A stretch of DNA of 64,000 bases, from assembly GCA_001793095.1 (NCBI GenBank), contig MGHG01000004.1, forward strand, positions 7,542 to 71,541, read 5' to 3'. Numbering within the stretch: position 1 is the stretch's first letter; every line of letters starts with the position of its first letter. The DNA is from Candidatus Woesebacteria bacterium RIFCSPLOWO2_01_FULL_39_23. GTDB taxonomy: Bacteria; Patescibacteriota; Microgenomatia; UBA8517. The translations under genes were made by a program, and so were the position numbers. This document shows positions 1 to 64,000 of the stretch, piece by piece. The notes beneath the pieces are model-generated. The model ran no database searches. It was not told where the DNA came from and worked only from the letters and a program-made list of their open reading frames with translations.

Positions 1-1946
1 GACTTCTCGATATCTCCAATACGCAAATATGTGAGGGCAAGATTGTAGTATAGCTTTGCATCAGTTGGGGCGAGAACTAATGCGTCTTCAAGGTCTTTTT
101 TAGCTATGCCTAGGTAGTTAGCGTTATATGGGGAAAGATTGATAAATATTCTTGCTTCACTTCGCCTTAAATTGACGTTATATGGTGACAGATTGATGGC
201 GCGTTGCGAGAACAAATATAGCTCATTGACTAAACGATTTCCAAGGTCTTTATCACCCGATTCATATGCTGCATCAACAATTCCTACCCGGATATCTGCC
301 AATTCGGCCCAATATGTTGCTTCTTTGGGAGATAATTTAATTGCTTTTTGAAGTTGGTCGTTGGCGACTTTATAGTTCCCACGGTCATTATTTAGTTTTC
401 CTTTACTGTAAAGTAAATCAGCATACCAATACTTAGCAACAGAGTAAAAGAGCATAAGAGTAAAAGAGCATAAGAGTAAAGCCCCGATCTTCTGGACATG
501 TGAGATTTTTGTTAACTTATTTTCTTCAGCTCTAACGCTATCAGGCTCTAATGTCACTGCCAATGCCGGAAATAGGTAGAAAAGAAGGGATACAGGAACT
601 ACAGAGAAACCGAAGAAATTAGTGACGAGAATGGAGACATAACCAGCTAATAATGCTAAGGTTAATAGGCTTATCTCAACTGACTCTAAGTTTCTTAGAA
701 TAATGCGCATGAAGGTGATTAAGCTGACTATTATTAAGATTAAATAAGACAATAATCCGACTGAGCCGGAGGTTGCTGCGAAATTAAGGTATTCATTGTG
801 GGCTTTATTGTATAAAAAGTCCCACTCAGAAACCAGGTTATGGGCAACGGGACGAAATTTGTAGTACGAAAACGCAAACGTTTCAGCTCCACTACCGAAA
901 ATCGGGTAATGTTTCCAAGTAGCTATAGCTCCTCTCCAGACAATTCTTCTGATTTCGACAGACGATGATCCACCGAGTTCGAGTGCCGGAGAGGCCGTAG
1001 GTTGTAAGCCGTAGGTTGTAGAAGAATCCTTTGTTAAGAGTTGTTTTAAATTGGGAGTCCATGGAGAGCCAGCGATGAGCATGAGTACTAATAAAATTAT
1101 ATTATTAATTAACAATTTCGAAACAAAGCTCTTAGCATTAGTTTTTGATTTTAAAAAAATTACTGCCGTACTAACCCAAAAAGTTATATCCGCCGCCAGA
1201 AATCCCAATAACCCAGAGCGTGATTTTGTATAAAGTAGAGTGATAAAAAGTAATCCAGAGAGTAAAACCCAAAAAGTACTGTTGTGAAGTTTTAAATTTG
1301 CACCCCGTAATTTTTTGAAAATTGAAAATTGAAAATCCCTTGACTTTGCTCGGGATGGTGAGCTTGCCGAACCATTGAAAATTGAAACAGCCCACGTAAG
1401 TGGTAAGATTGCTACCAACCAGGCTGCTAACCAATTGGGTTGTCCGAGCGTGGAAAACACTCTATTTTGTACATCCTGAACCCAAATGTTCTTATCTATG
1501 CCGAAATGTTCAAGAATTCCGTAAGTGCTGACGACTAGTGTACTTATAAAAAGTGCAGTTATAGAGTTTTTGGTGCCCTTGTTATCCACATTCGAAACAT
1601 AAGCCCAGTAGAGGAGAGAGTATGATAAGCTTGACGCAAGCCCTCCGTTAAATCTGGAGTAGTAGCCCAGAAAGGATGTTCTTTGGTCAATCGATATTAT
1701 TGTCGAAATAAATTGGGATAGAAGAAAGATTATAATAGGTATATCTAATATTGTGCGACGAAATAAAAATTTTCTTTTGATAATCGCATCGATCACCCAA
1801 AGACAAGCAATAAGAATAGTTACAAAATAGGCTGTAATTATTTTATTAAATTCGAATATTTCAGAAGTTTGTGGCCAAAGCACCAGTGGAATAAAAAAGA
1901 AAATGAAATAAAATAGGTAAGAAATTAATTTTTTGGGAGCTGTCAT
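1..1946 (-). CDS. O-antigen ligase (Wzy_C/WaaL-like) family polytopic membrane protein with C-terminal TPR repeats; 3' end truncated by window edge
   Basis: Hand translation of the minus strand from ATG (complement of 1944-1946) gives an uninterrupted reading frame to position 1: MTAPKKLISYLFYFIFFF...YNKAHNEYLNFAATSGSVGLLSYL... (ligase-type HN-YL/G-rich motif, about 10 TM helices) then TPR-like ...YWAELADIRV...YNLALTYLRIGDIEK. Absent from the ORF track, presumably because no stop falls inside the window. Confidence 0.6.
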   Translation of the reverse strand, partial: MTAPKKLISYLFYFIFFFIPLVLWPQTSEIFEFNKIITAYFVTILIACLWVIDAIIKRKFLFRRTILDIPIIIFLLSQFISTIISIDQRTSFLGYYSRFNGGLASSLSYSLLYWAYVSNVDNKGTKNSITALFISTLVVSTYGILEHFGIDKNIWVQDVQNRVFSTLGQPNWLAAWLVAILPLTWAVSIFNGSASSPSRAKSRDFQFSIFKKLRGANLKLHNSTFWVLLSGLLFITLLYTKSRSGLLGFLAADITFWVSTAVIFLKSKTNAKSFVSKLLINNIILLVLMLIAGSPWTPNLKQLLTKDSSTTYGLQPTASPALELGGSSSVEIRRIVWRGAIATWKHYPIFGSGAETFAFSYYKFRPVAHNLVSEWDFLYNKAHNEYLNFAATSGSVGLLSYLILIIVSLITFMRIILRNLESVEISLLTLALLAGYVSILVTNFFGFSVVPVSLLFYLFPALAVTLEPDSVRAEENKLTKISHVQKIGALLLCSFTLMLFYSVAKYWYADLLYSKGKLNNDRGNYKVANDQLQKAIKLSPKEATYWAELADIRVGIVDAAYESGDKDLGNRLVNELYLFSQRAINLSPYNVNLRRSEARIFINLSPYNANYLGIAKKDLEDALVLAPTDAKLYYNLALTYLRIGDIEK

Positions 1947-2012
1947 TATCAGGTTCAGTTTACAATATACTAATAGAAATTTCAGCATTTTTAATAAATT
2001 AAAGATTAATTA

Positions 2013-3152
2013 ATGGGAATTAGTATCAAAAATCTCAAACCGAGAATTAAAAAAATCAGGTTGCTTGACGTTGGCAATCCGGTCGACAGAGTTAGATACT
2101 TTCCAAAAGCAGGTTTCAATCGCTTCTGGGGATTGTTTTCTCACGATATTGGAATTGATCTTGGTACTGCGAATACTCTAGTTTGGGTTCGCGGAAAAGG
2201 GATCGTAATCAGAGAACCTTCAGTTGTAGCTAGACATAAAAAAACAAAAGACATTCTTGCAATAGGCGGAGATGCAAAAAAAATGCTTGGGCGGGTGCCT
2301 ACAAATATCGAAATAATACGACCTTTGAAGGATGGTGTAATTGCGGATTTTGACGCAGCTGAACTGATGCTTGCGCATTATATTAAGAAGGTTCATGTGT
2401 CAGGAACTGTGATACCGAAAATTCCGCGCCCCAGAGTTGTTATTGGAATTCCCTCCGGTGTGACTGAAGTTGAAAAAAGAGCAGTGGCGGACGTGGCCTT
2501 GGAAGCCGGTGCGCGAGAAGCAAATTTGGTTGAGGAACCAATGGCAGCAGCGATCGGCGCAAATTTACCTATTACCAAACCTGCAGGTAATTTTATTGTT
2601 GATATTGGAGGAGGGACGTCTGAAATGGCAGTCATTTCTATGGGTGGTATTGTAGTAGGTCGCTCAATCAGAGTTGCTGGGGATGAGATGAATGAAGCAA
2701 TTGTTAATTATGTCAGACTTAAGTACTCACTTTTACTGGGTGAGGCTACTGCCGAAGAGGTGAAGATTGCAATAGGTACCTCTCGGGATGAGAAGGAAAA
2801 ATATTTTGTAGCAAGGGGGAGAGATCTTGAAACAGGATTGCCGAGGTCACTTAAATTAAGTAGCAGCGAAATTTCCGAGGCACTGTCAGAAACTATAAGG
2901 GAGATTGTCGGAAATATTGTCGAAACTTTGGAGGAAACTCCACCTGAGCTGGTATCCGATATTATGGAAAAGGGAATTATATTGGCGGGTGGAGGTTCAC
3001 TAATTCCGGGAATTGAAAGTGTTATCTCAGAAAAGACAAAAATGCCTGTAGTAGTAGCAGAGGATCCGATGTCGTGTGTTGTACGAGGTTGCGGAGCACT
3101 TTTAGAAGATTCTGCCTTGCTTGAAAAAATTAGGTTAACAAGAGGTGTTTAA
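2013..3152 (+). CDS. mreB: rod shape-determining protein MreB (actin-like ATPase)
   Basis: DIGIDLGTANTLVWVRGKGIVIREPSVVA, DGVIADFDAAELML, VIGIPSGVTEVEKRA, IVDIGGGTSE are classic MreB motifs. True start may lie downstream of 2013. Confidence 0.9.
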   Translation: MGISIKNLKPRIKKIRLLDVGNPVDRVRYFPKAGFNRFWGLFSHDIGIDLGTANTLVWVRGKGIVIREPSVVARHKKTKDILAIGGDAKKMLGRVPTNIEIIRPLKDGVIADFDAAELMLAHYIKKVHVSGTVIPKIPRPRVVIGIPSGVTEVEKRAVADVALEAGAREANLVEEPMAAAIGANLPITKPAGNFIVDIGGGTSEMAVISMGGIVVGRSIRVAGDEMNEAIVNYVRLKYSLLLGEATAEEVKIAIGTSRDEKEKYFVARGRDLETGLPRSLKLSSSEISEALSETIREIVGNIVETLEETPPELVSDIMEKGIILAGGGSLIPGIESVISEKTKMPVVVAEDPMSCVVRGCGALLEDSALLEKIRLTRGV

Positions 3153-3154
3153 AT

Positions 3155-4837
3155 ATGAGACCCTTATCTCAACCGCAACGGGATCCGACTTTATATATTT
3201 GGATACTGCGATTGATATTACTTTTAGTTTTTATTGTTCTTCTGGCAAGGATAACTGAACTCCAGGTTATTGAGGGTAGTTACTATCGGGCTCTGGCCGA
3301 AGAAAACAGGATAAGAAAAGTAAGTATTAGCGCTCCGCGTGGAAAAATATTAGCCCGGGGAGGAGAGATGTTAGTCGGTAACAATGAAATAGATAAGCGT
3401 ATTATATTTGATCCGAATACGGGTTATACAAAAAGCGACAACCTAAGCGGAGCGAAACCTGAGGAATTAGTCAAAGAATGGATAAGAAATTATCCATTGG
3501 GGAAAAAATTTGCGCACGTAAGCGGTTACTTAGGTCGCGCGAATGTTGATGAAGTTGGGCGCGTCGATTCAAAATGTTCAGATAAGGGTATAAAAAGTAA
3601 TGACTCTTTAGTGGGACGAGGGGGGTTGGAAGAATATTATGACTGTGTCTTGAGGGGCATAGATGGTGAGGAATTAATTGAAGTTGATTCGAAAGGCGAG
3701 AAGGTAAGAATTCTAGGTAAAAGGGACCCGACTTCGGGAAATGATATTAAAACTACGATTGATTACCCGCTACAGGAATTTATTGCCGAGAAACTTGAAG
3801 GACAAAAAGGGACAATTATCGTCTCCGATTCGAAAGATGAAATATTAGCATTATACTCGTCGCCGACGTACGATCCGAATACTTTTATTAACCCGCCGTC
3901 GGTGGATGTAATTGAAAAAATACTTAATGATCAGGATTTGCCCCTATTCAACAGAGCCATATCAGGGGTTTATCATCCTGGATCGACGTTCAAGCCTGTT
4001 GTGGCTCTCGCAGGACTCGAGGAAGGTGTAATTGATAAGGATTATATATATGAAGACACTGGACGACTGGTAATTAATACTCCATACGGAACATTTTCTT
4101 ATTCGAACTGGTATTTCACGCAGTATGGAGGTGTTGAGGGAAGGATTAATTTAGAACGGGCACTCGCGCGTTCCACAGATACCTTTTTTTATAATCTGGG
4201 TGGTTTATTGGGAGTGGATAAAATTGATCTTTGGGCAAATAAATTCGGCATGTCCCAAATGACTTTGATAGACTTACCGGGTGAAATTAGCGGATTGGTT
4301 CCTTCACCGGAGTGGAAAGAGAAAGTCAAAGGAGAAAGGTGGTTTTTGGGTAATACTTACCACATGTCGATTGGCCAGGGAGATATTGCCGTGACACCTT
4401 TGGAGCTTAATCGGGCTATTACTGCAATTGCTAATAAAGGTAGTTTATGTGTACCACATCTGTTATCTGCTGAGGTGTCAGGAAATTTCCATTTTCCAGT
4501 CTCTATTTTCCAGTGCAAGGATCTAGGAACTAAAGAGGAAAACATCAAGCTTGTAAAACAAGGGATGGAGGATGCGTGTTCTCCAGGTGGAACAGGATTT
4601 CCATTTTTTGACTTTAAAGAAAAGAATCCAAGGCATGTTAGCGTAGCTTGTAAAACTGGTACAGCCGAAACTGGCGTCAACAATAAAACTCATGCTTGGT
4701 TTACAGCTTTCGCACCTATGGATAAACCGGAAATTATTGCCACAGTACTAGTGGAAGAAGGCGGAGAAGGCTCGGCCGTTGCGGGCCCTATTGCGCGGGA
4801 TATATTTGATTATTGGTTCGCTGCAGATTCGAAATAG
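3155..4837 (+). CDS. mrdA: peptidoglycan D,D-transpeptidase (penicillin-binding protein 2)
   Basis: N-terminal membrane anchor; STFKP (SxxK) active-site motif; KTGTA (KTG) motif; immediately downstream of mreB in the usual elongasome order. Confidence 0.85.
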   Translation: MRPLSQPQRDPTLYIWILRLILLLVFIVLLARITELQVIEGSYYRALAEENRIRKVSISAPRGKILARGGEMLVGNNEIDKRIIFDPNTGYTKSDNLSGAKPEELVKEWIRNYPLGKKFAHVSGYLGRANVDEVGRVDSKCSDKGIKSNDSLVGRGGLEEYYDCVLRGIDGEELIEVDSKGEKVRILGKRDPTSGNDIKTTIDYPLQEFIAEKLEGQKGTIIVSDSKDEILALYSSPTYDPNTFINPPSVDVIEKILNDQDLPLFNRAISGVYHPGSTFKPVVALAGLEEGVIDKDYIYEDTGRLVINTPYGTFSYSNWYFTQYGGVEGRINLERALARSTDTFFYNLGGLLGVDKIDLWANKFGMSQMTLIDLPGEISGLVPSPEWKEKVKGERWFLGNTYHMSIGQGDIAVTPLELNRAITAIANKGSLCVPHLLSAEVSGNFHFPVSIFQCKDLGTKEENIKLVKQGMEDACSPGGTGFPFFDFKEKNPRHVSVACKTGTAETGVNNKTHAWFTAFAPMDKPEIIATVLVEEGGEGSAVAGPIARDIFDYWFAADSK

Positions 4838-4882
4838 TAGGGAAATATTTGTTACTGACAAGGTCCGACCTTAGAGGAAATT

Positions 4883-5965
4883 ATGAATGAACGTGAATAC
4901 TTAATTGCACTTGCCTCTTTTATGTCATTTGGTCCGGCAAGGATAAAGCTGATGCTTTCCTATTTCGGTTCGGCGAAAAAAACCTGGGATGTACAAAAAG
5001 AAGATCTATTGGAAATTGGTCTTAAAGAGCAAAGTGTTAATGATTTTATAAAATACCGAGAAGGTATCGAATTGCCGAAATATTTTAATGACTTAAAAAG
5101 ACACTCAATAGGATGTATCACAATAAATGATCATGAATATCCCCAGAATTTACGAGGCTTGGGAGACGCTCCTTTAGTTCTATATCTACGAGGAAGACTA
5201 ATTAGTTCCGATATCAACTCTGTCGCAATTGTCGGGAGTCGAAAAATGACTTCATACGGAAGAGAAGTTACCGAGAGGCTGTCCCGGGAACTTGCGAGTT
5301 TGGGTATAACGGTTGTTTCTGGCCTTGCTTTCGGAATAGATATTACAGCGCATAGAAGTGCACTAGAAGCCGATGGAAGATGTGTTGCCGTCTTAGCTTC
5401 AGGAATAGACATTATTACACCCAGATCGAATGAGTGGCTGGGTCTTGAAATAATTAAAAAGGGTGGAGCGATTATCTCTGAATATCCGCCGGGAGTAATT
5501 CCTCAGAAATACTTCTTTCCCTATAGAAATAGGATAATTTCCGGTTTGTCGAAAGCTGTAATTGTTGTTGAAGGCATGATAAAAAGCGGTACAATTCATA
5601 CCGCGAAGCACGCAGCTGATCAGGGGCGTCAAGTATTTGCCGTACCCGGACAGATTACCTCACCAATGAGCGGTGCGCCCCACTATTTAATAAAAAATGG
5701 TGCAAGAATGTTAACAGACGTAAAAGATATCTTGGATGAGCTGGACATGCAATTAAAAGTTGATAAGGATATAGTCGAGCGGGTTATGCCATCTGATATT
5801 TATGAAGAGAAATTGATTGAGGTTTTGGCAAATGAACCGTTATACATTGACGAGATTGGTAGAATATCAGGGTTGACGGTTTCAACTATTTCAAGCAAAC
5901 TTACTGTCATGGAATTAAAAGGGATGGTTAAAAACATTGGCGGAGGAATATACAGAAAATGCTAA
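4883..5965 (+). CDS. dprA: DNA processing protein A (DprA/Smf)
   Basis: GSRKMTSYGREVTERLSRELASLGITVVSGLAFGIDITAHRSAL is the Rossmann-like DprA core; C-terminal winged-helix-like tail. Confidence 0.85.
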   Translation: MNEREYLIALASFMSFGPARIKLMLSYFGSAKKTWDVQKEDLLEIGLKEQSVNDFIKYREGIELPKYFNDLKRHSIGCITINDHEYPQNLRGLGDAPLVLYLRGRLISSDINSVAIVGSRKMTSYGREVTERLSRELASLGITVVSGLAFGIDITAHRSALEADGRCVAVLASGIDIITPRSNEWLGLEIIKKGGAIISEYPPGVIPQKYFFPYRNRIISGLSKAVIVVEGMIKSGTIHTAKHAADQGRQVFAVPGQITSPMSGAPHYLIKNGARMLTDVKDILDELDMQLKVDKDIVERVMPSDIYEEKLIEVLANEPLYIDEIGRISGLTVSTISSKLTVMELKGMVKNIGGGIYRKC

Positions 5966-6008
5966 ATGGCAAAAATATGAATTCTAAATTTAGCATTTAG
6001 TTTTTTAG
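5960..6008 (+). terminator. putative rho-independent terminator after dprA
   Basis: TGCTAAAT (5960-5967) pairs with ATTTAGCA (5988-5995), followed by T-rich tttagttttttagca. Confidence 0.4.
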
Positions 6009-6018
6009 CATTTATCTT

Positions 6019-8136
6019 TTGATAATGGAATTAATAATCGTTGAGAGTCCCACTAAAGCAAAAACCTTGTCCCGATTTCTCGGGAAAGATTATTCTGTCG
6101 AGGCGACAATGGGCCATATCATGGATCTTCCTAAAAGCAAACTTTCCATTGACGTAGAACATAATTTTAAGCCTGATTATGTTTTAGTTCCGAAGAGGGC
6201 AGATACCGTTAAGAAGATCAAAGATGTTGCAAAAAAAGCTTCACATATTTATCTTGCATCCGACCCTGATCGTGAAGGTGAAGCGATAGCGCACCATGTG
6301 GAAAAGATATTAAGAGATAGAGATATAAAGATATTTGGAGAAAAGGAAAGTAAAAGTCGCTCAATATCTAAATATCCTAATATCCCTATATCTCGCATTG
6401 TATTCCACGAAATTACAAAAGAGGCTGTTGAGGAAGCAATTGCCCATCCTCGAGCCATCGATAAAAACTTGGTTGATGCTCAAATTGCCAGGAGGGTGTT
6501 GGATAGACTAGTAGGTTATAAATTATCTCCCCTTTTATGGAAAAAAGTAAGAATCGGGTTGTCCGCAGGAAGGGTGCAGTCGGTTGCGGTTAGATTAATC
6601 GTAGATAGAGAAAAAGATATCAAGGCATTTAAATCGGAAGAATACTGGGAAATATATTGCGAAGTAAAGTCTCAAAAATTCCAAGAATCCAAAACTCCAA
6701 TATTTAAAATTCAACTAATTAAAATTGGAGGTAACAAGGCGATAATTAATAACGACAAGGAAGCGAAGTTGGTCGTTTCGGACTTAGAAAAATCTGAATA
6801 TAAAGTTCTTGATATTAAAAGCAAAGAAGTTAGAAAAAATCCGTTTCCGCCTTTTACTACCTCAACCATGTCTCAATCTGCTGCTAGGTTATTAGGCTGG
6901 TCTGCAAAAAAAACAATGAGTGTTGCACAGAAACTTTATGAAGAAGGACTTATCACTTACCACAGAACGGATTCGACTAATATTTCTTTACAAGCGATCG
7001 ACAAAGTCAGGCAATTTATAAAAGCTGAATACGGTAATAAATATTTCCCGGAAAAACCGAGGTTTTATAAGACGTCATCGAAAGTTGCGCAGGAAGCACA
7101 TGAAGCTATAAGACCGACAAATGTTGAATTAACAAACGACAAATTACAAACAACAAGCAATAAGTTTGTCAATGATTTGAGAAAACTATACGAATTGATA
7201 TGGAAGAGGTTTGTAGCCTGCCAAATGTCGCCGAGTATGTATGACGAAACAACGATAGATGTTACCGCCACTCACACTTCCGAGGTGAAAGACGTTCACA
7301 CCTCGGAGGTGTATGTTTTGCGAGCCTCAGGACAGGTGATGAAATTTGACGGTTGGCGGAAAGTAATTCCTCTGGCGAAGGGCGATGAACAGGTTCTTCC
7401 TATTATTGAGAAAGATGAAGAATTGGATTTAATGATAGTCCTACCTGAACAGAAGTTTACCCAGCCGTCGCCAAGATACAACGAAGCATCTCTTATTAAA
7501 ACTTTAGAAAAACTCGGAATAGGAAGGCCATCGACGTACGCTCCGATCATTACGACAATTCAACTTAGACAGTATGTAGAGAAGAGTGAAGGTAAATTTA
7601 TTCCTACAAGTATAGGAATTGCTGTAAATGATTTCCTTGTTCAAAACTTCCCCGATGAAATGGATTTTACGTTTACAGCTAAAATGGAAGACGATCTTGA
7701 TAATATTGCAAACGGAAAAGTTAAGTGGGTTAAAGAAATTAGTGATTTTTGGAAACCTTTTGATAAAAAGCTTCTGGAAGTTGAGAAAAAATCAAAGAGA
7801 GTAAAAATAGAAACCGAGAAATTGGGTAAGAAATGCCCCGAATGTGGAGAAGGCCACCGGCCCAAAGGGTCCTCAGGCCCGGGGGGCGAACTGGTGATAA
7901 GGACGGGTCGTTTCGGAAAATTTATTTCCTGTTCCCGATTTCCCGACTGCAAATATACCGAGAAATATATGGAAAAGATAGATATGAAGTGTCCTGAGTG
8001 TAAAATAGGGGACGTAATAATCAAAAAGACAAGAAAGGGGAGAGTTTTTTACGGATGTTCACGCTATCCGGATTGTAAATTTGCATCCTGGCAAAAACCA
8101 AAAGACAATAAATCAGTAAATTCAGCAACTACCTAA
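6019..8136 (+). CDS. topA: DNA topoisomerase I
   Basis: TOPRIM N-terminus IIVESPTKAKTLSRFLG; catalytic region YHRTDST; C-terminal Cys4 zinc ribbons (CPECGEG...CSRFPDC, CPECKIG...CSRYPDC). Confidence 0.9.
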   Translation: MIMELIIVESPTKAKTLSRFLGKDYSVEATMGHIMDLPKSKLSIDVEHNFKPDYVLVPKRADTVKKIKDVAKKASHIYLASDPDREGEAIAHHVEKILRDRDIKIFGEKESKSRSISKYPNIPISRIVFHEITKEAVEEAIAHPRAIDKNLVDAQIARRVLDRLVGYKLSPLLWKKVRIGLSAGRVQSVAVRLIVDREKDIKAFKSEEYWEIYCEVKSQKFQESKTPIFKIQLIKIGGNKAIINNDKEAKLVVSDLEKSEYKVLDIKSKEVRKNPFPPFTTSTMSQSAARLLGWSAKKTMSVAQKLYEEGLITYHRTDSTNISLQAIDKVRQFIKAEYGNKYFPEKPRFYKTSSKVAQEAHEAIRPTNVELTNDKLQTTSNKFVNDLRKLYELIWKRFVACQMSPSMYDETTIDVTATHTSEVKDVHTSEVYVLRASGQVMKFDGWRKVIPLAKGDEQVLPIIEKDEELDLMIVLPEQKFTQPSPRYNEASLIKTLEKLGIGRPSTYAPIITTIQLRQYVEKSEGKFIPTSIGIAVNDFLVQNFPDEMDFTFTAKMEDDLDNIANGKVKWVKEISDFWKPFDKKLLEVEKKSKRVKIETEKLGKKCPECGEGHRPKGSSGPGGELVIRTGRFGKFISCSRFPDCKYTEKYMEKIDMKCPECKIGDVIIKKTRKGRVFYGCSRYPDCKFASWQKPKDNKSVNSATT

Positions 8137-8149
8137 CAAGACCTCACCT

Positions 8150-9190
8150 TTAAAGGGAAACTTTTGTAAGTACGTAACCCCGACCTTTAACATTTTTCAA
8201 ATTGAAATTATTTTTTATCTTTGGTTTAAGACGGGATATCACTTTGTATATTGCCCAAAGTGAAAAGTTGTCGTCCGACATTTTCATAAGTGCTGCTAAA
8301 TTATCTAAGCTTACAATCTTTCCCTCATTTTCGCTGAAAAAAGATAATATTTTTGTTTCGGTATCGCTAAGTTGAGGATAGAGACGAGTTATCATTTCGG
8401 ATCTGAAGTTCTTTATGTAATATTTCAAAAGACTTGATTTTAATCGGTAATTCCCGTCCGTTAACCCCAATAAATAGGCTTGTTTTTTATTATGCGTAAT
8501 AAGAATTATAGTAAGTAACTTAAGCTGGAAACTAATTTGAGGTATGAGGATTAGTTTATCTTTATTGCTTAGGGGAATGTGTGATTCATAAAGCTCTTTG
8601 GTTAAATATTTTATAATTCTCGGGATTCCTCCTGAAAGATGATATATTTCATCAAAAACCGACAGATTTATATTCCACCCATAATAGTTAATAAGAGAGT
8701 TAATCATGCTAGCTGTTTGGATAGTGTCAAAAGGGAGAAAATAGATAATATCTGAGAAAAAAACTGTCGTCAGTGCTTGATGAGAAGAAGGGTACAATAA
8801 TGCTTCCTGGTTCGAAATTGCAAGATAAGTTAAATATTTTGGATTTTTCCTTCTTAAACTATCCAATTTCTCTAATGTCTTAGGTTTGTCTTCGATCTGC
8901 TCGAAAAACCTGATTATTAATAGTTTGTTTTTTAGATTATTGGCAAATATCAGCTTTTTTGTGAAGTCTATTATATTTTCATTCTCCAGTTCAGGATCAT
9001 AAACGTAAATTTCATCAAACAGTTTGTCGCTCCTAAAGTTGAAGCTTAAGAAATTAAAGATCGTTTTTTCACCGAATCCGGGAATTACAGAGAGACAAAC
9101 GTTTTCGCCTTTGGTTAATGAACTACTGACTTTTTGGTAAAGATTCCCAAAGTAATCCTTAGGTAATGTTTCGAAATATGCTTTGTTCAT
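8150..9190 (-). CDS. hypothetical regulator: degenerate P-loop ATPase-like N-domain fused to an OmpR/PhoB-type winged-helix DNA-binding C-domain
   Basis: Walker-A-like IPGFGEKT near the N-terminus; C-terminus LSDTETKILSFF...KVISRLKPKI...NVKGRGYVL resembles the trans_reg_C wHTH (compare GVGYRL). Confidence 0.4.
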   Translation of the reverse strand: MNKAYFETLPKDYFGNLYQKVSSSLTKGENVCLSVIPGFGEKTIFNFLSFNFRSDKLFDEIYVYDPELENENIIDFTKKLIFANNLKNKLLIIRFFEQIEDKPKTLEKLDSLRRKNPKYLTYLAISNQEALLYPSSHQALTTVFFSDIIYFLPFDTIQTASMINSLINYYGWNINLSVFDEIYHLSGGIPRIIKYLTKELYESHIPLSNKDKLILIPQISFQLKLLTIILITHNKKQAYLLGLTDGNYRLKSSLLKYYIKNFRSEMITRLYPQLSDTETKILSFFSENEGKIVSLDNLAALMKMSDDNFSLWAIYKVISRLKPKIKNNFNLKNVKGRGYVLTKVSL

Positions 9191-9333
9191 GTCAAAAATA
9201 TCTGTAGGTAATGCAGGTTTTTGAATGTATACCAGATTGGTATATAAATATCAAATTATGTCCAAAATAGGTCAAAAATCTATAAGATAATAGTCAAGCT
9301 AGGAAGTCTTTGTAAAGTTATATTCTTGTCAAG

Positions 9334-9609
9334 ATGAAAGAACAAAGCTTTTTTTATACACGAGAAGAAGCTGAAAAAATTGTTGATCAACAAACCTTGA
9401 ATTTTTTAAGAAATTTAAGGTTGGGATTAATTCAAAATGGATTTAACTGTGTGCCCGGTATGTGTCCTGAAAGAGTTTCTGGGATATATAACAATCCTAT
9501 GAACATTAGACTTGATGAAATATCTAGGGTTGCTAAAGCTTTGGGGATGACTGTAAGAGAAATTTTTGGTGTTCGAGTGAGTACCAAAGATCGACAGGAT
9601 AATACTTAA
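9334..9609 (+). CDS. small hypothetical protein, possible HTH (XRE-like) DNA-binding
   Basis: RLDEISRVAKALGMTVREIFG resembles an HTH recognition helix; low confidence. Confidence 0.3.
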   Translation: MKEQSFFYTREEAEKIVDQQTLNFLRNLRLGLIQNGFNCVPGMCPERVSGIYNNPMNIRLDEISRVAKALGMTVREIFGVRVSTKDRQDNT

Positions 9610-9687
9610 TAGTAACCCTACCTTGTAGGGGTTACCCCATAAAGTATTAAGGGGGGTTGGAAATTATTAACCCTGAGAGATAATAAA

Positions 9688-10623
9688 TTATTTATTAGTG
9701 TACTTATCTGCGCCGTAGAGATCCCAGAAAACAAGTCCGTGTTTTTTAAGAAAGCTTGCTGATAACACTTTTTCTTGCACATCGATCCGGAACTGTTCCC
9801 GGAAGTAATCGCGAAAAGTATCAAGCTGAACGATATATTTATAAAGCTTCTGAAGGCGTTCATAATCTAATGTTTTATATGTGTTAGGAATCTCTGCATC
9901 TCTTTGACGAAGAAAAGTATCAACATGAGCAAGTTGTTTAGGTGTTAGTATTTCAGAGGCGACTGCTATACCCAACCCCTTTTCTAACATTGCATAAATT
10001 ACACCGTAACGGGTATTACGACTTTGAAGATAGTCAGACGTTCTAATAATATAGTGACTTTTGATGTCTGATGAACTAAGTTTATCGCTGAAATCTTGTG
10101 TACTTTTTCTATATATTTTAAGTGACTCGTGAGGAGAAGTGTTACCGCGAGTAAGATCTGCAGCATCAAAACCTGGGCCAACTATTTCTAAAAGTAAAGA
10201 GTCTTTAGAGAAAAGTGTTAAAACACTATGCATCTGATTAAAGCGGTCGTTTTCTGCCATTACAATTCCTATTAGTGGTGGTTTAAATATTGGAACCATA
10301 TTAGCAAGCTCCTCTATAGTTGGATTTGACCCTTGTAGTTTTATGTGATCTTCAGGATTCGGACTGTCAAATCGTAAAGAAAATCTTTCAAATTTATGTT
10401 TGGCGTTCCAATCTCGCAAGTAACTAAGGACATCTTGTGTTAAATTGTTAACTACAAATCCGGGTAGTGTCGGTAAACCAGCAGATCTTAGCCGGATAAT
10501 ACTAGACAATTTTGAGTATTTTGAAGTGTCAAGATGTTTCTGAATTACTTGTGGCGTATCCAGAGAATATAGGAATTTTGGCAGTGTTTTGATCTTATTG
10601 CCGTTAGGTTCTTTTTCAACCAT
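9688..10623 (-). CDS. hypothetical protein, possibly a PEP-utilising/PPDK_N-like ATP-grasp fold
   Basis: IRLRSAGLPTLPGFVV resembles the PPDK/PEP-synthase N-terminal G-hPhPPGFhh segment; otherwise no recognisable motifs. Confidence 0.3.
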   Translation of the reverse strand: MVEKEPNGNKIKTLPKFLYSLDTPQVIQKHLDTSKYSKLSSIIRLRSAGLPTLPGFVVNNLTQDVLSYLRDWNAKHKFERFSLRFDSPNPEDHIKLQGSNPTIEELANMVPIFKPPLIGIVMAENDRFNQMHSVLTLFSKDSLLLEIVGPGFDAADLTRGNTSPHESLKIYRKSTQDFSDKLSSSDIKSHYIIRTSDYLQSRNTRYGVIYAMLEKGLGIAVASEILTPKQLAHVDTFLRQRDAEIPNTYKTLDYERLQKLYKYIVQLDTFRDYFREQFRIDVQEKVLSASFLKKHGLVFWDLYGADKYTNK

Positions 10624-10779
10624 ATTCTGTTGGTATTTGTAACTAACGGCAGTTTATATTTGATAATAAAGATGAGCTTGACTTTGTAAATATATTTACT
10701 AGACAGGTGTTTGACGAATAATAAGAATGGTAGGAATTACCGAAGGAAGATTTGGGGGATCATCTAAGTGTGAATGGTG

Positions 10780-11385
10780 TTATATATTAACGAGGGAGCG
10801 GATTTTTTCCTCAGCTTTTTCAAGCGAGATGTTAAAAACGAGTGCAACTTCTTCAACCATCATCTCAATTACGTCATCTAAAAAGTCTCTTTTAACTTTT
10901 GTATAATTTTCACCCGCAGCCTTCTTTTCCTTTAGGCACTGTCTGAGAACATTAGCAGTCTCCTGAATATTATTTAGATTGATATCATCCTTGGCTTTTA
11001 TAATGTCAAATACAGGATATGCATCCATCTTTTCGGATAGAGACGACAAAACCAACTCCAACTCTTTCTTAGAAAGGGGTTTCCTGATATCTTCAGGAGC
11101 GATACTCTTTTCAGGTATCGAATATAGAAGACTTTTATTCAGAGAGTTTACAAAGTAAGGACAGTAATGTACGATCTTCTCAACTTTCCCATCAGTTTTG
11201 ATTAAACTGATTTTTATCACTTTATATACCTTACCTCTTTCAATTAATTTATTACCCTTTTTGAGTTCGCCGCTAATACCATTTACATGGATTCGTTGCG
11301 ACCTTTGGTAGTAGTGTGATGAGGTATAAGAACCACTCTCGCTTTGGCGAGATTTAGCGAATTTACTGCGATGCAGATCATTCAT
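10780..11385 (-). CDS. hypothetical protein
   Basis: 201-aa ORF with no recognisable motifs; convergent/divergent with neighbouring hypotheticals. Confidence 0.3.
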   Translation of the reverse strand: MNDLHRSKFAKSRQSESGSYTSSHYYQRSQRIHVNGISGELKKGNKLIERGKVYKVIKISLIKTDGKVEKIVHYCPYFVNSLNKSLLYSIPEKSIAPEDIRKPLSKKELELVLSSLSEKMDAYPVFDIIKAKDDINLNNIQETANVLRQCLKEKKAAGENYTKVKRDFLDDVIEMMVEEVALVFNISLEKAEEKIRSLVNI

Positions 11386-11409
11386 AATAACCTCACTTAT
11401 TAAAATAGC

Positions 11410-11760
11410 TTAATATCTACTTCTTCTGTCAGGTCTTCTGTAATTGTTTCTGGGACCGCCGCTTCCACCACCACCTCTGTTTTCAAATCGTGGCCTTTCC
11501 TCTCTTGGTCGAGCTTCGTTAACTGCAATTTTTCTGTCGCTTCCGCTTCCTTCGATTACAGTTTCGTTTAGGTTTTTTATTGCTTCATCCGCCTCTTTCT
11601 CATTCTCCATCTCTACAAAGGCAAAACCCTTGCTCTGGCCGGTATATTTGTCCGAAATAACATCAGCTGAAATAACCTTACCGAACTTAGAAAATAAATC
11701 CATCAGTTGGGGACTGGTTACACTATAGGGAAGCCCGCCTACAAATAATCTTTTACTCAT
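11410..11760 (-). CDS. RRM-type RNA-binding protein with Gly/Arg-rich tail
   Basis: RNP2 LFVGGLPY and RNP1 KGFAFVEM motifs; C-terminal GGGGSGGPRNNYRRPDRRSRY. Confidence 0.8.
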   Translation of the reverse strand: MSKRLFVGGLPYSVTSPQLMDLFSKFGKVISADVISDKYTGQSKGFAFVEMENEKEADEAIKNLNETVIEGSGSDRKIAVNEARPREERPRFENRGGGGSGGPRNNYRRPDRRSRY

Positions 11761-11765
11761 TTATT

Positions 11766-11882
11766 ATCACCACCCTCCCGGTCTGCTTCCGGCTCAGAGA
11801 GCCCTCCAGCTCGGTGAGAGACCTTGCATTTCGGCAAAGCCCCGGATCTGAGACCTTTTTTTACTTCTTTTACTAAACTTGT
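11766..11882. ncRNA. GC-rich structured element of unknown identity (candidate small RNA or leader)
   Basis: About 115 nt noticeably more GC-rich than its surroundings. Local hairpins GGCUC-AGA-GAGCC, CCGG-ucugcuu-CCGG, GGUCU...AGACC; minus strand carries CCGGAAGCAG (partial resemblance to the SRP-RNA domain IV motif); ends in a T7 run on the plus strand. Strand and identity unresolved. Confidence 0.25.
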
Positions 11883-12291
11883 TTCTTACTGGTGATGAAA
11901 TTGCGTCTGTCTTAAGCTTGCGATTAATTCTCTCCGCAAGGAATAGTTAACGATTTCCACTCCAATTGAGGAAACAGATGTAAATAAGTTGTTGTATTCT
12001 AGCATAGATCAGCAAACAAAGATACCCTAATAGCTGTTGACAGTTTGATTGTTAGCAATTAATGTTAATGCAAAGTATGGCCAGGGAAGTAGTTGATGAA
12101 AATAAATATTCACCGATGGATTATATTCGGATGGGAAAGGAAGTGCCACCTTCGGTTATTGAAGCTGTAGAGAGAAGATACAAAAGATTAAGTGTTGGAA
12201 ATAACAGTAGGGATTATGATGATGGAGGTGGTGGGAAAATTACTCCTACAGGAATTAAAAAGCAGGGTGGAGGATTTAAGTAAAGTTGTGA

Positions 12292-12783
12292 TTATCTTTT
12301 CTCGAGAATAATAAAATCATAATCAAAAGGATTTTTATCGTCTTTAGTATGTGATTCCTTAGAAATTTCTCTCCAGTTTTTGTCATCGATATTTGGAAAA
12401 TATACGTCTCCGTCAAAGTTATTATGAATTTTAGTCATATAAATTTTATCAGTAAAAGGTAGCATTTGTTTATATACCGAAGCTCCCCCTATTATAAAAA
12501 ATTCATGTTCATTCTCACTTTTTGCTAATTCAACACCTTCGTTAATTGAATTAACAACAATGCATTCCTTAGCATGATAGTTCGGATCTTCGGATAAAAT
12601 TATATTTACTCTATCGGGAAGGGGTTTACCAATTGATTCATAGGTTTTTTGCCCCATCAAAATGTGGTGCCCGGTGGTTAATTCTTTGAAGTGTTTCAAA
12701 TCAGCAGGTAGATACCAAGGTAGTTTATTTTTCGCCCCGATTACGTTATTTTCTGCAACAGCAACAATTATAGAGACTTTCAT
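12292..12783 (-). CDS. folA: dihydrofolate reductase
   Basis: SIIVAVAENNVIGAKNKLPWYLPADLKHFKELTTGHHILMGQKTYESIG is the canonical DHFR N-terminus. Confidence 0.85.
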   Translation of the reverse strand: MKVSIIVAVAENNVIGAKNKLPWYLPADLKHFKELTTGHHILMGQKTYESIGKPLPDRVNIILSEDPNYHAKECIVVNSINEGVELAKSENEHEFFIIGGASVYKQMLPFTDKIYMTKIHNNFDGDVYFPNIDDKNWREISKESHTKDDKNPFDYDFIILEKR

Positions 12784-12812
12784 ACTTGATATGACCTTGC
12801 AGGGGTAATCCC

Positions 12813-13169
12813 TTAAAGGTTATCAGAGATTTTCTTTATTAGATTATCCGAATTTGTGTATTCGAAGATTTTATCAGTTACTGCCTTAATAGAGCCGGAT
12901 GGTTTGGTGCCCCTTTTATAAAAACAAATAATAGGAACATTTTTAACATTTGCCCACCCCAACTCGATACCTTGTCCAGTTGAAGGGAAAGATACCTCTG
13001 CAACAACTAAGTCACATTTATCTAAATATTTTTTTGAGTCGAAAAGCTCAGAAGATTTCTCATGAGGTAAAGCTATGTCATGTTTTGCATTTAAGTTAGA
13101 ATTTCTTAATGGTTTATACAATTCTTTTTTATAATCGAAACTGGTTGAGTGTGTGACGTAAATTTTCAT
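12813..13169 (-). CDS. nucleoside 2-deoxyribosyltransferase / DNPH1(Rcl)-like protein
   Basis: Flavodoxin-like small protein with GQGIELGWA (G-x-E-x-G catalytic Glu motif of the deoxyribosyltransferase/DNPH1 family); sits between folA and thyA. Confidence 0.5.
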   Translation of the reverse strand: MKIYVTHSTSFDYKKELYKPLRNSNLNAKHDIALPHEKSSELFDSKKYLDKCDLVVAEVSFPSTGQGIELGWANVKNVPIICFYKRGTKPSGSIKAVTDKIFEYTNSDNLIKKISDNL

Positions 13170-14065
13170 ACAGAAATTTGAGCTTTGATGGTTGGATAAA
13201 ATTTATAATTTTTAAGCTCGAAATCTTCATACCTAAACCTAAAAACAGAATTTACTTTAGGATTAATTTTCATTTTAGGTAGTTTGTATGGTTTTCTTTT
13301 TAATTGTTCCTTCGCCAGTTCGATATGATTTAAATAAAGATGTGTATCGGCAAGGGCGAGTACTAAATCCCCAGGTTTATTGTTTGTAACCTGAGCTACC
13401 ATCATTGTAAGTAGGGCGTAACTGGCTATATTGAATGGGAGGCCTAAAAATGTATCTACGGAACGTTGATACATCATACAGGAAAGTTTTTCTTTCGATA
13501 CCTGAAATTGATACATTACATGACATGGTGGAAGTGCCATTCTACTGATTAGCGGTGCATTCCAAGCGTTGACTATTAACCGACGGCTGGCAGGATTTTT
13601 TTTAATTTCTGAAACTACCCGGGACAACTGATCGACTCCGGAGAAGTTACGCCATTGTACTCCATAAAAAGGCCCGCAGTCCCCGTATTTTTCAGCAAAT
13701 TTTTCATCTGTGATAATTTTTTGAATAAACCTTTCTTTCTCTTTTTGCCATTTTTTGGTGTAGGTTAGGTACCTTTTTTCTAAGCCCTTAGCCTTTAAAT
13801 AATTCTGATAAGGCCACTCGTTCCAAATATTTACATCGTTTTTTACAAGATAGCGAATATTAGAATTTCCCGATATAAACCAGAGAAGCTCATATATTAC
13901 TCCTTTCATGAACATTTTTTTAGTGGTTAAAAGTGGAAATCCTTGGGAGAGATCGAAACGCAGTTGGCGACCAAAAACTTTTTTAGTTCCAGTACCGGTT
14001 CTCTCGCTTTTTTCTACTACACCGTTATCGAGGATGTCTTGAAGTAAATTGAGGTATGGGATCAT
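13166..14065 (-). CDS. thyA: thymidylate synthase (ThyA, folate-dependent)
   Basis: FDLSQGFPLLTTKK, PPCHVMYQFQV (catalytic Cys), DTHLYLNH; start overlaps the upstream gene. Confidence 0.9.
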   Translation of the reverse strand: MIPYLNLLQDILDNGVVEKSERTGTGTKKVFGRQLRFDLSQGFPLLTTKKMFMKGVIYELLWFISGNSNIRYLVKNDVNIWNEWPYQNYLKAKGLEKRYLTYTKKWQKEKERFIQKIITDEKFAEKYGDCGPFYGVQWRNFSGVDQLSRVVSEIKKNPASRRLIVNAWNAPLISRMALPPCHVMYQFQVSKEKLSCMMYQRSVDTFLGLPFNIASYALLTMMVAQVTNNKPGDLVLALADTHLYLNHIELAKEQLKRKPYKLPKMKINPKVNSVFRFRYEDFELKNYKFYPTIKAQISV

Positions 14066-14158
14066 TTTTTGCTAAGTAAGAATAAACAATTATATGCGAC
14101 ATGTCTAGTAAATAAATATACTTGTCTTCCGTACTTTTGCATGTTATAAGTCTGAGTA

Positions 14159-14779
14159 ATGGTAGAAAAACTGACTTCAATAGAAGGCCCGATGTTTTCC
14201 GGTAAAACCCTAGAAATGATCAGGTTTGCCGATGCATTTACTGTCGGTGGTCATCAAGTACAAATATTTAAACCTGCAATGGACGATCGGGGAGAAGGTT
14301 CGAACCAAATAAAATCCAGGCTTTTTGGACGTTGGGATGCTACCCCCATTGATCAACCTGAAGAATTATTAAACAAATTACGTAAGGGAGTGGACGTAGT
14401 TATGATAGATGAAATACAGTTTCTTAACCAAACAAATCCAGATGGGGTTTATAAGATAGTTGAAGTAGTTGATAAATTACTTGATACGGATATTAAAGTT
14501 GTTATATCGGGATTACCGCGCGATTTTAGAAGGCAACCATTCGGTCCAATGGCCGAGCTGCTTGCGAGAGCTCAAGATAAAGTAGTGTTGAAAGCTGTGT
14601 GCGACGAAATAATTGAAGATGGAACAAAATGCCAACAACTGGCTACGGAAACCCAAAGATATGTTGATGGAGAACCGGCAGATTGGAATGATCCAGTTGT
14701 TTTAGTCGGAGATAAAATGGAAGGATACGCGGCACGTTGTATAAAGCACCATGTAGTAAGAAATAAACCAATCAAGTAA
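14159..14779 (+). CDS. tdk: thymidine kinase
   Basis: P-loop GPMFSGKT; IDEIQF; C-terminal zinc ribbon CDEI...C...ARC. Confidence 0.85.
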   Translation: MVEKLTSIEGPMFSGKTLEMIRFADAFTVGGHQVQIFKPAMDDRGEGSNQIKSRLFGRWDATPIDQPEELLNKLRKGVDVVMIDEIQFLNQTNPDGVYKIVEVVDKLLDTDIKVVISGLPRDFRRQPFGPMAELLARAQDKVVLKAVCDEIIEDGTKCQQLATETQRYVDGEPADWNDPVVLVGDKMEGYAARCIKHHVVRNKPIK

Positions 14780-14809
14780 AAATCTTGCTGATTTGGGTAA
14801 GGACTAAAT

Positions 14810-15406
14810 ATGAGTGAAAGAGGGAAATTTATTGTTATTTACGGAGCGAATAATTTAGGTAAAACAGTCCAAGCAAACCTGTTGATTGACAGTTTAAGAA
14901 ATATTGATAAAAATGCTCATTATCTTAAATATCCTATATATGATTTGGAACCAACAGGGCCAAGAATAAATGCAGCGCTTAGGGAAGGTCTAAATATTAG
15001 TGATATTGAACTTCAGAAAGAATTTTCTCAGAATAGAAGAGATTTTGAACCAACCTTATCAAAATGGCTTGAGGCGGGGAGATGGTTAGTTTCAGAGGAT
15101 TATAAAGGGACAGGAATAAGTTGGGGGGTGACACATGATATTCCATTAGAAACGATGGAAGCTATGAACAGAGGGTTGCTCGATGAAGATTTGGGGGTTT
15201 TGCTTGATGGCGAGAGGTTTAGTTCGGGAATAGAAAGGAATCATAGATATGAATCTAGTAGCAGTTGGGAAAAAGCGAGACAAGTTCACCTCGAGCTTGC
15301 TAAGAGGTATCAGTGGGAGGTAGTTAATGCAAATCGGACAAGGGAAAAAGTGGCTGAAGATATTTGGAAAATTGTCGAGTTTAAACTTTTGAATTATACT
15401 ACTTAG
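14810..15406 (+). CDS. thymidylate kinase-like (d)NMP kinase
   Basis: [15 protein letters not shown] (compare dTMP kinase FIxxEGxxGxGKxT); size and position after tdk fit. Confidence 0.5.
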
Positions 15407-15420
15407 TGAGAACTATAACT

Positions 15421-16731
15421 ATGAAGGACAATAAAATATTCGATTTAATAGAGAAGGAAAAAGAACGCCAGCAAAGTACATTAATGATGATTCCCTCTGA
15501 GAACTATACCTATCCTGAAGTCAGGGCTGCGGTGGGGTCGATATTAATGCATAAATATGCTGAGGGACAGCCAAGGAAGCGATATTACCAGGGTATGGGA
15601 GTAGTTGATGAGATTGAAGAACATTGCGAGAAAGTCGCCCTCGAAGCCTTCAAGCTTGATCCCGTAAAATGGGGCGTAAATGTTCAACCGTATTCGGGCA
15701 CTCCCGCAAATTTAGCAGTTTATAATGCTCTTTTAAATCCGGGAGATAAAATACTCTCCATGTATCTTCCCGACGGCGGACACCTCTCACACGGTTGGCA
15801 ATATAAAGATAAAAAAGTGACATTGGTGTCAAAAATCTGGAAAGTTGAGTTTTATCATGTCGATCCGAAGACTCAAGTTTTTGATTATGATGCCTTAGAA
15901 AAACAAGCTTTAAAGTTCAAGCCGAAACTAATTATTTCCGGCGGAACTGCATACCCGAGAGAAATTAATTATAAAAGGATGGGAGCGATTGCAAAAAAAG
16001 TTGGTGCATATTATATGGCAGATGTTGCCCACGAAGCAGGTCTTATCGCCGGGGGTACCAATTCTTCACCCTTTCCCTTCGCTGATGTTGTGACGATGAC
16101 AACACATAAAACTTTAAGGGGACCAAGGGGTGCGTTAATTTATTCCAGAAAAGAAACGTCAGACGCAATAGATGCATCAATATTCCCGGGTATGCAGGGT
16201 GGACCGCATCTGCATACCATAGCGGGTATCGCGATAGCCTTGGCTAATACTAAGACTAATGAGTTTAAAAGGTACGCAAAACAAACTGTCAAGAATGCGC
16301 AGCGGCTTGCCCGAAATTTAGGCGAAGCCGGTTATGAAGTTGTGAGCGGCGGGACTGACAAACATTTAGTCTTAATTGACTTACGAAATAAAAAAATAAA
16401 CGGTTGGTTTGTCGCTTGGGCATTGGAGTCAGCAGGGATAATTGTTAATAGGAATACTATACCGTACGACACCGGTTCTCCTTATTATCCGTCAGGTCTT
16501 CGGATGGGTACACCGGCGATGACTGTCAGAGGAATGAAGGAGAAGGAAGTGGACGTAATTGCTAAATGGATAGATGATGTAATTAAACACATAGGACAAA
16601 GAACCATCCCGGAAGATGCGGAAAAGAGAAATCAATATCTGAAGAAATTTAAAAAAGAAATTACGAAAGATAAATTTTTAAAAGATACAGAAAAAAAAGT
16701 AAAATTCCTCTGCCAGAAGTTCTCACTATGA
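15421..16731 (+). CDS. glyA: serine hydroxymethyltransferase
   Basis: [38 protein letters not shown]; PLP-lysine region [13 protein letters not shown]. The ORF-track start at 15406 is probably an upstream extension. Confidence 0.9.
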
Positions 16732-16832
16732 GATAGCCGCCCAAGGTGACATCTCACGGGGTCCCGTTAGATCTAAAAGTATCTAACTGGGACGATTCCT
16801 TAATATTCTGAGACGCTTATTGTGGAATAAGT

Positions 16833-17156
16833 ATGACTAAGGAGAGTAGAAAAGGTATACCCAGACATCGAAGAAAGTACTCAGATATTGGAGATCAAAA
16901 ATCGTTTGGTATTCTTAACAGTTGGCTTACAGATCTTGACTTAGTGTTATCCGATGAGGAACGTAAAACACCGGTTGGAGAAAAACTTCTTATATCTCTA
17001 AGTATTATTGCAGGTTATAGACATGAACCAGTAGATTCACCTGTATATATGGAGGCACAAATTTTGAAAGAAAAAGTTGAAGCGAGTAATGCAGGGGAGT
17101 TTAATCCGAAGGTTTTATATAAACTCCTGAAACAAGAGGAAAGTAATAATTTGTAA
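16833..17156 (+). CDS. hypothetical protein
   Basis: 107-aa ORF, no motifs. Confidence 0.3.
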   Translation: MTKESRKGIPRHRRKYSDIGDQKSFGILNSWLTDLDLVLSDEERKTPVGEKLLISLSIIAGYRHEPVDSPVYMEAQILKEKVEASNAGEFNPKVLYKLLKQEESNNL

Positions 17157-17200
17157 GTATTTTCTTGTTAAACTAACTCCATTAGATTAAAATTAGCTTC

Positions 17201-18046
17201 ATGGGTGCATACATTTTTGATGGCAGAGCTTTTGCGGGTAAATTACTCGATATGGTTGCAGCTAGGGTAGTCGGTTTAAAAAAGAAGGGAATTAATCCAA
17301 AACTTGTTTCAATTATCGTCGGAGACGATCCTGCGAGTGTTTTGTATGTCAATTTGAAAAAGAAAGCAGCGGAGAGAATGGGTTGTGGGTTATTGGTTGT
17401 AGGTTGTAGGGAAGAAACCAAAACTAAAGAAATAGTAGAAAAAATAAAAAGATTTAATACCGATAATACGGTCCATGGAATCATGATTCAGCTGCCCCTG
17501 CCGGAAAGACTTAGCATTGAAGACCGTGATCAGATTATTAACTCAATTTCCAAAGAAAAAGATGTTGATGGACTTAAAGACGATAGCAATTTTATTGCAC
17601 CTACAGCTAAGGCAGTTTTGGAGATTATAAATTTAGCAATTAAAGTAACACCTTTAAAGGTGAGACCCTGCAAGGTAGTAGTTATAGGTGCCGGGGGATT
17701 TGAAGGAAGGAAAATTATCAGACTCTTGGGAAAAGAAAAATATCATGTCATTGGATTAGTGAAGGGAGCAGAAAGGTTTGAGGAGACAATAAGAACTTCC
17801 GATGTTGTAATCAGCGTAACAGGGAACCCCGATTTAATAAGGTCGGATATGGTCAAAGAGGGTGTTATTTTGATTGATGTGGGGTCGCCGAAAGGCGATA
17901 TTGAAAAAGAAGCTTACCAAAAAGCTTCGTTTGTTTCTCCCGTTCCCGGCGGAGTTGGGCCTGTCACAATAGCCTGCTTGATGGAGAATTTGGTTAGAGC
18001 AGCTTCAGAAGAAGCTGGTAAAAGTTATGCTATTCAAAATAGTTAG
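17201..18046 (+). CDS. folD: bifunctional 5,10-methylene-THF dehydrogenase/cyclohydrolase
   Basis: KGINPKLVSIIVGDDPASVLYVNLKKKAAERMG; VIGAGG...G NAD(P)-binding region. Confidence 0.85.
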   Translation: MGAYIFDGRAFAGKLLDMVAARVVGLKKKGINPKLVSIIVGDDPASVLYVNLKKKAAERMGCGLLVVGCREETKTKEIVEKIKRFNTDNTVHGIMIQLPLPERLSIEDRDQIINSISKEKDVDGLKDDSNFIAPTAKAVLEIINLAIKVTPLKVRPCKVVVIGAGGFEGRKIIRLLGKEKYHVIGLVKGAERFEETIRTSDVVISVTGNPDLIRSDMVKEGVILIDVGSPKGDIEKEAYQKASFVSPVPGGVGPVTIACLMENLVRAASEEAGKSYAIQNS

Positions 18047-18055
18047 TCACTCTGG

Positions 18056-18367
18056 TTATCGCTCTATTTCAACCGAACCTCCTTTTATAGGAATAAGCCT
18101 TGGCTCTTGTTCTAAATAAGATTTTGGGATTAAATCGCATTTAATTATTCTACCAACTGAATTACATCTGCCAGAATTATGCTCACGACAACCACATGTT
18201 TCCGGGGAGTGAGTACAGTATCCAAGAATCCATTCCTGCTGCTCAGGTGATCGGCTACTTGGGTTATAATCTCTACTACTTTCTCGTACCGGATATCCTT
18301 CATTTATTCTTTTGCTTATTCTGGCAACTCTATGCGAATAGCCACTAGGATGATTTCCATTAGACAT
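18056..18367 (-). CDS. hypothetical Cys-rich small protein
   Basis: CTHSPETCGCREHNSGRCNSVGRIIKCD; no family recognised. Confidence 0.25.
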   Translation of the reverse strand: MSNGNHPSGYSHRVARISKRINEGYPVRESSRDYNPSSRSPEQQEWILGYCTHSPETCGCREHNSGRCNSVGRIIKCDLIPKSYLEQEPRLIPIKGGSVEIER

Positions 18368-18523
18368 AGTAAGATATTATAGGTCGCTACATATATATTG
18401 TCAAGCCTACATACATGTACTATATACTTATTATTAATTACATAAAGCACATTAAATTAAATGTTTAAAACTAAGTTGTTGCAATATTTTTGCTTCACTG
18501 CTATCATATCAATGTTATTAACA

Positions 18524-18591
18524 CACCGATCATGCCTTCTGGAATCCCTTCGACTCTGCTCAGGGTTAAGGGTACAAACTTCCGATCGGTG
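18524..18591 (+). promoter_or_regulatory. structured 5' leader of rpsB (long-range stem CACCGATC/GATCGGTG)
   Basis: Perfect 8-bp inverted repeat flanking a GC-richer segment immediately upstream of the rpsB start (18617). Confidence 0.35.
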
Positions 18592-18616
18592 GACGGACTA
18601 AGAAGGCAAAAATAAT

Positions 18617-19366
18617 ATGCAAGACGTTTCCCTAGAAAAACTTGTTGAAACCGGTGCCCATTTCGGTCATCAGGTTAGGCGTTGGAATCCGCGCATGAAA
18701 CCATATTTATATGGTGAAGAAGGCGGAGTTCATATTTTTGATTTAATAAAGACTAAAAAATGTTTAGATGAAGCATTAGAAGTACTTCAGAAAGCTTCTA
18801 AAGAAGGCAAAAAAATTCTAATTGTCGGCACTAAAAAACAAGCCAAAGAAAAAGTTAAGGAGATCGCAATTGAGGCTGGTGTATTTTATGTTAATGAACG
18901 CTGGCTCGGAGGAACTCTGACAAATTTTGATCAGCTTAGGCTGTCAACGCAAAAGTTGACCGACATGGAGAAGAAGTACGCGGAAGGCTATTACAATAAA
19001 TATACAAAGAAAGAAGGATTATTAATTGAAAGAGAAATTGCACGCCTGAACAGATTTTTTGCCGGTGTAAAAAATCTGTTAGCGATTCCTGATCTTATAA
19101 TTATTATCGATACTAAAAAAGAAAAAGGCGCAGTCAGAGAAGCGGCAAATAAAGCGGTCGAGACGGTGGGTCTTATTGACAGCAATAGTGATCCGGACGT
19201 TGTTGATTGGCCGATACCTATGAACGACGATGCCACAAAAGCCATAGAGTACGTCCTCGATTTGTTTAAAGAAGCGATTATGGAGGGGAGAGGCATAAAA
19301 AGTAGTACAAGTGAAACCGGTAGTACGGGTGAAAAATCGGTCACATCTGTTAAAAAATCCGCGTGA
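18617..19366 (+). CDS. rpsB: 30S ribosomal protein S2
   Basis: [31 protein letters not shown]. Confidence 0.9.
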
Positions 19367-19376
19367 ATCAATAATT

Positions 19377-19835
19377 ATGAAGATAACTGCTGATCAAATC
19401 AGGAAATTAAAGGAATCAACGGGAGCCCCGGTGATGAGAGTAAAAAAGCTGCTTGAAGAATTAAATGGTGACCTGAAAAAAGCTGAGGTGATACTCAGAA
19501 AAGAAGGTTTTGAGAAAGTGGAAAAAAGAGCGGGAAGGACTACGGGTGCAGGAATTGTTGCTTCGTATACGCACCACAACCAGAAAGTAGTTGGCGTTGC
19601 CGAACTTTTGTGCGAGACGGATTTTGTTGCAAGAAATGAGCTTTTTCAAAATTTAGGGAAAGATTTAGCAATGCAAGTTGCTTCAATGGGAGAAATAAAT
19701 TTTCACAAGCAAGAATTTATTAAAGACCCCTCCAAAAAGATTAACGAGCTGGTTAAAGAATTGAGCGCTAAAACAGGGGAAAACATCCGCATAGGCCGTG
19801 TTTTTCGTGTAGAATTAAGAAATACAACAAAGTAA
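19377..19835 (+). CDS. tsf: elongation factor Ts (short form)
   Basis: [28 protein letters not shown] (UBA-like N-terminus); start taken at the internal Met of track ORF 19311..19835. Confidence 0.85.
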
Positions 19836-19865
19836 CTAAGTAACGAACTAACTAAATAACTATTT

Positions 19866-20420
19866 ATGGATGAGGCTTCGATACAAACTAAGATGCAACA
19901 GGTGGTCAATCTTGTGACCACGGACATTGCCTCTATTAGAACAGGACGGGCATCTCCAGCACTTATTGAAAATATAAACGTTTCCGTCTATGGAGGACAA
20001 CAGAAGTTAAAGATCCAGGAGCTGGCGACAATATCAGTTCCTGACGCGCAGACAATTAATATTGATCCTTGGGATAAGTCTATTATCGGGGAAATCAGAC
20101 AGGGAATTCTAGCAGCAAATGTTGGTATGAACCCTTCGATGGATGGAAATATTATTAGGATTTCTTTACCTCCTTTGACAACCGAAGACAGGGAAAAATA
20201 CACAAAACTTCTTTCTGCCAAGCTTGAAAGTGGCAGAATTATGGTCAGGCAAGTTAGAGCTGATGCGATGCATGATATTAAGAAGTCATTTGAAGAAAAA
20301 GAAATTTCGGAGGATGAAAAATTCGGTCAGGAAAAAGCTGTTCAGGGAATAACTGATGATTTTATTGAAAAAATTGACACTTTGGGGGATAAGAAAAAGG
20401 AAGAGCTTCTGCAGTTGTAG
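19866..20420 (+). CDS. frr: ribosome recycling factor
   Basis: RTGRASPALIENINVSVYGGQQKLKIQELATISVPDAQTINIDPWDKS. Confidence 0.9.
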   Translation: MDEASIQTKMQQVVNLVTTDIASIRTGRASPALIENINVSVYGGQQKLKIQELATISVPDAQTINIDPWDKSIIGEIRQGILAANVGMNPSMDGNIIRISLPPLTTEDREKYTKLLSAKLESGRIMVRQVRADAMHDIKKSFEEKEISEDEKFGQEKAVQGITDDFIEKIDTLGDKKKEELLQL

Positions 20421-20449
20421 TTGCAACATACGCTATACTTACACATATT

Positions 20450-21553
20450 ATGTTCACGGCGGCAATCACTTTTTTACTGATTTTATCGATTCTGGTTCTT
20501 GTCCATGAGTTCGGGCATTTTATTGCTGCTAAACGGGCGGGTGTTTGGGTTGAAGAGTTCGGACTCGGTTATCCGCCGAGAGTTTATGGTAGAAAAATTG
20601 GTGAAACGATGTATTCGATTAATCTGTTTCCGATAGGGGGATTTGTAAGGCTGCACGGTGAGCAAACGGAAGAAGGGATCAGTAAACCTAAGAAGGCCTT
20701 TTTTTATAAAAACAAGAAAAAACGCTTCAGCATTTTAATTGCCGGGGTTGTGATGAACTTTATTCTTGCTATTGTGGCATTTACTGTAGTTTATACTTTT
20801 TCGGGTGTTCCGAGAGAAACTGATAAAGTGATTGTTTCGGGAATAGCAAAGGACTCGCCGGCTGAAAGTGCAGGAATAAAAGATAACGATGTTATTGAAA
20901 GTGTAGCCGGACAGGAAGTCAAGGACATCGGTAAGTTTATTGAAATAGTTGAAACAAAAAAAGGAGAAAAAATTACACTTGGTCTGAAAGACAAAAACGG
21001 TGCTGAAAGGCATGTAGAAGTTACACCGAGAATAAATCATCCCGACAATGAAGGACCGATAGGCGTTGCCGTAACGCAAACCGAAATGTATTTCCCTCCA
21101 ATATGGAAAAGACCTTTTTTGGGGGTTTATAACGGTTTTCAGGAAGCTATATTCTGGGGTGAAACGATTGTTATCGGTTTGTTTACGGTTATTAAGAACT
21201 TATTAACGGGCGTTGTTCCGAAGGACGTAGCCGGACCTGTCGGAATTTTTGCCATGACAAGCGAAGTCTCTAAATTCGGAATACTTGCTATTATTAATTT
21301 TTTGGGAGTGTTTTCGGTAAACCTGGCGATAATAAATATCGTTCCCTTTCCTGCACTGGATGGTGGAAGGCTTTTCTTTTTGGGCATTGAAAGTTTAATC
21401 GGCAAGAAGGTTGTCCCGAAAATTGAAGCAGCAATTCATATGGCTGGAATGGTTGTTCTCATACTTCTTATTATTGCGATAACAATTGGTGATGTCAGAA
21501 GACTAATTTCTGCAGGTAGTCTTTCCGGATTTCTCGAAAATGCTGTAAAATGA
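20450..21553 (+). CDS. rseP: RIP metalloprotease RseP (site-2 protease) with PDZ domain
   Basis: HEFGHFIAAK (HExxH); PDZ segment GIAKDSPAESAGIKDNDVI; LDGG motif in the C-terminal TM region. Confidence 0.85.
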   Translation: MFTAAITFLLILSILVLVHEFGHFIAAKRAGVWVEEFGLGYPPRVYGRKIGETMYSINLFPIGGFVRLHGEQTEEGISKPKKAFFYKNKKKRFSILIAGVVMNFILAIVAFTVVYTFSGVPRETDKVIVSGIAKDSPAESAGIKDNDVIESVAGQEVKDIGKFIEIVETKKGEKITLGLKDKNGAERHVEVTPRINHPDNEGPIGVAVTQTEMYFPPIWKRPFLGVYNGFQEAIFWGETIVIGLFTVIKNLLTGVVPKDVAGPVGIFAMTSEVSKFGILAIINFLGVFSVNLAIINIVPFPALDGGRLFFLGIESLIGKKVVPKIEAAIHMAGMVVLILLIIAITIGDVRRLISAGSLSGFLENAVK

Positions 21554-21593
21554 CATCTAAGTCATACTGAACTAGTTTCAGTATCCGGTTAAT

Positions 21594-21878
21594 GTGCAGT
21601 ACTACGTATATATTTTGGGTAATAATAGACCTACTTTATATGTTGGAGTAACCTCAAGTCTAGCTAAGCGAATTTATCAACATAGAAATAATTTAATTAA
21701 AGGATTTACATCCAAGTATTTGATACATAAGCTTCTTTACTATGAAGTAGTCAATAATCCACAAAGTGCATTGGGAAGGGAAAAACAATTGAAAAATTGG
21801 CATAGAGAGTGGAAGTTAAATTTGATAAAATTAAAGAATCCAGAATTTAAAGATTTATATTCGGAAATTCTGAAATAG
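21594..21878 (+). CDS. GIY-YIG nuclease family protein
   Basis: YYVYILGNNRPTLYVGVTSSLAKRIYQH. Confidence 0.7.
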   Translation: MQYYVYILGNNRPTLYVGVTSSLAKRIYQHRNNLIKGFTSKYLIHKLLYYEVVNNPQSALGREKQLKNWHREWKLNLIKLKNPEFKDLYSEILK

Positions 21879-21935
21879 ATCCTGAAATAAACCTGTCCTG
21901 ACGACAGGTCAGGATTCAGGATGACAAAATAATAT

Positions 21936-23180
21936 ATGAAACAATCTACGTTATTTCCAAAGACCAGAAAAGAAGCTCCGAAAGACGCCGAAAGTATTAA
22001 CCACAAGCTTTTGGTCCGCGCAGGCTTCATTGATCAGTTGATGGCCGGTTCATGGACGTTATTACCTCTGGGCTGGCGGGTGGTAACGAAGATAAATCAA
22101 ATTATACGGGAAGAAATGAATGCCATCGGAGGTCAGGAAATGCTTATGCCCCTTTTGCACCCCAAAGAAATCTGGAAGGAAACGGGGAGATGGGATAAAG
22201 CAGAGGAAATTTTATACAAACTTAAAGACACTAGAGATAAAGAATACGCTCTCTCATTTACGCATGAAGAAATTGTTATGGATCTACTGCGTAAGAATAT
22301 AACTAGCTACCAGGATTTACCTGTTTACGTTTACCACTTTTCAACAAAATTCAGAAATGAACCAAGAGCCAGATCTGGAATTTTAAGAGGCAGGGAATTT
22401 ATGATGAAAGACCTCTACAGCGCGCACACCAGTGAAGAAGATTTAATGAAATATTATGAAATTGTAATGGGTGCGTATTCAAAAGTATTTAATCGTCTTG
22501 GTTTTAACTTCAGAATAACAGAAGCTGCGGGAGGTGTTTTTACTGATAAATATACTCATGAATTTCAGGTTCTTTCGGATACGGGAGAAGATGAGATATT
22601 GTACTGCGATTCCTGCGATTGGAGTCAAAATAAAGAAATATTCTCGGGTGACAGGGGTAACCCCTGTCAAAAATGCGGAAAGGGTAAAATTATCCAAGCA
22701 AAGTCAATTGAGGTGGGAAATATTTTTCCGTTGGGGAAATGGTACGCTGAAAAAATGGGAGTCAACTTTACCGGCGAGGACGGAAGCAAAAAGCCTGTTT
22801 GGTTCGGAAGTTACGGCATCGGTCCAACTAGAGTTTTGGGTACGCTGGTGGAGGTAAATCACGACGATAAGGGTATTATTTGGAAGAAAGAAGTTGCTCC
22901 CTTTGATGTACACCTGCTAGATATCAGAACAAGGGATAAAGCGCAGAGCGCAAAGAAAATCGATGACAGTTTACAAAACGAGGGAATTGAAGTTTTATGG
23001 GACGATAGGGATGTTTCCGCCGGAGAGAAGTTTGCCGAGGCTGACCTAATTGGTATTCCGGTGAGATTAGTAATTTCCGAAAAAACAGGAGATAAAATTG
23101 AATGGAAGGAGAGAATTAGCGATAAAGCTGAATTATTGACACTGGATGAGATAATTAGTAAATTGCACAATGGAGATTAA
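21936..23180 (+). CDS. proS: proline--tRNA ligase (bacterial type without INS editing domain; contains CxxC..CxxC zinc-ribbon insertion)
   Basis: HKLLVRAGFIDQLMAGSWTLLPLGWRVVTKINQIIREEMNAIGGQEMLMPLLHPKEIWKETGRW (class II motifs); only 414 aa, so no INS domain; insertion YCDSCDW...GDRGNPCQKCGKG. Confidence 0.85.
   Translation: MKQSTLFPKTRKEAPKDAESINHKLLVRAGFIDQLMAGSWTLLPLGWRVVTKINQIIREEMNAIGGQEMLMPLLHPKEIWKETGRWDKAEEILYKLKDTRDKEYALSFTHEEIVMDLLRKNITSYQDLPVYVYHFSTKFRNEPRARSGILRGREFMMKDLYSAHTSEEDLMKYYEIVMGAYSKVFNRLGFNFRITEAAGGVFTDKYTHEFQVLSDTGEDEILYCDSCDWSQNKEIFSGDRGNPCQKCGKGKIIQAKSIEVGNIFPLGKWYAEKMGVNFTGEDGSKKPVWFGSYGIGPTRVLGTLVEVNHDDKGIIWKKEVAPFDVHLLDIRTRDKAQSAKKIDDSLQNEGIEVLWDDRDVSAGEKFAEADLIGIPVRLVISEKTGDKIEWKERISDKAELLTLDEIISKLHNGD
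22650..22668. repeat. 19-nt perfect palindrome GACAGGGGTAACCCCTGTC, copy 1 (inside proS, encodes DRGNPC)
   Basis: Read directly; identical copy at 46671-46689. Confidence 0.9.
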
Positions 23181-23464
23181 AAGCGAAAAATTATTTGGAA
23201 TACCTATTAAGTACCGGGTGTTTTTCAATGAAAGTGATACTTCAGTAATTAAAGAAAAAGGTTATCATTATTATCCTGGATTTCATACCAATCCTGATGG
23301 TACGAGTGAGGTTAGATATCCAATAATAAGTGTACGAGGGCATCTTTTTGCTAGAGTAATAATCCCTCTTGTTTTGGGTCAGTGATGAGCTAACGGTAGT
23401 TCTTGTCTATTACAATCCAGATAAACTAGCTAAAGTATTTATACCTCTTCTTTGAAGCTGTTTT

Positions 23465-23490
23465 GCTCTATTGCTATATAGCAATAGAGC
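23465..23490. promoter_or_regulatory. 26-nt perfect palindrome GCTCTATTGCTAT|ATAGCAATAGAGC (operator or hairpin)
   Basis: Read directly in the proS-HIT intergenic region. Confidence 0.4.
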
Positions 23491-23588
23491 AAGTTACATA
23501 GTAGGGTATTTTGCAGCAGATGTTAATTGGTGTACCCTAAAATTCATCTTGCCCGACATTCTTTAAGTGGCTATACTCAAGGCAATAT

Positions 23589-24065
23589 ATGGAAGACTGC
23601 ATTTTCTGCAAAATCGTAAAAGGCCAAAGTCTAAGTTATAAAATACTTGAGGATAAAAAACACGTCGCTTTTTTAAGCCTTTACCCAAACACACCCGGCT
23701 TTACCGTAGTCGCTACTAAGAAACATAAGCCCAGTTATGCATTTGAAAACGACGATAAAACGGTAACAGATTTAGTGCTATTTACGAAAAAAGTAGCGAA
23801 GCTTCTAGATGCCTCGTTTGAGGGTGTTGGGAGGTGCGGTATGTTTTTTGAAGGATTCGGTATTGACCATTTGCACTCCAAACTATTTCCAATGCATGGT
23901 ACGGCTGATATGGAAAGGTGGAAACCTATCGAGAGTAATATTGATGTTTTTTTCGAAAAATATCCGGGTTATTTATCATCGCACGCTTCGAAGCGAGAAG
24001 ATGATAAAGAGTTAGAAAGAATTAAAGTTAAAATTCTAGAAACAGCAAAGAAGTTAAATTTATGA
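23589..24065 (+). CDS. HIT (histidine triad) family protein
   Basis: CIFCKIVKGQ N-terminus; histidine-rich IDHLHSKLFPMHG. Confidence 0.65.
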   Translation: MEDCIFCKIVKGQSLSYKILEDKKHVAFLSLYPNTPGFTVVATKKHKPSYAFENDDKTVTDLVLFTKKVAKLLDASFEGVGRCGMFFEGFGIDHLHSKLFPMHGTADMERWKPIESNIDVFFEKYPGYLSSHASKREDDKELERIKVKILETAKKLNL

Positions 24066-24586
24066 TTGCAGATACTATTACTCAGAAGATAGGAGAAGCC
24101 TTGAAGGCACATGACGAAATTCGTCTGTCTGCCTTACGAATGCTCTCATCTGCCTTAAATTATGAATTTATTGCCAAACAGCATAAACTGTCCGTTGAAG
24201 AGGAGCTGACTGTAATTAAGCGTGAAGTAAAAAAAAGGCAGGAAGCTATAGATTCTCTCCATCTCGCCCAGGAAAAATCAAGCACCTCTGATCCGGCGAC
24301 GCTGGAAAAAAGAATAAAACAGGAGGGGGAAGAGCTGAATATTCTAAAGGCATATTTGCCGCCTGAAATGTCCGAAGAAGAATTGGGGAAGCTGATAGAT
24401 GAGGTAATTAAGGACCTGCCCGCAGATGCTCTCGCCCGAGACGTTTCGCGTCGCGATGCGAGCGGGACGCATCAAGCGTTGCAGGCGGGTATGGGTAGGG
24501 TAATCGGAGGAGTTATGAAAAAAGCTGGTGGGAAGGCAGATGGTAAGAAAGTTGCTGAAATGGTTAAGGCTAAGTTAGTTGGTTAA
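24062..24586 (+). CDS. GatB/YqeY domain protein
   Basis: ALKAHDEIRLSALRMLSSALNYEFIAKQ...REVKKRQEAIDS is typical of the YqeY family. Confidence 0.7.
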   Translation: MIADTITQKIGEALKAHDEIRLSALRMLSSALNYEFIAKQHKLSVEEELTVIKREVKKRQEAIDSLHLAQEKSSTSDPATLEKRIKQEGEELNILKAYLPPEMSEEELGKLIDEVIKDLPADALARDVSRRDASGTHQALQAGMGRVIGGVMKKAGGKADGKKVAEMVKAKLVG

Positions 24587-24619
24587 TTCGTTATTCGTCA
24601 TAAGTTATCAGTTAGTATC

Positions 24620-25009
24620 ATGATCAGAGTCTATGTTAAAAAGCAATCAAATTACCCCGTTAATGCACCTTTATTAAAAAAAAGGATCACCCGATTTTTT
24701 GAAGGTCAGGGAATTGTATCGGATTCGGACGTTGTAATCGCAATTGTAGGCAAGAAAGCAATGCTCGATTTAGCTAAGAAATTCTTATGTGAAAATAAAG
24801 TTTTACATAATGTACTATCTTTCACCGAAAGCGAAGTTAATAAGAAGTTTATCGAAGCTAAAAAAGACGTAAACCATTTAGGAGAAATAGTTATTTGTTA
24901 TCCCCAGGTGGTTGTAGAGGCAAATAAGGAAGATAGATTAATAGAAGATAAAGTGTATGAGCTTGCTGAACACGGCGCAGACCATTTGATGGGAAAGCAC
25001 CATGAATAA
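24620..25009 (+). CDS. ybeY: rRNA maturation endoribonuclease YbeY-like
   Basis: C-terminal HGADHLMGKHH matches the H-x-x-x-H-x-x-G-x-x-H metal site of YbeY; size fits. Confidence 0.6.
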   Translation: MIRVYVKKQSNYPVNAPLLKKRITRFFEGQGIVSDSDVVIAIVGKKAMLDLAKKFLCENKVLHNVLSFTESEVNKKFIEAKKDVNHLGEIVICYPQVVVEANKEDRLIEDKVYELAEHGADHLMGKHHE

Positions 25010-25087
25010 TAACTCAGAACTTATAACTCATGACTCATTACCAAAGTTAAGCTTTAAGATATTACATTTAAGTTTTAACATTATATT

Positions 25088-26635
25088 ATGACTTTTTATC
25101 TTAAATACCGCCCGCAAACTTTAGATGATCTTGATTTAGCCGATGTACGGGATACCTTGGGAAAAATCGTCGAGTCGGGAAATTTACCCCATGCGTTTCT
25201 TTTTTACGGGCCAAAAGGATCAGGTAAAACCTCCGCTGCCAGAATTATAGCAAAAGTTGTTAATTGTGAGCATCCGAGTACAAAAGGTGAGCCATGTAAC
25301 AAATGCTACCAATGTAAATCTATTACTAATAACTCGAATATTGATGTTATTGAAATCGATGCTGCAAGTCATAGGGGAATTGACGATATTCGGGAAATTC
25401 GTAACGCCGTAAAGCTAACTCCGGCTAAAGCAAATAAAAAGGTTTATATAATTGACGAGGCGCACATGTTGACTTCCGAGGCTTCTAACGCACTTTTGAA
25501 AACTTTAGAAGAGCCGCCTCGGCATGTATTATTTATCCTGGCGACTACGAATTGGGATAAGATAATTGACACGATAAGGTCAAGGACATTAAATGTAAAT
25601 TTCGGGAAAGCAAGCATCGAGGAATTAGTCAGGTCACTTCGAAAATCATCGAAAGGTGAGAAACTAAAAATAGGCAACGATGCGCTAAATTTGATCGCCA
25701 CGGCATCTGATGGATCTTTCCGGGAGGCTCAAAAGATATTTGAACAATTGATATTGCAGGGATGTGACTTTGACCCCAAGAAATTAGAAGAAGAGTTATT
25801 CAAGAAAGCAAATTTGGGAAGTGTCAATACAATAATATCCTCATTAAGTGATAAGGATGCAAAGACAGCGGTTTCTGAGATTGAAAAGGTGGCTAGCGGG
25901 GGAGGGAGTATAGAAACTTTAACAAAGAAATTGATCGATCGTTTTCGAAGCGCACTTTTCTCTGAAATCGGTTTAGAAGGCGTAAGTCTGGAAGGCTTTA
26001 CTAAAAGTGACTTAATCAGCCTCATTGAGTCGCTAAATATTTCCCTTAAAATTTTAAAATCCGCATTCATGGAGCAAATACCTTTAGAGTTAGCGGTAAT
26101 CAAATGGTGTGAGAGGAAACTTAAAACTAGTAATTTAAAGCTCAAAACAGAAGTTGGTGATGATTCAAAAAAAGATAGTGATCTCGAAGACGCAGCGAAA
26201 CCGCACCGGATAAATTCACAGGCTTCAAATTCAGATAAAGAAATTAAAATTAGTGTCAGTAACCAAAAAGAGGCATTTGATGGGAATATAACTGATGACA
26301 TTTGGAGAGAAATTCTTATTAAGACACGATCGAAAAGCACGTCAACTGAAGCGCTATTACGGGCGTCAAAACCACTTACTTTTAACGGTGAAACATTAAC
26401 TTTGGGAGTATTTTACAGTTTCCATAAAGAGCGTTTGGAAGAGCCGTTTCACAAAAGAATTCTGGAAGATGTTTTGACAGGAATTCTTGACAGTGATGTA
26501 AGAGTAATATGTAATTTAGCAAGTCCGCCCGAAAGAAAAAAAGAAATTGAGGCCGAAAAAAAGGAAGATATAAATTTGACTGAACCGGAAGACGAAGATA
26601 TAATTAAGATCGCTAAAGAAATATTCGAGAACTAG
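25088..26635 (+). CDS. dnaX: DNA polymerase III subunit gamma/tau
   Basis: HAFLFYGPKGSGKTSAARIIAKVVNCE; zinc module CNKCYQC; IIDEAHML. Confidence 0.85.
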   Translation: MTFYLKYRPQTLDDLDLADVRDTLGKIVESGNLPHAFLFYGPKGSGKTSAARIIAKVVNCEHPSTKGEPCNKCYQCKSITNNSNIDVIEIDAASHRGIDDIREIRNAVKLTPAKANKKVYIIDEAHMLTSEASNALLKTLEEPPRHVLFILATTNWDKIIDTIRSRTLNVNFGKASIEELVRSLRKSSKGEKLKIGNDALNLIATASDGSFREAQKIFEQLILQGCDFDPKKLEEELFKKANLGSVNTIISSLSDKDAKTAVSEIEKVASGGGSIETLTKKLIDRFRSALFSEIGLEGVSLEGFTKSDLISLIESLNISLKILKSAFMEQIPLELAVIKWCERKLKTSNLKLKTEVGDDSKKDSDLEDAAKPHRINSQASNSDKEIKISVSNQKEAFDGNITDDIWREILIKTRSKSTSTEALLRASKPLTFNGETLTLGVFYSFHKERLEEPFHKRILEDVLTGILDSDVRVICNLASPPERKKEIEAEKKEDINLTEPEDEDIIKIAKEIFEN

Positions 26636-26708
26636 TTTAGAACTTAAAACTCAAATATTAAAACTTTTTAGGGAATTTGTATTTAGTTTTAAGTTATTAG
26701 TTACACTC

Positions 26709-26996
26709 ATGTTTGACAAAATAAAACAAGGACAACAACTTCTAAAAATGCGCTCTCAGGCAATGCAATTAAAGAAGGAGCTGGAAAAAATTGAACATAC
26801 CGAGGAAAGAGGAGGATTGAAAGTAAAAGTCAACGGTGCTCAAGAGGTGATATATGCTGAGGTAAACGGGGAATCCAGAGAAGATTTAGTCAAGCTGATA
26901 AATGAAGCAATGAAAGAAGTTCAAAAAGAAGCTGCAAAGAAAATGATGGAAATGGGTGGTGGCCTCTCCGGTTTACTGGGTGGAATGGGACAATAG
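26709..26996 (+). CDS. ybaB: nucleoid-associated protein YbaB/EbfC
   Basis: Position between dnaX and recR; size, coiled-coil and Gly-rich C-terminus fit. Confidence 0.75.
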   Translation: MFDKIKQGQQLLKMRSQAMQLKKELEKIEHTEERGGLKVKVNGAQEVIYAEVNGESREDLVKLINEAMKEVQKEAAKKMMEMGGGLSGLLGGMGQ

Positions 26997-27061
26997 TAAC
27001 TTGTATAACTTCATCCGAACTTATTAGTAGTTTTCGTATTATAATCTCGTATAATTAAAAA

Positions 27062-27688
27062 GTGATGAAAATACCCAGGTCATTATCAAATCTAATAGAA
27101 TCTTTTCAGAAACTTCCGGGTATTGGTCCAAAAACAGCACAAAGACTAGCGTTTTATCTGCTGCATGTACCCCAAGAGGATTTGGATAGTTTTTCTGAGG
27201 CGTTGTCTAACCTGAAAAAGAATACGATAATATGCTCGACCTGTAAGAATGTCAGTGAGGTTAACCCTTGTCCTATTTGTTCGGACACTAACCGTGATCT
27301 ATCGAAAATACTGATTGTTGAACAACCGCTGGATGTTTTAGCAATCGAACGGACCGGGAGATATAACGGACTTTATCATGTTTTGCACGGAGCAATTAAC
27401 CCATTGGAAAATATCGGACCCGATGAAATATTCATCGAGCAATTGCTCGATAGAGTAAAAGAGCGGGATGGTGGAAGAGTAGAAGTAAAGACAAAAGAAA
27501 TAATTATTGCAACAAATCCGACAATGGAAGGGGACGCAACGGCAATGTACCTTAGTAAAAAGTTAAAAGTTAAAAGTCAAAAGTTAAAAGTAACAAGATT
27601 GGGGATGGGGATTCCGACCGGTGCCGATTTGGAATATGCGGACGAAGTAACCTTGCGTGAAGCGTTGGCTGGAAGACGGGAAATGTAG
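27062..27688 (+). CDS. recR: recombination protein RecR
   Basis: LIESFQKLPGIGPKTAQRLAFYLL (HhH); C4 zinc finger CSTCKNVSEVNPCPIC; Toprim. Confidence 0.9.
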   Translation: MMKIPRSLSNLIESFQKLPGIGPKTAQRLAFYLLHVPQEDLDSFSEALSNLKKNTIICSTCKNVSEVNPCPICSDTNRDLSKILIVEQPLDVLAIERTGRYNGLYHVLHGAINPLENIGPDEIFIEQLLDRVKERDGGRVEVKTKEIIIATNPTMEGDATAMYLSKKLKVKSQKLKVTRLGMGIPTGADLEYADEVTLREALAGRREM

Positions 27689-27844
27689 AATAATTTTCAA
27701 TTAACTAATAGCGAATGACGAATAACAAAGAACAAAATACAAAATACGATTAACGCATTACGAATTAACTAATAACATATAACTTATGACCTTTGACTAA
27801 TGGCATATATCGTATCACATATTTCTTATCTCGTATAACAAACG

Positions 27845-28309
27845 ATGACATTATTCAACAAAAGTAAATCTCAAATACAGGATTTAGTTAAGCAGGTTAA
27901 AAAGCAGGTCGGAGAAGAGGTTGGTGAATTGACCGAACATACCTCTAAGCAAATCACCGGCGGAGATGTTCATCCGCTTCCATCGGATGATCAAAACAAA
28001 CAATCACCTGTCGTCGAAGCTATGAGCCAAACATCCCAACCCCCTTTAACTGACGAAGAAGAAGCAAAACTCCAAATTCACTTTATCGATCGGACGAAGA
28101 AACTCGAGGAAGAGATGGATAAATTCAGAAAAGAACGTGAAGCACGAGAGAAAGAAGGACAGGAAAATAAGGCTTCCAGTCCAACTAAACCGGGTGAGCC
28201 TATGTTGAAACCGCTTGATATGCCAAAGAGCAAACCAACTCGAGGAAAGATGTCTGGAACTCCGGGACACGCTGAATCCGGTGCTGAAGTAAGAAGAAGC
28301 AAACAGTAA
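27845..28309 (+). CDS. hypothetical charged/low-complexity protein
   Basis: K/E/P-rich 154-aa ORF. Confidence 0.3.
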   Translation: MTLFNKSKSQIQDLVKQVKKQVGEEVGELTEHTSKQITGGDVHPLPSDDQNKQSPVVEAMSQTSQPPLTDEEEAKLQIHFIDRTKKLEEEMDKFRKEREAREKEGQENKASSPTKPGEPMLKPLDMPKSKPTRGKMSGTPGHAESGAEVRRSKQ

Positions 28310-28372
28310 ACCCCCAATAGGGTAATTTGAAAACTATTTTATTTAGAGTAGAATTTCACTCACATACAATTT

Positions 28373-29188
28373 ATGAGGGAATTAGGAGATCTACCCGATC
28401 AGTTTAATGATGAAAACTTAGCTAAATATCCCGAATTGGCTCGGACGAGAAAACTTTTTATAGACCTTTTTAAAGACAAATCTCCTTTGGTGAATTTAGG
28501 GTATACGAGTAAGCAAATAATACAAGCCCAGCCCGTTTTAGAGTTATTATTAGCGGAGGGTAAAGTTCTAACTTACGGTTTTAAATCCCATTACTTAGAT
28601 TTTGTTAGTAAAGAAAGAGGGGAAAAAGAAGCTTTGAGCATTGACAATCTTCCTAGTAAAAGGGGTTATTATTTAATTGCTTTTAGGGATAATACTCCAA
28701 GTTTACCTCCAGTTGAAGAATTGTTAGCAGATATTTTTGGTAACGTTTCACAGCCTAATGTTTTTTCAGATCTGGATACGCAAATAGCACATGTTGCATT
28801 ATTTGAGGGGTGTTCGGATATAAATAATTTATCTTATTTGGTAAAGGAACTTTCAAGTGGATTTGCATTTGAAGGAATGAGGTTAGGAACATATCGAGAA
28901 AATCCTTTAACAAAATTAGCTAGACTAGTTGGCCAAGTTTCCACGTATCGTGCTGCATGGGTAGATGAAACAAATAATGAATTTGTAGTGAGAGTTGATC
29001 CGCCCAATTCGCTGGGTATTGACCCCGTTTTTGCTTCGTATAAGAAGTTAAATAAGATTACAGATATGAGAGGTAGTGTGGTTCCTGTTGGTAAGAAGCC
29101 CAGTACTTCCGAAAATAAAGTAATGCAGACGTTAAGGGCTAAAGAAAGACAATTAGTTATCGGAAAATTAGTATTCGGAAATAAATGA
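28373..29188 (+). CDS. hypothetical protein
   Basis: 271-aa ORF, no motifs recognised. Confidence 0.35.
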   Translation: MRELGDLPDQFNDENLAKYPELARTRKLFIDLFKDKSPLVNLGYTSKQIIQAQPVLELLLAEGKVLTYGFKSHYLDFVSKERGEKEALSIDNLPSKRGYYLIAFRDNTPSLPPVEELLADIFGNVSQPNVFSDLDTQIAHVALFEGCSDINNLSYLVKELSSGFAFEGMRLGTYRENPLTKLARLVGQVSTYRAAWVDETNNEFVVRVDPPNSLGIDPVFASYKKLNKITDMRGSVVPVGKKPSTSENKVMQTLRAKERQLVIGKLVFGNK

Positions 29189-29218
29189 ATGCTATCATAA
29201 GTTACATACATATTATAA

Positions 29219-30730
29219 ATGTTAGTTTTTAATAGCTTAACAAGAAAAAAGGAAGAGTTTGTGCCAATTAACCCCGGACATGTTGGTATGTATTCCTGCG
29301 GGCCGACCGTTTATGATTATGTTTCGATCGGTAACTTCAGAACCTATACAACGGCCGATCTAATACTTCGAACCTTACGCTTACGTGGATTCGACGTCAA
29401 TTATGTCATGAATATTACAGACGTTGGCCATTTAACCGGTGATAACCTGGGAGATGCGGATTTGGGTGAAGATAGAATGGAAAAAGCAGCGGCTAGGGAA
29501 GGTAAAACTGCTTGGGATATAGCGAAGTTTTATACTGAGACCTTTCTTAAGGATTCAGAAAAACTTAATCTCCATAAACCCGATGTATTATCCAAAGCGA
29601 CAGATCATATTAAAGAACAAATCGAACTTATTAAAAATATTGAAGAAAAAGGATTTGCCTACAAAATAGCCGACGGCATATATTTTGACACACAAGGATT
29701 TGAAGATAAAACCGGAAAAAAATACGGTGAATTATCGGATTTAGATCAGATTATTGAAGGCGCAAGAGTTGAAATTAACACCGAAAAAAAGAACCCCCGG
29801 GATTTTGCATTGTGGAAATTTTCGTATCCTGAGAAAAAGTTCTTAGACCAGGCTCAGGGAGATAAAAATTCTAAACGGCAGATGGAATGGGAAAGTCCCT
29901 GGGGTGTTGGTTTTCCCGGCTGGCATATCGAGTGCTCTGCAATGAGTATGAAATATTTGGGGGAGAGCTTCGATATTCATCTGGGAGGCGAGGATTTGAA
30001 GCAAACACATCATCCGAATGAAATTGCACAATCTGAAGCGGCAACGGGTAAACTCTTTGTTAAATACTGGGTGCATGTAACTTTTTTGAAAGTCGATGGA
30101 AAAAGAATGGGTAAAAGTTTGGGTAATGCTTACCGGGTAGATGATATTGAAAAAAAGGGTTTTGACCCCTTGGCGCTCAGATATTTTTACTTAACCGCGC
30201 ATTATCGGGATTCTCTGAATTTTACTTGGGATGCACTTAGATCTTCCCAAAAAGCGCTCGATAATTTAAGAAATATAATTCTTGAGGTGAAATCGAGTAA
30301 AAAACGACCCTCATTGTCGCCAGAAAAGTTGCATAAGGTTGATGATTTTCGAAATAGCTTTATTCACAGCTTGGAGGATGATATTAATACGCCTCAAGCT
30401 CTCGCCACCCTATGGAATATGCTGAAAAGTAATATCCCTTCGGAAGATAAGTACGACACGGCTCTTTATTTCGACGAAGTTTTAGGATTAAACTTGGCTG
30501 GCATAAAACAACTTGTAAAAAAAGAAATTAAAACCCCTTCCGGTGATGTAATAATTACCCCAGTAAATTTAAGCACAGCTACAATTTCTAGAATAGAAGA
30601 AAGAAACGTTTTAAGGGCACACGGTAAATTTGGAGAAGCTGATCAGAAAAGAATAGAGATAAACCGGGTTGACAATATTGCCGTACAAGACACGGCGATG
30701 GGTACCGTTGTGTCTCCTTTAAAAAAATAA
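29219..30730 (+). CDS. cysS: cysteine--tRNA ligase
   Basis: [20 protein letters not shown] (HIGH region variant); zinc ligands; KMSKS-like [10 protein letters not shown]. Confidence 0.9.
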
Positions 30731-30762
30731 ACATTTTTTATTTAATAGGTGGTATTATTTGC

Positions 30763-31416
30763 ATGGATGTTAAAGCCGTAATTTTTGATTTAAACGGAAC
30801 AGTTTTGGAAGATGAATATGTCTATGGTTCGGCGTTTCGGAAAGTCCTCGCATTTCTCGGCAAAAAAGTCGATAAAAAATATCCGCAAGTCGGAGGTATC
30901 GGAGTAGAAGAAAACTGGCCTGGCTTACTATCTAAATACCACATAAAAACATCTGAAACAACGGATGAGCTTGCCCGTTTAACTCAGGAATATTACATCA
31001 AACATTTATCTCGTGTGAAACTTCGAAAAGGGTTTACAAAATTAATTTCTAGTCTAAGAGATAGCGGGATGAAAACTGCTCTTGCAACCTCAAACACCTG
31101 GTGGTTGGTCGATAATGTTTTCGCAGTGTTTCGCATTGCTAAATACTTTGATGTAGTCACAACGAAAGAAGAAGTTACCTTTAATAAACCCTCACCCGAT
31201 ATATATTTATTAACCGCTAAAAAGCTGGGAATAAAACCATTAAATTGTTTGGTAGTTGAGGATTCCGTTGCCGGTTTGACTGCCGCAAGGGACGCAGGAA
31301 TGAGAACTGTTGCCATAGTTTGGGATGGGAAAAACGTGTTAACATTAAAAAAATACTCCGATCTTTCTCTAAAAGATTTTACAGAGTTAAGTCCTGATGG
31401 CATCAAAATGGTTTAG
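30763..31416 (+). CDS. HAD-superfamily hydrolase (beta-phosphoglucomutase-like)
   Basis: Motif I VIFDLNGTV; C-terminal VEDSVAGLTAARDAGM. Confidence 0.7.
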   Translation: MDVKAVIFDLNGTVLEDEYVYGSAFRKVLAFLGKKVDKKYPQVGGIGVEENWPGLLSKYHIKTSETTDELARLTQEYYIKHLSRVKLRKGFTKLISSLRDSGMKTALATSNTWWLVDNVFAVFRIAKYFDVVTTKEEVTFNKPSPDIYLLTAKKLGIKPLNCLVVEDSVAGLTAARDAGMRTVAIVWDGKNVLTLKKYSDLSLKDFTELSPDGIKMV

Positions 31417-31440
31417 TAAATGGTGTAATATATAAAGTGG

Positions 31441-32286
31441 ATGAGAAAATTTAGCCTTAGTTTAAGTATCGCGATTCTGAGTTTATTATTTGTTTTTTAT
31501 ACGAAGAACTTATTTGCGCAAAACCCAACGAGAGATGAATTCAATCGAGCTCTCGAGACCTATTCGATAAAATACGAAGAATATAATAAAGCGCACGATG
31601 AATATGTACTGGCAAAAGCGCAATATATAAAATTTAAAACGCTCGCCAGCAAAACCAATGCCCAAGCGGCTACTGTTGATATGCTTCAAAAGCGCGATGA
31701 AGTTGTAATTTATTATCTTTATGCTATTCGTGCCCGCTTGAACGATAGTTCGATAACTATTGATGACGCAAAGAAAAACGATCTTTTCGGAAAACTCGAT
31801 TCTGAAGTAAGTTGGTTCAATACCCATAAACAAAACATTTCAACAAACGATTCTCTTGAAAATTTAATAATCAAGTCAGACGAAGCTAAGGCTGAATTTA
31901 AGAAATTTAATTTTCCTGTTTATGATAGTTTATTCTCAATTTCAAGGGGGCGTATGGTCAAATACAGGAGCAGATTCGACACCTCATTTACAGGATTAAC
32001 TGACTTAGTAGCAAAAATAAGGACGGAAAAAAGAGCGGAGTACTCACTTTCCGAAGACAAGCTTAATACCATCGATAGGTGGGTAACGGAAATAAGAGAC
32101 AGACTGATTAAAAGTGATTCTGAGATGTCGAAGGCCGATGAGGCAGCACACAAGATGACTGGAGAGATTGATAATAGGGGGACTTATAACGGTGCGCTAG
32201 TCTCCCTTGGTAAAGCCAATGACTATTTAAAACAATCTATCTCATATACGAAAGAAATTATCAGAGAAATTAAAATTGCAGAATAG
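31441..32286 (+). CDS. hypothetical secreted protein
   Basis: N-terminal signal peptide LSLSIAILSLLFVFYTKNLFA. Confidence 0.4.
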   Translation: MRKFSLSLSIAILSLLFVFYTKNLFAQNPTRDEFNRALETYSIKYEEYNKAHDEYVLAKAQYIKFKTLASKTNAQAATVDMLQKRDEVVIYYLYAIRARLNDSSITIDDAKKNDLFGKLDSEVSWFNTHKQNISTNDSLENLIIKSDEAKAEFKKFNFPVYDSLFSISRGRMVKYRSRFDTSFTGLTDLVAKIRTEKRAEYSLSEDKLNTIDRWVTEIRDRLIKSDSEMSKADEAAHKMTGEIDNRGTYNGALVSLGKANDYLKQSISYTKEIIREIKIAE

Positions 32287-32761
32287 TTCTATGGTTGACG
32301 AAAAAAATATTGAAGCTATAAACCCGTCGGTAACCCCGGAGACCGAGCCGGAGGTAGCTCCTGAATTAACTCCCAGGGATAAGTTTTTTGCACGAATAAG
32401 TAGGATTCTTAGAAATGCCTTGGCCGGAAAACCGAAAGCAGGGGAATCGGTTGAAGCACGTTCATCAAAAAGCCCGTTAAAAATAGGAGTATTTTTGATA
32501 TTACTTATAATTATCGGATTGGGAGTTTATGCGAAATTTTTTATGGAAAAAGCTGGTGTCGAGGATATATCTACGTTGCCGCCGACTCCGACTTATTCTC
32601 CTTATCAGAAATATAAGCCGTCAATTTATGCTGATGATCCCGTCGTATTGAAATTGGAGGAAGATTTTAATGTTCTGGAAGCCGAAATGCTTACAACTCC
32701 CCTTACTGAGGGGACACTAACTCTTCCTGTTTTGGATTTTGAGATCAACTTCAACAAGTAA
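32276..32761 (+). CDS. hypothetical membrane-anchored protein
   Basis: Single TM helix IGVFLILLIIIGLGVYAKFF. Confidence 0.35.
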   Translation: MQNSSMVDEKNIEAINPSVTPETEPEVAPELTPRDKFFARISRILRNALAGKPKAGESVEARSSKSPLKIGVFLILLIIIGLGVYAKFFMEKAGVEDISTLPPTPTYSPYQKYKPSIYADDPVVLKLEEDFNVLEAEMLTTPLTEGTLTLPVLDFEINFNK

Positions 32762-32770
32762 CAATTATTA

Positions 32771-34297
32771 ATGAGTATAAATAGTCTCCGAAAAGTACTT
32801 GGGAAAATTTACTCGAATTATTATCTAATGCTTTTTATAGTATGTTTCATAATTAATATAGGGTTAGTAACTGTCGGTTGGAAACATTCTCTTTCCGACT
32901 TTCATGGTTTCAGGCAAAGCCAAGTAGCAATAAGTATCTATTACCTATTGAAAGACGGATTCACATTAAATTATCAAACACCGGTTTTAGGAGCACCTTG
33001 GTCGATACCATTAGAATTTCCGACTTATCAATTCTTGGTTGCCAGCTTGGTTAAAATATTCGGCTTTCAGATTGAAACAACGGGTCGGTTTGTCAGCCTG
33101 GTATTTTTTTATTTATGCATAACGACGGTTTTGTTGATACTCAAGGAACTTGGAATCGAGCATAATAAGCGTTTGCTTAGCGCTTCACTAATTTTAATCT
33201 CACCCGTTTATATTTTTTGGTCGCGAACTACTCTTATCGAATCAACAGCACTTGCTTTAAGTCTTTTATATATTTATTTCTTGATTCTTGCGATAGATGG
33301 GTCTAAAAAAACATGGTTGATGCTTGCTACAGCTATTATCGGGTCAATTGCGGGAATGACGAAACCGACGACATTTACCCCGTTTATATTTCTGGCATGT
33401 GTAATTGTGTTTTCGAAATTCAAGACTCGCAATACTTTCATTTCCGAATTTTTTAAGGTGTTTATTTTCTATATTGGTGTTCCGCTTGTGTTTTCGGGTT
33501 TATGGCTAATGTATGCCGGATTTACAAGGAACCAAAACCCACTAGCCGGATTTTTATCGTCAACAGCTTTAACTAAAATGTGGTATCTGGGAGCATGGCA
33601 GAAACGTCTCTCTTTTTTTTCCTGGAAGTATCTGATGTTAAAGGTAATGGTTGTCGATATGCCTTATGTTACTCCTCTTGTAATACTCGGGCTCGTTTGT
33701 AACATCTTTCGTAAAATACCACGAAGAGATGTGATGTTGATAATTGGTCTTATGCTATCCTTTCTTATCGGACCCGTAATTTTTACCAAACTTTGGTATT
33801 ATCACGATTATTATGCATACGAGAGTGAGGTTTTTCTTTTGATAGTATTAGGCATATTTTTAGTTCATCTTATAAACTCAAAATATATCGGCGTTTTCGG
33901 CCAAGTTATCATAATTCCAGTATGTATTATTTTGTCGATTTATTCATATAAAATTGCTTATTACAAATATCAATCCGAAAATTTTACTTACGGTAACAAT
34001 TTGGGAGCGATTATTGAAAGACAGACGAAGGTGGGGGGTGTAATTTTGTATTACATTAACGATTGGAATACGCAAATACCGTATTATTCAAAAAGAAAAG
34101 CACTCATGGATAGAGAAAATCTGCCTTTGACTGATCCGAAGATTCAAAGGAGCTTGGAGTTGACAGGCAGGGAAAATATCGCAGGGGTGCTAAGTATTAA
34201 TAAAAACAGGGACTTTTTAAAGCCGAGGATTGATTACTTCGGTCTTAAATCCGAGCCGGTTTATGAAGATGACTGGGCTGTTTTATATACGAAATAA
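32771..34297 (+). CDS. GT-C fold glycosyltransferase-like polytopic membrane protein (ArnT/PMT-like)
   Basis: About 11 TM helices; first-loop segment PVLGAPWSIPLEFPTYQFLVASLVKIFG...RFVSLVFFYL fits the ArnT/PMT pattern. Confidence 0.45.
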   Translation: MSINSLRKVLGKIYSNYYLMLFIVCFIINIGLVTVGWKHSLSDFHGFRQSQVAISIYYLLKDGFTLNYQTPVLGAPWSIPLEFPTYQFLVASLVKIFGFQIETTGRFVSLVFFYLCITTVLLILKELGIEHNKRLLSASLILISPVYIFWSRTTLIESTALALSLLYIYFLILAIDGSKKTWLMLATAIIGSIAGMTKPTTFTPFIFLACVIVFSKFKTRNTFISEFFKVFIFYIGVPLVFSGLWLMYAGFTRNQNPLAGFLSSTALTKMWYLGAWQKRLSFFSWKYLMLKVMVVDMPYVTPLVILGLVCNIFRKIPRRDVMLIIGLMLSFLIGPVIFTKLWYYHDYYAYESEVFLLIVLGIFLVHLINSKYIGVFGQVIIIPVCIILSIYSYKIAYYKYQSENFTYGNNLGAIIERQTKVGGVILYYINDWNTQIPYYSKRKALMDRENLPLTDPKIQRSLELTGRENIAGVLSINKNRDFLKPRIDYFGLKSEPVYEDDWAVLYTK

Positions 34298-34316
34298 ATA
34301 AGTGGTTTTTTGGTTA

Positions 34317-34661
34317 TCAAAGCTTAATTTTTTTTATGTTAAATGCAGCCGTTTCAGGATTCTTAGTTGTCACTGTTTTGATCCCGATATGGTCGAACAT
34401 AGGAAATGCTTTACGGATTTCATTTTGAAATTTTTCGGCTAATCCTCCAGAATATTTATTATACATACCTCTTTCGGTATTAGAGCAAAGACGATTCTCG
34501 TAATCTTTAACAATTTCCTGAATTTTTGCCCCGTCTTCGTTGAAAGTTTTTTGCCAAAGGTCAGGATTTAATTGATACTCATCGTGGATTTTACGGAAAA
34601 TATCAAAGACATTTTTATTTTCTTTGAGCATTTTACGGAAATATTCTTTGTATTTAACCAT
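34317..34661 (-). CDS. hypothetical protein
   Basis: 114-aa ORF. Confidence 0.3.
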   Translation of the reverse strand: MVKYKEYFRKMLKENKNVFDIFRKIHDEYQLNPDLWQKTFNEDGAKIQEIVKDYENRLCSNTERGMYNKYSGGLAEKFQNEIRKAFPMFDHIGIKTVTTKNPETAAFNIKKIKL

Positions 34662-34707
34662 ACAAGATTATATTAATAGATATGCTATATTAATTGTACT
34701 AAAAAAT

Positions 34708-36675
34708 ATGACCCTGTTTAAAAAAAGACCCGATGTTAATTATATTCTAATCAATGCATTTCTGACATCGGCTTATTTTATTTCAGCAAAACTAGGTTTG
34801 CTTTTTGCGGTTAGTGTAGAACAGGTTACTCTTTTTTGGCCACCGGTTGGTATCTCCCTGGCTTTTTTACTTATTTTCGGGAAAAAATATTGGCCGGGTG
34901 TTTTTATAGGTGCTTTTTTTGCAAATGTTTTGACCAGCGAGCCGGTCGGTGTTGCATTGATTATTGCTATAGGTAATACATTGGAAGCGCTCGTGGGTAC
35001 CTATCTACTTGAAAGATTTAATTTTAATAAGTCATTTGTTTCATTAACTGATTTTATAAGATTTATTATTTTAGGGGTTATAGTCAGTACTGTAATAAGT
35101 TCAACGGTGGGCGTCACGAGTTTGTGGTTAGTGGGGTTAATTCAAACTGATGACATAATAAGAATTTTTGGTATATGGTGGTTGGGCGATGCAATAGGAG
35201 ATTTGATATTCGCCTCCTTAATTCTCATTTTGTTCAGTGAAAAAAAACTTTTTTGGAGTTTTGAAAAAGGTATCGAATTTATACTGATTATTATAGCTAC
35301 AACTCTTATTAGTATTCTTGTTTTTTTAAGCCAATCTATCATTTATATCCTTTTCCCCTTTTTTGTTTTGGGTGCAATTCGCTTCAAGAAGTTGGGATCG
35401 GTGGCTTTAGCTCTTATTATTTCGGTAGTATCAGTTTGGGGAACTTTTTTCCAACAAAGCGGCCCGTTCTACATTCCCGGTAACCTAGAATTAAGTTTAT
35501 TACATCTCCAGTTATTTGTGGGCATAGTGACTGCGACATATCTCGGATTAGCTATAGCTATTCAGGAAAATGCAGAAGCAAGAGACAGGCTGCAGGATCT
35601 GAATACTGATCTAAGAAAATTTAAACTTGCGGTAGCATATGCATCTGATCATATTATCATAACGGATGCTGACGGGAAGATTTTATACGCGAATAGGGCA
35701 GCAGTTAAGACTACTGGCTACAGCACTAAAGAAATGCTGGGAAAAAATCCCAGTTTGTGGGGAGGTCAAATGCCGGATAAATTTTATGAAAAAATGTGGA
35801 ACGTCATAAAAAATAACAAAAAAACATTCCGAGCCGAGGTTATTAATAAACGCAAAAATGGCATATTATACAGTTCAGCAATCGGAATTAGTCCCGTATT
35901 GGACAGTATCGGTAATATTGCGTTCTATGTAGGTATTGAGAGAGATATTACCCGCGAGAAGGAAATTGACCGCATGAAAACTGAATTTATTTCGCTTGCA
36001 TCGCACCAACTCAGAACTCCCTTGGGAATTAACCGCTGGTATCTTGAAATGCTGCTCTATGGTGATTATGGAAAGATACCCATTAGAATCAGAAGGGTTG
36101 TTCATGATATTTATAAGGTGAATAATAGATTAATCACACTTGTGAATAATCTTCTCTCGGTTAGCAGAATCCAAGAAGGAAAGCCGCTTAACAAGCCCAC
36201 TGAAACTAATGTCATAAATCTCATAAAAGAAGAAATATCCCGGATTAAACCCGAGGCAGATAAGTACGGACTTCAGATGCGACTGCACTTACATAAATCA
36301 AAGGTCAAATTTCCTTTAATAAAAATTGATGCGACAAAATTAGCAAATGTGCTAATGAACCTTCTTTCTAATGCAGTCAAATACAATGTAATTAACGGAT
36401 CGGTTGATGTTTATGCAGGTATTGCGGGAAAAATGATTAAGATTGTTATTAAAGACACCGGAGTCGGAATTCAAAACAAAGATAAGGAAAAAATTTTTCA
36501 GAAGTTTTATAGGACTGAAGACGCAACCAATATGCGCTCGGATGGGAGCGGGTTGGGATTATTCGTTTCTAAATCATACATTGATGCATGGGGTGGAAGA
36601 ATTTATTTTAAGAGTCATCACAAGAGGGGTACTACTTTTTATATCTATTTACCTTTTCAGCCAAAGAAGGTATAG
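34708..36675 (+). CDS. sensor histidine kinase (polytopic membrane sensor domain, PAS, HisKA, HATPase_c)
   Basis: About 9 TM helices; PAS AYASDHIIITDADGKILYANRAAVKTTGYSTKEMLGKN; H-box FISLASHQLRTPL; G-boxes DTGVGI, GSGLGL. Start taken at internal Met to avoid overlapping the upstream gene. Confidence 0.8.
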   Translation: MTLFKKRPDVNYILINAFLTSAYFISAKLGLLFAVSVEQVTLFWPPVGISLAFLLIFGKKYWPGVFIGAFFANVLTSEPVGVALIIAIGNTLEALVGTYLLERFNFNKSFVSLTDFIRFIILGVIVSTVISSTVGVTSLWLVGLIQTDDIIRIFGIWWLGDAIGDLIFASLILILFSEKKLFWSFEKGIEFILIIIATTLISILVFLSQSIIYILFPFFVLGAIRFKKLGSVALALIISVVSVWGTFFQQSGPFYIPGNLELSLLHLQLFVGIVTATYLGLAIAIQENAEARDRLQDLNTDLRKFKLAVAYASDHIIITDADGKILYANRAAVKTTGYSTKEMLGKNPSLWGGQMPDKFYEKMWNVIKNNKKTFRAEVINKRKNGILYSSAIGISPVLDSIGNIAFYVGIERDITREKEIDRMKTEFISLASHQLRTPLGINRWYLEMLLYGDYGKIPIRIRRVVHDIYKVNNRLITLVNNLLSVSRIQEGKPLNKPTETNVINLIKEEISRIKPEADKYGLQMRLHLHKSKVKFPLIKIDATKLANVLMNLLSNAVKYNVINGSVDVYAGIAGKMIKIVIKDTGVGIQNKDKEKIFQKFYRTEDATNMRSDGSGLGLFVSKSYIDAWGGRIYFKSHHKRGTTFYIYLPFQPKKV

Positions 36676-36699
36676 TAGTTAGAAGCTAACTTAATTTAC

Positions 36700-37080
36700 A
36701 TGAAAATATTAATAATCGAAGACGATGAACAATACCAGAGTATACTATCTAGAAAACTAACTTCCAGCGGTTATGAGGTTGAAGTTGCAATAAACGGTAA
36801 GGACGCGCTTATTAAACTTAATAAAAATAAGATCAGTCTCATTATTCTTGACTTGCTGATGCCGGAAATGAGTGGGTGGAAGTTTATGTATGAGATGAGT
36901 CGCACACAACATAAGAATATCCCCATAATAATTTTGACCAATGCCAGTGAAGCCGCTTATCCCTCAAGGGTACCTCTTGTGATGGACTTTTTGATTAAAG
37001 CTGATGTTTCTCTGGACGAACTCGTTAAAAAAGTCGGTAAACACATGTCGGCTGGTGAAACAAAAAAGAAGTCAAAGTAA
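36700..37080 (+). CDS. stand-alone response regulator receiver (CheY-like)
   Basis: MKILIIEDDE...LIILDLLMPEMSGW...IPIIILT; no output domain. Confidence 0.8.
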   Translation: MKILIIEDDEQYQSILSRKLTSSGYEVEVAINGKDALIKLNKNKISLIILDLLMPEMSGWKFMYEMSRTQHKNIPIIILTNASEAAYPSRVPLVMDFLIKADVSLDELVKKVGKHMSAGETKKKSK

Positions 37081-37087
37081 TCTTTAC

Positions 37088-37462
37088 ATGTCAAAGGTAT
37101 TAATTGTTGAAGACGATTTACCAACCTTAAAGATATATAATGAGGCTTTCACGAAAGCAGGTATAGGCGTAAGAGAATTTACAAGTGGAGATATTCCGAT
37201 TGCTTTTATGAAATCCGTTGATCCCGATGTTATTCTTTTGGACATAATGCTCGCCGGCGGGAAAAATGGTTTTGACGTTTTAGAAGATATTAAAAAGGAT
37301 CCGGATTTAAAAAAAATACCTGTGATTATGCTGACCAATTTGGAATCCGAAGATGTAATAGCGAAAAAAATAGGAGCAGATGATTATCTCATAAAAGCTA
37401 ATATTTCTCTTGACCAGCTTGTTGAGCGGGTGAAAAAATTTCTGAAATCTAAAAAAGACTGA
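37088..37462 (+). CDS. second stand-alone response regulator receiver
   Basis: MSKVLIVEDD...VILLDIMLAGGKNGF...IPVIMLT; internal start of track ORF 37004..37462. Confidence 0.8.
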   Translation: MSKVLIVEDDLPTLKIYNEAFTKAGIGVREFTSGDIPIAFMKSVDPDVILLDIMLAGGKNGFDVLEDIKKDPDLKKIPVIMLTNLESEDVIAKKIGADDYLIKANISLDQLVERVKKFLKSKKD

Positions 37463-37470
37463 TATTTTAC

Positions 37471-37902
37471 ATGACCACGAAGCGCGACTCTTTGCTTCTG
37501 ACGATCGATCTTGTTCCTGCAGCTTCCTGGAGCCTGAATCTTCACAAAATTCTACCGAAAAATAAATGGCGAAAAATTCGTGAGGAGATTATTAGTAAAT
37601 CCGGAGGTTTATGTATAATTTGCGGAGGGGCTCCGCCCTTAGAGTGTCATGAGGTGTGGGATTACGACGATACTGATCACGTACAAACTCTTACGGGTTT
37701 TTTGGCACTATGTAAAAAATGCCATGCCATTAAACATATAGGTTTTAAGGTACAAGCGGGTGCTGAGAAAGAGGAATTAATTAGGCACTTTATGCGTGTC
37801 AATAAATGCGACAGGAGTGTATTTAATACGCATTATAAAAAGGCAATGGATGAATTTGACAGGAGGTCAAAATTTGAATGGGTGATTAATTTTAGTTCCT
37901 AA
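37471..37902 (+). CDS. HNH-nuclease-like zinc-binding protein
   Basis: CIICGGAPPLECHEVWDYDD...LCKKCHAIKH gives CxxC...HE...CxxCH spacing typical of HNH. Confidence 0.4.
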   Translation: MTTKRDSLLLTIDLVPAASWSLNLHKILPKNKWRKIREEIISKSGGLCIICGGAPPLECHEVWDYDDTDHVQTLTGFLALCKKCHAIKHIGFKVQAGAEKEELIRHFMRVNKCDRSVFNTHYKKAMDEFDRRSKFEWVINFSS

Positions 37903-38434
37903 ATGTTGACCAAAATAACAGATCAGTTGGTAAGCGATAAACAACATAATCAAATTATTGGTTAGAAGACAAATCTATTAAAATTTGCATTGGGAGAGTA
38001 AAATTCTCACATGACTCCGGATATTTTAAAAGTAGACAATTGTTTAAGGTCCAGAAGAGGAGGTTGTATTAGAAAACCCGATATAGAAACATTGGCCGGT
38101 CAATACAATAACCTTATGGGAACTGATTTGAGCGCTACTGAGGTAATTCTTAATTTGGCTAAGGCAAACGGTTCTGATCCAAAAATAAAAAAATTAAGGA
38201 GACAATATAGAACCCAAAGAGACTCAAGCTGCGAGAATTGTATATTAAGAACCGAAAATATTACTCGACAAAAGAGGAATGGATAAAATAATCTTTTGGT
38301 TATGGCTATTGAGAATAATGAAAAACAACCTCCCCACCGCGAACTTCGATACTGTCCATGCTTAGTTTTTAAATTCGGGGGTGCGGAATGCAACCACTTA
38401 AGAAGAGAAAACGGATTACCCGAAGTTACTCCTG

Positions 38435-38794
38435 TCAGAATCTGGAATCGAGAAGACCTGATTCAGTTAAGGCGCAATAAACTGAATCGCCTGTAACCGT
38501 CGGAGGATCAACAACCTTCATCATTGCCTGGTTGGGTTGCTTTAAGCTGCAAAGAATCCTTAGTTTGTTTTTTGCCCCCGGCTTACTCAGAGCAATAGAA
38601 TTAATATTTTGCAGAGTAATACAGTTTTCACAAATCTCTGTTGCTCCGTATTCGAGTGCATTCTGGTCTATAATTGATGCCTTTACATGGAAGTCTGAGT
38701 AAATGGTGTGTTGAATTGGAATTTCTTCGTTTTCAAAATCTCGCTTTAATGTCATGCCGTGTGTAAAAAGTATTCCTGCTTGTGATTCAACCAT
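38435..38794 (-). CDS. hypothetical protein
   Basis: 119-aa ORF. Confidence 0.25.
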   Translation of the reverse strand: MVESQAGILFTHGMTLKRDFENEEIPIQHTIYSDFHVKASIIDQNALEYGATEICENCITLQNINSIALSKPGAKNKLRILCSLKQPNQAMMKVVDPPTVTGDSVYCALTESGLLDSRF

Positions 38795-38863
38795 AAAATA
38801 TTGGATTGTAGAGTGCGATTATATAATTGGCATATCAAAAAAACCGTGATATAAATTACAGTT

Positions 38864-39838
38864 GTGAAGAGAATATTAATAGCTCTTTTTACGTTATCGG
38901 TATTAATTTTTATATTATTGGCTTACGGCTGGGTGCTTTTCGGTCCGGCAGGAACTTCAAAAGAAATCGAAGTTTTTATCGTTCCGCAGGAAAAAGACGG
39001 ACTTGACGTAACCGAATCGCTTTATGACCAAAGTTTTATCAAAAACGAAAAAGGATTCCGATTTTTACTGGATAAATTTGCCAGGGATAAGGAAATTAAA
39101 CCCGGGGGTTATAGATTTAGTAAGAATATGTATGCCTGGCAGGTTCTGGGTAAAATTACCGGACGCGTAGATTTAGCTTGGGTAACAATTTCTTTTTGCC
39201 CGCGGAAGGAGCAGGTCGGAGAAAAGTTGGCAAGTGCCTTGGGCTGGAGTCAGGATGAGTTGGATAAGTGGAATAACGTATACACAAATACGAAACCCGA
39301 ATATTTTGAAGGTGTTTATTATCCCGATACATACCTTCTCCCTGTTGATGAACATGGCGGCCAAATTGCAGCCAGGTTCATTAACCACTTTAATGAAAAA
39401 TTTACTCCGTTTATAGATAAATTTATTGCCAAAAACATTAAGTGGACGACCGGACTCAAAATAGCCTCACTCATTGCCCGCGAGGCTGGGGGAGTTGAAG
39501 ATATGAAATTAATTTCAGGCATAATTTGGAACCGATTAGATCAGGGGATGGCGCTTCAAATTGATGCTACAATGCAGTATACGCTCGGTAAGAACGAAGA
39601 CGGAAGCTGGTGGGGAGACATAGACTTGGCGGAAAAACAAAAAGACTCACCGTATAACAGCTATTTATATAAAGGACTTTCGCCTACTCCTATTTGCAGC
39701 CCTAACGTTGATGCAATCGAGGCGGCTCTTAATCCAGAAGAGACGGATTGTCTATTTTATCTGCACGATAATGCTAAAAACATACATTGCGCGGTAACCT
39801 ACGAAGAGCATCTGGAGAATATTAAGAAATACCTCTGA
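38864..39838 (+). CDS. mltG: endolytic murein transglycosylase MltG (YceG-like)
   Basis: N-terminal TM anchor; C-terminal ALQIDATMQYTLG...SPYNSYLYKGLSPTPICSPNVDAIEAAL matches the YceG signature. Confidence 0.8.
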   Translation: MKRILIALFTLSVLIFILLAYGWVLFGPAGTSKEIEVFIVPQEKDGLDVTESLYDQSFIKNEKGFRFLLDKFARDKEIKPGGYRFSKNMYAWQVLGKITGRVDLAWVTISFCPRKEQVGEKLASALGWSQDELDKWNNVYTNTKPEYFEGVYYPDTYLLPVDEHGGQIAARFINHFNEKFTPFIDKFIAKNIKWTTGLKIASLIAREAGGVEDMKLISGIIWNRLDQGMALQIDATMQYTLGKNEDGSWWGDIDLAEKQKDSPYNSYLYKGLSPTPICSPNVDAIEAALNPEETDCLFYLHDNAKNIHCAVTYEEHLENIKKYL

Positions 39839-39951
39839 ATGAACTCGGGAATAAAGAAGTATGTATTATGAATTATGTATAATGAATTACGTATTATGGG
39901 TTACGAATTACTAATTACTAATTCAGTATAACGATTAGCCGAATTAACGAC

Positions 39952-40626
39952 TTAACGTTCTATTTGCAAACTTAGATTGACGCCGTCATATGTAAAGACA
40001 AATTTTACGGTATCTTGAAGGGTATTTTCGATGTATAGGTTTTGTCTTCCGCTTGTTTCAAACGATCCCGGCAAATTATATATGGAAACACCGTATTCTT
40101 TCGGGACATCGTTAATACGGGCAAAATCGTGGTTTGTAGGCGCATTGGAAGTTAATCCTGCGTCTTTTGCAGCCCAATGAATAAGGGAAGCAAGGTGGCA
40201 GACTCCGTCTCCTGTTAAATAGCCGTCGGATTTAAAACCATCCTGATAGTTAAAATGAGCATTTGTAGTCTTAACAACGTTTTTGTTGTAGGCTGATAAT
40301 ATTTGATCGTGAAAAGCAAAGCTCTCTCCGGGTTTTAAAGAAAATTCAATAATCTTCGGAGAAGCAACTTTTTCCCAGCTTATTTCAGACTTACTTTTAA
40401 CCTCGCCGCTTAAATAGCTTAAGGTAAGAAGTATATTATCCTTAAAGACATCATTGACCATTTTATTGTTATATCTATTTTCGAGTGATATAGATTTGGC
40501 AGATAAAACATTTGAACGCGCAATTGTTACATATCCGGAGGGGTAGACCACAGGAATGTCAACCGGATTTAAAACCGGATTCGCGATTGATAAAGCAGCA
40601 AACGGATAAAAGAAAAAATTAAGCAT
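39952..40626 (-). CDS. VanW-like protein
   Basis: GDGVCHLASLIHWAA resembles VanW GGGVCQVSSTLYNA; N-terminal hydrophobic segment. Confidence 0.45.
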   Translation of the reverse strand: MLNFFFYPFAALSIANPVLNPVDIPVVYPSGYVTIARSNVLSAKSISLENRYNNKMVNDVFKDNILLTLSYLSGEVKSKSEISWEKVASPKIIEFSLKPGESFAFHDQILSAYNKNVVKTTNAHFNYQDGFKSDGYLTGDGVCHLASLIHWAAKDAGLTSNAPTNHDFARINDVPKEYGVSIYNLPGSFETSGRQNLYIENTLQDTVKFVFTYDGVNLSLQIER

Positions 40627-40734
40627 ATATAAAAAAAGTTCCCTTGAAAGGGAACTATAGCGAAATTATATCATATTATAGGTCGTATTTCAAATTAACA
40701 TGGATTTAATTGCAGATTTTTGCTAGTCTGAAAT

Positions 40735-41430
40735 ATGGTACGTAAAGTAACCAGGACACCTCTTTTTCTTTATCTCGGAATTTTCATAGCAGCAATGAGC
40801 TTAGTATTTTTTATATTGCATAAATCCGTTAAAAATATACCGTGTGCAAACACATTAAGCTGCAAAGAGAGTTTAGAGTTAAGCGTTAATAATGATGAGC
40901 AGGCCGTATTTAATGCGGAAAAAATTGATCCACCGAAAATTGATCTCCTGGCCAGCTCTGAGGAAAAGAAAGTATTGGGAATCGAAAGTAGTACTGGCGA
41001 TAAGCATATTTATGTCGATCTCGGAACTCAAACCCTTAAGGCTTACGAAGGGGAAACTTTATTTTTAGAAACTAAAATTTCCTCGGGTAAATGGTTTCCG
41101 ACGCCGACAGGGGATTTTAAAATCTGGAGAAAGGTGCGCTCGACGAAAATGTCCGGCGGCCAGGGAGCTGACTATTATTATTTGCCGAATGTTCCATACG
41201 TGATGTTTTTTTCTAATTCGGTAGTTGCAGGGTCGCGCGGATTCAGCCTGCATGGCACTTACTGGCATAATAATTTCGGCCATCCAATGAGTCATGGTTG
41301 TGTAAATATGAGGACGATTGACGCTCAAAAGATATTTTACTGGACAGATCCCCCTCCGAACGAAGACGAGTCGGTACCTACGGAGAATACGCCTGACGTC
41401 CTAATAACTATATATGGAGAAGCGCCGTAA
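40735..41430 (+). CDS. L,D-transpeptidase (YkuD domain)
   Basis: FSLHGTYWHNNFGHPMSHGCVNM contains the H...SHGC catalytic motif; N-terminal TM anchor. Confidence 0.8.
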   Translation: MVRKVTRTPLFLYLGIFIAAMSLVFFILHKSVKNIPCANTLSCKESLELSVNNDEQAVFNAEKIDPPKIDLLASSEEKKVLGIESSTGDKHIYVDLGTQTLKAYEGETLFLETKISSGKWFPTPTGDFKIWRKVRSTKMSGGQGADYYYLPNVPYVMFFSNSVVAGSRGFSLHGTYWHNNFGHPMSHGCVNMRTIDAQKIFYWTDPPPNEDESVPTENTPDVLITIYGEAP

Positions 41431-42046
41431 TACATTTTTCCTAACGTTAATTTTAGTTGGCACCTTGATAACTGCGGGTTTAGTTTTTTGGAGTTCGTTT
41501 AGGGTAAAAACGAGTTCAACTCCAACTGAGAGTCTTGCGGCAAATTCGAATACGTTAGTGGTTTCGGAAACGGAAACGAAGGAGGAAGTTTTAGCTCCTA
41601 ACGGAAAAATGACTTTGATTTTGAGAAATGTGAAGAAAGCGGACGGAACGACTGCGCAAACGTTTTCCGTAATCAGTGAGGACGAAGTAACTCCGCTTCA
41701 GATTTATACACTAAATTCAGGTACGGATAATAGTATTTCGATTCCGTTTAACACGTTTTCTCCTGACAATAAATTCATTTTTCTGAAAAAAGGGCAAAGT
41801 GAAAAATCTGAGTATATGGTTCTCCGAACAGACGGGAAAAATATCAAAGGCGAGGATAAGACCGTAGAATTTACTAGCCTGTTTTACGAAAAGTATCCGG
41901 AGTTTGTAATTACCGATGTGACGGGGTGGGGGGGAACGGGGTTGATTGTGGTAAATAGCAATTACTTAGACGGAAAAATGGGTCCGTCATTCTGGTTTGA
42001 TCTTTCCGGCTTTTCTTTTATCCGTCTCTCTACAAAATTTAATTAG
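41414..42046 (+). CDS. hypothetical secreted/membrane-anchored protein
   Basis: Signal anchor FFLTLILVGTLITAGLVFW. Confidence 0.35.
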   Translation: MEKRRNTFFLTLILVGTLITAGLVFWSSFRVKTSSTPTESLAANSNTLVVSETETKEEVLAPNGKMTLILRNVKKADGTTAQTFSVISEDEVTPLQIYTLNSGTDNSISIPFNTFSPDNKFIFLKKGQSEKSEYMVLRTDGKNIKGEDKTVEFTSLFYEKYPEFVITDVTGWGGTGLIVVNSNYLDGKMGPSFWFDLSGFSFIRLSTKFN

Positions 42047-42071
42047 TTGAAAAAAGTTATATAATTATTAT

Positions 42072-43244
42072 ATGTACAAATTATTGACCACGCTTTCAAT
42101 TTTTGTTTCTCTTTTCTTTTTCCTGTTAACTTCAGATGCGTCGGCAAAAGTGGCGACCATGAAGAAAGGGGCTGTTGAAATTACCAAAGACGAGATTATA
42201 AATGATGATCTTTTTGTATTTGCCGAAACACTAGATATAGAGGGAACAATAAACGGAGATGTGTATGCGGGAGGTGAAACGGTTCGGATTAACGGCACGA
42301 TAAACGGCGACCTGCACGTCGGAACGGGCACATTTTATTTAGGAGGAAAAGTACGTGATGATGTATATGCGGGTGCGGGAAGTGTTACTGTAAGCGGGGC
42401 GGAAATCGGCGACTCGTTATTGGTCGGGTCAGGGAGTGTAACTATCGACGAAAGTTCTACAATTGGCGGATCTATTCTGGCGGGTGCCGGATCAATTTCT
42501 ATTTATGCTCCGGTAAAGAGGAATGTAATGGTGGGGGCGGGGACGGTTGATTTGAATTCGGAGGTGGGTGGGGAGGTAAGGTTAGCGGCTGGGACGATCA
42601 CACTTGGTCCGGCTACTAAAATTGGAAAAGATTTTTACTACGCTCTTGGAGAAGGAGGCCATGATTTGAGGATGTCTGAGAGCGCGAGCGTATCCGGCAG
42701 GATACAAAAACTGGAGCCCAAACTGACAGACAAAGACATTGAAGCGGCTAAAACCGGACTTGCGTCGGCGTTTAAGACTGTAAATATTGTCGTATTTGTA
42801 CTGTCACTGATCGGTGCTTATATCGTTGGATATCTGTGCCTTAAATTTTTCCCGAAACAGTTTACGGAAACAGCTGATCTTGTTTCGAAATCGTTTATCA
42901 AAACGGTCGGTGTTGGGTTTTTGGTAACTCTGCTTCTTATCCCTACCCTTTTACTCTTGGCTTTGACGGGAGTGGGAATTCCTCTCGCAGGGCTGATGCT
43001 ACTTATTTTTATCCAGTTCTTTTATCTCGCGAAGATAGTTGTTAGCCTGTCTTTTGGAAAATGGCTAAGCGCGAGATTCGGTCGGGATAACATGACTGGC
43101 TACGGTACTTTAGCGGTTGGTCTAACGGGTATCTATTTACTTAAGATAATCCCGGTTTTTGGTTTTTTCTTGGCATTAATAGTACTTTGGAGCGGCCTCG
43201 GAGCTTTAGTAATGTATTCCAAAACCTCCCTGACTTCAAAATAA
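42072..43244 (+). CDS. bactofilin-like beta-helix repeat protein with signal peptide and C-terminal polytopic membrane domain
   Basis: Signal peptide LSIFVSLFFFLLTSDASA; repeated G-x-V/I segments (INGDVYAGGETVRINGTINGDLHVGTGTFYLGG...VGSGSVTIDE...AGAGSISIYA...VGAGTVDLNS) typical of bactofilin/CcmA beta-helix; 4-5 C-terminal TM helices. Confidence 0.45.
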   Translation: MYKLLTTLSIFVSLFFFLLTSDASAKVATMKKGAVEITKDEIINDDLFVFAETLDIEGTINGDVYAGGETVRINGTINGDLHVGTGTFYLGGKVRDDVYAGAGSVTVSGAEIGDSLLVGSGSVTIDESSTIGGSILAGAGSISIYAPVKRNVMVGAGTVDLNSEVGGEVRLAAGTITLGPATKIGKDFYYALGEGGHDLRMSESASVSGRIQKLEPKLTDKDIEAAKTGLASAFKTVNIVVFVLSLIGAYIVGYLCLKFFPKQFTETADLVSKSFIKTVGVGFLVTLLLIPTLLLLALTGVGIPLAGLMLLIFIQFFYLAKIVVSLSFGKWLSARFGRDNMTGYGTLAVGLTGIYLLKIIPVFGFFLALIVLWSGLGALVMYSKTSLTSK

Positions 43245-44150
43245 GTTTGCGGACCAAGGTGGGTACGATAGTGGGGTAGTATTTGTTGCTGATATAAAGG
43301 CATTAAAGCAATTGCTTGATAATAATAGGGAGGTGTTAGTAAAGTCAGGTTGGCCAACAAATCCTAGAGGATTCATTACTAGACTTATGGACGAAGACGC
43401 CCCCGGTAATGCAGAGCTGTTTGATTTAATTGCCGATGCATACGGAGACGACTATAATCGCGGGAGGTCTGATTTACCGTTAGTTAAACGGCTTAACTAC
43501 AAGCTTGAAAAGTATAATTTTTAGAGTAAATTTAGAGAAGTTAAAGTCACATGCCAAACACACCGGAAAATAGTAATTATCCATACCCGGAAAATTGAGG
43601 CTGCGCTTATGCCGGTTCGGATGGGGAGCAGTGTGCCGTAACCGGTTGCTGGGTAAAAGCGATGTTGGAAAACCTTAAGGACCAAAGACATGTTCCTGGC
43701 TACAAAAATAGAGTTAAAAAATTTAAAATGGAAGCACGTTCTCACGGCTGTAAAAATGTGTAATAACACATACATTTTTAAAAAAAATAACGGTTCCTTT
43801 GCATTTTCATAGTACAATATTGTTGTTGTGGAAAGGTCAAACAGAATTCCGCTTGATGAAGAGTTTGCAGGGCAGTTAGATGCTAACTGCGGTGTTTGCA
43901 TGAGGGGAATCATAGACAATACTCCACAACTAGAGACTATTAAAGCAAGAATACCCTCAACTACCGGCGAGGAAAAAGCATTAGCGGGTTTAAATGCACA
44001 ATGTTTAAGGTGTTTTGAAAATGGCGGGAACCATTTAGATGCTATTACTACAATCTCATCCTGCCATTGGCGTGCGGGTATTAAGTAAATATTAGTTTAA
44101 CCTCTAAAATAATTCGAGTTTTTTCAAATTCATAGTAATATATAAAAAGG

Positions 44151-44750
44151 ATGACTAAGCTAATTTTGATAAGACATGGAGAGACAAGTATAAATGTTGC
44201 GAGCTTGCTTCACTCAAGAAACGATCCTGAAAAATTAACACCTAAAGGAATAAAGCAAATTGAGAAAACTGCTAAGGTGCTAAAAGACATGCATTTATCC
44301 GCGCTTTTCGTATCAAATGAAAAAAGAGCATTGGAAAGTGCTGAAATAATTTCTAAAGCATGTGGTATTCCTTTAAAACAGATTTCAGGATTGGAAGAAA
44401 GAAACTGGGGTAAGTTTTCGGGAAAAACCTGGAAAGAAATTCAAAAAGTTCTAGACCCGATGAGTATAGAAGAAAGATATACTTACATTCCTCCGAACGG
44501 TGAATCCTGGAAAGAGTTTGAAGCAAGATTAATCAGCGCGATAGAAAGTATTGTCAAAAAGAATGGGGGAGGGGTAATTGCCGTTGTAACACAGGGAGGA
44601 TCAATTAGAGCGTTAATGCCGTATCTGCTCGGAGTTCCCAAGGAGATAAGTTTCAAGTACGATCCCGGCAATGCTTCATTAACAATATTTGAATATAAAA
44701 AGGGAAAGTATACGAATATAATTCTCAACGACACAAATCACCTCAAGTGA
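44151..44750 (+). CDS. histidine phosphatase family protein (phosphoglycerate mutase-like)
   Basis: LILIRHGET catalytic RHG motif. Confidence 0.75.
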   Translation: MTKLILIRHGETSINVASLLHSRNDPEKLTPKGIKQIEKTAKVLKDMHLSALFVSNEKRALESAEIISKACGIPLKQISGLEERNWGKFSGKTWKEIQKVLDPMSIEERYTYIPPNGESWKEFEARLISAIESIVKKNGGGVIAVVTQGGSIRALMPYLLGVPKEISFKYDPGNASLTIFEYKKGKYTNIILNDTNHLK

Positions 44751-44772
44751 AATTATATAGTATAATTAGTTC

Positions 44773-45147
44773 ATGGTTGAGAGCGAAATAAATTACGATT
44801 TGTTACCAAGATACTCGCGAGATAGAGCAACGAGACTTGTGGCTACTTTAGTGAAAGAAGCACTAAACGAGCAATCTAGTGAAGTATTTATCGATGGGGT
44901 TGAAGTTGCAATAAGGTTTTTTCCTGAAACATTTAAAAGTTTCGCGGAGAGAACACAAGCCAATAGTTTTATACACGAATTACTCGAAGAATGGGACGTA
45001 GATTCTTATAGTGATATTGTGCCTTTTAATTTAAGTAGAGAAGAGAGAGATATGTTTGTCTTTTGCGGAGGAGGCGTAAATGAAGAGACGGGTATAAAGT
45101 TAAAGAACTTTTTCCACGATCCGAATTATAGTTCCAAGGCCGAATAG
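44773..45147 (+). CDS. hypothetical protein
   Basis: 124-aa ORF. Confidence 0.3.
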   Translation: MVESEINYDLLPRYSRDRATRLVATLVKEALNEQSSEVFIDGVEVAIRFFPETFKSFAERTQANSFIHELLEEWDVDSYSDIVPFNLSREERDMFVFCGGGVNEETGIKLKNFFHDPNYSSKAE

Positions 45148-45160
45148 AATTTTCAAAATA

Positions 45161-45787
45161 ATGAATAATCTTCCCAATTTCCGATTTTTCCATAACAAGA
45201 ATGCTGATACTTTAGATATTGTTTTAAACGGCGCCGACTACGATATGGATTCGGATTTTATGGTTAAAATATTCGAAATCAGTAAAAAGGCAGGTAAAAG
45301 TGTAGTGACTTTTAATTTTCCTTTTCAGGATAGGGGAGAAGAAAGCTCTTCTGGTGAGACTATGCCGGAGGAAACGGAAGCGTTAAAAAGTGTAATGAAC
45401 TTTTGTCATTCGAAAGATTATAAAAATATTAGATTTATCGGTAAATCCTTGGGAGCGATATTGGCAACGCTTTTTCTTAATAATATTAAAGATGTTGAAA
45501 AATATTCTTTAATTATTTTAGGAACTCCCTTGAAATATTTTCCAAAAATTTCTTTTACCGGTAATATTTATGTAATTCAGGGAGAAAACGACAAGAACGG
45601 GGGAGTAAAAGAAGTAAAAGAAGCGTTTAACAATTTAGATCAAAATAAAATTAAATATTTTGAAATTCCCGGAGCAGATCACAGTTTCCGTGATCCAGAA
45701 ACAAAAGACCCCATTTTTCAGGAAAAAGCTTTAGAAATTCTTTCGACAATTAAAAAAATTCTTCAAAATAGAAAATCTGCAAATTAA
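45161..45787 (+). CDS. alpha/beta hydrolase fold protein
   Basis: GKSLG (GxSxG) nucleophile elbow; C-terminal GADHSF. Confidence 0.5.
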   Translation: MNNLPNFRFFHNKNADTLDIVLNGADYDMDSDFMVKIFEISKKAGKSVVTFNFPFQDRGEESSSGETMPEETEALKSVMNFCHSKDYKNIRFIGKSLGAILATLFLNNIKDVEKYSLIILGTPLKYFPKISFTGNIYVIQGENDKNGGVKEVKEAFNNLDQNKIKYFEIPGADHSFRDPETKDPIFQEKALEILSTIKKILQNRKSAN

Positions 45788-45834
45788 CTGCTCATAATAT
45801 TTTAGAGTACAATACTTCTAGATAATTTATATCG

Positions 45835-46569
45835 ATGTCGAATGAACAAAAAGAATGGTGGACTATAAGGTTACCAATCGGTAAAAAGGAAAAAAATCCA
45901 CAACCACATATTGGTGGATTTAAAATGAAAGAAACGATCTTCCTTCCGCCTTCTAACTTTTTAGATAATTTATCAAGTTATTTTCATGAAGCAGGTCGTA
46001 TTATCGGAGAGACAATGTCATTTAGCGATGGGTCTGTACTTTTACCTGATGAAGCTAAGATCGCTAAGCTGCCTCTTAATTTTCAAGAACGTTTACGAAT
46101 ACTTAAACACATAGTAGGTAAACAGGATAAAGCAATGGATTCGTTTGAAGAAAGTGTCGCCAGTAAGATATTGCATTTATATACCAAAGGCAATTATCCC
46201 TTGGATAGAATTAAGTTAATAAATTTAAATCACGTTCAGTTTCAAAAATTTTTAGAACATTTAGCTAAAGATCAGGAACCAAACGATGTTTATGAAGTAG
46301 ACAAACAAGGCAATTTGTTCCCTAAATCTACAGATCGAGGTTTTTTAATTGAATTACCAGCTTACGCGGTAGAAATTGCTGGTATGACAATACTCTCAAA
46401 TAGTTTTTCCTCGGCTGATTTTAAATTCAAAGTTATTGAAGGTAAAACAGAAGGCTCGCACGATCGGGCTTTGAGCGAGGTATTAGTGGCTTATAAAGAA
46501 ACAGGAAGAATTTTACCGTCAGCCTTGGATTATCAACGATTTACCGAACACCATCAAATACATAGATAA
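45835..46569 (+). CDS. hypothetical protein
   Basis: 244-aa ORF. Confidence 0.35.
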   Translation: MSNEQKEWWTIRLPIGKKEKNPQPHIGGFKMKETIFLPPSNFLDNLSSYFHEAGRIIGETMSFSDGSVLLPDEAKIAKLPLNFQERLRILKHIVGKQDKAMDSFEESVASKILHLYTKGNYPLDRIKLINLNHVQFQKFLEHLAKDQEPNDVYEVDKQGNLFPKSTDRGFLIELPAYAVEIAGMTILSNSFSSADFKFKVIEGKTEGSHDRALSEVLVAYKETGRILPSALDYQRFTEHHQIHR

Positions 46570-46670
46570 GGTAAAGAATTAAGTTTTTACGGAGGCGGAT
46601 TCAGAAAAGTTAAAAAAGAATTTGCCTTTCGCTAATGTAAGCGGGTATACTGCATCAATAATTTACCTTT

Positions 46671-46689
46671 GACAGGGGTAACCCCTGTC
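46671..46689. repeat. 19-nt perfect palindrome GACAGGGGTAACCCCTGTC, copy 2 (intergenic, terminator-like context)
   Basis: Read directly; followed by acatatttt; 100 nt downstream of the preceding gene. Confidence 0.9.
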
Positions 46690-46815
46690 ACATATTTTCG
46701 CGTGAAACAGAAATTATATTCCATCTGCAGAAGTAAATAAATTTACAGCTTCATTTTATTTTTCACTTCACTGCTTGGGGAAGAAAAAAGATAGTAATTT
46801 AGATTTAAATACCTC

Positions 46816-46844
46816 TTGACACTGACTATATAGTCAGTAATAAT
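46816..46844 (+). promoter_or_regulatory. candidate sigma70-type promoter (TTGACA...TAATAAT) with an embedded 18-bp perfect palindrome ACTGACTATATAGTCAGT (46821-46838), putative LexA operator
   Basis: Read directly; ATG of lexA at 46851, suggesting a near-leaderless transcript. Confidence 0.45.
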
Positions 46845-46850
46845 TGGTTT

Positions 46851-47468
46851 ATGTCAAGTCTCAACGTTCTAACTAAAAGACAGGAGCAGGTATTGAAATT
46901 TATTTATACATCCATTAAGAGTTCCGGGTACCCTCCCACGCTTGCGGATTTAAGAGAAGAACTGGATGTGTCTTCAAACCAAGCTGTATTAGATTTTTTA
47001 AAAATTCTAGAAAATAAGAAACTTATAAAAAAGGAAGAAGGTGCTGCAAGAGGATTGAAAATATTAAAAAAAGGTTTTGAAGTTTTAGGAGTAAAAACTT
47101 TGATTCCATCGCTGGGAATTGTAGCAGCGGGACCTTTCAAATATTCGATGGAGGATCTTGAATGGAAAGAATTTGGAGATGCAAAAATAACCGATGATAT
47201 CTTCTTGGCAAAAATTAGTGGAGATTCGATGATTGGTGCAGGACTTGCGGATGGCGATCATGTAATAATACAAAAATCTCAAGAATTTAGAAATGGAGAG
47301 ATAGTGTTGGCTCGAGATAATAATGAAATGACTATCAAAACATTAGTGAGTGATAATGGTCGCTCATATTTAAAACCTGAGAACCCAAAATACAAAAATA
47401 TCCCAATCTACCCTGAAACTAGACTTATAGGAAAGGTAATTGGTAAAATTGGCGGGAAGAGAAAATAG
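46851..47468 (+). CDS. lexA: LexA repressor (S24 peptidase)
   Basis: N-terminal wHTH YPPTLADLREELDVSSNQAVLDFLKILENKKLIKK; cleavage-site region GIVAAGPF (Ala-Gly); Ser in GDSM and Lys in EMTIKTL. Confidence 0.8.
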   Translation: MSSLNVLTKRQEQVLKFIYTSIKSSGYPPTLADLREELDVSSNQAVLDFLKILENKKLIKKEEGAARGLKILKKGFEVLGVKTLIPSLGIVAAGPFKYSMEDLEWKEFGDAKITDDIFLAKISGDSMIGAGLADGDHVIIQKSQEFRNGEIVLARDNNEMTIKTLVSDNGRSYLKPENPKYKNIPIYPETRLIGKVIGKIGGKRK

Positions 47469-47470
47469 AT

Positions 47471-49414
47471 ATGGACAAGAGTGTAACTTCATATACAATC
47501 AATAAAATATTTAAGGACCCCAATTTGCAATTCGGACTCACAGAATTTGAAACGATTAAACCTTCAGAAGCGTTAGATATTTTTGAAAAGGAAAAGGGTA
47601 AATATTATCTTAAATGTTTAAAAAGAAACACAGATTTATTGGTTTGGAATGAAGAGAAGCGAGTGGGTGAACCCGAAGAAATAATCAGACAGCTTTGGTT
47701 ATATAAGTTAACCAAGTATTATAATTATCCCCTCGATAGAATTGCTGTTGAAAAAGAAGTGAATTTCGGCCGTGAAGTTCACGAAAAAGCCGCAGACATA
47801 ATCGTTTTTGATAAAGATAAGGAAACACCTGATATAGTTTTAGAAATAAAAAGCCCAGAAGCAAAAGATGGTTTGGAGCAAGTGAAAAGTTACCTTAATG
47901 CGGAAGGCGCATCTATCGGAGTATTAACGAACGGAATAATCAAAGTAATATTATATAGGCCATACCCCCATCAATTTGAAAATACACTTCGCGATATTCC
48001 AAGAATAGGCCAGACGATCGAAGATGTTCAGGAGGCTAAACTTACATTAGACCAACTTGAAAGAAAATACGATCTGGTAGCCATAATAAAAATTCTGGAA
48101 GAACTTGTCTTAGCGGGCGCGGGCGTAGACTCTTTTAATGAAATTTTCAAATTAATTTATGCAAAACTTTACGATGAAAAATATGCGAGAGATAGACACG
48201 GAGAACTTCTTTTCAGACAATCTTCCGAGGCCAGAATTACTTATGATAATATCGAGCGTCTATTTGAAAAGGCAACACAAGAATGGCCCGGAATGTTCAT
48301 CTCCGGTGAAAAAATTCTACTTTCACCTACTCATCTTTCTGTCTGCGTTGGAAATTTGGAAAAAATTAAACTTCTTGATGCGGAGTTAACAATAATAGAT
48401 AGAGCTTTTGAGTATTTACTTCCCGACGTTGCTAAAGGAAAGAGAGGCCAGTATTTTACTCCCAGACACGTTATTGATATGGCTGTAAAAATGCTTAATC
48501 CCAAAGAGGAAGAATATGTAATTGATCCCGCTTCAGGCTCAGGCGGGTTTTTAATTCATACTATGCAATGGGTGTGGGATAAACATATGTCTGAAAAATC
48601 ACACGAAACACAAATCGATTATGCAAAAACTCACGTTTACGGAATAGATTTTGATGATAAACCGGTTAAAATTTCGCGTGCATTAATGCTTATTGCCGGA
48701 GACGGTAAATCCCACATTTTTAAACTTAATTCCTTAAATCCCAAAGAGTGGATGGGAGAGGAGGGAGAAAAAGAAAAAGCAAGAGCGGAGCTTAGAGAAA
48801 GGCTGTATAAATTTAATGATTATGATAGGGACAGAGATAACGAAGAAAATTTCAGGAGTTTTGCATTCGACATGCTTTTAACCAATCCTCCATTTGCAGG
48901 CGAGATTATAGACCGTACGATTTTAAATATTTACGAACTGGCTAAAAACGACAAAGGAAAGTTAAGAAATAAAATGGAACGGCACATCTTGTTTATTGAA
49001 CGAGCGCTAAATTTGATAAAACCCGGAGGAAGATTAGCAATTGTTTTACCCCAGGGAGTTTTAAATAACACTAATATGGAATATATAAGAAACTGGCTTT
49101 TTAATAAAGCTAGAATTCTAGCTGTCGTAGGTTTGCATGTTAATACTTTTAAACCCCACACAGGAACTAAAACGTCGGTATTATTTTTGCAGAAGTGGAT
49201 AGAAAAAGAAGAACCACCCAAAGATTACTCCATATTTATGGCAGTTTCCAAAAAAAGTGGTAAAGACAAGAGTGGTGATTATGTATTTGTAAAAGACGAA
49301 AGTGGTCAATTTGCACTTGATGCAAAAGGAAATTTAAAAATTGACCACGACCTTGACGAAATCGCAAATAAGTTTATTGATTTCGCAAAGAAAGAAAGCT
49401 TCAATTTTTGGTGA
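47471..49414 (+). CDS. restriction-modification fusion protein: N-terminal PD-(D/E)xK nuclease-like domain plus gamma-class N6-adenine DNA methyltransferase (BcgI-A-like / Type IIB-IIG-like)
   Basis: N-terminal ADIIVFDKDKETPDIVLEIKSPE (D...EIK); MTase motif I VIDPASGSGGFL and motif IV LLTNPPFAG; starts 2 nt after the lexA stop. Confidence 0.7.
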   Translation: MDKSVTSYTINKIFKDPNLQFGLTEFETIKPSEALDIFEKEKGKYYLKCLKRNTDLLVWNEEKRVGEPEEIIRQLWLYKLTKYYNYPLDRIAVEKEVNFGREVHEKAADIIVFDKDKETPDIVLEIKSPEAKDGLEQVKSYLNAEGASIGVLTNGIIKVILYRPYPHQFENTLRDIPRIGQTIEDVQEAKLTLDQLERKYDLVAIIKILEELVLAGAGVDSFNEIFKLIYAKLYDEKYARDRHGELLFRQSSEARITYDNIERLFEKATQEWPGMFISGEKILLSPTHLSVCVGNLEKIKLLDAELTIIDRAFEYLLPDVAKGKRGQYFTPRHVIDMAVKMLNPKEEEYVIDPASGSGGFLIHTMQWVWDKHMSEKSHETQIDYAKTHVYGIDFDDKPVKISRALMLIAGDGKSHIFKLNSLNPKEWMGEEGEKEKARAELRERLYKFNDYDRDRDNEENFRSFAFDMLLTNPPFAGEIIDRTILNIYELAKNDKGKLRNKMERHILFIERALNLIKPGGRLAIVLPQGVLNNTNMEYIRNWLFNKARILAVVGLHVNTFKPHTGTKTSVLFLQKWIEKEEPPKDYSIFMAVSKKSGKDKSGDYVFVKDESGQFALDAKGNLKIDHDLDEIANKFIDFAKKESFNFW

Positions 49415-49418
49415 TAGT

Positions 49419-50063
49419 ATGAAAAAACTTTCTCAACCTACTCGTAAAGAATATAAAATGCCGCGTCTGTACCTTGATGATTTGGAAAAAATAGAAGAGA
49501 TCATCAAAGAAGTTAAACCTAAAGACTATAAAATTAAGTTCAGAGGTTATGAATATGATGAGCTTACAGAAGTTCCAAAGGACTCTGAATCTACAGAATT
49601 TCATTTACAAACATACGATCCATTTTTAAGTTTAGATTTAGACAATGGACATGCGAGTCTTTATATGTCCGATGATAACGTGACATCTAGAGGAATTTTT
49701 TCAAAGGTTGACGAAATAATTCTTAAAAGAGAAAGAAAAGTATTATGGTTATTTGGTCAATTAGCGGTCTGGATAGCGGCACCGATATTTCTCGGTTTCA
49801 TTCTCGTTTCGATAAAATTACTGAGAATGGATATTTTCAACATTAAAGGTTTGTCGTTTTTGATCTTAGCCTTATTAAGTGCCTATTGGTGGTATTTTTC
49901 TTTTCAGCTTAGTATGAAAAGTTTTTCTAAAATTGAGTTATGGAAAGAGAAAGATAAATTTAATTTCTTTCTGAGAAATAAAGATCAAATAATATTACTA
50001 GTTTTGGGGGCTTTTCTTGGTGCAATCGCAACGGTATTTTTAGAAAGGATATTTATTAAATGA
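49419..50063 (+). CDS. small membrane protein (about 3 TM helices) embedded in the RM operon
   Basis: VLWLFGQLAVWIAAPIFLGFILVSIKLL, LSFLILALLSAYWWYFSF, IILLVLGAFLGAIATVFL; stop overlaps the start of the specificity gene (ATGA). Confidence 0.4.
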   Translation: MKKLSQPTRKEYKMPRLYLDDLEKIEEIIKEVKPKDYKIKFRGYEYDELTEVPKDSESTEFHLQTYDPFLSLDLDNGHASLYMSDDNVTSRGIFSKVDEIILKRERKVLWLFGQLAVWIAAPIFLGFILVSIKLLRMDIFNIKGLSFLILALLSAYWWYFSFQLSMKSFSKIELWKEKDKFNFFLRNKDQIILLVLGAFLGAIATVFLERIFIK

Positions 50064-51397
50064 TTATTCATTCAATTATTCAAAAATCTCAACTTGAAGA
50101 AGCGAATCGACTTGATGCGGAATATTTTGTAGCAAATCAATTTTTTAAGAAATATTATTTGGGGAGTGAGATTGTCGATTTTGTACAGTATGGTACTTCT
50201 AAATATTTAAATGAAGATAAACTTGGTTATCCTACTCTAAGACTCAATGAGTTCGAGAATTACTTCATAAAAGAACCAGAAAAATTTTGTGACTTAATAA
50301 CTGAAGGTGTATTTAGAAATTTAGAACTTAAAGAGGGCGACATTCTTATTTGTAGGACCAATGGTAATCCAAAGTTAGTTGGTAAAAGTGCTATTGTTAT
50401 GGAAGACAAGCCCTACGCATACGCCTCTTATCTTTTTAGAGTAAGAACAAAATCTGAGAAGATTAATTCTGCCACCTTACTAACATATCTTCACTCATCT
50501 TATGGTAGGGCTGAGATTGAAAAGAATATGATGATTAGTAACCAAACCAATTTTAGTCCTGCCAGATTTAGATTAATTCGAATTCCAATGTTCGATGGGG
50601 AACTCCAAAGAGAAATAACCCTGTCAACCCAAGACGCGTATAAATTATCAAACAATGCAATTAAATTTTATCAGCAAGCAGAAGATTTACTGTTGGAGGA
50701 GTTGGGAATTTCTGATTTTGAAATTCCGCAGGATTTAACTTATGTTGTAAGTTTTTCTGAATTTGAAAATGCTAATCGAATAGATTCCGATTATTTTCAA
50801 CCAAAGTATGAACTATTAATATCAAAAATCAAAAATCAGGTCGCAAATAATTTATTAGAAGTATTTCAAAATATTTCGCCAGATTTTAAACCGAAATCCG
50901 ATGAAACTTACAAATATGTGGAATTGGCAAATATAAATTCTTCAATAGGAACTATAGACGGATTTTCCGAAGTTTTGGGAGGAGAAGCGCCTAGTAGAGC
51001 GAAAAGAATATTGAAAACAGGCGATGTTATTACATCTTCAGTTGAAGGATCGTTAGAAAAAGTTGCGCTTGTGGATTCGGAGCAGGATGGATTTTTAGCT
51101 TCCACCGGCTTTTTTCAATTTCGGAGCAGTCAAGTATTGCCCGAAGTACTTTTAGTTTTAGCAAGAAGTATTGTTTTTCAGATGCAAATACAAAAAGAAA
51201 CTGCCGGAACTATTTTAACTGCTGTTCCGAAAGAGGCTATTAGAAATATTAAAGTTCCTATATTATCAAGATCTATTCAGCAAAAAATTGCAGATTTGGT
51301 TAGAAAATCCCATGAAGCACGGAAGAAATCAAAACAACTTCTCGAAGAAGCAAAAAGTAAAGTCGAGGAAATGATTGAAAATGGAAGAAAAAACTAA
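50060..51397 (+). CDS. restriction-modification specificity (S) subunit with two target-recognition domains
   Basis: RLDAEYF and RIDSDYFQP (TRD starts); GDILICRTNGNPKLVGKSAIV and TGDVITSSVEGSLEKVALV; conserved central and distal helical repeats (...AEDLLLEELGI / ...IADLVRKSHEARKKSKQLLEEAK). Confidence 0.8.
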   Translation: MIIHSIIQKSQLEEANRLDAEYFVANQFFKKYYLGSEIVDFVQYGTSKYLNEDKLGYPTLRLNEFENYFIKEPEKFCDLITEGVFRNLELKEGDILICRTNGNPKLVGKSAIVMEDKPYAYASYLFRVRTKSEKINSATLLTYLHSSYGRAEIEKNMMISNQTNFSPARFRLIRIPMFDGELQREITLSTQDAYKLSNNAIKFYQQAEDLLLEELGISDFEIPQDLTYVVSFSEFENANRIDSDYFQPKYELLISKIKNQVANNLLEVFQNISPDFKPKSDETYKYVELANINSSIGTIDGFSEVLGGEAPSRAKRILKTGDVITSSVEGSLEKVALVDSEQDGFLASTGFFQFRSSQVLPEVLLVLARSIVFQMQIQKETAGTILTAVPKEAIRNIKVPILSRSIQQKIADLVRKSHEARKKSKQLLEEAKSKVEEMIENGRKN

Positions 51398-52229
51398 AGA
51401 TAAATTTAAAGCTGTTTGGCTTTCGCACAGCTCTATTGCTGATTTTTTGAAATGTCCGAGACTGTATTATCTCCGTAACGTTTATAAAGACCTTCGAACC
51501 AACCACAAAATGACAGTTATGACTCCTCCTCTTGCACTAGGCCAGGCTGTCCATGAAGTTGTCGAGGGATTATCCGTTCTTAAGATAAATGACAGATTTA
51601 CGGTATCTCCCTTAACAAAATTTGAAGTGAGTTGGAAGAAAATTGCGGGGGAGAAAGGCGGATTTAGGGATAACGTGCAGGAGGCGGAATTTAAAGAACG
51701 GGGGATTAAGATGCTTAAAAATTTAATAGACAATCCAGGACCATTATTAAGAAAGGCTGTAAAAATAAAAACCGAAGACGGACTTCCGTATTATTGGTTT
51801 TCCGAAGAAGAAAAAATAATTTTATGCGGAAAGATTGATTGGCTTGAGTATGTTGAGGATGGCAATTCAATCCATATTATAGATTTTAAAACAGGAAAAC
51901 ACGAAGAAGACGATTCCTCCCTCCAGCTTCCGATTTATTTATTGCTTGCGACAAATACACAAAAAAGAAAAATAGCAAAAGCAAGTTACTGGTATCTCGA
52001 TAATGGAGCCGGGTTAATCGAGAAAACACTTCCAGATATAAATGAATCAAAAGAAAAAGTGGGGAAAATTGCGCAGAGGATAAAACTTGCAAGACAGCTT
52101 AACCACTTTAAGTGTCCGACAAACGGATGCAAATATTGCATGCCCTTTGAAAGAGTCCTTAAGGGTGAGGGAAAGTGGGTGGGTACGAGCGACTACGGAC
52201 AGGATATTTATATTTTGAAACAAAACTAA
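51375..52229 (+). CDS. Cas4-like / RecB-family PD-(D/E)xK nuclease with predicted 4Fe-4S cluster (DUF83-like)
   Basis: WLSHSSIADFLKCPRLYYL (N-terminal Cys + motif I), IDFKTGK (D-x-K), QLPIYLLLA (QxxxY), C-terminal CPTNGCKYC (three Cys). Confidence 0.6.
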   Translation: MKMEEKTKDKFKAVWLSHSSIADFLKCPRLYYLRNVYKDLRTNHKMTVMTPPLALGQAVHEVVEGLSVLKINDRFTVSPLTKFEVSWKKIAGEKGGFRDNVQEAEFKERGIKMLKNLIDNPGPLLRKAVKIKTEDGLPYYWFSEEEKIILCGKIDWLEYVEDGNSIHIIDFKTGKHEEDDSSLQLPIYLLLATNTQKRKIAKASYWYLDNGAGLIEKTLPDINESKEKVGKIAQRIKLARQLNHFKCPTNGCKYCMPFERVLKGEGKWVGTSDYGQDIYILKQN

Positions 52230-52714
52230 TTGTTAGGTAATTTCTTAGCTCGCGGTAAACCCATTGAGGTTAGGGGAATTGTGATAGTAGAGTTGAATAA
52301 TTCTACAGACTTTCGAATAAAATCCTTGTCTCTAATTTGTCTATAATTAACCCCGGCTTCAATAAATCGTTTTTTAGCGTTCTGGCTGTATTCCGGATCG
52401 TTAGCTGCGAAAATAACGGTTTTAATTCCCACATCCAGTATGATACTTGTGCAATCCCGAACATTATTTATTGGACTTCGGTAACTGCAGGGTTCAAGTG
52501 TTGTATATAGAATAACTTTTTCATCTATTTTAATTCCCTTCAGGCGAGCAATCTCTAAAACCAAATCTTCAGCGTGTCGAACGCCGTCATGTGCACTAGG
52601 GGACAAGGCAAGAATACTCCCGTTTTTGACAAGACAAGCGGCCACAACTCCCTCCGGATCTTTTGATTTTTTAGCAACCTCAAAAAGTTCTTTAAAAATG
52701 TCTTTTTCGCTCAC
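52226..52714 (-). CDS. cytidine/deoxycytidylate deaminase family zinc-dependent deaminase
   Basis: VRHAEDLVL (H-A-E) and LEPCSYRSPINNVRDC (PC...C) zinc-binding signature. Confidence 0.65.
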   Translation of the reverse strand: MSEKDIFKELFEVAKKSKDPEGVVAACLVKNGSILALSPSAHDGVRHAEDLVLEIARLKGIKIDEKVILYTTLEPCSYRSPINNVRDCTSIILDVGIKTVIFAANDPEYSQNAKKRFIEAGVNYRQIRDKDFIRKSVELFNSTITIPLTSMGLPRAKKLPNN

Positions 52715-52817
52715 AAGTATATTATAATTTAAAAAAATGTAGTTTTCTTCAAATCCCCCAATAATTTCAGGATTGTAGTCCTTAGATGGATTCGATTGCG
52801 CTCACCACTAAAGCAAG

Positions 52818-52862
52818 CTCAGGATTATAGTCCTTCGATAAACTCAGGATAATAATTTGACG
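52818..52862 (+). promoter_or_regulatory. conserved promoter module copy A, upstream of the NUDIX gene (CTCAGGATTATAGTCCTTCG...CTCAGGATAATAATTTGACG); partial extra copy at 52768-52786
   Basis: Read directly; near-identical module at 55242-55287; TTGACG -35-like element followed by TATAAT. Confidence 0.45.
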
Positions 52863-52893
52863 ACTTGTTTTTTGAGTTATAATAAATTTCATA

Positions 52894-53304
52894 ATGTTCA
52901 TAAGAAAAGTGGCTGCAGTAATTCTAATTAATCCTGAGGGTAAAATCTTAATCATGAAGAGATCACCTGAAAAGAAAGTTCATCCGAATTTGTGGGGACT
53001 TCCTTCCGGTGGAGTAGAAATTGATGAGGAATTGGAAAAAACTGCAATTAGAGAAACGTTTGAAGAAACTGGTAAAGCTATTTCAAATATAAGGCGCGGT
53101 CCGACTTTATCGGTCAAAGTACCTGGCGGCGTACATGAAATTAATTATTTTTTAGCACAATCCAATTCCCCGGAGGTTAATCTTGACAAAGAACACACAG
53201 AATACAAATGGGTAATACCGGCAGAAGCTTTGAATTATAAATTTGGAATACCTCAAGCTCATGTTAAGAAAGTTATGGAAAAGTTTGGTCTTCTTCAAAT
53301 TTGA
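52894..53304 (+). CDS. NUDIX hydrolase
   Basis: Nudix box GGVEIDEELEKTAIRETFEETG. Confidence 0.8.
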   Translation: MFIRKVAAVILINPEGKILIMKRSPEKKVHPNLWGLPSGGVEIDEELEKTAIRETFEETGKAISNIRRGPTLSVKVPGGVHEINYFLAQSNSPEVNLDKEHTEYKWVIPAEALNYKFGIPQAHVKKVMEKFGLLQI

Positions 53305-53562
53305 CTCCAGGTTAATTGCATTTGATTTATACTTCAGTAGTTGACTTTTAATTCTCCTACTTTTATTTATAAAGGACAATAAATGACTCGAGATTCCTTT
53401 CACCTTCCCAACCCTTTAAATGAACTCCGTATATTTAATATATTAACAATAGACGCTTAATGAATCTATTTCTCTTTATAAACGAAGGGGTGTGAGAATA
53501 ATGGGAATGAGGTATCGTGGGAAGCATCTAACACTGGTTGTACAAGAATTCAGGATGGAACA

Positions 53563-54039
53563 TTGTTGGACTCCTACGGCAACACTCTTGTTCTGGGTTA
53601 TGACCAATTTGGCTATAACTACCAAGCCCACATGTTCAACGGAACATATGACGGTTCTGACAGGAATCTTGACGGAACTTATTGGGGTCAAACAGGAGAC
53701 TTTGTTGATGACAGCTTAATTATGAAGTGGAGTAATGACTGGTTGGCTAATGTAGATTGCAATAACGATGGAATGCTCGATAGGGGAACAGATGAAACAA
53801 GTTTAGGTTGGTTAACTAACGACGTTAATGGCGATTATGATTCGGATGGAGACGGAACACAGGACGCACATTATACTTATTTTGCAAAAATTGTTTGGGT
53901 AGGAACGGGCGGTCTTTGGGGTGCCTACGACGTTATCGAAGAAGTGTATAACGATCCCGTAGGCGGGTATACGGGACTGTATAGTAAAGTTGGTGTACCT
54001 GGTTTTGGTTTAAATGACCAATGGACGACTAATCCTTAA
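53563..54039 (+). CDS. Asp/Asn/Gly-rich small protein with calcium-binding-like DxDxDG loops; start uncertain (no in-frame ATG; frame is open from 53482)
   Basis: DCNNDGMLDRGTDET, DYDSDGDGTQD; the frame lacks an ATG, while an ATG (53501) sits in another frame, so a frameshift or non-canonical start is possible; followed by a strong terminator. Confidence 0.3.
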   Translation: MLDSYGNTLVLGYDQFGYNYQAHMFNGTYDGSDRNLDGTYWGQTGDFVDDSLIMKWSNDWLANVDCNNDGMLDRGTDETSLGWLTNDVNGDYDSDGDGTQDAHYTYFAKIVWVGTGGLWGAYDVIEEVYNDPVGGYTGLYSKVGVPGFGLNDQWTTNP

Positions 54040-54056
54040 TTAGTCAATTTACTAAA

Positions 54057-54094
54057 CAACCCATCGGAAGTTTTTTCGGTGGGTTGTTTTTTTC
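54057..54094 (+). terminator. rho-independent terminator
   Basis: CAACCCAUCG / CGGUGGGUUG 10-bp stem (one G-U pair) followed by a U7 run. Confidence 0.55.
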
Positions 54095-54180
54095 TTCCAA
54101 TTTTACCTAACTTTTATTTAAGTTATTTAGAATATATATTGGTTTGATAAATCGATTTAATGTAGACTGATAATTAATTT

Positions 54181-54588
54181 ATGTTTGAAGCTTTTTCTCA
54201 AATATTTTTAATCGCAATACTAATAGGCTTCTCACTCCAATTTGTTATTAATTGTTTTATATTGTACGGATTAAAGTGGTTAAGAATAGGGGCAAGTTTC
54301 TCATTTAGAACGTCTGTTGGTCTTGCTTTTTTACTTCAAGTTGTGTGGGTTGGTACGGAAATTATAGTGATTAAAGCGGCAAACATCGCATTAATTTTGT
54401 TATCGTCCGTATTTATCTCTTACCTTTTAAACGCTTTGGTTTTTTCAGGAGTGTTGTGGTTGTGTTCCAAAAAAATAGACTCTGTTAAAATTAAGAACTT
54501 CGGATCTGCCGTAATCTCGGCAATAATTCTTCTCGTCCTCGATCAAGTACTTTTACCTTTTTTTATCAGAGAATTGGTTAAATATTGA
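54181..54588 (+). CDS. small 4-TM membrane protein
   Basis: Four hydrophobic helices; no motifs. Confidence 0.4.
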   Translation: MFEAFSQIFLIAILIGFSLQFVINCFILYGLKWLRIGASFSFRTSVGLAFLLQVVWVGTEIIVIKAANIALILLSSVFISYLLNALVFSGVLWLCSKKIDSVKIKNFGSAVISAIILLVLDQVLLPFFIRELVKY

Positions 54589-54607
54589 AATAGAAAAATT
54601 TCCTTTT

Positions 54608-54847
54608 TTAAGGCTTTTTCTTCTTTCTATTTTCAATCTCTGCGATTCTTAATTCTTCCTCGTCCGTCCTTCCAAAGGGATCAATTCGTACTTCCTCATT
54701 CAATAAATCCATAAGTATATTCCTTCTCTCCGCGCCATCGTTTGATTTACCCAAATTCCAAAGCTTAGTTCTGCGATATCTAGCCTCTTCTCTCATAATG
54801 ACTTCCCCGGCGCGGAAAATTGTTTCTCTTTCTCCCTGCGTAGTCAT
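54608..54847 (-). CDS. hypothetical small basic protein
   Basis: 79-aa ORF. Confidence 0.3.
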   Translation of the reverse strand: MTTQGERETIFRAGEVIMREEARYRRTKLWNLGKSNDGAERRNILMDLLNEEVRIDPFGRTDEEELRIAEIENRKKKKP

Positions 54848-55241
54848 AGTATTTCGGAATTATATTAATTAATAAGCCCATTTGTAAATATCTAATTTCC
54901 AAATTTACTTAATGGTTTCGCGTTGACAGTTATGCTTTCACAGAGTTTAATATAAACATGACTTTAACGAGTGATGATCTAACTCAAATTGAGAATATAG
55001 TTGATGAGAAACTCGATGAAAAGCTTGATGAAAAACTCACGAAGCTTAAAAGTGATATTTTCGACAGAATTGATCAATTTTAAAAGAAGTAACAACTGCC
55101 AGTGAAGAAAGACCTCTCATCGAAAACAGACTTGAAGCCCTGGAAGAGATTCACCCCGATGGAAAACACATTTCAAATTTACAATAAAACTTATTTCTTC
55201 AAATCCTTCGACAAGTTATAACAGTGAGCGTTGTCGAACTG

Positions 55242-55287
55242 CTCAGGACTGTAGTCTTTCGGCAGGCTCAAGATAATAATTTGACGG
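55242..55287 (+). promoter_or_regulatory. conserved promoter module copy B, upstream of the serine hydrolase gene
   Basis: CTCAGGACTGTAGTCTTTCGGCAGGCTCAAGATAATAATTTGACGG; TTGACG followed after 17 nt by TAAAAT. Confidence 0.45.
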
Positions 55288-55315
55288 GGTAGCGATTAAT
55301 CCGTAAAATTGCTTA

Positions 55316-55906
55316 ATGAAGCGGGCAATTATTATCCACTGCTGGGAAGGATTCCCTAACTATTGCTGGTATCCCCAAACCAAGAAGGACTTGGAAAAAG
55401 AAGGATTTGAAGTGATTGTTCCCGAAATGCCCGACACTGCCAAGCCCCAACTCGGTCCGTGGCTTGCCAACCTCAAAGAGATTGCAGGTAAAGCTAATAA
55501 TGAACTTTTTTTACTAGGACACAGTTTGGGTTGCATAACGATCATGAGATATCTTGAAAGTTTAAAAAATGGTGAGCAAGTTGGGGGAGTGGTTTTTGTT
55601 GCCGGATTTACCGACGATTTAGGTTATAAAGAGCTGAGCAATTTTTTCATTGAACCAATTAATTTCAAGAAAATAGAAGAAAGATCGAGGATGTTTAGTT
55701 TAATTAATTCCGATAATGATCCGTATGTTCCGCCGAAGTACGTGGATATACTTAAAGACAAATTAGGCGCCAAATCGATAGTGAAACACAACATGAAACA
55801 CTTTTCCGGACCGATTGATAATGAGGAAAGTTGTCTCTCTCTACCTGAAGTAAAAGAAGAAATAATGAGAATGTCGCATAGCGTATTATCAGGAACCGAA
55901 AAGTAA
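55316..55906 (+). CDS. serine hydrolase, RBBP9/YdeN-like alpha/beta hydrolase
   Basis: IIIHCWEGFPNYCWYP...FLLGHSLGCITIMRYL (GHSLG nucleophile elbow); about 190 aa, typical of the family. Confidence 0.6.
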   Translation: MKRAIIIHCWEGFPNYCWYPQTKKDLEKEGFEVIVPEMPDTAKPQLGPWLANLKEIAGKANNELFLLGHSLGCITIMRYLESLKNGEQVGGVVFVAGFTDDLGYKELSNFFIEPINFKKIEERSRMFSLINSDNDPYVPPKYVDILKDKLGAKSIVKHNMKHFSGPIDNEESCLSLPEVKEEIMRMSHSVLSGTEK

Positions 55907-55921
55907 CAAGTATAAATTAAC

Positions 55922-56137
55922 ATGGCTGAAGTATTGTGTACTCAATGCGGTGAATTATGTAGACCTTATGCAGAGAAAAGTAGACTGCATTTTAGACACA
56001 TAAACGGATTTGGCATGCCTGATATTTTGGAAGGAGAAATTGGGGAATGCGAATTAAGAACATATGAACCGGCAGAAGAGATAAGTATACCCGAGCTTTT
56101 AAAAAGGCTTAACCCTGGAGTTCTAACAAATCCTTAA
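55922..56137 (+). CDS. hypothetical small protein
   Basis: 71-aa ORF with CxxC near the N-terminus. Confidence 0.25.
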   Translation: MAEVLCTQCGELCRPYAEKSRLHFRHINGFGMPDILEGEIGECELRTYEPAEEISIPELLKRLNPGVLTNP

Positions 56138-56195
56138 GGGATTTGCAAGTAAAGAATGGACTATTTTGGTTTACCTAGGGAATATAATATAGAGG

Positions 56196-56672
56196 ATGGC
56201 AAATAAGTTAAAAGCAGGGGATACGGCACCTGATTTTTCCGCACTCGATCAAAAGGGAGAGCTGCATAGCCTTCAGGACCATAAAGGTAAATGGCTGCTA
56301 TTGTATTTTTATCCCAAAGATAATACTCCTGGATGCATAAAAGAAGCCTGCAGTTTCAGGGACAATTTTACTGAATTAAAGGAGCGAATCGAAATTCTGG
56401 GAGTAAGTGGAGACAGTTTGGAAAGTCATATCAATTTTTCCAATAAATATAAATTACCTTTCCCGCTTCTCGTTGACAAGGATAGAAAAATAATAAAAAG
56501 TTATGGTACGGACGGATTGTTGTTTCCCAAGAGGGCATCATTTTTAATAGATCCCGATGGGAAAATTGCCAGGGTTTATGAAAAAGTAAATCCGGAAGTA
56601 CATGCGGAGGAGATAATAAAAGTCTTCAATCTCGCAAATTTAAGTAAGACTGAGTTTGCAAAGAAAGGTTAA
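56196..56672 (+). CDS. bcp: peroxiredoxin Bcp (thiol peroxidase)
   Basis: AGDTAPDFSALDQKGE...LLYFYPKDNTPGCIKEACSFRD (peroxidatic Cys in the T-P-G-C motif). Confidence 0.85.
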   Translation: MANKLKAGDTAPDFSALDQKGELHSLQDHKGKWLLLYFYPKDNTPGCIKEACSFRDNFTELKERIEILGVSGDSLESHINFSNKYKLPFPLLVDKDRKIIKSYGTDGLLFPKRASFLIDPDGKIARVYEKVNPEVHAEEIIKVFNLANLSKTEFAKKG

Positions 56673-56872
56673 TTTATAGATGGCTTTCCCACTGAGGTTG
56701 CGGGTGGAAGTTTTTTTAAATACGCTTCTCGTTTTCTATCTATGGTAGCATGCTCTACTCGAGCTTTTGAACCACCCCTGGTGGCTACCGCTTCAGCTTG
56801 ACCGGTAGTTACGCTAACGATGGGTAATTCTAAGGGATTTTCTTTAACTTCTGACATTAACTAAGAATACAA

Positions 56873-57112
56873 CTATTTTCTGATAAATGATACAGCTGCC
56901 CAACTCATAAAACCAGCTCCGAGTCCGATAAACATCCAGGCAGCTATATTTCCCGTTAACAATCCGATTCCAAAACCCAATAAGAATCCGCCGGGAATTA
57001 TCATTGCACCCATTTTCTTAGCCTCTTCGTCGCCGTTTTCCGCTTCTTCTTTGGCCATGTTAATCACCTCGATTCCAGGAAGATAATTAATATTACCACA
57101 AGCTAATTCCAA
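56873..57112 (-). CDS. small membrane protein
   Basis: Two hydrophobic segments. Confidence 0.3.
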   Translation of the reverse strand: MELACGNINYLPGIEVINMAKEEAENGDEEAKKMGAMIIPGGFLLGFGIGLLTGNIAAWMFIGLGAGFMSWAAVSFIRK

Positions 57113-57414
57113 AAATATAATTTTTTGTGTATTGTAATGAAGTAAAATGTTATCTATTCTTGTGATAATGGTGGATAGAGAAGAAATAAGACTAATCGCC
57201 TCAAAAATAACTTTGTCCCGTTTTACTACAGATGTATTATTTGATCCAATGAACTTTGTAAGACGAGCTCAGATTCGAAATTTATCAGAAAGGGTCAAGG
57301 AAATGGAGCTGAGAATAAGTAAGATCGTGCCTAATAGCAAGCAGGAAGCCACTACTTCACATTAATTAAACTTTAAGCCTTGACTGAAGACGTTTATTTA
57401 TGAGAGAGTAGTAC

Positions 57415-58404
57415 ATGCTGAAAAAGGGTTTCGTTGGAATTTATATTTTGATAGTTGTTTTGGTAATCGGGATTGCTTTATTTATTTATTTTTCACTAAT
57501 TAAATCGAGTGGTGGTCTGACGTCACTGATGCCTTCAATAAAAAACGAGCCATTGCCTTCTCCGTCGGGTTCGGCCACGATTCCGAGCGGTAAAAAGTTT
57601 GTAGGTATTATGGGGTCATATGTTGAGGATTTCGCAACAATTAAAAGCTGGGGAGGAAATACCGCTCACGTATATAAAAATCCCGGAAGTACTATAGAAA
57701 TCGGATCTGCTCTTCAATCTGCTAAAGCAAATGGTTTATATTTTATGGCTAGTGTTGCAAAGATTAATCAATTTAACGACGCATTTGATTTAACTTCTTT
57801 TAACTCTAATACAAGTAAATTCTTGCCTGATCTTGATGTTGTCGCCGGCGACCCCTATTTCTTGGGCTATTGGCTTATTGATGAACCTTGTAATTCTAAG
57901 AAAAGATCACAAGTGCAAGCTGAGGATTTTGATGATCTTTATAAGGCAGTAAAGGCTGTGAACCCACAAGTCCCGATTGTCATTAACTTCGGAACACTCG
58001 AATGTTTACAAGGCTTCACGAGTAGTAGTAAACCAGGATTGAAATTTACGGATATAGGTATGTTTACAGTAACCGAGAAAAAGCTGATGCAAAGACCAAG
58101 CTATATTGCTGAGCAGGCTGCACTTACCAAAGGAATCAAAACCTATGATCCGAGTATTAAAATTCTTCCACAAGTTGAGGCGGTCGGATTAATACAAAAG
58201 GGAGCACCAATTCCGTCTGCTTCGTGGATCGAGAGTGCCGGACTTTCTACGGCGAAACACCTTGATGTATTTGACGGGATGTTGTTTTATTCTTTCCATG
58301 CATTCGATAATGTGAACTTTATAGGTGATTCGATATCAAATGTAGTAAATGATCCAGCTTATGTTTCTGCTTTCAAAACAGTTTTCTCCGCAGCCTTAAA
58401 ATAA
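57415..58404 (+). CDS. hypothetical secreted protein
   Basis: Signal anchor FVGIYILIVVLVIGIALFIYF. Confidence 0.35.
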   Translation: MLKKGFVGIYILIVVLVIGIALFIYFSLIKSSGGLTSLMPSIKNEPLPSPSGSATIPSGKKFVGIMGSYVEDFATIKSWGGNTAHVYKNPGSTIEIGSALQSAKANGLYFMASVAKINQFNDAFDLTSFNSNTSKFLPDLDVVAGDPYFLGYWLIDEPCNSKKRSQVQAEDFDDLYKAVKAVNPQVPIVINFGTLECLQGFTSSSKPGLKFTDIGMFTVTEKKLMQRPSYIAEQAALTKGIKTYDPSIKILPQVEAVGLIQKGAPIPSASWIESAGLSTAKHLDVFDGMLFYSFHAFDNVNFIGDSISNVVNDPAYVSAFKTVFSAALK

Positions 58405-58679
58405 CCGCAGTATCTAAAGAGCAATATAAGGCGTATAATGAAATTATCATCAAAAATCTTACGTTTGAAGAATTAATAAATGTATTCTTGGGTAAAGGTG
58501 GTAAGGTAAATAAGTACTATCTTCAAGCTTGGAACAAAAATAAACATGCATTGGTTTATTTAAACGGTTGGTTTGGTGGAAAGAGTATTCGCGAAGCTCT
58601 ACTTAAAGCACTTACGTAAGGCTCACACAGAAAATGCGCGCAGGTGGTTTATCAGCAAAATTTTCCCAAGCCTTAAAAA

Positions 58680-59006
58680 TTACCTCTTTGGTTTATAGTC
58701 TACTAGTTGAGTAGAACTGGAAATAACTCCTGATCCATTCTTCCTAATTAAGTGTACTATATACTGTGTTCTCGTATTATATTCTCCTATGCTTCTTCTT
58801 AGTTCTTCGCTAATGATTTTGTTTGGGTTATTGAATGTTATGTAACCGAATTTAAGCTGCTTTTCTGGGTCATCGCAAACTACAACAGCACCTCTTCCGT
58901 GTTTTCTTAAGCCGATTTTTGCAGCTTTTACTAACTGCTTTCTATTGCCCTCGATAACTGCATTAATTTCCTGAGTAATTGGTAAGGTTTTAATTTCTGC
59001 GACCAT
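58680..59006 (-). CDS. hypothetical protein
   Basis: 108-aa ORF. Confidence 0.3.
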   Translation of the reverse strand: MVAEIKTLPITQEINAVIEGNRKQLVKAAKIGLRKHGRGAVVVCDDPEKQLKFGYITFNNPNKIISEELRRSIGEYNTRTQYIVHLIRKNGSGVISSSTQLVDYKPKR

Positions 59007-59100
59007 AAATCTATTTCCGTTTTAAACTTCGAGGCGGAAGATGTCAAGAGTATATTTTTCACGGAATTTTAATTTCTCGCCTATAGCGGATAAGTTGTAG

Positions 59101-60357
59101 CTATAACCCCGGTTGGGGAGGAGTTTGTACTACAAAGTCAGTTGGTGTAAAATTTGCGCCGCTAGCGCTATCAAATCCATCGGGGTTTCTTTCGATAGCT
59201 TGATCCTGTGTTGGATTAAGGGGTGGCGTACCCCACTGCACTGTATCAATTATTACGTCAAGAGGATCGAGGAGTTGTAAAAGCCCAGTATCGACATTGA
59301 ATGTGACGCCGCCGAAATTAGCGGTGATAACTCCGTTGTCGTCATAACATTGCGTCCAGGTGGAATTGTCGTGACCAATAAGTGCGAATTGACCTGCCGG
59401 TAAATTGGTATTGGATGTAACCAAGTCAATGGTATTTGTCCCGTCCGTAATACTGAAGTTTTTCAGATTAACGGTGGTTGTGTAGCCGTTATAAACCTCT
59501 AGCCACTGGGCTTCTTTTTGCCCGATAAAACAGGAAGTATCGGGGAGAACTTCGTTAATAACAAGAACTTGGGCGATTCCCGGAGTTGGGGTAGGAGTTG
59601 ATTCAGTTGGCGGTGTAGGTGTCGGACCAAAACTCTCAGCTGCCGAGAGTACATTTCCAAAGCTTGTTTCGACATCTGATAAATATCCGGCAGATAAACC
59701 GACTAAAAAGATAGCAATTCCGGTTATTGGTACAATAATCGCATTTTTTGGCAAGCTTCCCACGTTTGGAGAGGAGGTTGCTTCATATTTTTTCTTAATA
59801 ATTGCCACGGACTTTTTTAGTTGGCTGACAAGAAACTTTATTTCTTCGTAGACAAATATTGTTCCGGGAACAATAACGAAGAGAATAAAACCGTATGGTT
59901 TTTTGGCAAAATCGGCCACGTAGCCGAAGTAGGGGAGAATTAAGACAACCTTACCGATAATATCACTCTGCCTAACCTTGAAATTATCAAAGCTCCGATT
60001 TGCGTCCCCTGCAGTTAAGAACTGGGCCTCCTTGTTAAGTCCGTCGGGAAATAGTTTGACTAGTGCCCGGTGGGTGATTGTATTTTTGCTGCCTTGTTGG
60101 TTAAAAGTGATTATATCTCCCGGAAGATAGTTATTTAGTGGTAAAGAGATAACAACACTCGCGAGCTTAATTTTAGGTTCCATCGAACCCGAATAGACGA
60201 TATAAAACCTCGGCAAGCGCTTTTGCAAATCAACCCAGGAAATATTGTCAATCGTATTAACGTCCGGTTGGACTAAATAGAAGGCAGTGTAAGTGATAAA
60301 CATAAGTGAAATGAAGATGTAGATAAATCCCAGAGTGAATAAAAACTTTCTTAACAT
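59101..60357 (-). CDS. SipW-like type I signal peptidase (S26) fused to a C-terminal lamin-tail domain
   Basis: IVYSGSMEPKI (S26 catalytic Ser motif) after a TM anchor; C-terminal VINEVLPD...EAQWLEVYN...VNLKNFSITDG matches the lamin-tail-domain pattern; Pro/Thr linker TPTPPTESTPTPTP. Start taken at the internal Met (MLRKFLF...) to avoid overlapping the upstream gene. Confidence 0.6.
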   Translation of the reverse strand: MLRKFLFTLGFIYIFISLMFITYTAFYLVQPDVNTIDNISWVDLQKRLPRFYIVYSGSMEPKIKLASVVISLPLNNYLPGDIITFNQQGSKNTITHRALVKLFPDGLNKEAQFLTAGDANRSFDNFKVRQSDIIGKVVLILPYFGYVADFAKKPYGFILFVIVPGTIFVYEEIKFLVSQLKKSVAIIKKKYEATSSPNVGSLPKNAIIVPITGIAIFLVGLSAGYLSDVETSFGNVLSAAESFGPTPTPPTESTPTPTPGIAQVLVINEVLPDTSCFIGQKEAQWLEVYNGYTTTVNLKNFSITDGTNTIDLVTSNTNLPAGQFALIGHDNSTWTQCYDDNGVITANFGGVTFNVDTGLLQLLDPLDVIIDTVQWGTPPLNPTQDQAIERNPDGFDSASGANFTPTDFVVQTPPQPGL

Positions 60358-60393
60358 AGTTGTCAACTTGTACAAAATAGAATAATGCCAGAT

Positions 60394-60432
60394 GAGAGAG
60401 AGGGGGGTACTATAATTCCCCCCTCTGTCTCC
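60394..60432 (-). terminator. G/C-rich hairpin between the TasA-like gene and the signal peptidase gene (possible attenuator)
   Basis: GAGAGAGGGGGG...CCCCCCTCTGTCTC imperfect inverted repeat; weak U-tract. Confidence 0.3.
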
Positions 60433-60451
60433 ACAATAAAAATAAAACCTC

Positions 60452-61366
60452 TTACAAAGGAAGAGGCGTAGGCGTTGAGGTAGGCGTAAGGTTGCATAAG
60501 AAATCATCATTATGCCTTGCCTGTACGGCCTCGAATACAATATCTCCCATGAGTAAATCGGTTTGGGAAATATTTCCAACCTCCGTTCCGTCGCAATTGA
60601 AACCTCCGTCTTCCGGTTCGCCGGGGGTCTGGTTGGCATTATTATCTCCGGCCGGTCCGTCGGGGTAATCACCCGGAGTCAGCGGGGCTTCAGTCAAAGT
60701 ACCAAAACAAAACGCTTTACCGATGTATTGGACTTCTTCTTCACCACCGATCAGAGGTTGACCCGTTTCTGAGTCGGCAAGTGCCCAACGGACGTCATTT
60801 AATACATTGCTTGCAGGTCCACTGGTGAGCACCTCTTCTTCTCTCTCGAGAATATTGTCACCGTCGTCCCTCCAGAAAATGAAATTCAGTTCTTGCGCCA
60901 GGTCACCGTCAGGTGTCCCGTCGCTGCCGTCTCCCGGAAGGCTATCAACTTCGTCTTCGGGTTCGGTTATACCGTTATCACTATTTTCAGTGGTATTTAT
61001 ATCAACGCAAGCCCACGAATCATTGTCAACGTGTAGACTGATGGTATCTTCCTCATAGTCGCCGGGTTTTAGATCCCGGAGAGCAAAAAACACATCGCCT
61101 TCAGCTAGATCTTTTAGTTCCCAGGTACAGAAACAAGGTTCATCGGTTCCTTCCCAAACACGGTCTGTAGGATCTTCCGTGCTCTCATTTAAGACACAGG
61201 TTCTACCATTGTAGTAACAGGTATTATCTACCTTAAGATCCAACGCACCGGCTGCAAGGATGTTTCCTGTTGACGTTTCTTCGTCGCTGAAAAATGCAGT
61301 TGTCGCTCCAACGACACTCCCAACAACTAAAGCTATTGCAAAGACAGATAGCAAAATTCTTTTCAC
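60452..61366 (-). CDS. secreted protein with SipW-cognate class signal peptide (TasA/camelysin-like)
   Basis: N-terminus VVGSVVGATTAFFSDEETSTGNILAAGALDL matches the SipW-cognate signal class; D/N/G-rich; paralogous to the next gene (DGPAGDNNANQTPGEPEDGGFNCDG). Confidence 0.6.
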   Translation of the reverse strand: MKRILLSVFAIALVVGSVVGATTAFFSDEETSTGNILAAGALDLKVDNTCYYNGRTCVLNESTEDPTDRVWEGTDEPCFCTWELKDLAEGDVFFALRDLKPGDYEEDTISLHVDNDSWACVDINTTENSDNGITEPEDEVDSLPGDGSDGTPDGDLAQELNFIFWRDDGDNILEREEEVLTSGPASNVLNDVRWALADSETGQPLIGGEEEVQYIGKAFCFGTLTEAPLTPGDYPDGPAGDNNANQTPGEPEDGGFNCDGTEVGNISQTDLLMGDIVFEAVQARHNDDFLCNLTPTSTPTPLPL

Positions 61367-61455
61367 AAATATTTTTCACCTCCTTTCTACAAATAACATA
61401 TCTTTTAACTTACATGTCATGAAATTATTCAGAGTTATTATTTGGGAATTTCAAA

Positions 61456-62904
61456 TTAGGGTGTTGGTGTTGTGCAAAGGGTTAGAGCCGTTAAAACGTT
61501 TTGTAGATCTTGGTAGTTGGCTACAGGGAAGTAATGCGAGGCATCATCTGCGATTTCCGTGGACAAATACGTTGAGTCGACGTCTCCTCCTACGCCGACT
61601 ACAAAAACCTCAATTCCCAATGCTCGTGCATTATCGGCCGCTGTTGCAGCAACGGCTCGTGCTGTTGCCTCCGGTGAAGGCAGGTTGGGATTACCGTCCG
61701 TCACAATAATCATGATATCGGGCGACACGCCATCCGGGCGATCGTGCGGATCGCCGGCAAGATTTGACAGTTCACCTGAAGCTAAGTCGACGCCTTGGAC
61801 GAGCCTGGTCAGACCGCCTGAGGCGAGCGAGTTAATGGCGGCTTGCACCGCTCCCGCATTATCTGTTAAATGTGAGTCTAGTGTTCCTGATGTTGCAAAA
61901 CTGACCTCGCCTGCGTGTACGCCGGTAGGTGAAAGTCCGAGAGCGGTCACAAAAGAATTCGCCGCGGTTTTAAGATCAGCTAATTCAGAAGAACTTATGC
62001 TGCCTGATCTATCCAGAACCAGCATAACGTCGAGTGGTTGGTTACAGGCAATGGGTGGGGTAGGCGTGATTCCTGAGCACACGAAGCCCGCATTATTTCT
62101 TGCTTGTGTGGCTTGGAAAGTGATATCTAAATTAAGCTCATCGGTTTGGGGTGCATTGTTTAGGTTACTTCCGTCACAGTTTACCCCGCCGTCAGCGGCC
62201 TCACCGGGAGTTCCGTTGGTATTATTATCTCCGGCCGGTCCGTCGGGATAATCTCCCTGGGGAAGAAGCGAAGGCGAAAGTACCCCAAGACACCAGGCCT
62301 TGCCTATATAGTAGGTTTGATCAGGTGATAATGGTTCGTCCGGGTTACCAAAAATATTTTCGGTTGAGTCGGCCACCGACCACGGAATTCCGTCAAAAAT
62401 ATTTTCTGCCTGACCACGCTTAAACGGAGATTCTCCAACCTCCCAAACGTTGTCACCGTCATCTGCCCAAAACACAAATGTCAGACTTGTACCTAACTCT
62501 CCGTCAAGATTATCCCCCCGAACAGTGTCGCAATTGGGGTCATCCGCCAGTTCAGGTTCCGTACATGCTGAATCGTCATCTTTTGTAAGGGTAGGAGTTG
62601 TGCACAACCAATACGGATTAGTGCTGCCGTGAATACTTATAGTATCCTCGCCGTAATCAGAGGGTTTAAGGTCGGTGAAATTAAAAAATAGTTGATCCGT
62701 AAGGTCGCTCATCTCCCAAGAAGTTGCTGGGGAAGATGCGCCGTTATAGAAGCTTTCGTTATCTATTTGTAAATTTATTTCTCCGGATGTTAGGGCGTTG
62801 CTGGTTGAGACTTCTTTGTCAGAGAAGAAGGCTTGAGTGAAGTATATCCCGATGAAGCTGATCAACCCGATTGTTAAAAGACTTAATAGAAGTTTTTTCA
62901 TCAC
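61456..62904 (-). CDS. secreted protein with SipW-cognate signal peptide and C-terminal von Willebrand factor A (VWA) domain
   Basis: N-terminus GIYFTQAFFSDKEVSTSNALTSGEINL; VWA MIDAS LVLDRSGS...TDGNP; GC-richer than the rest of the window. Confidence 0.65.
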   Translation of the reverse strand: MMKKLLLSLLTIGLISFIGIYFTQAFFSDKEVSTSNALTSGEINLQIDNESFYNGASSPATSWEMSDLTDQLFFNFTDLKPSDYGEDTISIHGSTNPYWLCTTPTLTKDDDSACTEPELADDPNCDTVRGDNLDGELGTSLTFVFWADDGDNVWEVGESPFKRGQAENIFDGIPWSVADSTENIFGNPDEPLSPDQTYYIGKAWCLGVLSPSLLPQGDYPDGPAGDNNTNGTPGEAADGGVNCDGSNLNNAPQTDELNLDITFQATQARNNAGFVCSGITPTPPIACNQPLDVMLVLDRSGSISSSELADLKTAANSFVTALGLSPTGVHAGEVSFATSGTLDSHLTDNAGAVQAAINSLASGGLTRLVQGVDLASGELSNLAGDPHDRPDGVSPDIMIIVTDGNPNLPSPEATARAVAATAADNARALGIEVFVVGVGGDVDSTYLSTEIADDASHYFPVANYQDLQNVLTALTLCTTPTP

Positions 62905-63110
62905 ACTATCTGGTTTTTTAAATAAACATACCTAAAATATAGACCGAAAGTTCGGATAAAACTTATACTTGTTTAAAGAAATATTAATAAACTGGAAACA
63001 GATTATATTATTGGGTTATAAGCTGTCAGTAAGAATTACTACAGGCGATTTGTGAGAATTCCAACCAAAAATGGGATTAGTGAGAAAATAAACACTCCTT
63101 GTAATATAAT

Positions 63111-63530
63111 ATGTCGAACATGGCAGAAATTATTAAAGGGAAGAAAGGGGCTGATATTTTGTTGACTGATAGCGGAAAGAAAATATATCGGTCAACACGT
63201 AATCTTATTCGTATTGCGGCTATGGATAGAAGCTTAGAGAGAAAAAATGCTAAAGTAGCAGAACACGTTGCTCGAGTGGGAATCTTTGCTATTAGGGATG
63301 TTAATGATTGTGATGGTGTAACGAGGGAAAGTGTAGAGGAAGCGGTTGATGTAAGGAACGCTATATCGAAGTGTAAGTTAACCGAGATGGAACGAGAAGT
63401 ATTATATTACTTAGAACAGGGTTTAAATCTAGCAGAGATAGGGAGGATAAAAAGTATAACGAGAGTGCGTGTAGGCCAGCTTAAAAATAATATTGCAAAA
63501 AAAATTGCTTTGCAATTAGGAAAATTATAA
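63111..63530 (+). CDS. hypothetical HTH protein (sigma-70 region-4 / LuxR-like C-terminus)
   Basis: LTEMEREVLYYLEQGLNLAEIGRIKSITRVRVGQLKNNIAKKI. Confidence 0.35.
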   Translation: MSNMAEIIKGKKGADILLTDSGKKIYRSTRNLIRIAAMDRSLERKNAKVAEHVARVGIFAIRDVNDCDGVTRESVEEAVDVRNAISKCKLTEMEREVLYYLEQGLNLAEIGRIKSITRVRVGQLKNNIAKKIALQLGKL

Positions 63531-63589
63531 AAGTGTAGGATTATTACTTAATACTTGCCTTTTTGAAAATTATAGGTAGAATTATCTAA

Positions 63590-64000
63590 ATGAATAAAAA
63601 AGTATTAGTTAGCGTTATTGTTGTACTTATTTTATTGCTTCTTGGTGGCGGGGCCTATACGCTTTCAAAGAGAAATAAAACCCAAACTACCACTCAAGTT
63701 ACGACACAAACTACTCCGACACAAGAAAGCACAAAAACCGCTGCGCAGTCATTGAAAGATCTTTTGTTGTCAGGTGTTCCTCAAAGGTGCAGCTATCGGG
63801 ATACTGAAGAGGGTATTGATATGGCAGGTACGACTTATGTGTCGGGTGGAAAAGTCCGAGCTGATTTCACATCAACTACCGAGGGGAAAACAACGACAGG
63901 GCATACTGTTTATGACGGAACCACTAGCTATATTTGGACAGACGAGATGACTACCGGATATAAGATGATGATTGATATAAGTAAGGAGGAAGAATCGAGT
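63590..64000 (+). CDS. hypothetical membrane-anchored Thr-rich protein (3' end truncated)
   Basis: ATG at 63590; signal anchor VLVSVIVVLILLLLGGGAY; T/Q-rich linker; runs off the window edge. Confidence 0.35.
   Translation, partial: MNKKVLVSVIVVLILLLLGGGAYTLSKRNKTQTTTQVTTQTTPTQESTKTAAQSLKDLLLSGVPQRCSYRDTEEGIDMAGTTYVSGGKVRADFTSTTEGKTTTGHTVYDGTTSYIWTDEMTTGYKMMIDISKEEESS

What the first reader, a model, noticed from the sequence alone, without database searches (positions are those of the whole stretch)
22650..22668. Identical 19-nt perfect palindrome (GACAGGGGTAACCCCTGTC) inside the proS reading frame and in the intergenic region upstream of lexA
Seen: exact 19-mer at 22650-22668, in frame within proS where it encodes D-R-G-N-P-C in a CxxC...CxxC zinc-ribbon insertion, and again at 46671-46689, intergenic, with terminator-like downstream context. 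A 19-mer recurring by chance in 64 kb is essentially impossible. One possibility is a small mobile palindromic element whose in-frame insertion contributed the Zn-ribbon cysteine to ProRS. Another is a functional DNA site, for example a recognition or target site for the adjacent RM system or a DNA uptake/recombination signal, tolerated in coding sequence. The proS product itself is an unusually short ProRS (414 aa, no INS editing domain).
Basis: seen in the sequence. Interest (0 to 1): 0.55.

Follow-up and report, generated by a model that had tools for sequence, protein, structure and literature searches.

The report
Transposase-linked hairpin repeat written into genes
The repeated 19-mer is a copy of a small hairpin-forming repeat that, in these tiny-genome (Woesebacteria) bacteria, travels with a domesticated hairpin-binding transposase gene, and it has replaced, without changing the length, a few codons of the essential prolyl-tRNA synthetase gene.

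Summary
The shared sequence is really a 21-mer, TGACAGGGGTAACCCCTGTCA (9-bp arms, 3-nt loop), present in the window only at 22649-22669 (proS) and 46670-46690 (upstream of lexA).

It is not a one-off. The same 19-mer core occurs 12 times in another Woesebacteria genome, with unrelated flanks. There it sits just before, inside and just after a Y1/HUH transposase gene of the REP-associated (RAYT) type.

The window's own genome has the orthologous gene outside the window, carrying a variant hairpin at the same three places. Seven such loci keep the three-position pattern in whole or in part, and their hairpins covary. The predicted fold best matches the E. coli RAYT-REP complex.

So this is a REP/RAYT-like system in candidate phyla radiation bacteria.

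The ProRS zinc-ribbon cysteines are invariant in 23 aligned homologues, and the loop length is unchanged in almost all of 120. The hairpin replaced about 13 of 21 bases in place.

Two other enzymes with coding copies, glutamate dehydrogenase and acetyl-CoA synthetase, show the same length-neutral replacement. That behaviour, and the copy inside the transposase gene, are the unusual parts. The mechanism is unknown.

The parts
22649..22669 (.). Hairpin repeat copy 1 (TGACAGGGGTAACCCCTGTCA), inside proS. Read in frame as (G)-D-R-G-N-P-C-(Q).
   Evidence: The 80%-identical orthologue (L002) keeps both 8-nt arms exactly, with loop TGA. Hairpin-less orthologues match only 7-8 of 21 nt at this site.
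46670..46690 (.). Hairpin repeat copy 2, intergenic singlet between a 244-aa hypothetical gene and lexA.
   Evidence: Flagged as terminator-like (9-bp stem, tail CATATTTTCG) and as promoter-like (TTGACA-16-CATATT). Flanks are unrelated to those of copy 1.
21936..23180 (+). proS (ProRS, 414 aa, class II core plus anticodon-binding domain, no INS domain). Host gene of copy 1.
   Evidence: 100% identical to a protein of Candidatus Woesebacteria bacterium RIFCSPLOWO2_01_FULL_39_23.
22605..22676 (+). CxxC...CxxC zinc-ribbon segment of ProRS (C224 to C247). It is ancestral, and its variable inter-knuckle loop carries the hairpin.
   Evidence: Cysteines invariant in 23 aligned homologues. Pattern found in 116 of 120 homologues, with the same loop length in almost all.
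45835..46569 (+). Hypothetical 244-aa gene upstream of copy 2 (no Pfam family).
46816..46844 (+). lexA's own promoter-like site (TTGACA-17-AATAAT, 11 of 12) with the palindrome CTGACTATATAGTCAG in its spacer. It is distinct from the hairpin repeat.
46851..47468 (+). lexA (LexA_DNA_bind plus Peptidase_S24), the gene downstream of copy 2.

Best explanation
The 21-mer is a member of a family of 21-nt hairpin repeats with the form TGACA-RGG-N5-CCY-TGTCA. In Microgenomates (candidate phyla radiation bacteria) this family is tied to a conserved Y1/HUH 'IS200-like' transposase gene of the REP-associated (RAYT) kind.

Each genome has its own hairpin variant. In most loci examined that variant sits about 35 nt upstream of the RAYT start codon, in frame inside the RAYT gene just after the catalytic-tyrosine motif YIHLNP, and just after the stop codon. 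Further copies are scattered through the genome, between genes and inside genes.

By analogy with E. coli RAYT and IS608 TnpA, the enzyme is inferred to bind the hairpin as single-stranded DNA and to be responsible for its spread and homogenisation. This step is inferred, not shown.

The two window copies are dispersed members of this family. The proS copy is an old, length-neutral replacement of about 13 of 21 bases in the variable loop between the two ancestral zinc knuckles of ProRS. It is shared with an 80%-identical orthologue and is tolerated, not a source of the zinc site.

The copy upstream of lexA is an intergenic singlet. It may incidentally act as a weak terminator for the upstream gene or supply a TTGACA -35 box. 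Neither role is shown.
For: 1. Dispersed repeat. A genome-collection scan found the 19-mer (loop TNA) 12 times in one Woesebacteria MAG (JAFGPD01), with T...A flanks and otherwise unrelated context. The 8 hits in other, mostly high-GC, genomes look like the number expected by chance.
2. In that MAG, three copies bracket and sit inside a 227-aa ORF. The ORF matches Pfam Y1_Tnp (E 1.9e-10, above the cut-off) and NCBIfam 'REP-associated tyrosine transposase' (E 4e-11, below the cut-off).
3. The window's own genome encodes the orthologue P0142 (locus tag A3A76_00025, against A3A76_05875 for ProRS). It is not in the window. Hairpins TGACAGGG-N5-CCCTGTCA lie at -35, +475 and +705.
4. Seven orthologous loci have an upstream hairpin at -32 to -36. 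Six have an in-frame internal copy at +467 to +475, and six have a copy just after the stop. Within a locus the copies are identical or nearly so. Between loci they differ by compensatory changes. On 12 distinct hairpins, pair 6-16 is GC 8 times and AT 3 times. Pair 9-13 is TA, GC or CG. No shuffle out of 500 reached the observed pairing.
5. The same covariation shows up in protein. In 120 homologues the internal peptide is LTGxxPV (52) or LTRxxLV (32), against mixed types 14 and 4. Fisher p = 3e-11, not corrected for phylogeny.
6. Two paralogues in the same MAG carry different cognate palindromes.
7. The HUH histidines and the tyrosine are invariant. The AlphaFold model of P0142 (pLDDT 77) best matches 4er8, the E. 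coli RAYT bound to a REP hairpin (E 3.7e-6), then the IS608, ISDra2 and IS200 TnpA structures.
8. A gene for a TPR protein precedes the RAYT gene in L018, L021, L051 and L053. This fits a vertically inherited, single-locus gene.
9. Precedent exists for REPs inside genes, including tRNA synthetase genes (PMC3733652), and for RAYT groups with only about 12-14 linked repeats per replicon (PMC5581495).
Against: - The hairpins at the window genome's own RAYT locus have different central bases (TCTGA, ACGGA) from the two window copies (GTAAC), although the outer 8-bp arms are identical. A cognate relation within this genome is therefore not proven. The window copies could be relics or belong to an unseen paralogue.
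- Only 2 copies lie in 64 kb, and the whole genome could not be counted.
- No conserved GTAG or CGTC tag of canonical REPs is present.
- Coding copies are length-neutral replacements. No known Y1 transposase mechanism produces this.
- No transposition, binding or cleavage was or could be tested.
- Symmetric covariation would also be expected for a double-stranded palindromic operator bound by a dimer.
Confidence: 0.8

Rival explanations
1. The palindrome is a double-stranded operator or promoter element. A dimeric regulator (possibly the domesticated RAYT itself) binds TGACA-N11-TGTCA, whose left arm doubles as a TTGACA -35 box, and controls a small regulon that includes the RAYT gene and perhaps lexA.
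For: - TTGACA with a -10-like hexamer 16-18 nt downstream occurs at the window copy and at L018 positions 1793 and 2520.
- The upstream hairpin lies at a fixed -32 to -36 from the RAYT start in seven loci.
- Several intergenic copies lie 30-40 nt upstream of start codons.
- Symmetric covariation fits a dimer site as well as a hairpin.
Against: - About 40% of copies are inside ORFs of unrelated enzymes (ProRS, GDH, Acs, DinB-like, amino-acid kinase).
- Some lie between convergent genes.
- Copies are identical over 21 of 21 nt, unlike the degenerate sites of a regulon.
- Many copies lack any -10 hexamer at the right spacing.
- The linked protein has the fold of a single-stranded-DNA hairpin-binding HUH enzyme.
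Confidence: 0.1
2. The hairpins are host RNA-level elements (terminators or mRNA-stabilising stem-loops) that recur because selection favours this stem. They would be unrelated to the transposase.
For: - Several copies lie 5-29 nt after stop codons or between convergent genes.
- The window copy at 46670 passes a terminator-like scan.
- G-L combinations (a G-T wobble) outnumber R-P (an A-C mismatch) by 14 to 4 in the RAYT-internal copy, which hints at pairing in RNA.
Against: - Most copies lack a T-run.
- Copies inside essential ORFs would terminate them.
- Exact 21-nt identity at unrelated sites, and the fixed three-position arrangement around the RAYT gene with genome-specific variants, are not expected from independent selection for a stem.
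Confidence: 0.06
3. The site is a recognition or target site of the neighbouring restriction-modification enzyme, or a DNA-uptake signal.
For: - The centre GGTAACC fits GGTNACC-type sites.
- A 647-aa N6-methylase fusion follows lexA.
Against: - Only two copies lie in 64 kb.
- The centre differs between genomes and even within the window's own genome, while the arms are constant.
- Copies in the other MAG are not next to restriction-modification genes.
- Uptake signals occur hundreds to thousands of times per genome.
Confidence: 0.02
4. The two window copies are a coincidence of coding constraints and chance.
For: - The conserved G, G and C codons of the ProRS loop supply about 7 of the 21 bases.
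- One unrelated transposase motif, GDRGYPCQP, also spells the 19-mer (L026, L037, L045).
Against: - No shuffle out of 100 gave a match.
- The nearest hairpin-less orthologues match only 7-8 of 21 nt.
- The same 21-mer recurs at 12 or more sites in a relative, around its RAYT gene.
Confidence: 0.01

Closest known systems
REP / REPIN elements with their RAYT (TnpA-REP) genes, as in E. coli, Pseudomonas and Stenotrophomonas (PMC2817692, PMC3116915, PMC5581495; structure 4er8)
   Same: - Short GC-rich hairpin repeats dispersed with unrelated flanks.
- Repeats immediately flank a Y1/HUH transposase gene that sits at a conserved chromosomal place.
- Each paralogue or genome has its own cognate hairpin.
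- The predicted fold is closest to 4er8.
- The low copy number resembles RAYT Groups 1 and 4, with about 12-14 linked 16-mers per replicon.
   Different: - No GTAG or CGTC tag.
- A perfect 9+3+9 hairpin rather than an imperfect palindrome.
- Mostly singlets rather than doublets.
- A conserved in-frame copy inside the RAYT gene itself.
- About 40% of copies lie in ORFs.
- Coding copies replace 21 nt without changing the length.
- The host is a candidate phyla radiation lineage, for which the papers searched report no REP/RAYT system.
- The NCBIfam RAYT equivalog score is below its cut-off.
Intragenic REPs (Di Nocera et al. 2013, PMC3733652) and Rickettsia palindromic elements (RPE)
   Same: Palindromic repeats found in frame inside functional genes, including tRNA synthetase and DNA-repair genes.
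   Different: Those are described as insertions that add 20-80 residues. Here ProRS, GDH and Acs keep exactly the length of their homologues.
IS200/IS605 TnpA (IS608, ISDra2)
   Same: HUH and Tyr catalytic motifs and the same fold. That family recognises sub-terminal DNA hairpins on single-stranded DNA.
   Different: - The gene is not part of a multi-copy element with distinct left and right ends.
- The same symmetric hairpin lies on both sides and inside.
- The protein is about 90 residues longer.
- The paralogues in one genome are less than 50% identical.

Membership tests
REP (repetitive extragenic palindrome) | Short (20-40 nt) GC-rich palindrome able to form a hairpin | tested here: met
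   21 nt, 9-bp arms, 3-nt loop. DNA fold -9.3 to -9.5 kcal/mol, z about -4.
REP (repetitive extragenic palindrome) | Many dispersed copies per genome with unrelated flanks | tested here: inconclusive
   12 exact copies, plus one variant, in the fetched parts of MAG JAFGPD01. Only 2 in the 64-kb window and 3 variants at the RAYT locus of the window's genome. The whole genome was not available. Far below the >100 copies of classic REPs.
REP (repetitive extragenic palindrome) | Conserved GTAG or CGTC tetranucleotide at the foot of the hairpin | tested here: not met
   Only T (5') and A (3') are conserved next to the 19-mer. No GTAG or CGTC is present.
REP (repetitive extragenic palindrome) | Extragenic location | tested here: not met
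   5-6 of 14 copies (window plus JAFGPD01) lie inside ORFs, in three reading frames. More coding copies appear in metagenome contigs.
REP (repetitive extragenic palindrome) | Copies flank a RAYT gene (a 'REPtron') | tested here: met
   L018, L021, L027 and L051-L054, and two paralogues with their own palindromes.
REPIN (doublet of inverted REPs) | Two REPs in inverted orientation forming a larger hairpin as the replicating unit | tested here: inconclusive
   Window copies and most JAFGPD01 copies are singlets. Doublet-like arrangements occur in L053 (792 and 836) and in L027 and other contigs of GC 0.45-0.48.
RAYT (TnpA-REP, Y1 HUH transposase) | Y1_Tnp domain with the HUH motif and catalytic tyrosine | tested here: met
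   Pfam PF01797 at E 1.9e-10, 41 bits against a cut-off of 23. H89, H91 and Y149 are invariant in 40 homologues.
RAYT (TnpA-REP, Y1 HUH transposase) | NCBIfam NF047646 equivalog score | tested here: not met
   42.9 bits against a cut-off of 80. It is a distant clade.
RAYT (TnpA-REP, Y1 HUH transposase) | Fold of the E. coli RAYT | tested here: met
   Best Foldseek PDB hit is 4er8_A: E 3.7e-6, TM-score 0.68 normalised by target length. The model has pLDDT 77.
RAYT (TnpA-REP, Y1 HUH transposase) | Housekeeping-like distribution: no recent duplicates, conserved locus | tested here: inconclusive
   The three paralogues in JAFGPD01 are only 39-50% identical. A TPR gene lies upstream in 4 of 7 loci. 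No whole-genome counts were possible.
RAYT (TnpA-REP, Y1 HUH transposase) | Binds and cleaves its cognate REP as single-stranded DNA | not testable with these tools
   Needs biochemistry.
Rickettsia-type palindromic element (RPE) or intragenic REP insertion | In-frame insertion that adds residues relative to homologues | tested here: not met
   No gap in ProRS, GDH against 1euz and 1gtm, or Acs against 9g79.
Intrinsic terminator | GC-rich stem followed by a T-run | tested here: inconclusive
   The window copy at 46670 passes the scan. Most other copies have no T-run, and several are inside ORFs.
DNA uptake sequence / restriction-modification target | High genome-wide density / invariant recognition core | tested here: not met
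   2 copies per 64 kb. The central bases vary between and within genomes.

The most novel reading that the evidence does not exclude
In candidate phyla radiation bacteria, a RAYT-type HUH enzyme and its 21-nt hairpin may form a system that does not insert. Instead it would overwrite 21-nt stretches of existing DNA in register, a templated 'cassette' replacement. Copies could then colonise loops of essential, gene-dense coding sequence (ProRS, GDH, Acs and the RAYT gene itself) without frameshift or length change. The copy kept inside the RAYT ORF would serve as the master template or as an autoregulatory site. This would be a mode of sequence propagation not described for any transposase.
Probability: 0.2. 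Interest if true: 0.8.

Novelty: new variant of a known kind. Interest (0 to 1): 0.6.

Why it matters
REP/RAYT systems are known mainly from Proteobacteria, where the repeats sit between genes. Here a related system appears in ultra-small, gene-dense candidate phyla radiation genomes.

Three things set it apart:
- The hairpin is perfectly symmetric and low in copy number.
- It is embedded in frame in the transposase gene itself.
- It is written into conserved enzymes by replacing 21 bases rather than adding them.

If the replacement is enzyme-driven, it points to an undescribed reaction of HUH/Y1 enzymes, exchange of a short single-stranded DNA cassette. It would also be a way for selfish or domesticated repeats to survive where there is almost no intergenic DNA.

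For annotation, it explains odd lineage-specific peptides (DRGNPC, LTGVTPV, GQGLPLS) in otherwise conserved proteins.

Tried and rejected
- Rfam and tRNA scans of the window found nothing.
- Extended similarity around the two copies: none beyond 21 nt.
- A RAYT gene in the window: none found by tblastn.
- Direct sequence search of P0142 against the PDB gave no hit. A profile search gave only a weak ISDra2 TnpA match (E 0.05) and a spurious DpnII methylase match. Fold search was needed.
- Viral contigs held no copy of the 19-mer, so there is no sign of a phage link.
- LexA homologues: the nearest full-length one is only 68% identical. A presence/absence comparison of the lexA-upstream copy in close relatives was therefore not possible.
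- The metagenome scan did not recover the window's own organism, so the genome-wide copy number in this organism remains unknown.
- Terminator reading: rejected as a general role for lack of T-runs and because of coding copies.
- Restriction-modification or uptake-signal reading: rejected on copy number and the variable centre.
- Zinc-ribbon-by-insertion reading: rejected by the alignments.
- One set of metagenome hits (L026, L037, L045) is probably not a repeat copy. It looks like the natural GDxGYP motif of a DDE transposase that happens to spell the 19-mer.

Full report
**Observation**

The 19-mer GACAGGGGTAACCCCTGTC occurs exactly at 22650-22668 and 46671-46689. No dinucleotide-preserving shuffle out of 100 gave any match, even with 3 mismatches allowed. 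Reading the sequence shows the identity is 21 nt, TGACAGGGGTAACCCCTGTCA, made of 9-bp arms and a 3-nt loop. It is therefore an inverted repeat around TAA, not a strictly perfect palindrome.

Nothing else in the window fits GACAGGG-N5-CCCTGTC with up to 2 mismatches, or TGACA-N11-TGTCA. Flanks of the two copies are unrelated.

Copy 1 lies in proS (21936-23180) and reads D-R-G-N-P-C between two CxxC knuckles. Copy 2 lies 100 nt after a 244-aa ORF and 160 nt before lexA.

**Source organism and ProRS**

ProRS is 100% identical to a protein of Candidatus Woesebacteria bacterium RIFCSPLOWO2_01_FULL_39_23. The 120 best homologues are all 404-422 aa, so the 'short' ProRS is normal for the lineage.

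In 23 aligned homologues the four cysteines (C224, C227, C244, C247) are invariant. A scan of all 120 found the CxxC...CxxC pattern in 116, with the same loop length in almost all, typically G-K-x-G-D/E-x-C-P-K-C. The window has G-D-R-G-N-P-C-Q-K-C. Four residues are changed exactly under the 21-mer, including the usually conserved Pro after the Cys, and there is no gap. So the zinc ribbon is ancestral and nothing was inserted.

The nearest orthologue (P0002, 80% aa) carries GACAGGGGTGACCCCTGTC. Both arms are intact and the loop has A changed to G (N to D). The genes are 72% identical in DNA, and only 43% of conserved degenerate codons are identical. All five arm codons are identical, which has a probability of about 0.02 from residue-specific rates.

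The next orthologues, which lack the hairpin (L055, L056), match only 8 and 7 of the 21 bases at this site.

**A repeat family**

A scan of 185,579 species genomes for GACAGGGGTNACCCCTGTC gave 17 loci. Nine of them, holding 11 sites and 12 copies in all, are from one Woesebacteria MAG (JAFGPD01). The rest are single hits in other, mostly high-GC, genomes, about the number expected by chance.

In the MAG the copies have T...A flanks, either TAA or TTA at the centre, and no other shared context. They lie:
- between pheS and pheT;
- in divergent and convergent intergenic gaps;
- inside genes for glutamate dehydrogenase, a DinB-like polymerase and an amino-acid-kinase-family protein.

A metagenome scan added 27 loci, mostly low-GC contigs with the same T...A flanks. 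Viral contigs had none.

**Link to a transposase**

Three MAG copies lie 35 nt before, inside (+467) and 9 nt after a 227-aa ORF. That ORF matches Pfam Y1_Tnp (E 1.9e-10) and NCBIfam 'REP-associated tyrosine transposase' (E 4e-11, below the cut-off).

Two paralogues in the same MAG (39-50% identical) are flanked by different palindromes, ACAAGGGT-TGA-ACCCTTGT and ATCAAGGTT-CSG-AACCTTGAT.

The window's own genome encodes the orthologue P0142 (A3A76_00025, 60% identical). It lies on another contig, not in the window. Hairpins TGACAGGG-TCTGA-CCCTGTCA and TGACAGGG-ACGGA-CCCTGTCA sit at -35, +475 and +705.

Across seven orthologous loci (L018, L021, L027, L051-L054):
- All seven have an upstream hairpin at -32 to -36.
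- Six have an internal copy at +467 to +475. L027 has none.
- Six have a copy just after the stop. In L052 the downstream copy has a mismatch and overlaps the stop codon.
- Within a locus the copies are identical or nearly so. L021 and L052 differ in the central bases.
- Between loci the copies differ by compensatory changes (GACAGGG/CCCTGTC against GACAAGG/CCTTGTC).

On 12 distinct hairpins, 95% of cells pair. Pair 6-16 is GC 8 times and AT 3 times. Pair 9-13 is TA, GC or CG. No shuffle out of 500 reached this.

The internal copy encodes L-T-G-x-x-P-V or L-T-R-x-x-L-V. In 120 homologues the counts are G..P 52, R..L 32, G..L 14 and R..P 4. Fisher p = 3e-11, not corrected for phylogeny.

Homologues without the internal hairpin have an ordinary ...EILTKEQILVD... 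at the same place.

H89, H91 (the HUH motif) and Y149 are invariant. An AlphaFold model of P0142 (pLDDT 77, pTM 0.79) best matches 4er8, the E. coli RAYT bound to a REP hairpin (E 3.7e-6). The IS608, ISDra2 and IS200 transposases follow.

A TPR-protein gene precedes the transposase gene in four loci, which suggests vertical inheritance at a fixed locus.

**Coding copies are replacements, not insertions**

- ProRS: see above.
- GDH (L010)...EFDSA-LTGVTPV-KTSVAVQGFGNVG aligns without a gap to ...REAAKA-LGIDLKG-KKIAVQGYGNAG of 1euz.
- Acetyl-CoA synthetase (L028, L029, L042)...IID-DRGNPCQ-VGQTGNLAIK aligns without a gap to ...IVD-NQGNELP-PYRMGNLAIK of 9g79. The orthologues differ only by the central base, giving N or Y.

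This differs from the reported intragenic REPs and Rickettsia RPEs, which add residues (PMC3733652).

**Interpretation**

The best-supported reading is a REP/RAYT-like system in Microgenomates, with the window's two 21-mers as dispersed members.

Shown:
- the repeat family;
- its three-position association with the Y1 gene;
- genome-specific covariation;
- the RAYT-like fold;
- length-neutral coding copies.

Inferred from the family's known mechanism (4er8, IS608): the enzyme recognises the hairpin on single-stranded DNA and drives its spread and homogenisation.

Not explained:
- how 13 or more of 21 bases are replaced in register;
- why the window copies carry GTAAC at the centre while this genome's RAYT locus carries TCTGA and ACGGA.

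The lexA-upstream copy scores both as a terminator (tail CATATTTTCG) and as a promoter (TTGACA-16-CATATT). lexA has its own stronger promoter at 46816-46844, so any regulatory role of the hairpin is speculative.

**Literature**

Searches found REP/RAYT work in Proteobacteria and others. That work covers low-copy RAYT groups (PMC5581495) and intragenic REPs (PMC3733652). Nothing linked REP or RAYT to candidate phyla radiation bacteria. No report of a copy inside the RAYT ORF turned up in the passages read. That is absence in the library searched, not proof of novelty.

**Verdict**

This is a real feature. It is a new variant of a known kind (REP/RAYT). Two aspects are unusual: length-neutral writing into conserved genes, and a covarying copy inside the transposase gene. 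Interest 0.6.

Noticed in passing
window 23463-23492: A 30-bp perfect palindrome (TTGCTCTATTGCTAT|ATAGCAATAGAGCAA, no spacer). It lies in the roughly 200-nt gap upstream of the HIT-family gene at 23589. It is the longest perfect inverted repeat in the window and may be an operator.
   Followed up: no
window 21891-21914: Two overlapping 7-bp hairpins (ACCTGTC-CTGAC-GACAGGT and TCCTGAC-GACAG-GTCAGGA) lie between a small GIY-YIG gene and the proS start. They contain CCTGTC and GACAGG, the arm cores of the repeat, in inside-out order. A similar inside-out hairpin lies upstream of a RAYT paralogue at L005, around 5150-5230.
   Followed up: partly
window 46816-46844: lexA promoter-like site TTGACA-17-AATAAT with the 16-nt palindrome CTGACTATATAGTCAG filling the spacer. 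This is a candidate LexA box for this lineage. No second copy exists in the window.
   Followed up: partly
window 46851-49414: lexA is followed after 2 nt by a 647-aa protein with HSDR_N_2, N6_Mtase and Eco57I-type methylase domains. A LexA gene apparently co-transcribed with a fused restriction-modification-type enzyme is an unusual pairing.
   Followed up: no
L018 1828-2511, L005 4516-5148 (-), L004 1232-1867: One Woesebacteria MAG (JAFGPD01) carries three RAYT-like paralogues (39-50% identical), each with its own cognate 9+3+9 palindrome. One of them (L004) has an internal copy at a different position, +204.
   Followed up: partly
L035 about 1700-1850: An ORF whose sequence (...TPVETPVETPVK-LTGVTPV-KTTPVTGVKMTGVEP...) seems built from tandem partial copies of the hairpin arms.
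   Followed up: no
L027, L031, L033, L036, L038, L046, L050 (contigs of GC 0.44-0.48): The 21-mer is fused to a second hairpin (GAGGGGTTACCCCT or ACAGGGGTTACCCCTC), giving doublets that can fold into a larger hairpin, like REPINs. In L038, L047 and L050 the doublet is read through as DRGYPCQGVTPRGG inside glycosyltransferase-like ORFs.
   Followed up: no
L013, L015, L020 (Caldilineaceae genomes): The same 19-mer is the core of a longer palindrome of about 31 nt (ACAGTA-GACAGGGGTTACCCCTGTC-TACTGT). It lies at what looks like one orthologous locus in three genomes. RAYT Group 4 is reported as common in Caldilineae (PMC5581495).
   Followed up: no
L026, L037, L045: A DDE-transposase-like ORF spells the 19-mer as its GDRGYPCQP motif. 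This is probably a coding coincidence rather than a repeat copy, and it is a caution for pattern-based counts.
   Followed up: no
window 21594-21878; L021 6872-7063 and 13515-13931: Small GIY-YIG nuclease-family genes sit next to proS in the window and twice near the RAYT locus of the same genome. Avd-like (bAvd / 23S_rRNA_IVP) genes are also near the RAYT locus. No link to the hairpins was tested.
   Followed up: no

What the first reader, a model, noticed from the sequence alone, without database searches (positions are those of the whole stretch)
46800..52229. LexA-headed operon encoding an atypical restriction-modification-like system (BcgI-like nuclease-MTase fusion, inserted membrane protein, two-TRD S subunit, Cas4-like Fe-S nuclease)
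Seen in the sequence: the lexA stop (47466-68) is followed 2 nt later by the start of a 647-aa protein. Its N-terminus has a PD-(D/E)xK-like D...E-I-K motif (ADIIVFD...DIVLEIKSPE) and its C-terminal half is a gamma-class N6-adenine MTase (DPASGSGGFL, NPPF). Next come, with overlapping stop/starts, a 214-aa 3-TM membrane protein, a 445-aa specificity subunit with two TRDs and the conserved HsdS helical repeats, and a 284-aa protein with Cas4/RecB-family motifs (CPRLYYL, IDFKTGK, QLPIYLL, C-terminal CxxxxCxxC). There is no helicase-type HsdR gene. Established knowledge: the BcgI A subunit (about 637 aa) combines a PD-ExK endonuclease with a gamma-MTase and needs a separate S-like subunit (Type IIB). 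Cas4/DUF83 proteins are 4Fe-4S PD-(D/E)xK nucleases. Inference: this is a composite defence module whose membrane protein and Cas4-like nuclease are not part of canonical Type IIB systems, and which may be co-transcribed with, and thus SOS-coupled to, lexA. That combination is unusual and possibly undescribed.
Basis: partly seen in the sequence, partly recalled or inferred. Interest (0 to 1): 0.8.

Follow-up and report, generated by a model that had tools for sequence, protein, structure and literature searches.

The report
LexA-controlled restriction operon with swappable cargo
In this groundwater bacterium of the Candidate Phyla Radiation (CPR), and in most of its relatives, the DNA-damage repressor LexA heads an operon for a two-protein restriction-modification enzyme whose middle holds interchangeable defence genes; the neighbouring "Cas4-like" nuclease is an unrelated housekeeping gene.

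Summary
The window comes from Candidatus Woesebacteria RIFCSPLOWO2_01_FULL_39_23.

- **Enzyme.** The 647-aa protein is a nuclease-methyltransferase fusion. Its best full-length structural match is the Type IIB enzyme BsaXI, and all four BsaXI catalytic residues are conserved. No helicase-type HsdR was found.
- **LexA link.** This is real and conserved. lexA sits directly upstream of the fusion gene in 53 of 70 informative loci. 14 of 15 CPR-type lexA genes from metagenomes are followed by it, against 0 of 63 lexA genes from other phyla. An SOS-box-like palindrome fills the promoter spacer.
- **Membrane gene.** It is not a fixed component. It sits in a hypervariable slot between the fusion gene and hsdS. 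That slot holds 77 genes in 52 families, all co-oriented, including PD-T7-4, NYN, DUF3800 and trypsin-like genes.
- **Cas4-like gene.** It is a highly conserved CPR housekeeping nuclease. In other genomes it lies in unrelated contexts, so it is adjacent here by chance.

Verdict: partly supported. This is a new variant of known kinds (a Type IIB-like enzyme under DNA-damage control, carrying cargo). A 2017 study of the Patescibacteria SOS network, which I could not read, may already report the lexA link.

The parts
46670..46690 (+). Terminator-like hairpin followed by a T-run after the upstream gene (45835-46569). It marks the upstream boundary of the lexA transcription unit.
   Evidence: 9-bp stem with 6 GC pairs.
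46816..46844 (+). Promoter of the operon: TTGACA, 17-nt spacer, AATAAT.
   Evidence: 11 of 12 matches, the best in the region. The same TTGAC-operator-TAtAAT layout is found upstream of lexA in 53 other loci.
46821..46838 (.). Putative LexA operator, a perfect 18-bp palindrome ACTGACTATATAGTCAGT that fills the promoter spacer.
   Evidence: It is unique in the window at up to 3 mismatches. Exact CTGAC-N6-GTCAG occurs 26 times in 1.24 Mb of loci, always at lexA promoters. Variants are conserved across loci.
46851..47468 (+). lexA: a winged-helix DNA-binding domain plus an S24 self-cleaving domain. The cleavage site A93-G94 and the catalytic S126 and K163 are conserved.
47471..49414 (+). Nuclease-methyltransferase fusion (647 aa). 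The PD-(D/E)xK domain covers aa 68-177 (47672-48001), with E94, D109, E125 and K127. A helical connector follows. The gamma-class N6-adenine methyltransferase covers aa 309-599 (48395-49267), with DPASGSGGF and NPPF. A C-terminal helix spans aa 628-641.
49458..50063 (+). Cargo-slot gene: a small membrane protein with a soluble N-terminal domain of about 95 aa and 2-3 transmembrane segments. Alternative starts are 49419 and 49341.
   Evidence: No family hit.
50060..51397 (+). Specificity (S) subunit with two target-recognition domains (about aa 24-210 and 259-441) and conserved helical regions.
51381..52229 (+). Cas4/RecB-family PD-(D/E)xK nuclease with four Cys (C25 and C-x4-C-x2-C). It is adjacent and probably read through from the operon, but it is not a conserved part of the system.

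Best explanation
The region is a LexA-autoregulated operon that is typical of Candidate Phyla Radiation (CPR) bacteria.

**Proposed regulation.** LexA binds the palindrome that occupies the spacer of its own promoter and keeps transcription low. DNA damage, or phage-derived single-stranded DNA, would activate RecA and trigger LexA self-cleavage. The whole operon would then be derepressed.

**Proposed enzyme.** The operon encodes a helicase-less, Type IIB-like restriction-modification enzyme. The nuclease-methyltransferase fusion pairs with a two-TRD specificity subunit, probably as a complex of two fusion subunits and one S subunit, as in BsaXI. This complex would recognise a bipartite site, methylate adenine, and cut unmodified DNA with the N-terminal PD-(D/E)xK domain.

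**Cargo.** Between the two enzyme genes lies a recombination-prone slot into which unrelated accessory defence genes are swapped. In this genome the slot holds a rare membrane protein, most likely an abortive-infection-type effector.

**Cas4-like gene.** It is a housekeeping CPR nuclease that merely abuts the operon.

**Shown:** domain identities, conserved catalytic residues, gene order, operator conservation, cargo variability.
**Inferred:** LexA binding, SOS induction, complex stoichiometry, cleavage pattern, cargo function.
For: **Enzyme**
- The fusion protein has HSDR_N_2 plus N6_Mtase domains.
- The AlphaFold model has pLDDT 86. Its best matches are the three BsaXI fusion-subunit chains, at E 6e-28 to 2e-26 over about 660 columns. 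Type I HsdM proteins align over only 410-520 columns.
- The BsaXI catalytic residues E73, D90, E105 and K107 (PMC11997821) align to E94, D109, E125 and K127. These are invariant in 30 homologues sharing 42-80% identity.
- Relatives at 33-45% identity are single-chain fusions of nuclease, methyltransferase and S domains.
- No helicase gene occurs in the window, and none is conserved within 8 kb in 80 loci.

**lexA link**
- lexA lies directly upstream in 53 of 70 informative loci.
- The gap between lexA and the fusion gene is -29 to +25 nt in 50 of 52 loci.
- 14 of 15 CPR-type lexA loci from metagenomes are followed by the fusion gene, against 0 of 63 non-CPR lexA loci.

**Operator**
- The TTGAC-operator-TAtAAT layout is conserved in 54 sites.
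- Exact matches occur only at lexA promoters.
- The LexA self-cleavage residues are conserved.

**Cargo**
- The slot holds 77 genes in 52 families, all on the + strand.
- They include NYN, DUF3800, DUF4145 (equivalent to PD-T7-4, E 5e-89), trypsin-like and RnlA-like genes.
- Identity of the NYN cargo gene is uncorrelated with identity of the fusion gene (r = 0.12).
- A homologue of the membrane protein sits between a methyltransferase and a ResIII helicase in another genome.
Against: - No expression, binding, methylome or cleavage data exist for this system.
- The N-terminal profile alone finds nothing in the PDB by sequence. The sequence alignment to the BsaXI nuclease domain is weak on its own (domain E 26).
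- SOS induction of a restriction enzyme runs against the classical picture, in which restriction is alleviated after DNA damage.
- An hsdR gene elsewhere in the genome cannot be excluded from 64 kb of sequence.
- The function of the membrane protein rests only on its position.
- No terminator separates hsdS from the Cas4-like gene. The Cas4-like gene may therefore be co-expressed here even though it is not conserved with the system.
Confidence: 0.7

Rival explanations
1. The LexA-like protein is not the global SOS repressor. It is a dedicated controller of the restriction-modification operon, an analogue of a C-protein, which evolved from LexA and regulates only its own operon.
For: - The operator was found only at lexA promoters in 1.24 Mb of sequence, and once in the window.
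- The linkage to the fusion gene is almost universal for CPR-type lexA.
- In L093 the same LexA and operator head a different system. There LexA is fused in frame to an N6_N4 methyltransferase and is followed by a MutH/Sau3AI-like nuclease.
- Two loci carry a second, divergent S24 repressor nearby.
Against: - The protein passes the curated lexA equivalog cutoff.
- It keeps the Ala-Gly cleavage site and the Ser/Lys dyad in all 12 aligned members. A simple controller would not need these.
- The sequence sampled is biased to the neighbourhood of the operon, so other targets could not have been seen.
- The 2017 Patescibacteria SOS study reportedly defined a wider regulon. This is from memory and unverified.
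Confidence: 0.2
2. One reading: a five-gene composite defence module in which the membrane protein and the Cas4-like Fe-S nuclease are integral partners of the restriction-modification core.
For: - The genes are tightly packed or overlapping on one strand.
- No terminator was predicted inside the cluster.
- The Cas4-like protein scores against Cas4 and other defence-nuclease models.
Against: - No Cas4-like homologue follows hsdS in any of 63 other loci that have hsdS.
- The Cas4-like family has 6710 members sharing 60-76% identity. The three sampled lie next to ftsA/ftsZ/ileS, a uvrC-like gene, or dnaE/rplS.
- The membrane protein has only 6 homologues, and none lies in the 80 loci.
Confidence: 0.05
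3. This is a modification-only or epigenetic system. The N-terminal nuclease domain is catalytically dead or repurposed, and the operon serves SOS-linked methylation rather than defence.
For: - PADLOC and sources name the family simply as a Type I methyltransferase or N-6 DNA methylase.
- The fusion protein is very highly conserved, at 50-82% identity across distant CPR classes. This is unusual for a defence gene.
Against: - All four nuclease catalytic residues are invariant in 30 diverse homologues.
- The slot is filled with recognised defence genes.
Confidence: 0.08

Closest known systems
Type IIB restriction-modification enzymes built from a nuclease-methyltransferase fusion plus a separate S subunit (BcgI, BsaXI, BveI and others)
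   Same: The domain order is the same: an N-terminal PD-(D/E)xK nuclease, a helical connector, a gamma-class N6-adenine methyltransferase and a C-terminal helix. There is a separate two-TRD S subunit and no ATPase. BsaXI is the best full-length structural match, and its four catalytic residues are conserved.
   Different: Identity to BsaXI is only about 20-22%. The protein lacks the BsaXI 'knob' and 'paddle' (647 aa against 916 aa). The S subunit is of Type I size (445 aa). Cleavage on both sides of the site is untested. The genes are split by a cargo slot and placed under lexA.
Type I restriction-modification loci with embedded accessory genes (prrC in EcoprrI; rlo genes in Campylobacter jejuni hsd loci). 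From memory.
   Same: Unrelated effector genes are inserted between hsd genes and co-transcribed. NYN and RnlA-like RNases, proteases and membrane proteins resemble abortive-infection effectors that could back up the restriction enzyme.
   Different: There is no HsdR translocase. The slot lies between the fusion gene and hsdS and is hypervariable across a whole superphylum. No guard relationship has been shown.
DNA-damage-responsive control of defence systems (CapH/CapP and CapW/BrxR, from memory; a Moraxellaceae activator linking the damage response to anti-phage defence, PMC12392091, title and abstract only)
   Same: An immune operon sits behind a repressor that is inactivated by a DNA-damage signal.
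   Different: Here the repressor is canonical LexA itself, encoded as the first gene of the operon, and the cargo is a restriction-modification enzyme.
MADS (methylation-associated defence system), proteins MAD2 and MAD5
   Same: The fusion protein and S subunit hit the MAD2 and MAD5 models.
   Different: Scores are far below the curated cutoffs: 313 against 720 bits, and 103 against 400 bits. None of the other MAD genes is present.

Membership tests
Type IIB restriction-modification (fusion + S group) | One polypeptide carrying an N-terminal PD-(D/E)xK nuclease and a gamma-class N6-adenine methyltransferase | tested here: met
   HSDR_N_2 E 2e-20 plus N6_Mtase E 5e-37. Foldseek top hits are BsaXI fusion-subunit chains over the full length. 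E94, D109, E125 and K127 are invariant. DPASGSGGF and NPPF are present.
Type IIB restriction-modification (fusion + S group) | A separate specificity subunit with two target-recognition domains | tested here: met
   Two-stretch hits to Type I S models. PDB hits to HsdS chains 5ybb_D, 3okg_A and 2y7c_A. hsdS is conserved downstream in 63 other loci.
Type IIB restriction-modification (fusion + S group) | No ATP-dependent translocase subunit | tested here: inconclusive
   None is in the 64-kb window, and none is conserved within 8 kb in 80 loci. The rest of the genome was not seen.
Type IIB restriction-modification (fusion + S group) | Cleavage on both sides of a bipartite site, excising a short fragment | not testable with these tools
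   This needs purified enzyme and mapping of the cut sites.
Type I restriction-modification | An HsdR subunit with a nuclease and an SF2 helicase motor | tested here: not met
   No ResIII or helicase ORF is in the window. The nuclease domain is fused to the methyltransferase instead.
LexA / SOS repressor | LexA DNA-binding domain plus S24 peptidase, with the Ala-Gly site and the Ser/Lys dyad | tested here: met
   TIGR00498 at 136 bits against a cutoff of 111. A93-G94, S126 and K163 are conserved. Best PDB hits are full-length LexA repressors.
LexA / SOS repressor | A palindromic operator overlapping its own promoter (autoregulation) | tested here: met
   An 18-bp perfect palindrome lies in the spacer between -35 and -10. 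The layout is conserved in 54 loci. Binding itself was not tested.
LexA / SOS repressor | RecA-stimulated cleavage and a wider damage regulon | not testable with these tools
   Only 64 kb of this genome is available. No second operator is in the window.
Cas4 (CRISPR adaptation nuclease) | RecB-type nuclease with four Cys, encoded in a CRISPR-cas locus | tested here: not met
   The fold family and Cys pattern are present. However, TIGR00372 scores 42 bits against a cutoff of 65. No cas genes are nearby, and homologues lie in housekeeping contexts.
MADS | MAD2 and MAD5 above cutoff, together with the other MAD genes | tested here: not met
   313 against 720 bits and 103 against 400 bits. The other ORFs give no mad hits.

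The most novel reading that the evidence does not exclude
Across the Candidate Phyla Radiation, the lexA operon is an SOS-inducible immune operon. In this reading the Type IIB-like enzyme is both a first-line restriction system and a docking platform for horizontally swapped abortive-infection effectors. These effectors would be held latent by the enzyme complex, in the manner of PrrC and EcoprrI, and unleashed when phage disables restriction. LexA would thus have been recruited mainly as an infection sensor in these reduced genomes. The L093 locus fits this reading: there the same LexA and operator are fused to a different methyltransferase and are followed by a nuclease and a reverse transcriptase.
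Probability: 0.2. Interest if true: 0.75.

Novelty: new variant of a known kind. Interest (0 to 1): 0.5.

Why it matters
CPR bacteria mostly lack CRISPR and have tiny genomes, so how they defend themselves is an open question. This result shows that their canonical SOS repressor is almost always the first gene of a restriction-modification operon. Classically, restriction is switched down after DNA damage; here it would be switched up.

The operon also contains a defined, hypervariable slot that already holds validated and candidate anti-phage genes. That makes it a practical place to discover new defence genes. It also offers a compact, helicase-free, programmable enzyme family for biochemical study.

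Tried and rejected
- **First AlphaFold run.** With a 10-sequence alignment it gave pLDDT 45 and was discarded. A 39-sequence alignment that included 50%-cluster representatives gave pLDDT 86.
- **N-terminal profile against the PDB.** A profile of residues 1-310 found nothing at E <= 1. The nuclease assignment therefore rests on Pfam, the invariant residues and the fold match.
- **The 2017 Patescibacteria SOS paper.** I tried to read it by DOI and by PMID; it is not held. Citing papers gave only the hint that its LexA motif was read as a direct repeat. Literature searches for LexA with restriction-modification in CPR found nothing else.
- **One-mismatch operator hits elsewhere in loci.** All fell inside coding sequence, so I treated them as chance.
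- **LexA operators upstream of three Cas4-like homologues.** None was convincing.
- **MADS membership.** Rejected on score and gene content.
- **PDDEXK_1 gene near the membrane-protein homologue in L164.** It is not orthologous to the window's Cas4-like gene.


Full report
**Observation**

The window is from Candidatus Woesebacteria bacterium RIFCSPLOWO2_01_FULL_39_23; the 647-aa protein is 100% identical to a protein from that genome.
- lexA, 46851-47468
- a 647-aa ORF, 47471-49414, starting 2 nt after the lexA stop
- a small membrane ORF ending at 50063
- an hsdS-like ORF, 50060-51397
- a Cas4-like ORF ending at 52229

All quoted peptide motifs are present. Profile searches confirm the domain calls.

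Upstream of lexA there is a terminator-like hairpin at 46670-46690. The best promoter match in the region is TTGACA-17-AATAAT at 46816-46844. No terminator-like site lies between lexA and the next gene.

**The enzyme**

The 647-aa protein combines the Pfam nuclease domain HSDR_N_2 (aa 68-177, E 2e-20) with N6_Mtase (aa 309-599, E 5e-37). By sequence, its best solved relative is the nuclease-methyltransferase subunit of the Type IIB enzyme BsaXI (E 9e-27).

Mutagenesis of BsaXI identified E73, D90, E105 and K107 as essential for cleavage (PMC11997821). In the HMMER alignment these fall on E94, D109, E125 and K127 of the window protein. All four are invariant in 30 homologues sharing 42-80% identity.

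That N-terminal alignment is weak on its own, and a profile of the N-terminal 310 residues finds nothing in the PDB by sequence. I therefore predicted the structure. A shallow alignment failed (pLDDT 45). A 39-sequence alignment gave pLDDT 86 and pTM 0.79.

Foldseek against the PDB ranks the three BsaXI fusion-subunit chains first, at E 6e-28 to 2e-26, aligned over about 660 columns, which is the whole protein. Type I HsdM subunits follow and align only over 410-520 columns.

Other points fit the Type IIB group that has a fusion subunit plus a separate S subunit (PMC11997821):
- The model ends in a lone C-terminal helix, as described for that group.
- More distant relatives are single-chain fusions of nuclease, methyltransferase and S domains.
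- The S protein has two target-recognition domains and matches solved HsdS chains.
- No helicase-type HsdR is in the window, and none recurs within 8 kb of the gene in 80 related loci.

**The lexA link**

I fetched 80 genomic loci encoding relatives of the fusion protein (49-82% identity). Nearly all come from CPR/Patescibacteria lineages.
- A lexA homologue lies directly upstream on the same strand in 55 of them by tblastn.
- Counting only loci with enough upstream sequence, the figure is 53 of 70, the window included.
- The ORF-based gap between lexA and the fusion gene is -29 to +25 nt in 50 of 52 loci.

The reverse test used a LexA profile against metagenome contigs. Of 17 CPR-type lexA loci (at least 42% identity), 15 had at least 400 nt of downstream sequence, and 14 of those continue into the fusion gene. 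None of 63 lexA loci from other phyla does.

The protein is a bona fide LexA by several criteria:
- It passes the curated equivalog cutoff.
- Its best PDB hits are full-length LexA repressors.
- The Ala93-Gly94 cleavage site and the Ser126/Lys163 dyad are conserved in 12 diverse members.

**The operator**

The window's promoter spacer is filled by a perfect 18-bp palindrome, ACTGACTATATAGTCAGT (46821-46838). It is unique in the window even at 3 mismatches. Its outline, TACTG-N10-CAGTA, resembles the E. coli SOS box (established knowledge).

The same layout, TTGAC(A)-operator-TAtAAT-ATG, appears upstream of lexA in 53 other loci. There are lineage-specific variants: CTGACyAwwTrGTCAG, TAGACCAAATAGTCAT and CCCGAC-N6-GTCGGG.

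Exact CTGAC-N6-GTCAG occurs 26 times in 1.24 Mb of fetched loci, and every occurrence is at a lexA promoter. The one-mismatch hits elsewhere lie inside genes.

This is strong comparative evidence for autoregulation and co-transcription. Binding and induction remain inferred.

**The membrane protein and the cargo slot**

Clustering all ORFs of the loci shows that only three families recur: the fusion protein, the S subunit and LexA. Between the fusion gene and hsdS there are 0-5 extra genes.
- In total the slot holds 77 genes in 52 families, all on the operon strand.
- The slot is occupied in 38 of 45 lexA-linked loci.
- Occupants include an NYN RNase (10 loci), DUF3800, DUF4145, trypsin-like peptidases, an RnlA-like protein and many orphans. 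About a quarter have predicted transmembrane segments.
- Against PADLOC, the DUF4145 family is a full-length match to PD-T7-4 (E 5e-89). The DUF3800 and trypsin-like families match candidate systems PDC-M04A and PDC-S45.
- Identity of the NYN gene is uncorrelated with identity of the flanking fusion gene (r = 0.12). Some NYN pairs share 89% identity where the fusion genes share only 40-55%. The cargo therefore moves horizontally between operons.

The window's membrane protein matches no family and has only six homologues among 5.8 billion proteins. One of them, 41% identical, sits between an N6_N4 methyltransferase and a ResIII/SNF2 helicase in another genome. That is again inside a restriction-modification locus.

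The membrane protein is therefore best read as one accessory cargo gene, not as a defining component. Its function is inferred from position only.

**The Cas4-like gene**

None of the other loci has a homologue after hsdS. The protein belongs to a very large family of 6710 hits. The top 120 hits share 59-99% identity and are annotated as Patescibacteria proteins.

Three homologues on long contigs lie beside ftsA/ftsZ/ileS, a uvrC-like gene, or dnaE/rplS, with no restriction-modification genes nearby. The protein scores below the curated Cas4 cutoff.

It is a conserved housekeeping nuclease that happens to abut this operon. Its start overlaps the hsdS stop and no terminator intervenes, so it may be read through in this genome. 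That is a local accident rather than a system feature.

**Mechanism**

The best-supported model is a LexA-autoregulated operon for a Type IIB-like enzyme made of a fusion subunit and an S subunit, with swappable defence cargo. It would be derepressed when RecA senses DNA damage or phage DNA.

The main rival is that this LexA acts chiefly as a dedicated controller of restriction-modification. Locus L093 hints at this. There the same operator and LexA are fused in frame to a different methyltransferase, and are followed by a MutH/Sau3AI-like nuclease and an HTH-reverse transcriptase pair. The conserved self-cleavage machinery argues that damage sensing matters in either case.

**Novelty**

The enzyme is a new member of a known kind. 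Placing it behind LexA across a superphylum, with a hypervariable cargo slot splitting its two genes, is a new variant.

One caveat applies. A 2017 comparative study of the Patescibacteria LexA regulon exists and is cited, but it is not in the library. From memory only, it may already list the downstream hsdM/hsdS-like genes as SOS-regulated. A citing paper says its motif was read as a direct repeat. That is compatible with the TAGAC-N4-TAGTC form seen here. No other paper in the library links LexA to restriction-modification in these bacteria.

Noticed in passing
L001-L080, 42-89 nt upstream of lexA starts (not in the window's own upstream region): A DnaA-box-like TTATCCACA (up to 1 mismatch) occurs upstream of the lexA promoter in 30 of 53 loci. 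The background rate is 0.057 per 160 nt. This suggests a second, DnaA-like input into the operon in Parcubacteria-type lineages.
   Followed up: partly
L093:5955-10197: The same operator (CTGACCAATTGGTCAG) and LexA are fused in frame to an N6_N4 methyltransferase (495-aa ORF). They are followed by a MutH/Sau3AI-like protein, an HTH protein and a reverse transcriptase. A uvrB-like ORF (my identification from the ORF translation; no profile search run) is divergent upstream.
   Followed up: partly
L013:3404-4042 and L074:7313-7975: A second, divergent HTH plus S24 LexA-like repressor is encoded a few kb from the lexA operon in two genomes.
   Followed up: no
L028, L029, L037, L040 (gene directly upstream of the fusion gene): In several loci that lack lexA, a RadC-like ORF (my identification from the sequence; no profile search run) takes the place of lexA. 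In another lexA-less group (L057, L058, L063, L073, L075) a recombinase-like ORF of about 540 aa (also not profile-searched) lies next to the fusion and S genes, and the slot is empty.
   Followed up: no
L164:5252-12412: The closest long-contig homologue of the membrane protein lies in a defence island with this gene order: N6_N4 methyltransferase, membrane protein, ResIII/SNF2 helicase, AAA_15/AAA_21 ATPase, PDDEXK_1 nuclease. That nuclease is not orthologous to the window's Cas4-like gene.
   Followed up: partly
L010-L023, L070-L077, between the DnaA-like box and the -35 element: A second conserved palindrome (AAAATGGCTTAnnnTAAGCCATTTT, or TTAGCCAAATT) lies just upstream of the lexA promoter in Parcubacteria-type loci. 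It could be another operator or a terminator of the upstream gene.
   Followed up: no
window 52226-52714 (- strand): A cytidine/dCMP deaminase-family gene converges on the Cas4-like gene and overlaps it by 4 nt.
   Followed up: no
window 59000-63000: GC content rises to 0.43-0.47, against about 0.32-0.40 elsewhere. The region encodes - strand proteins with Lamin Tail Domain and von Willebrand A domains.
   Followed up: no
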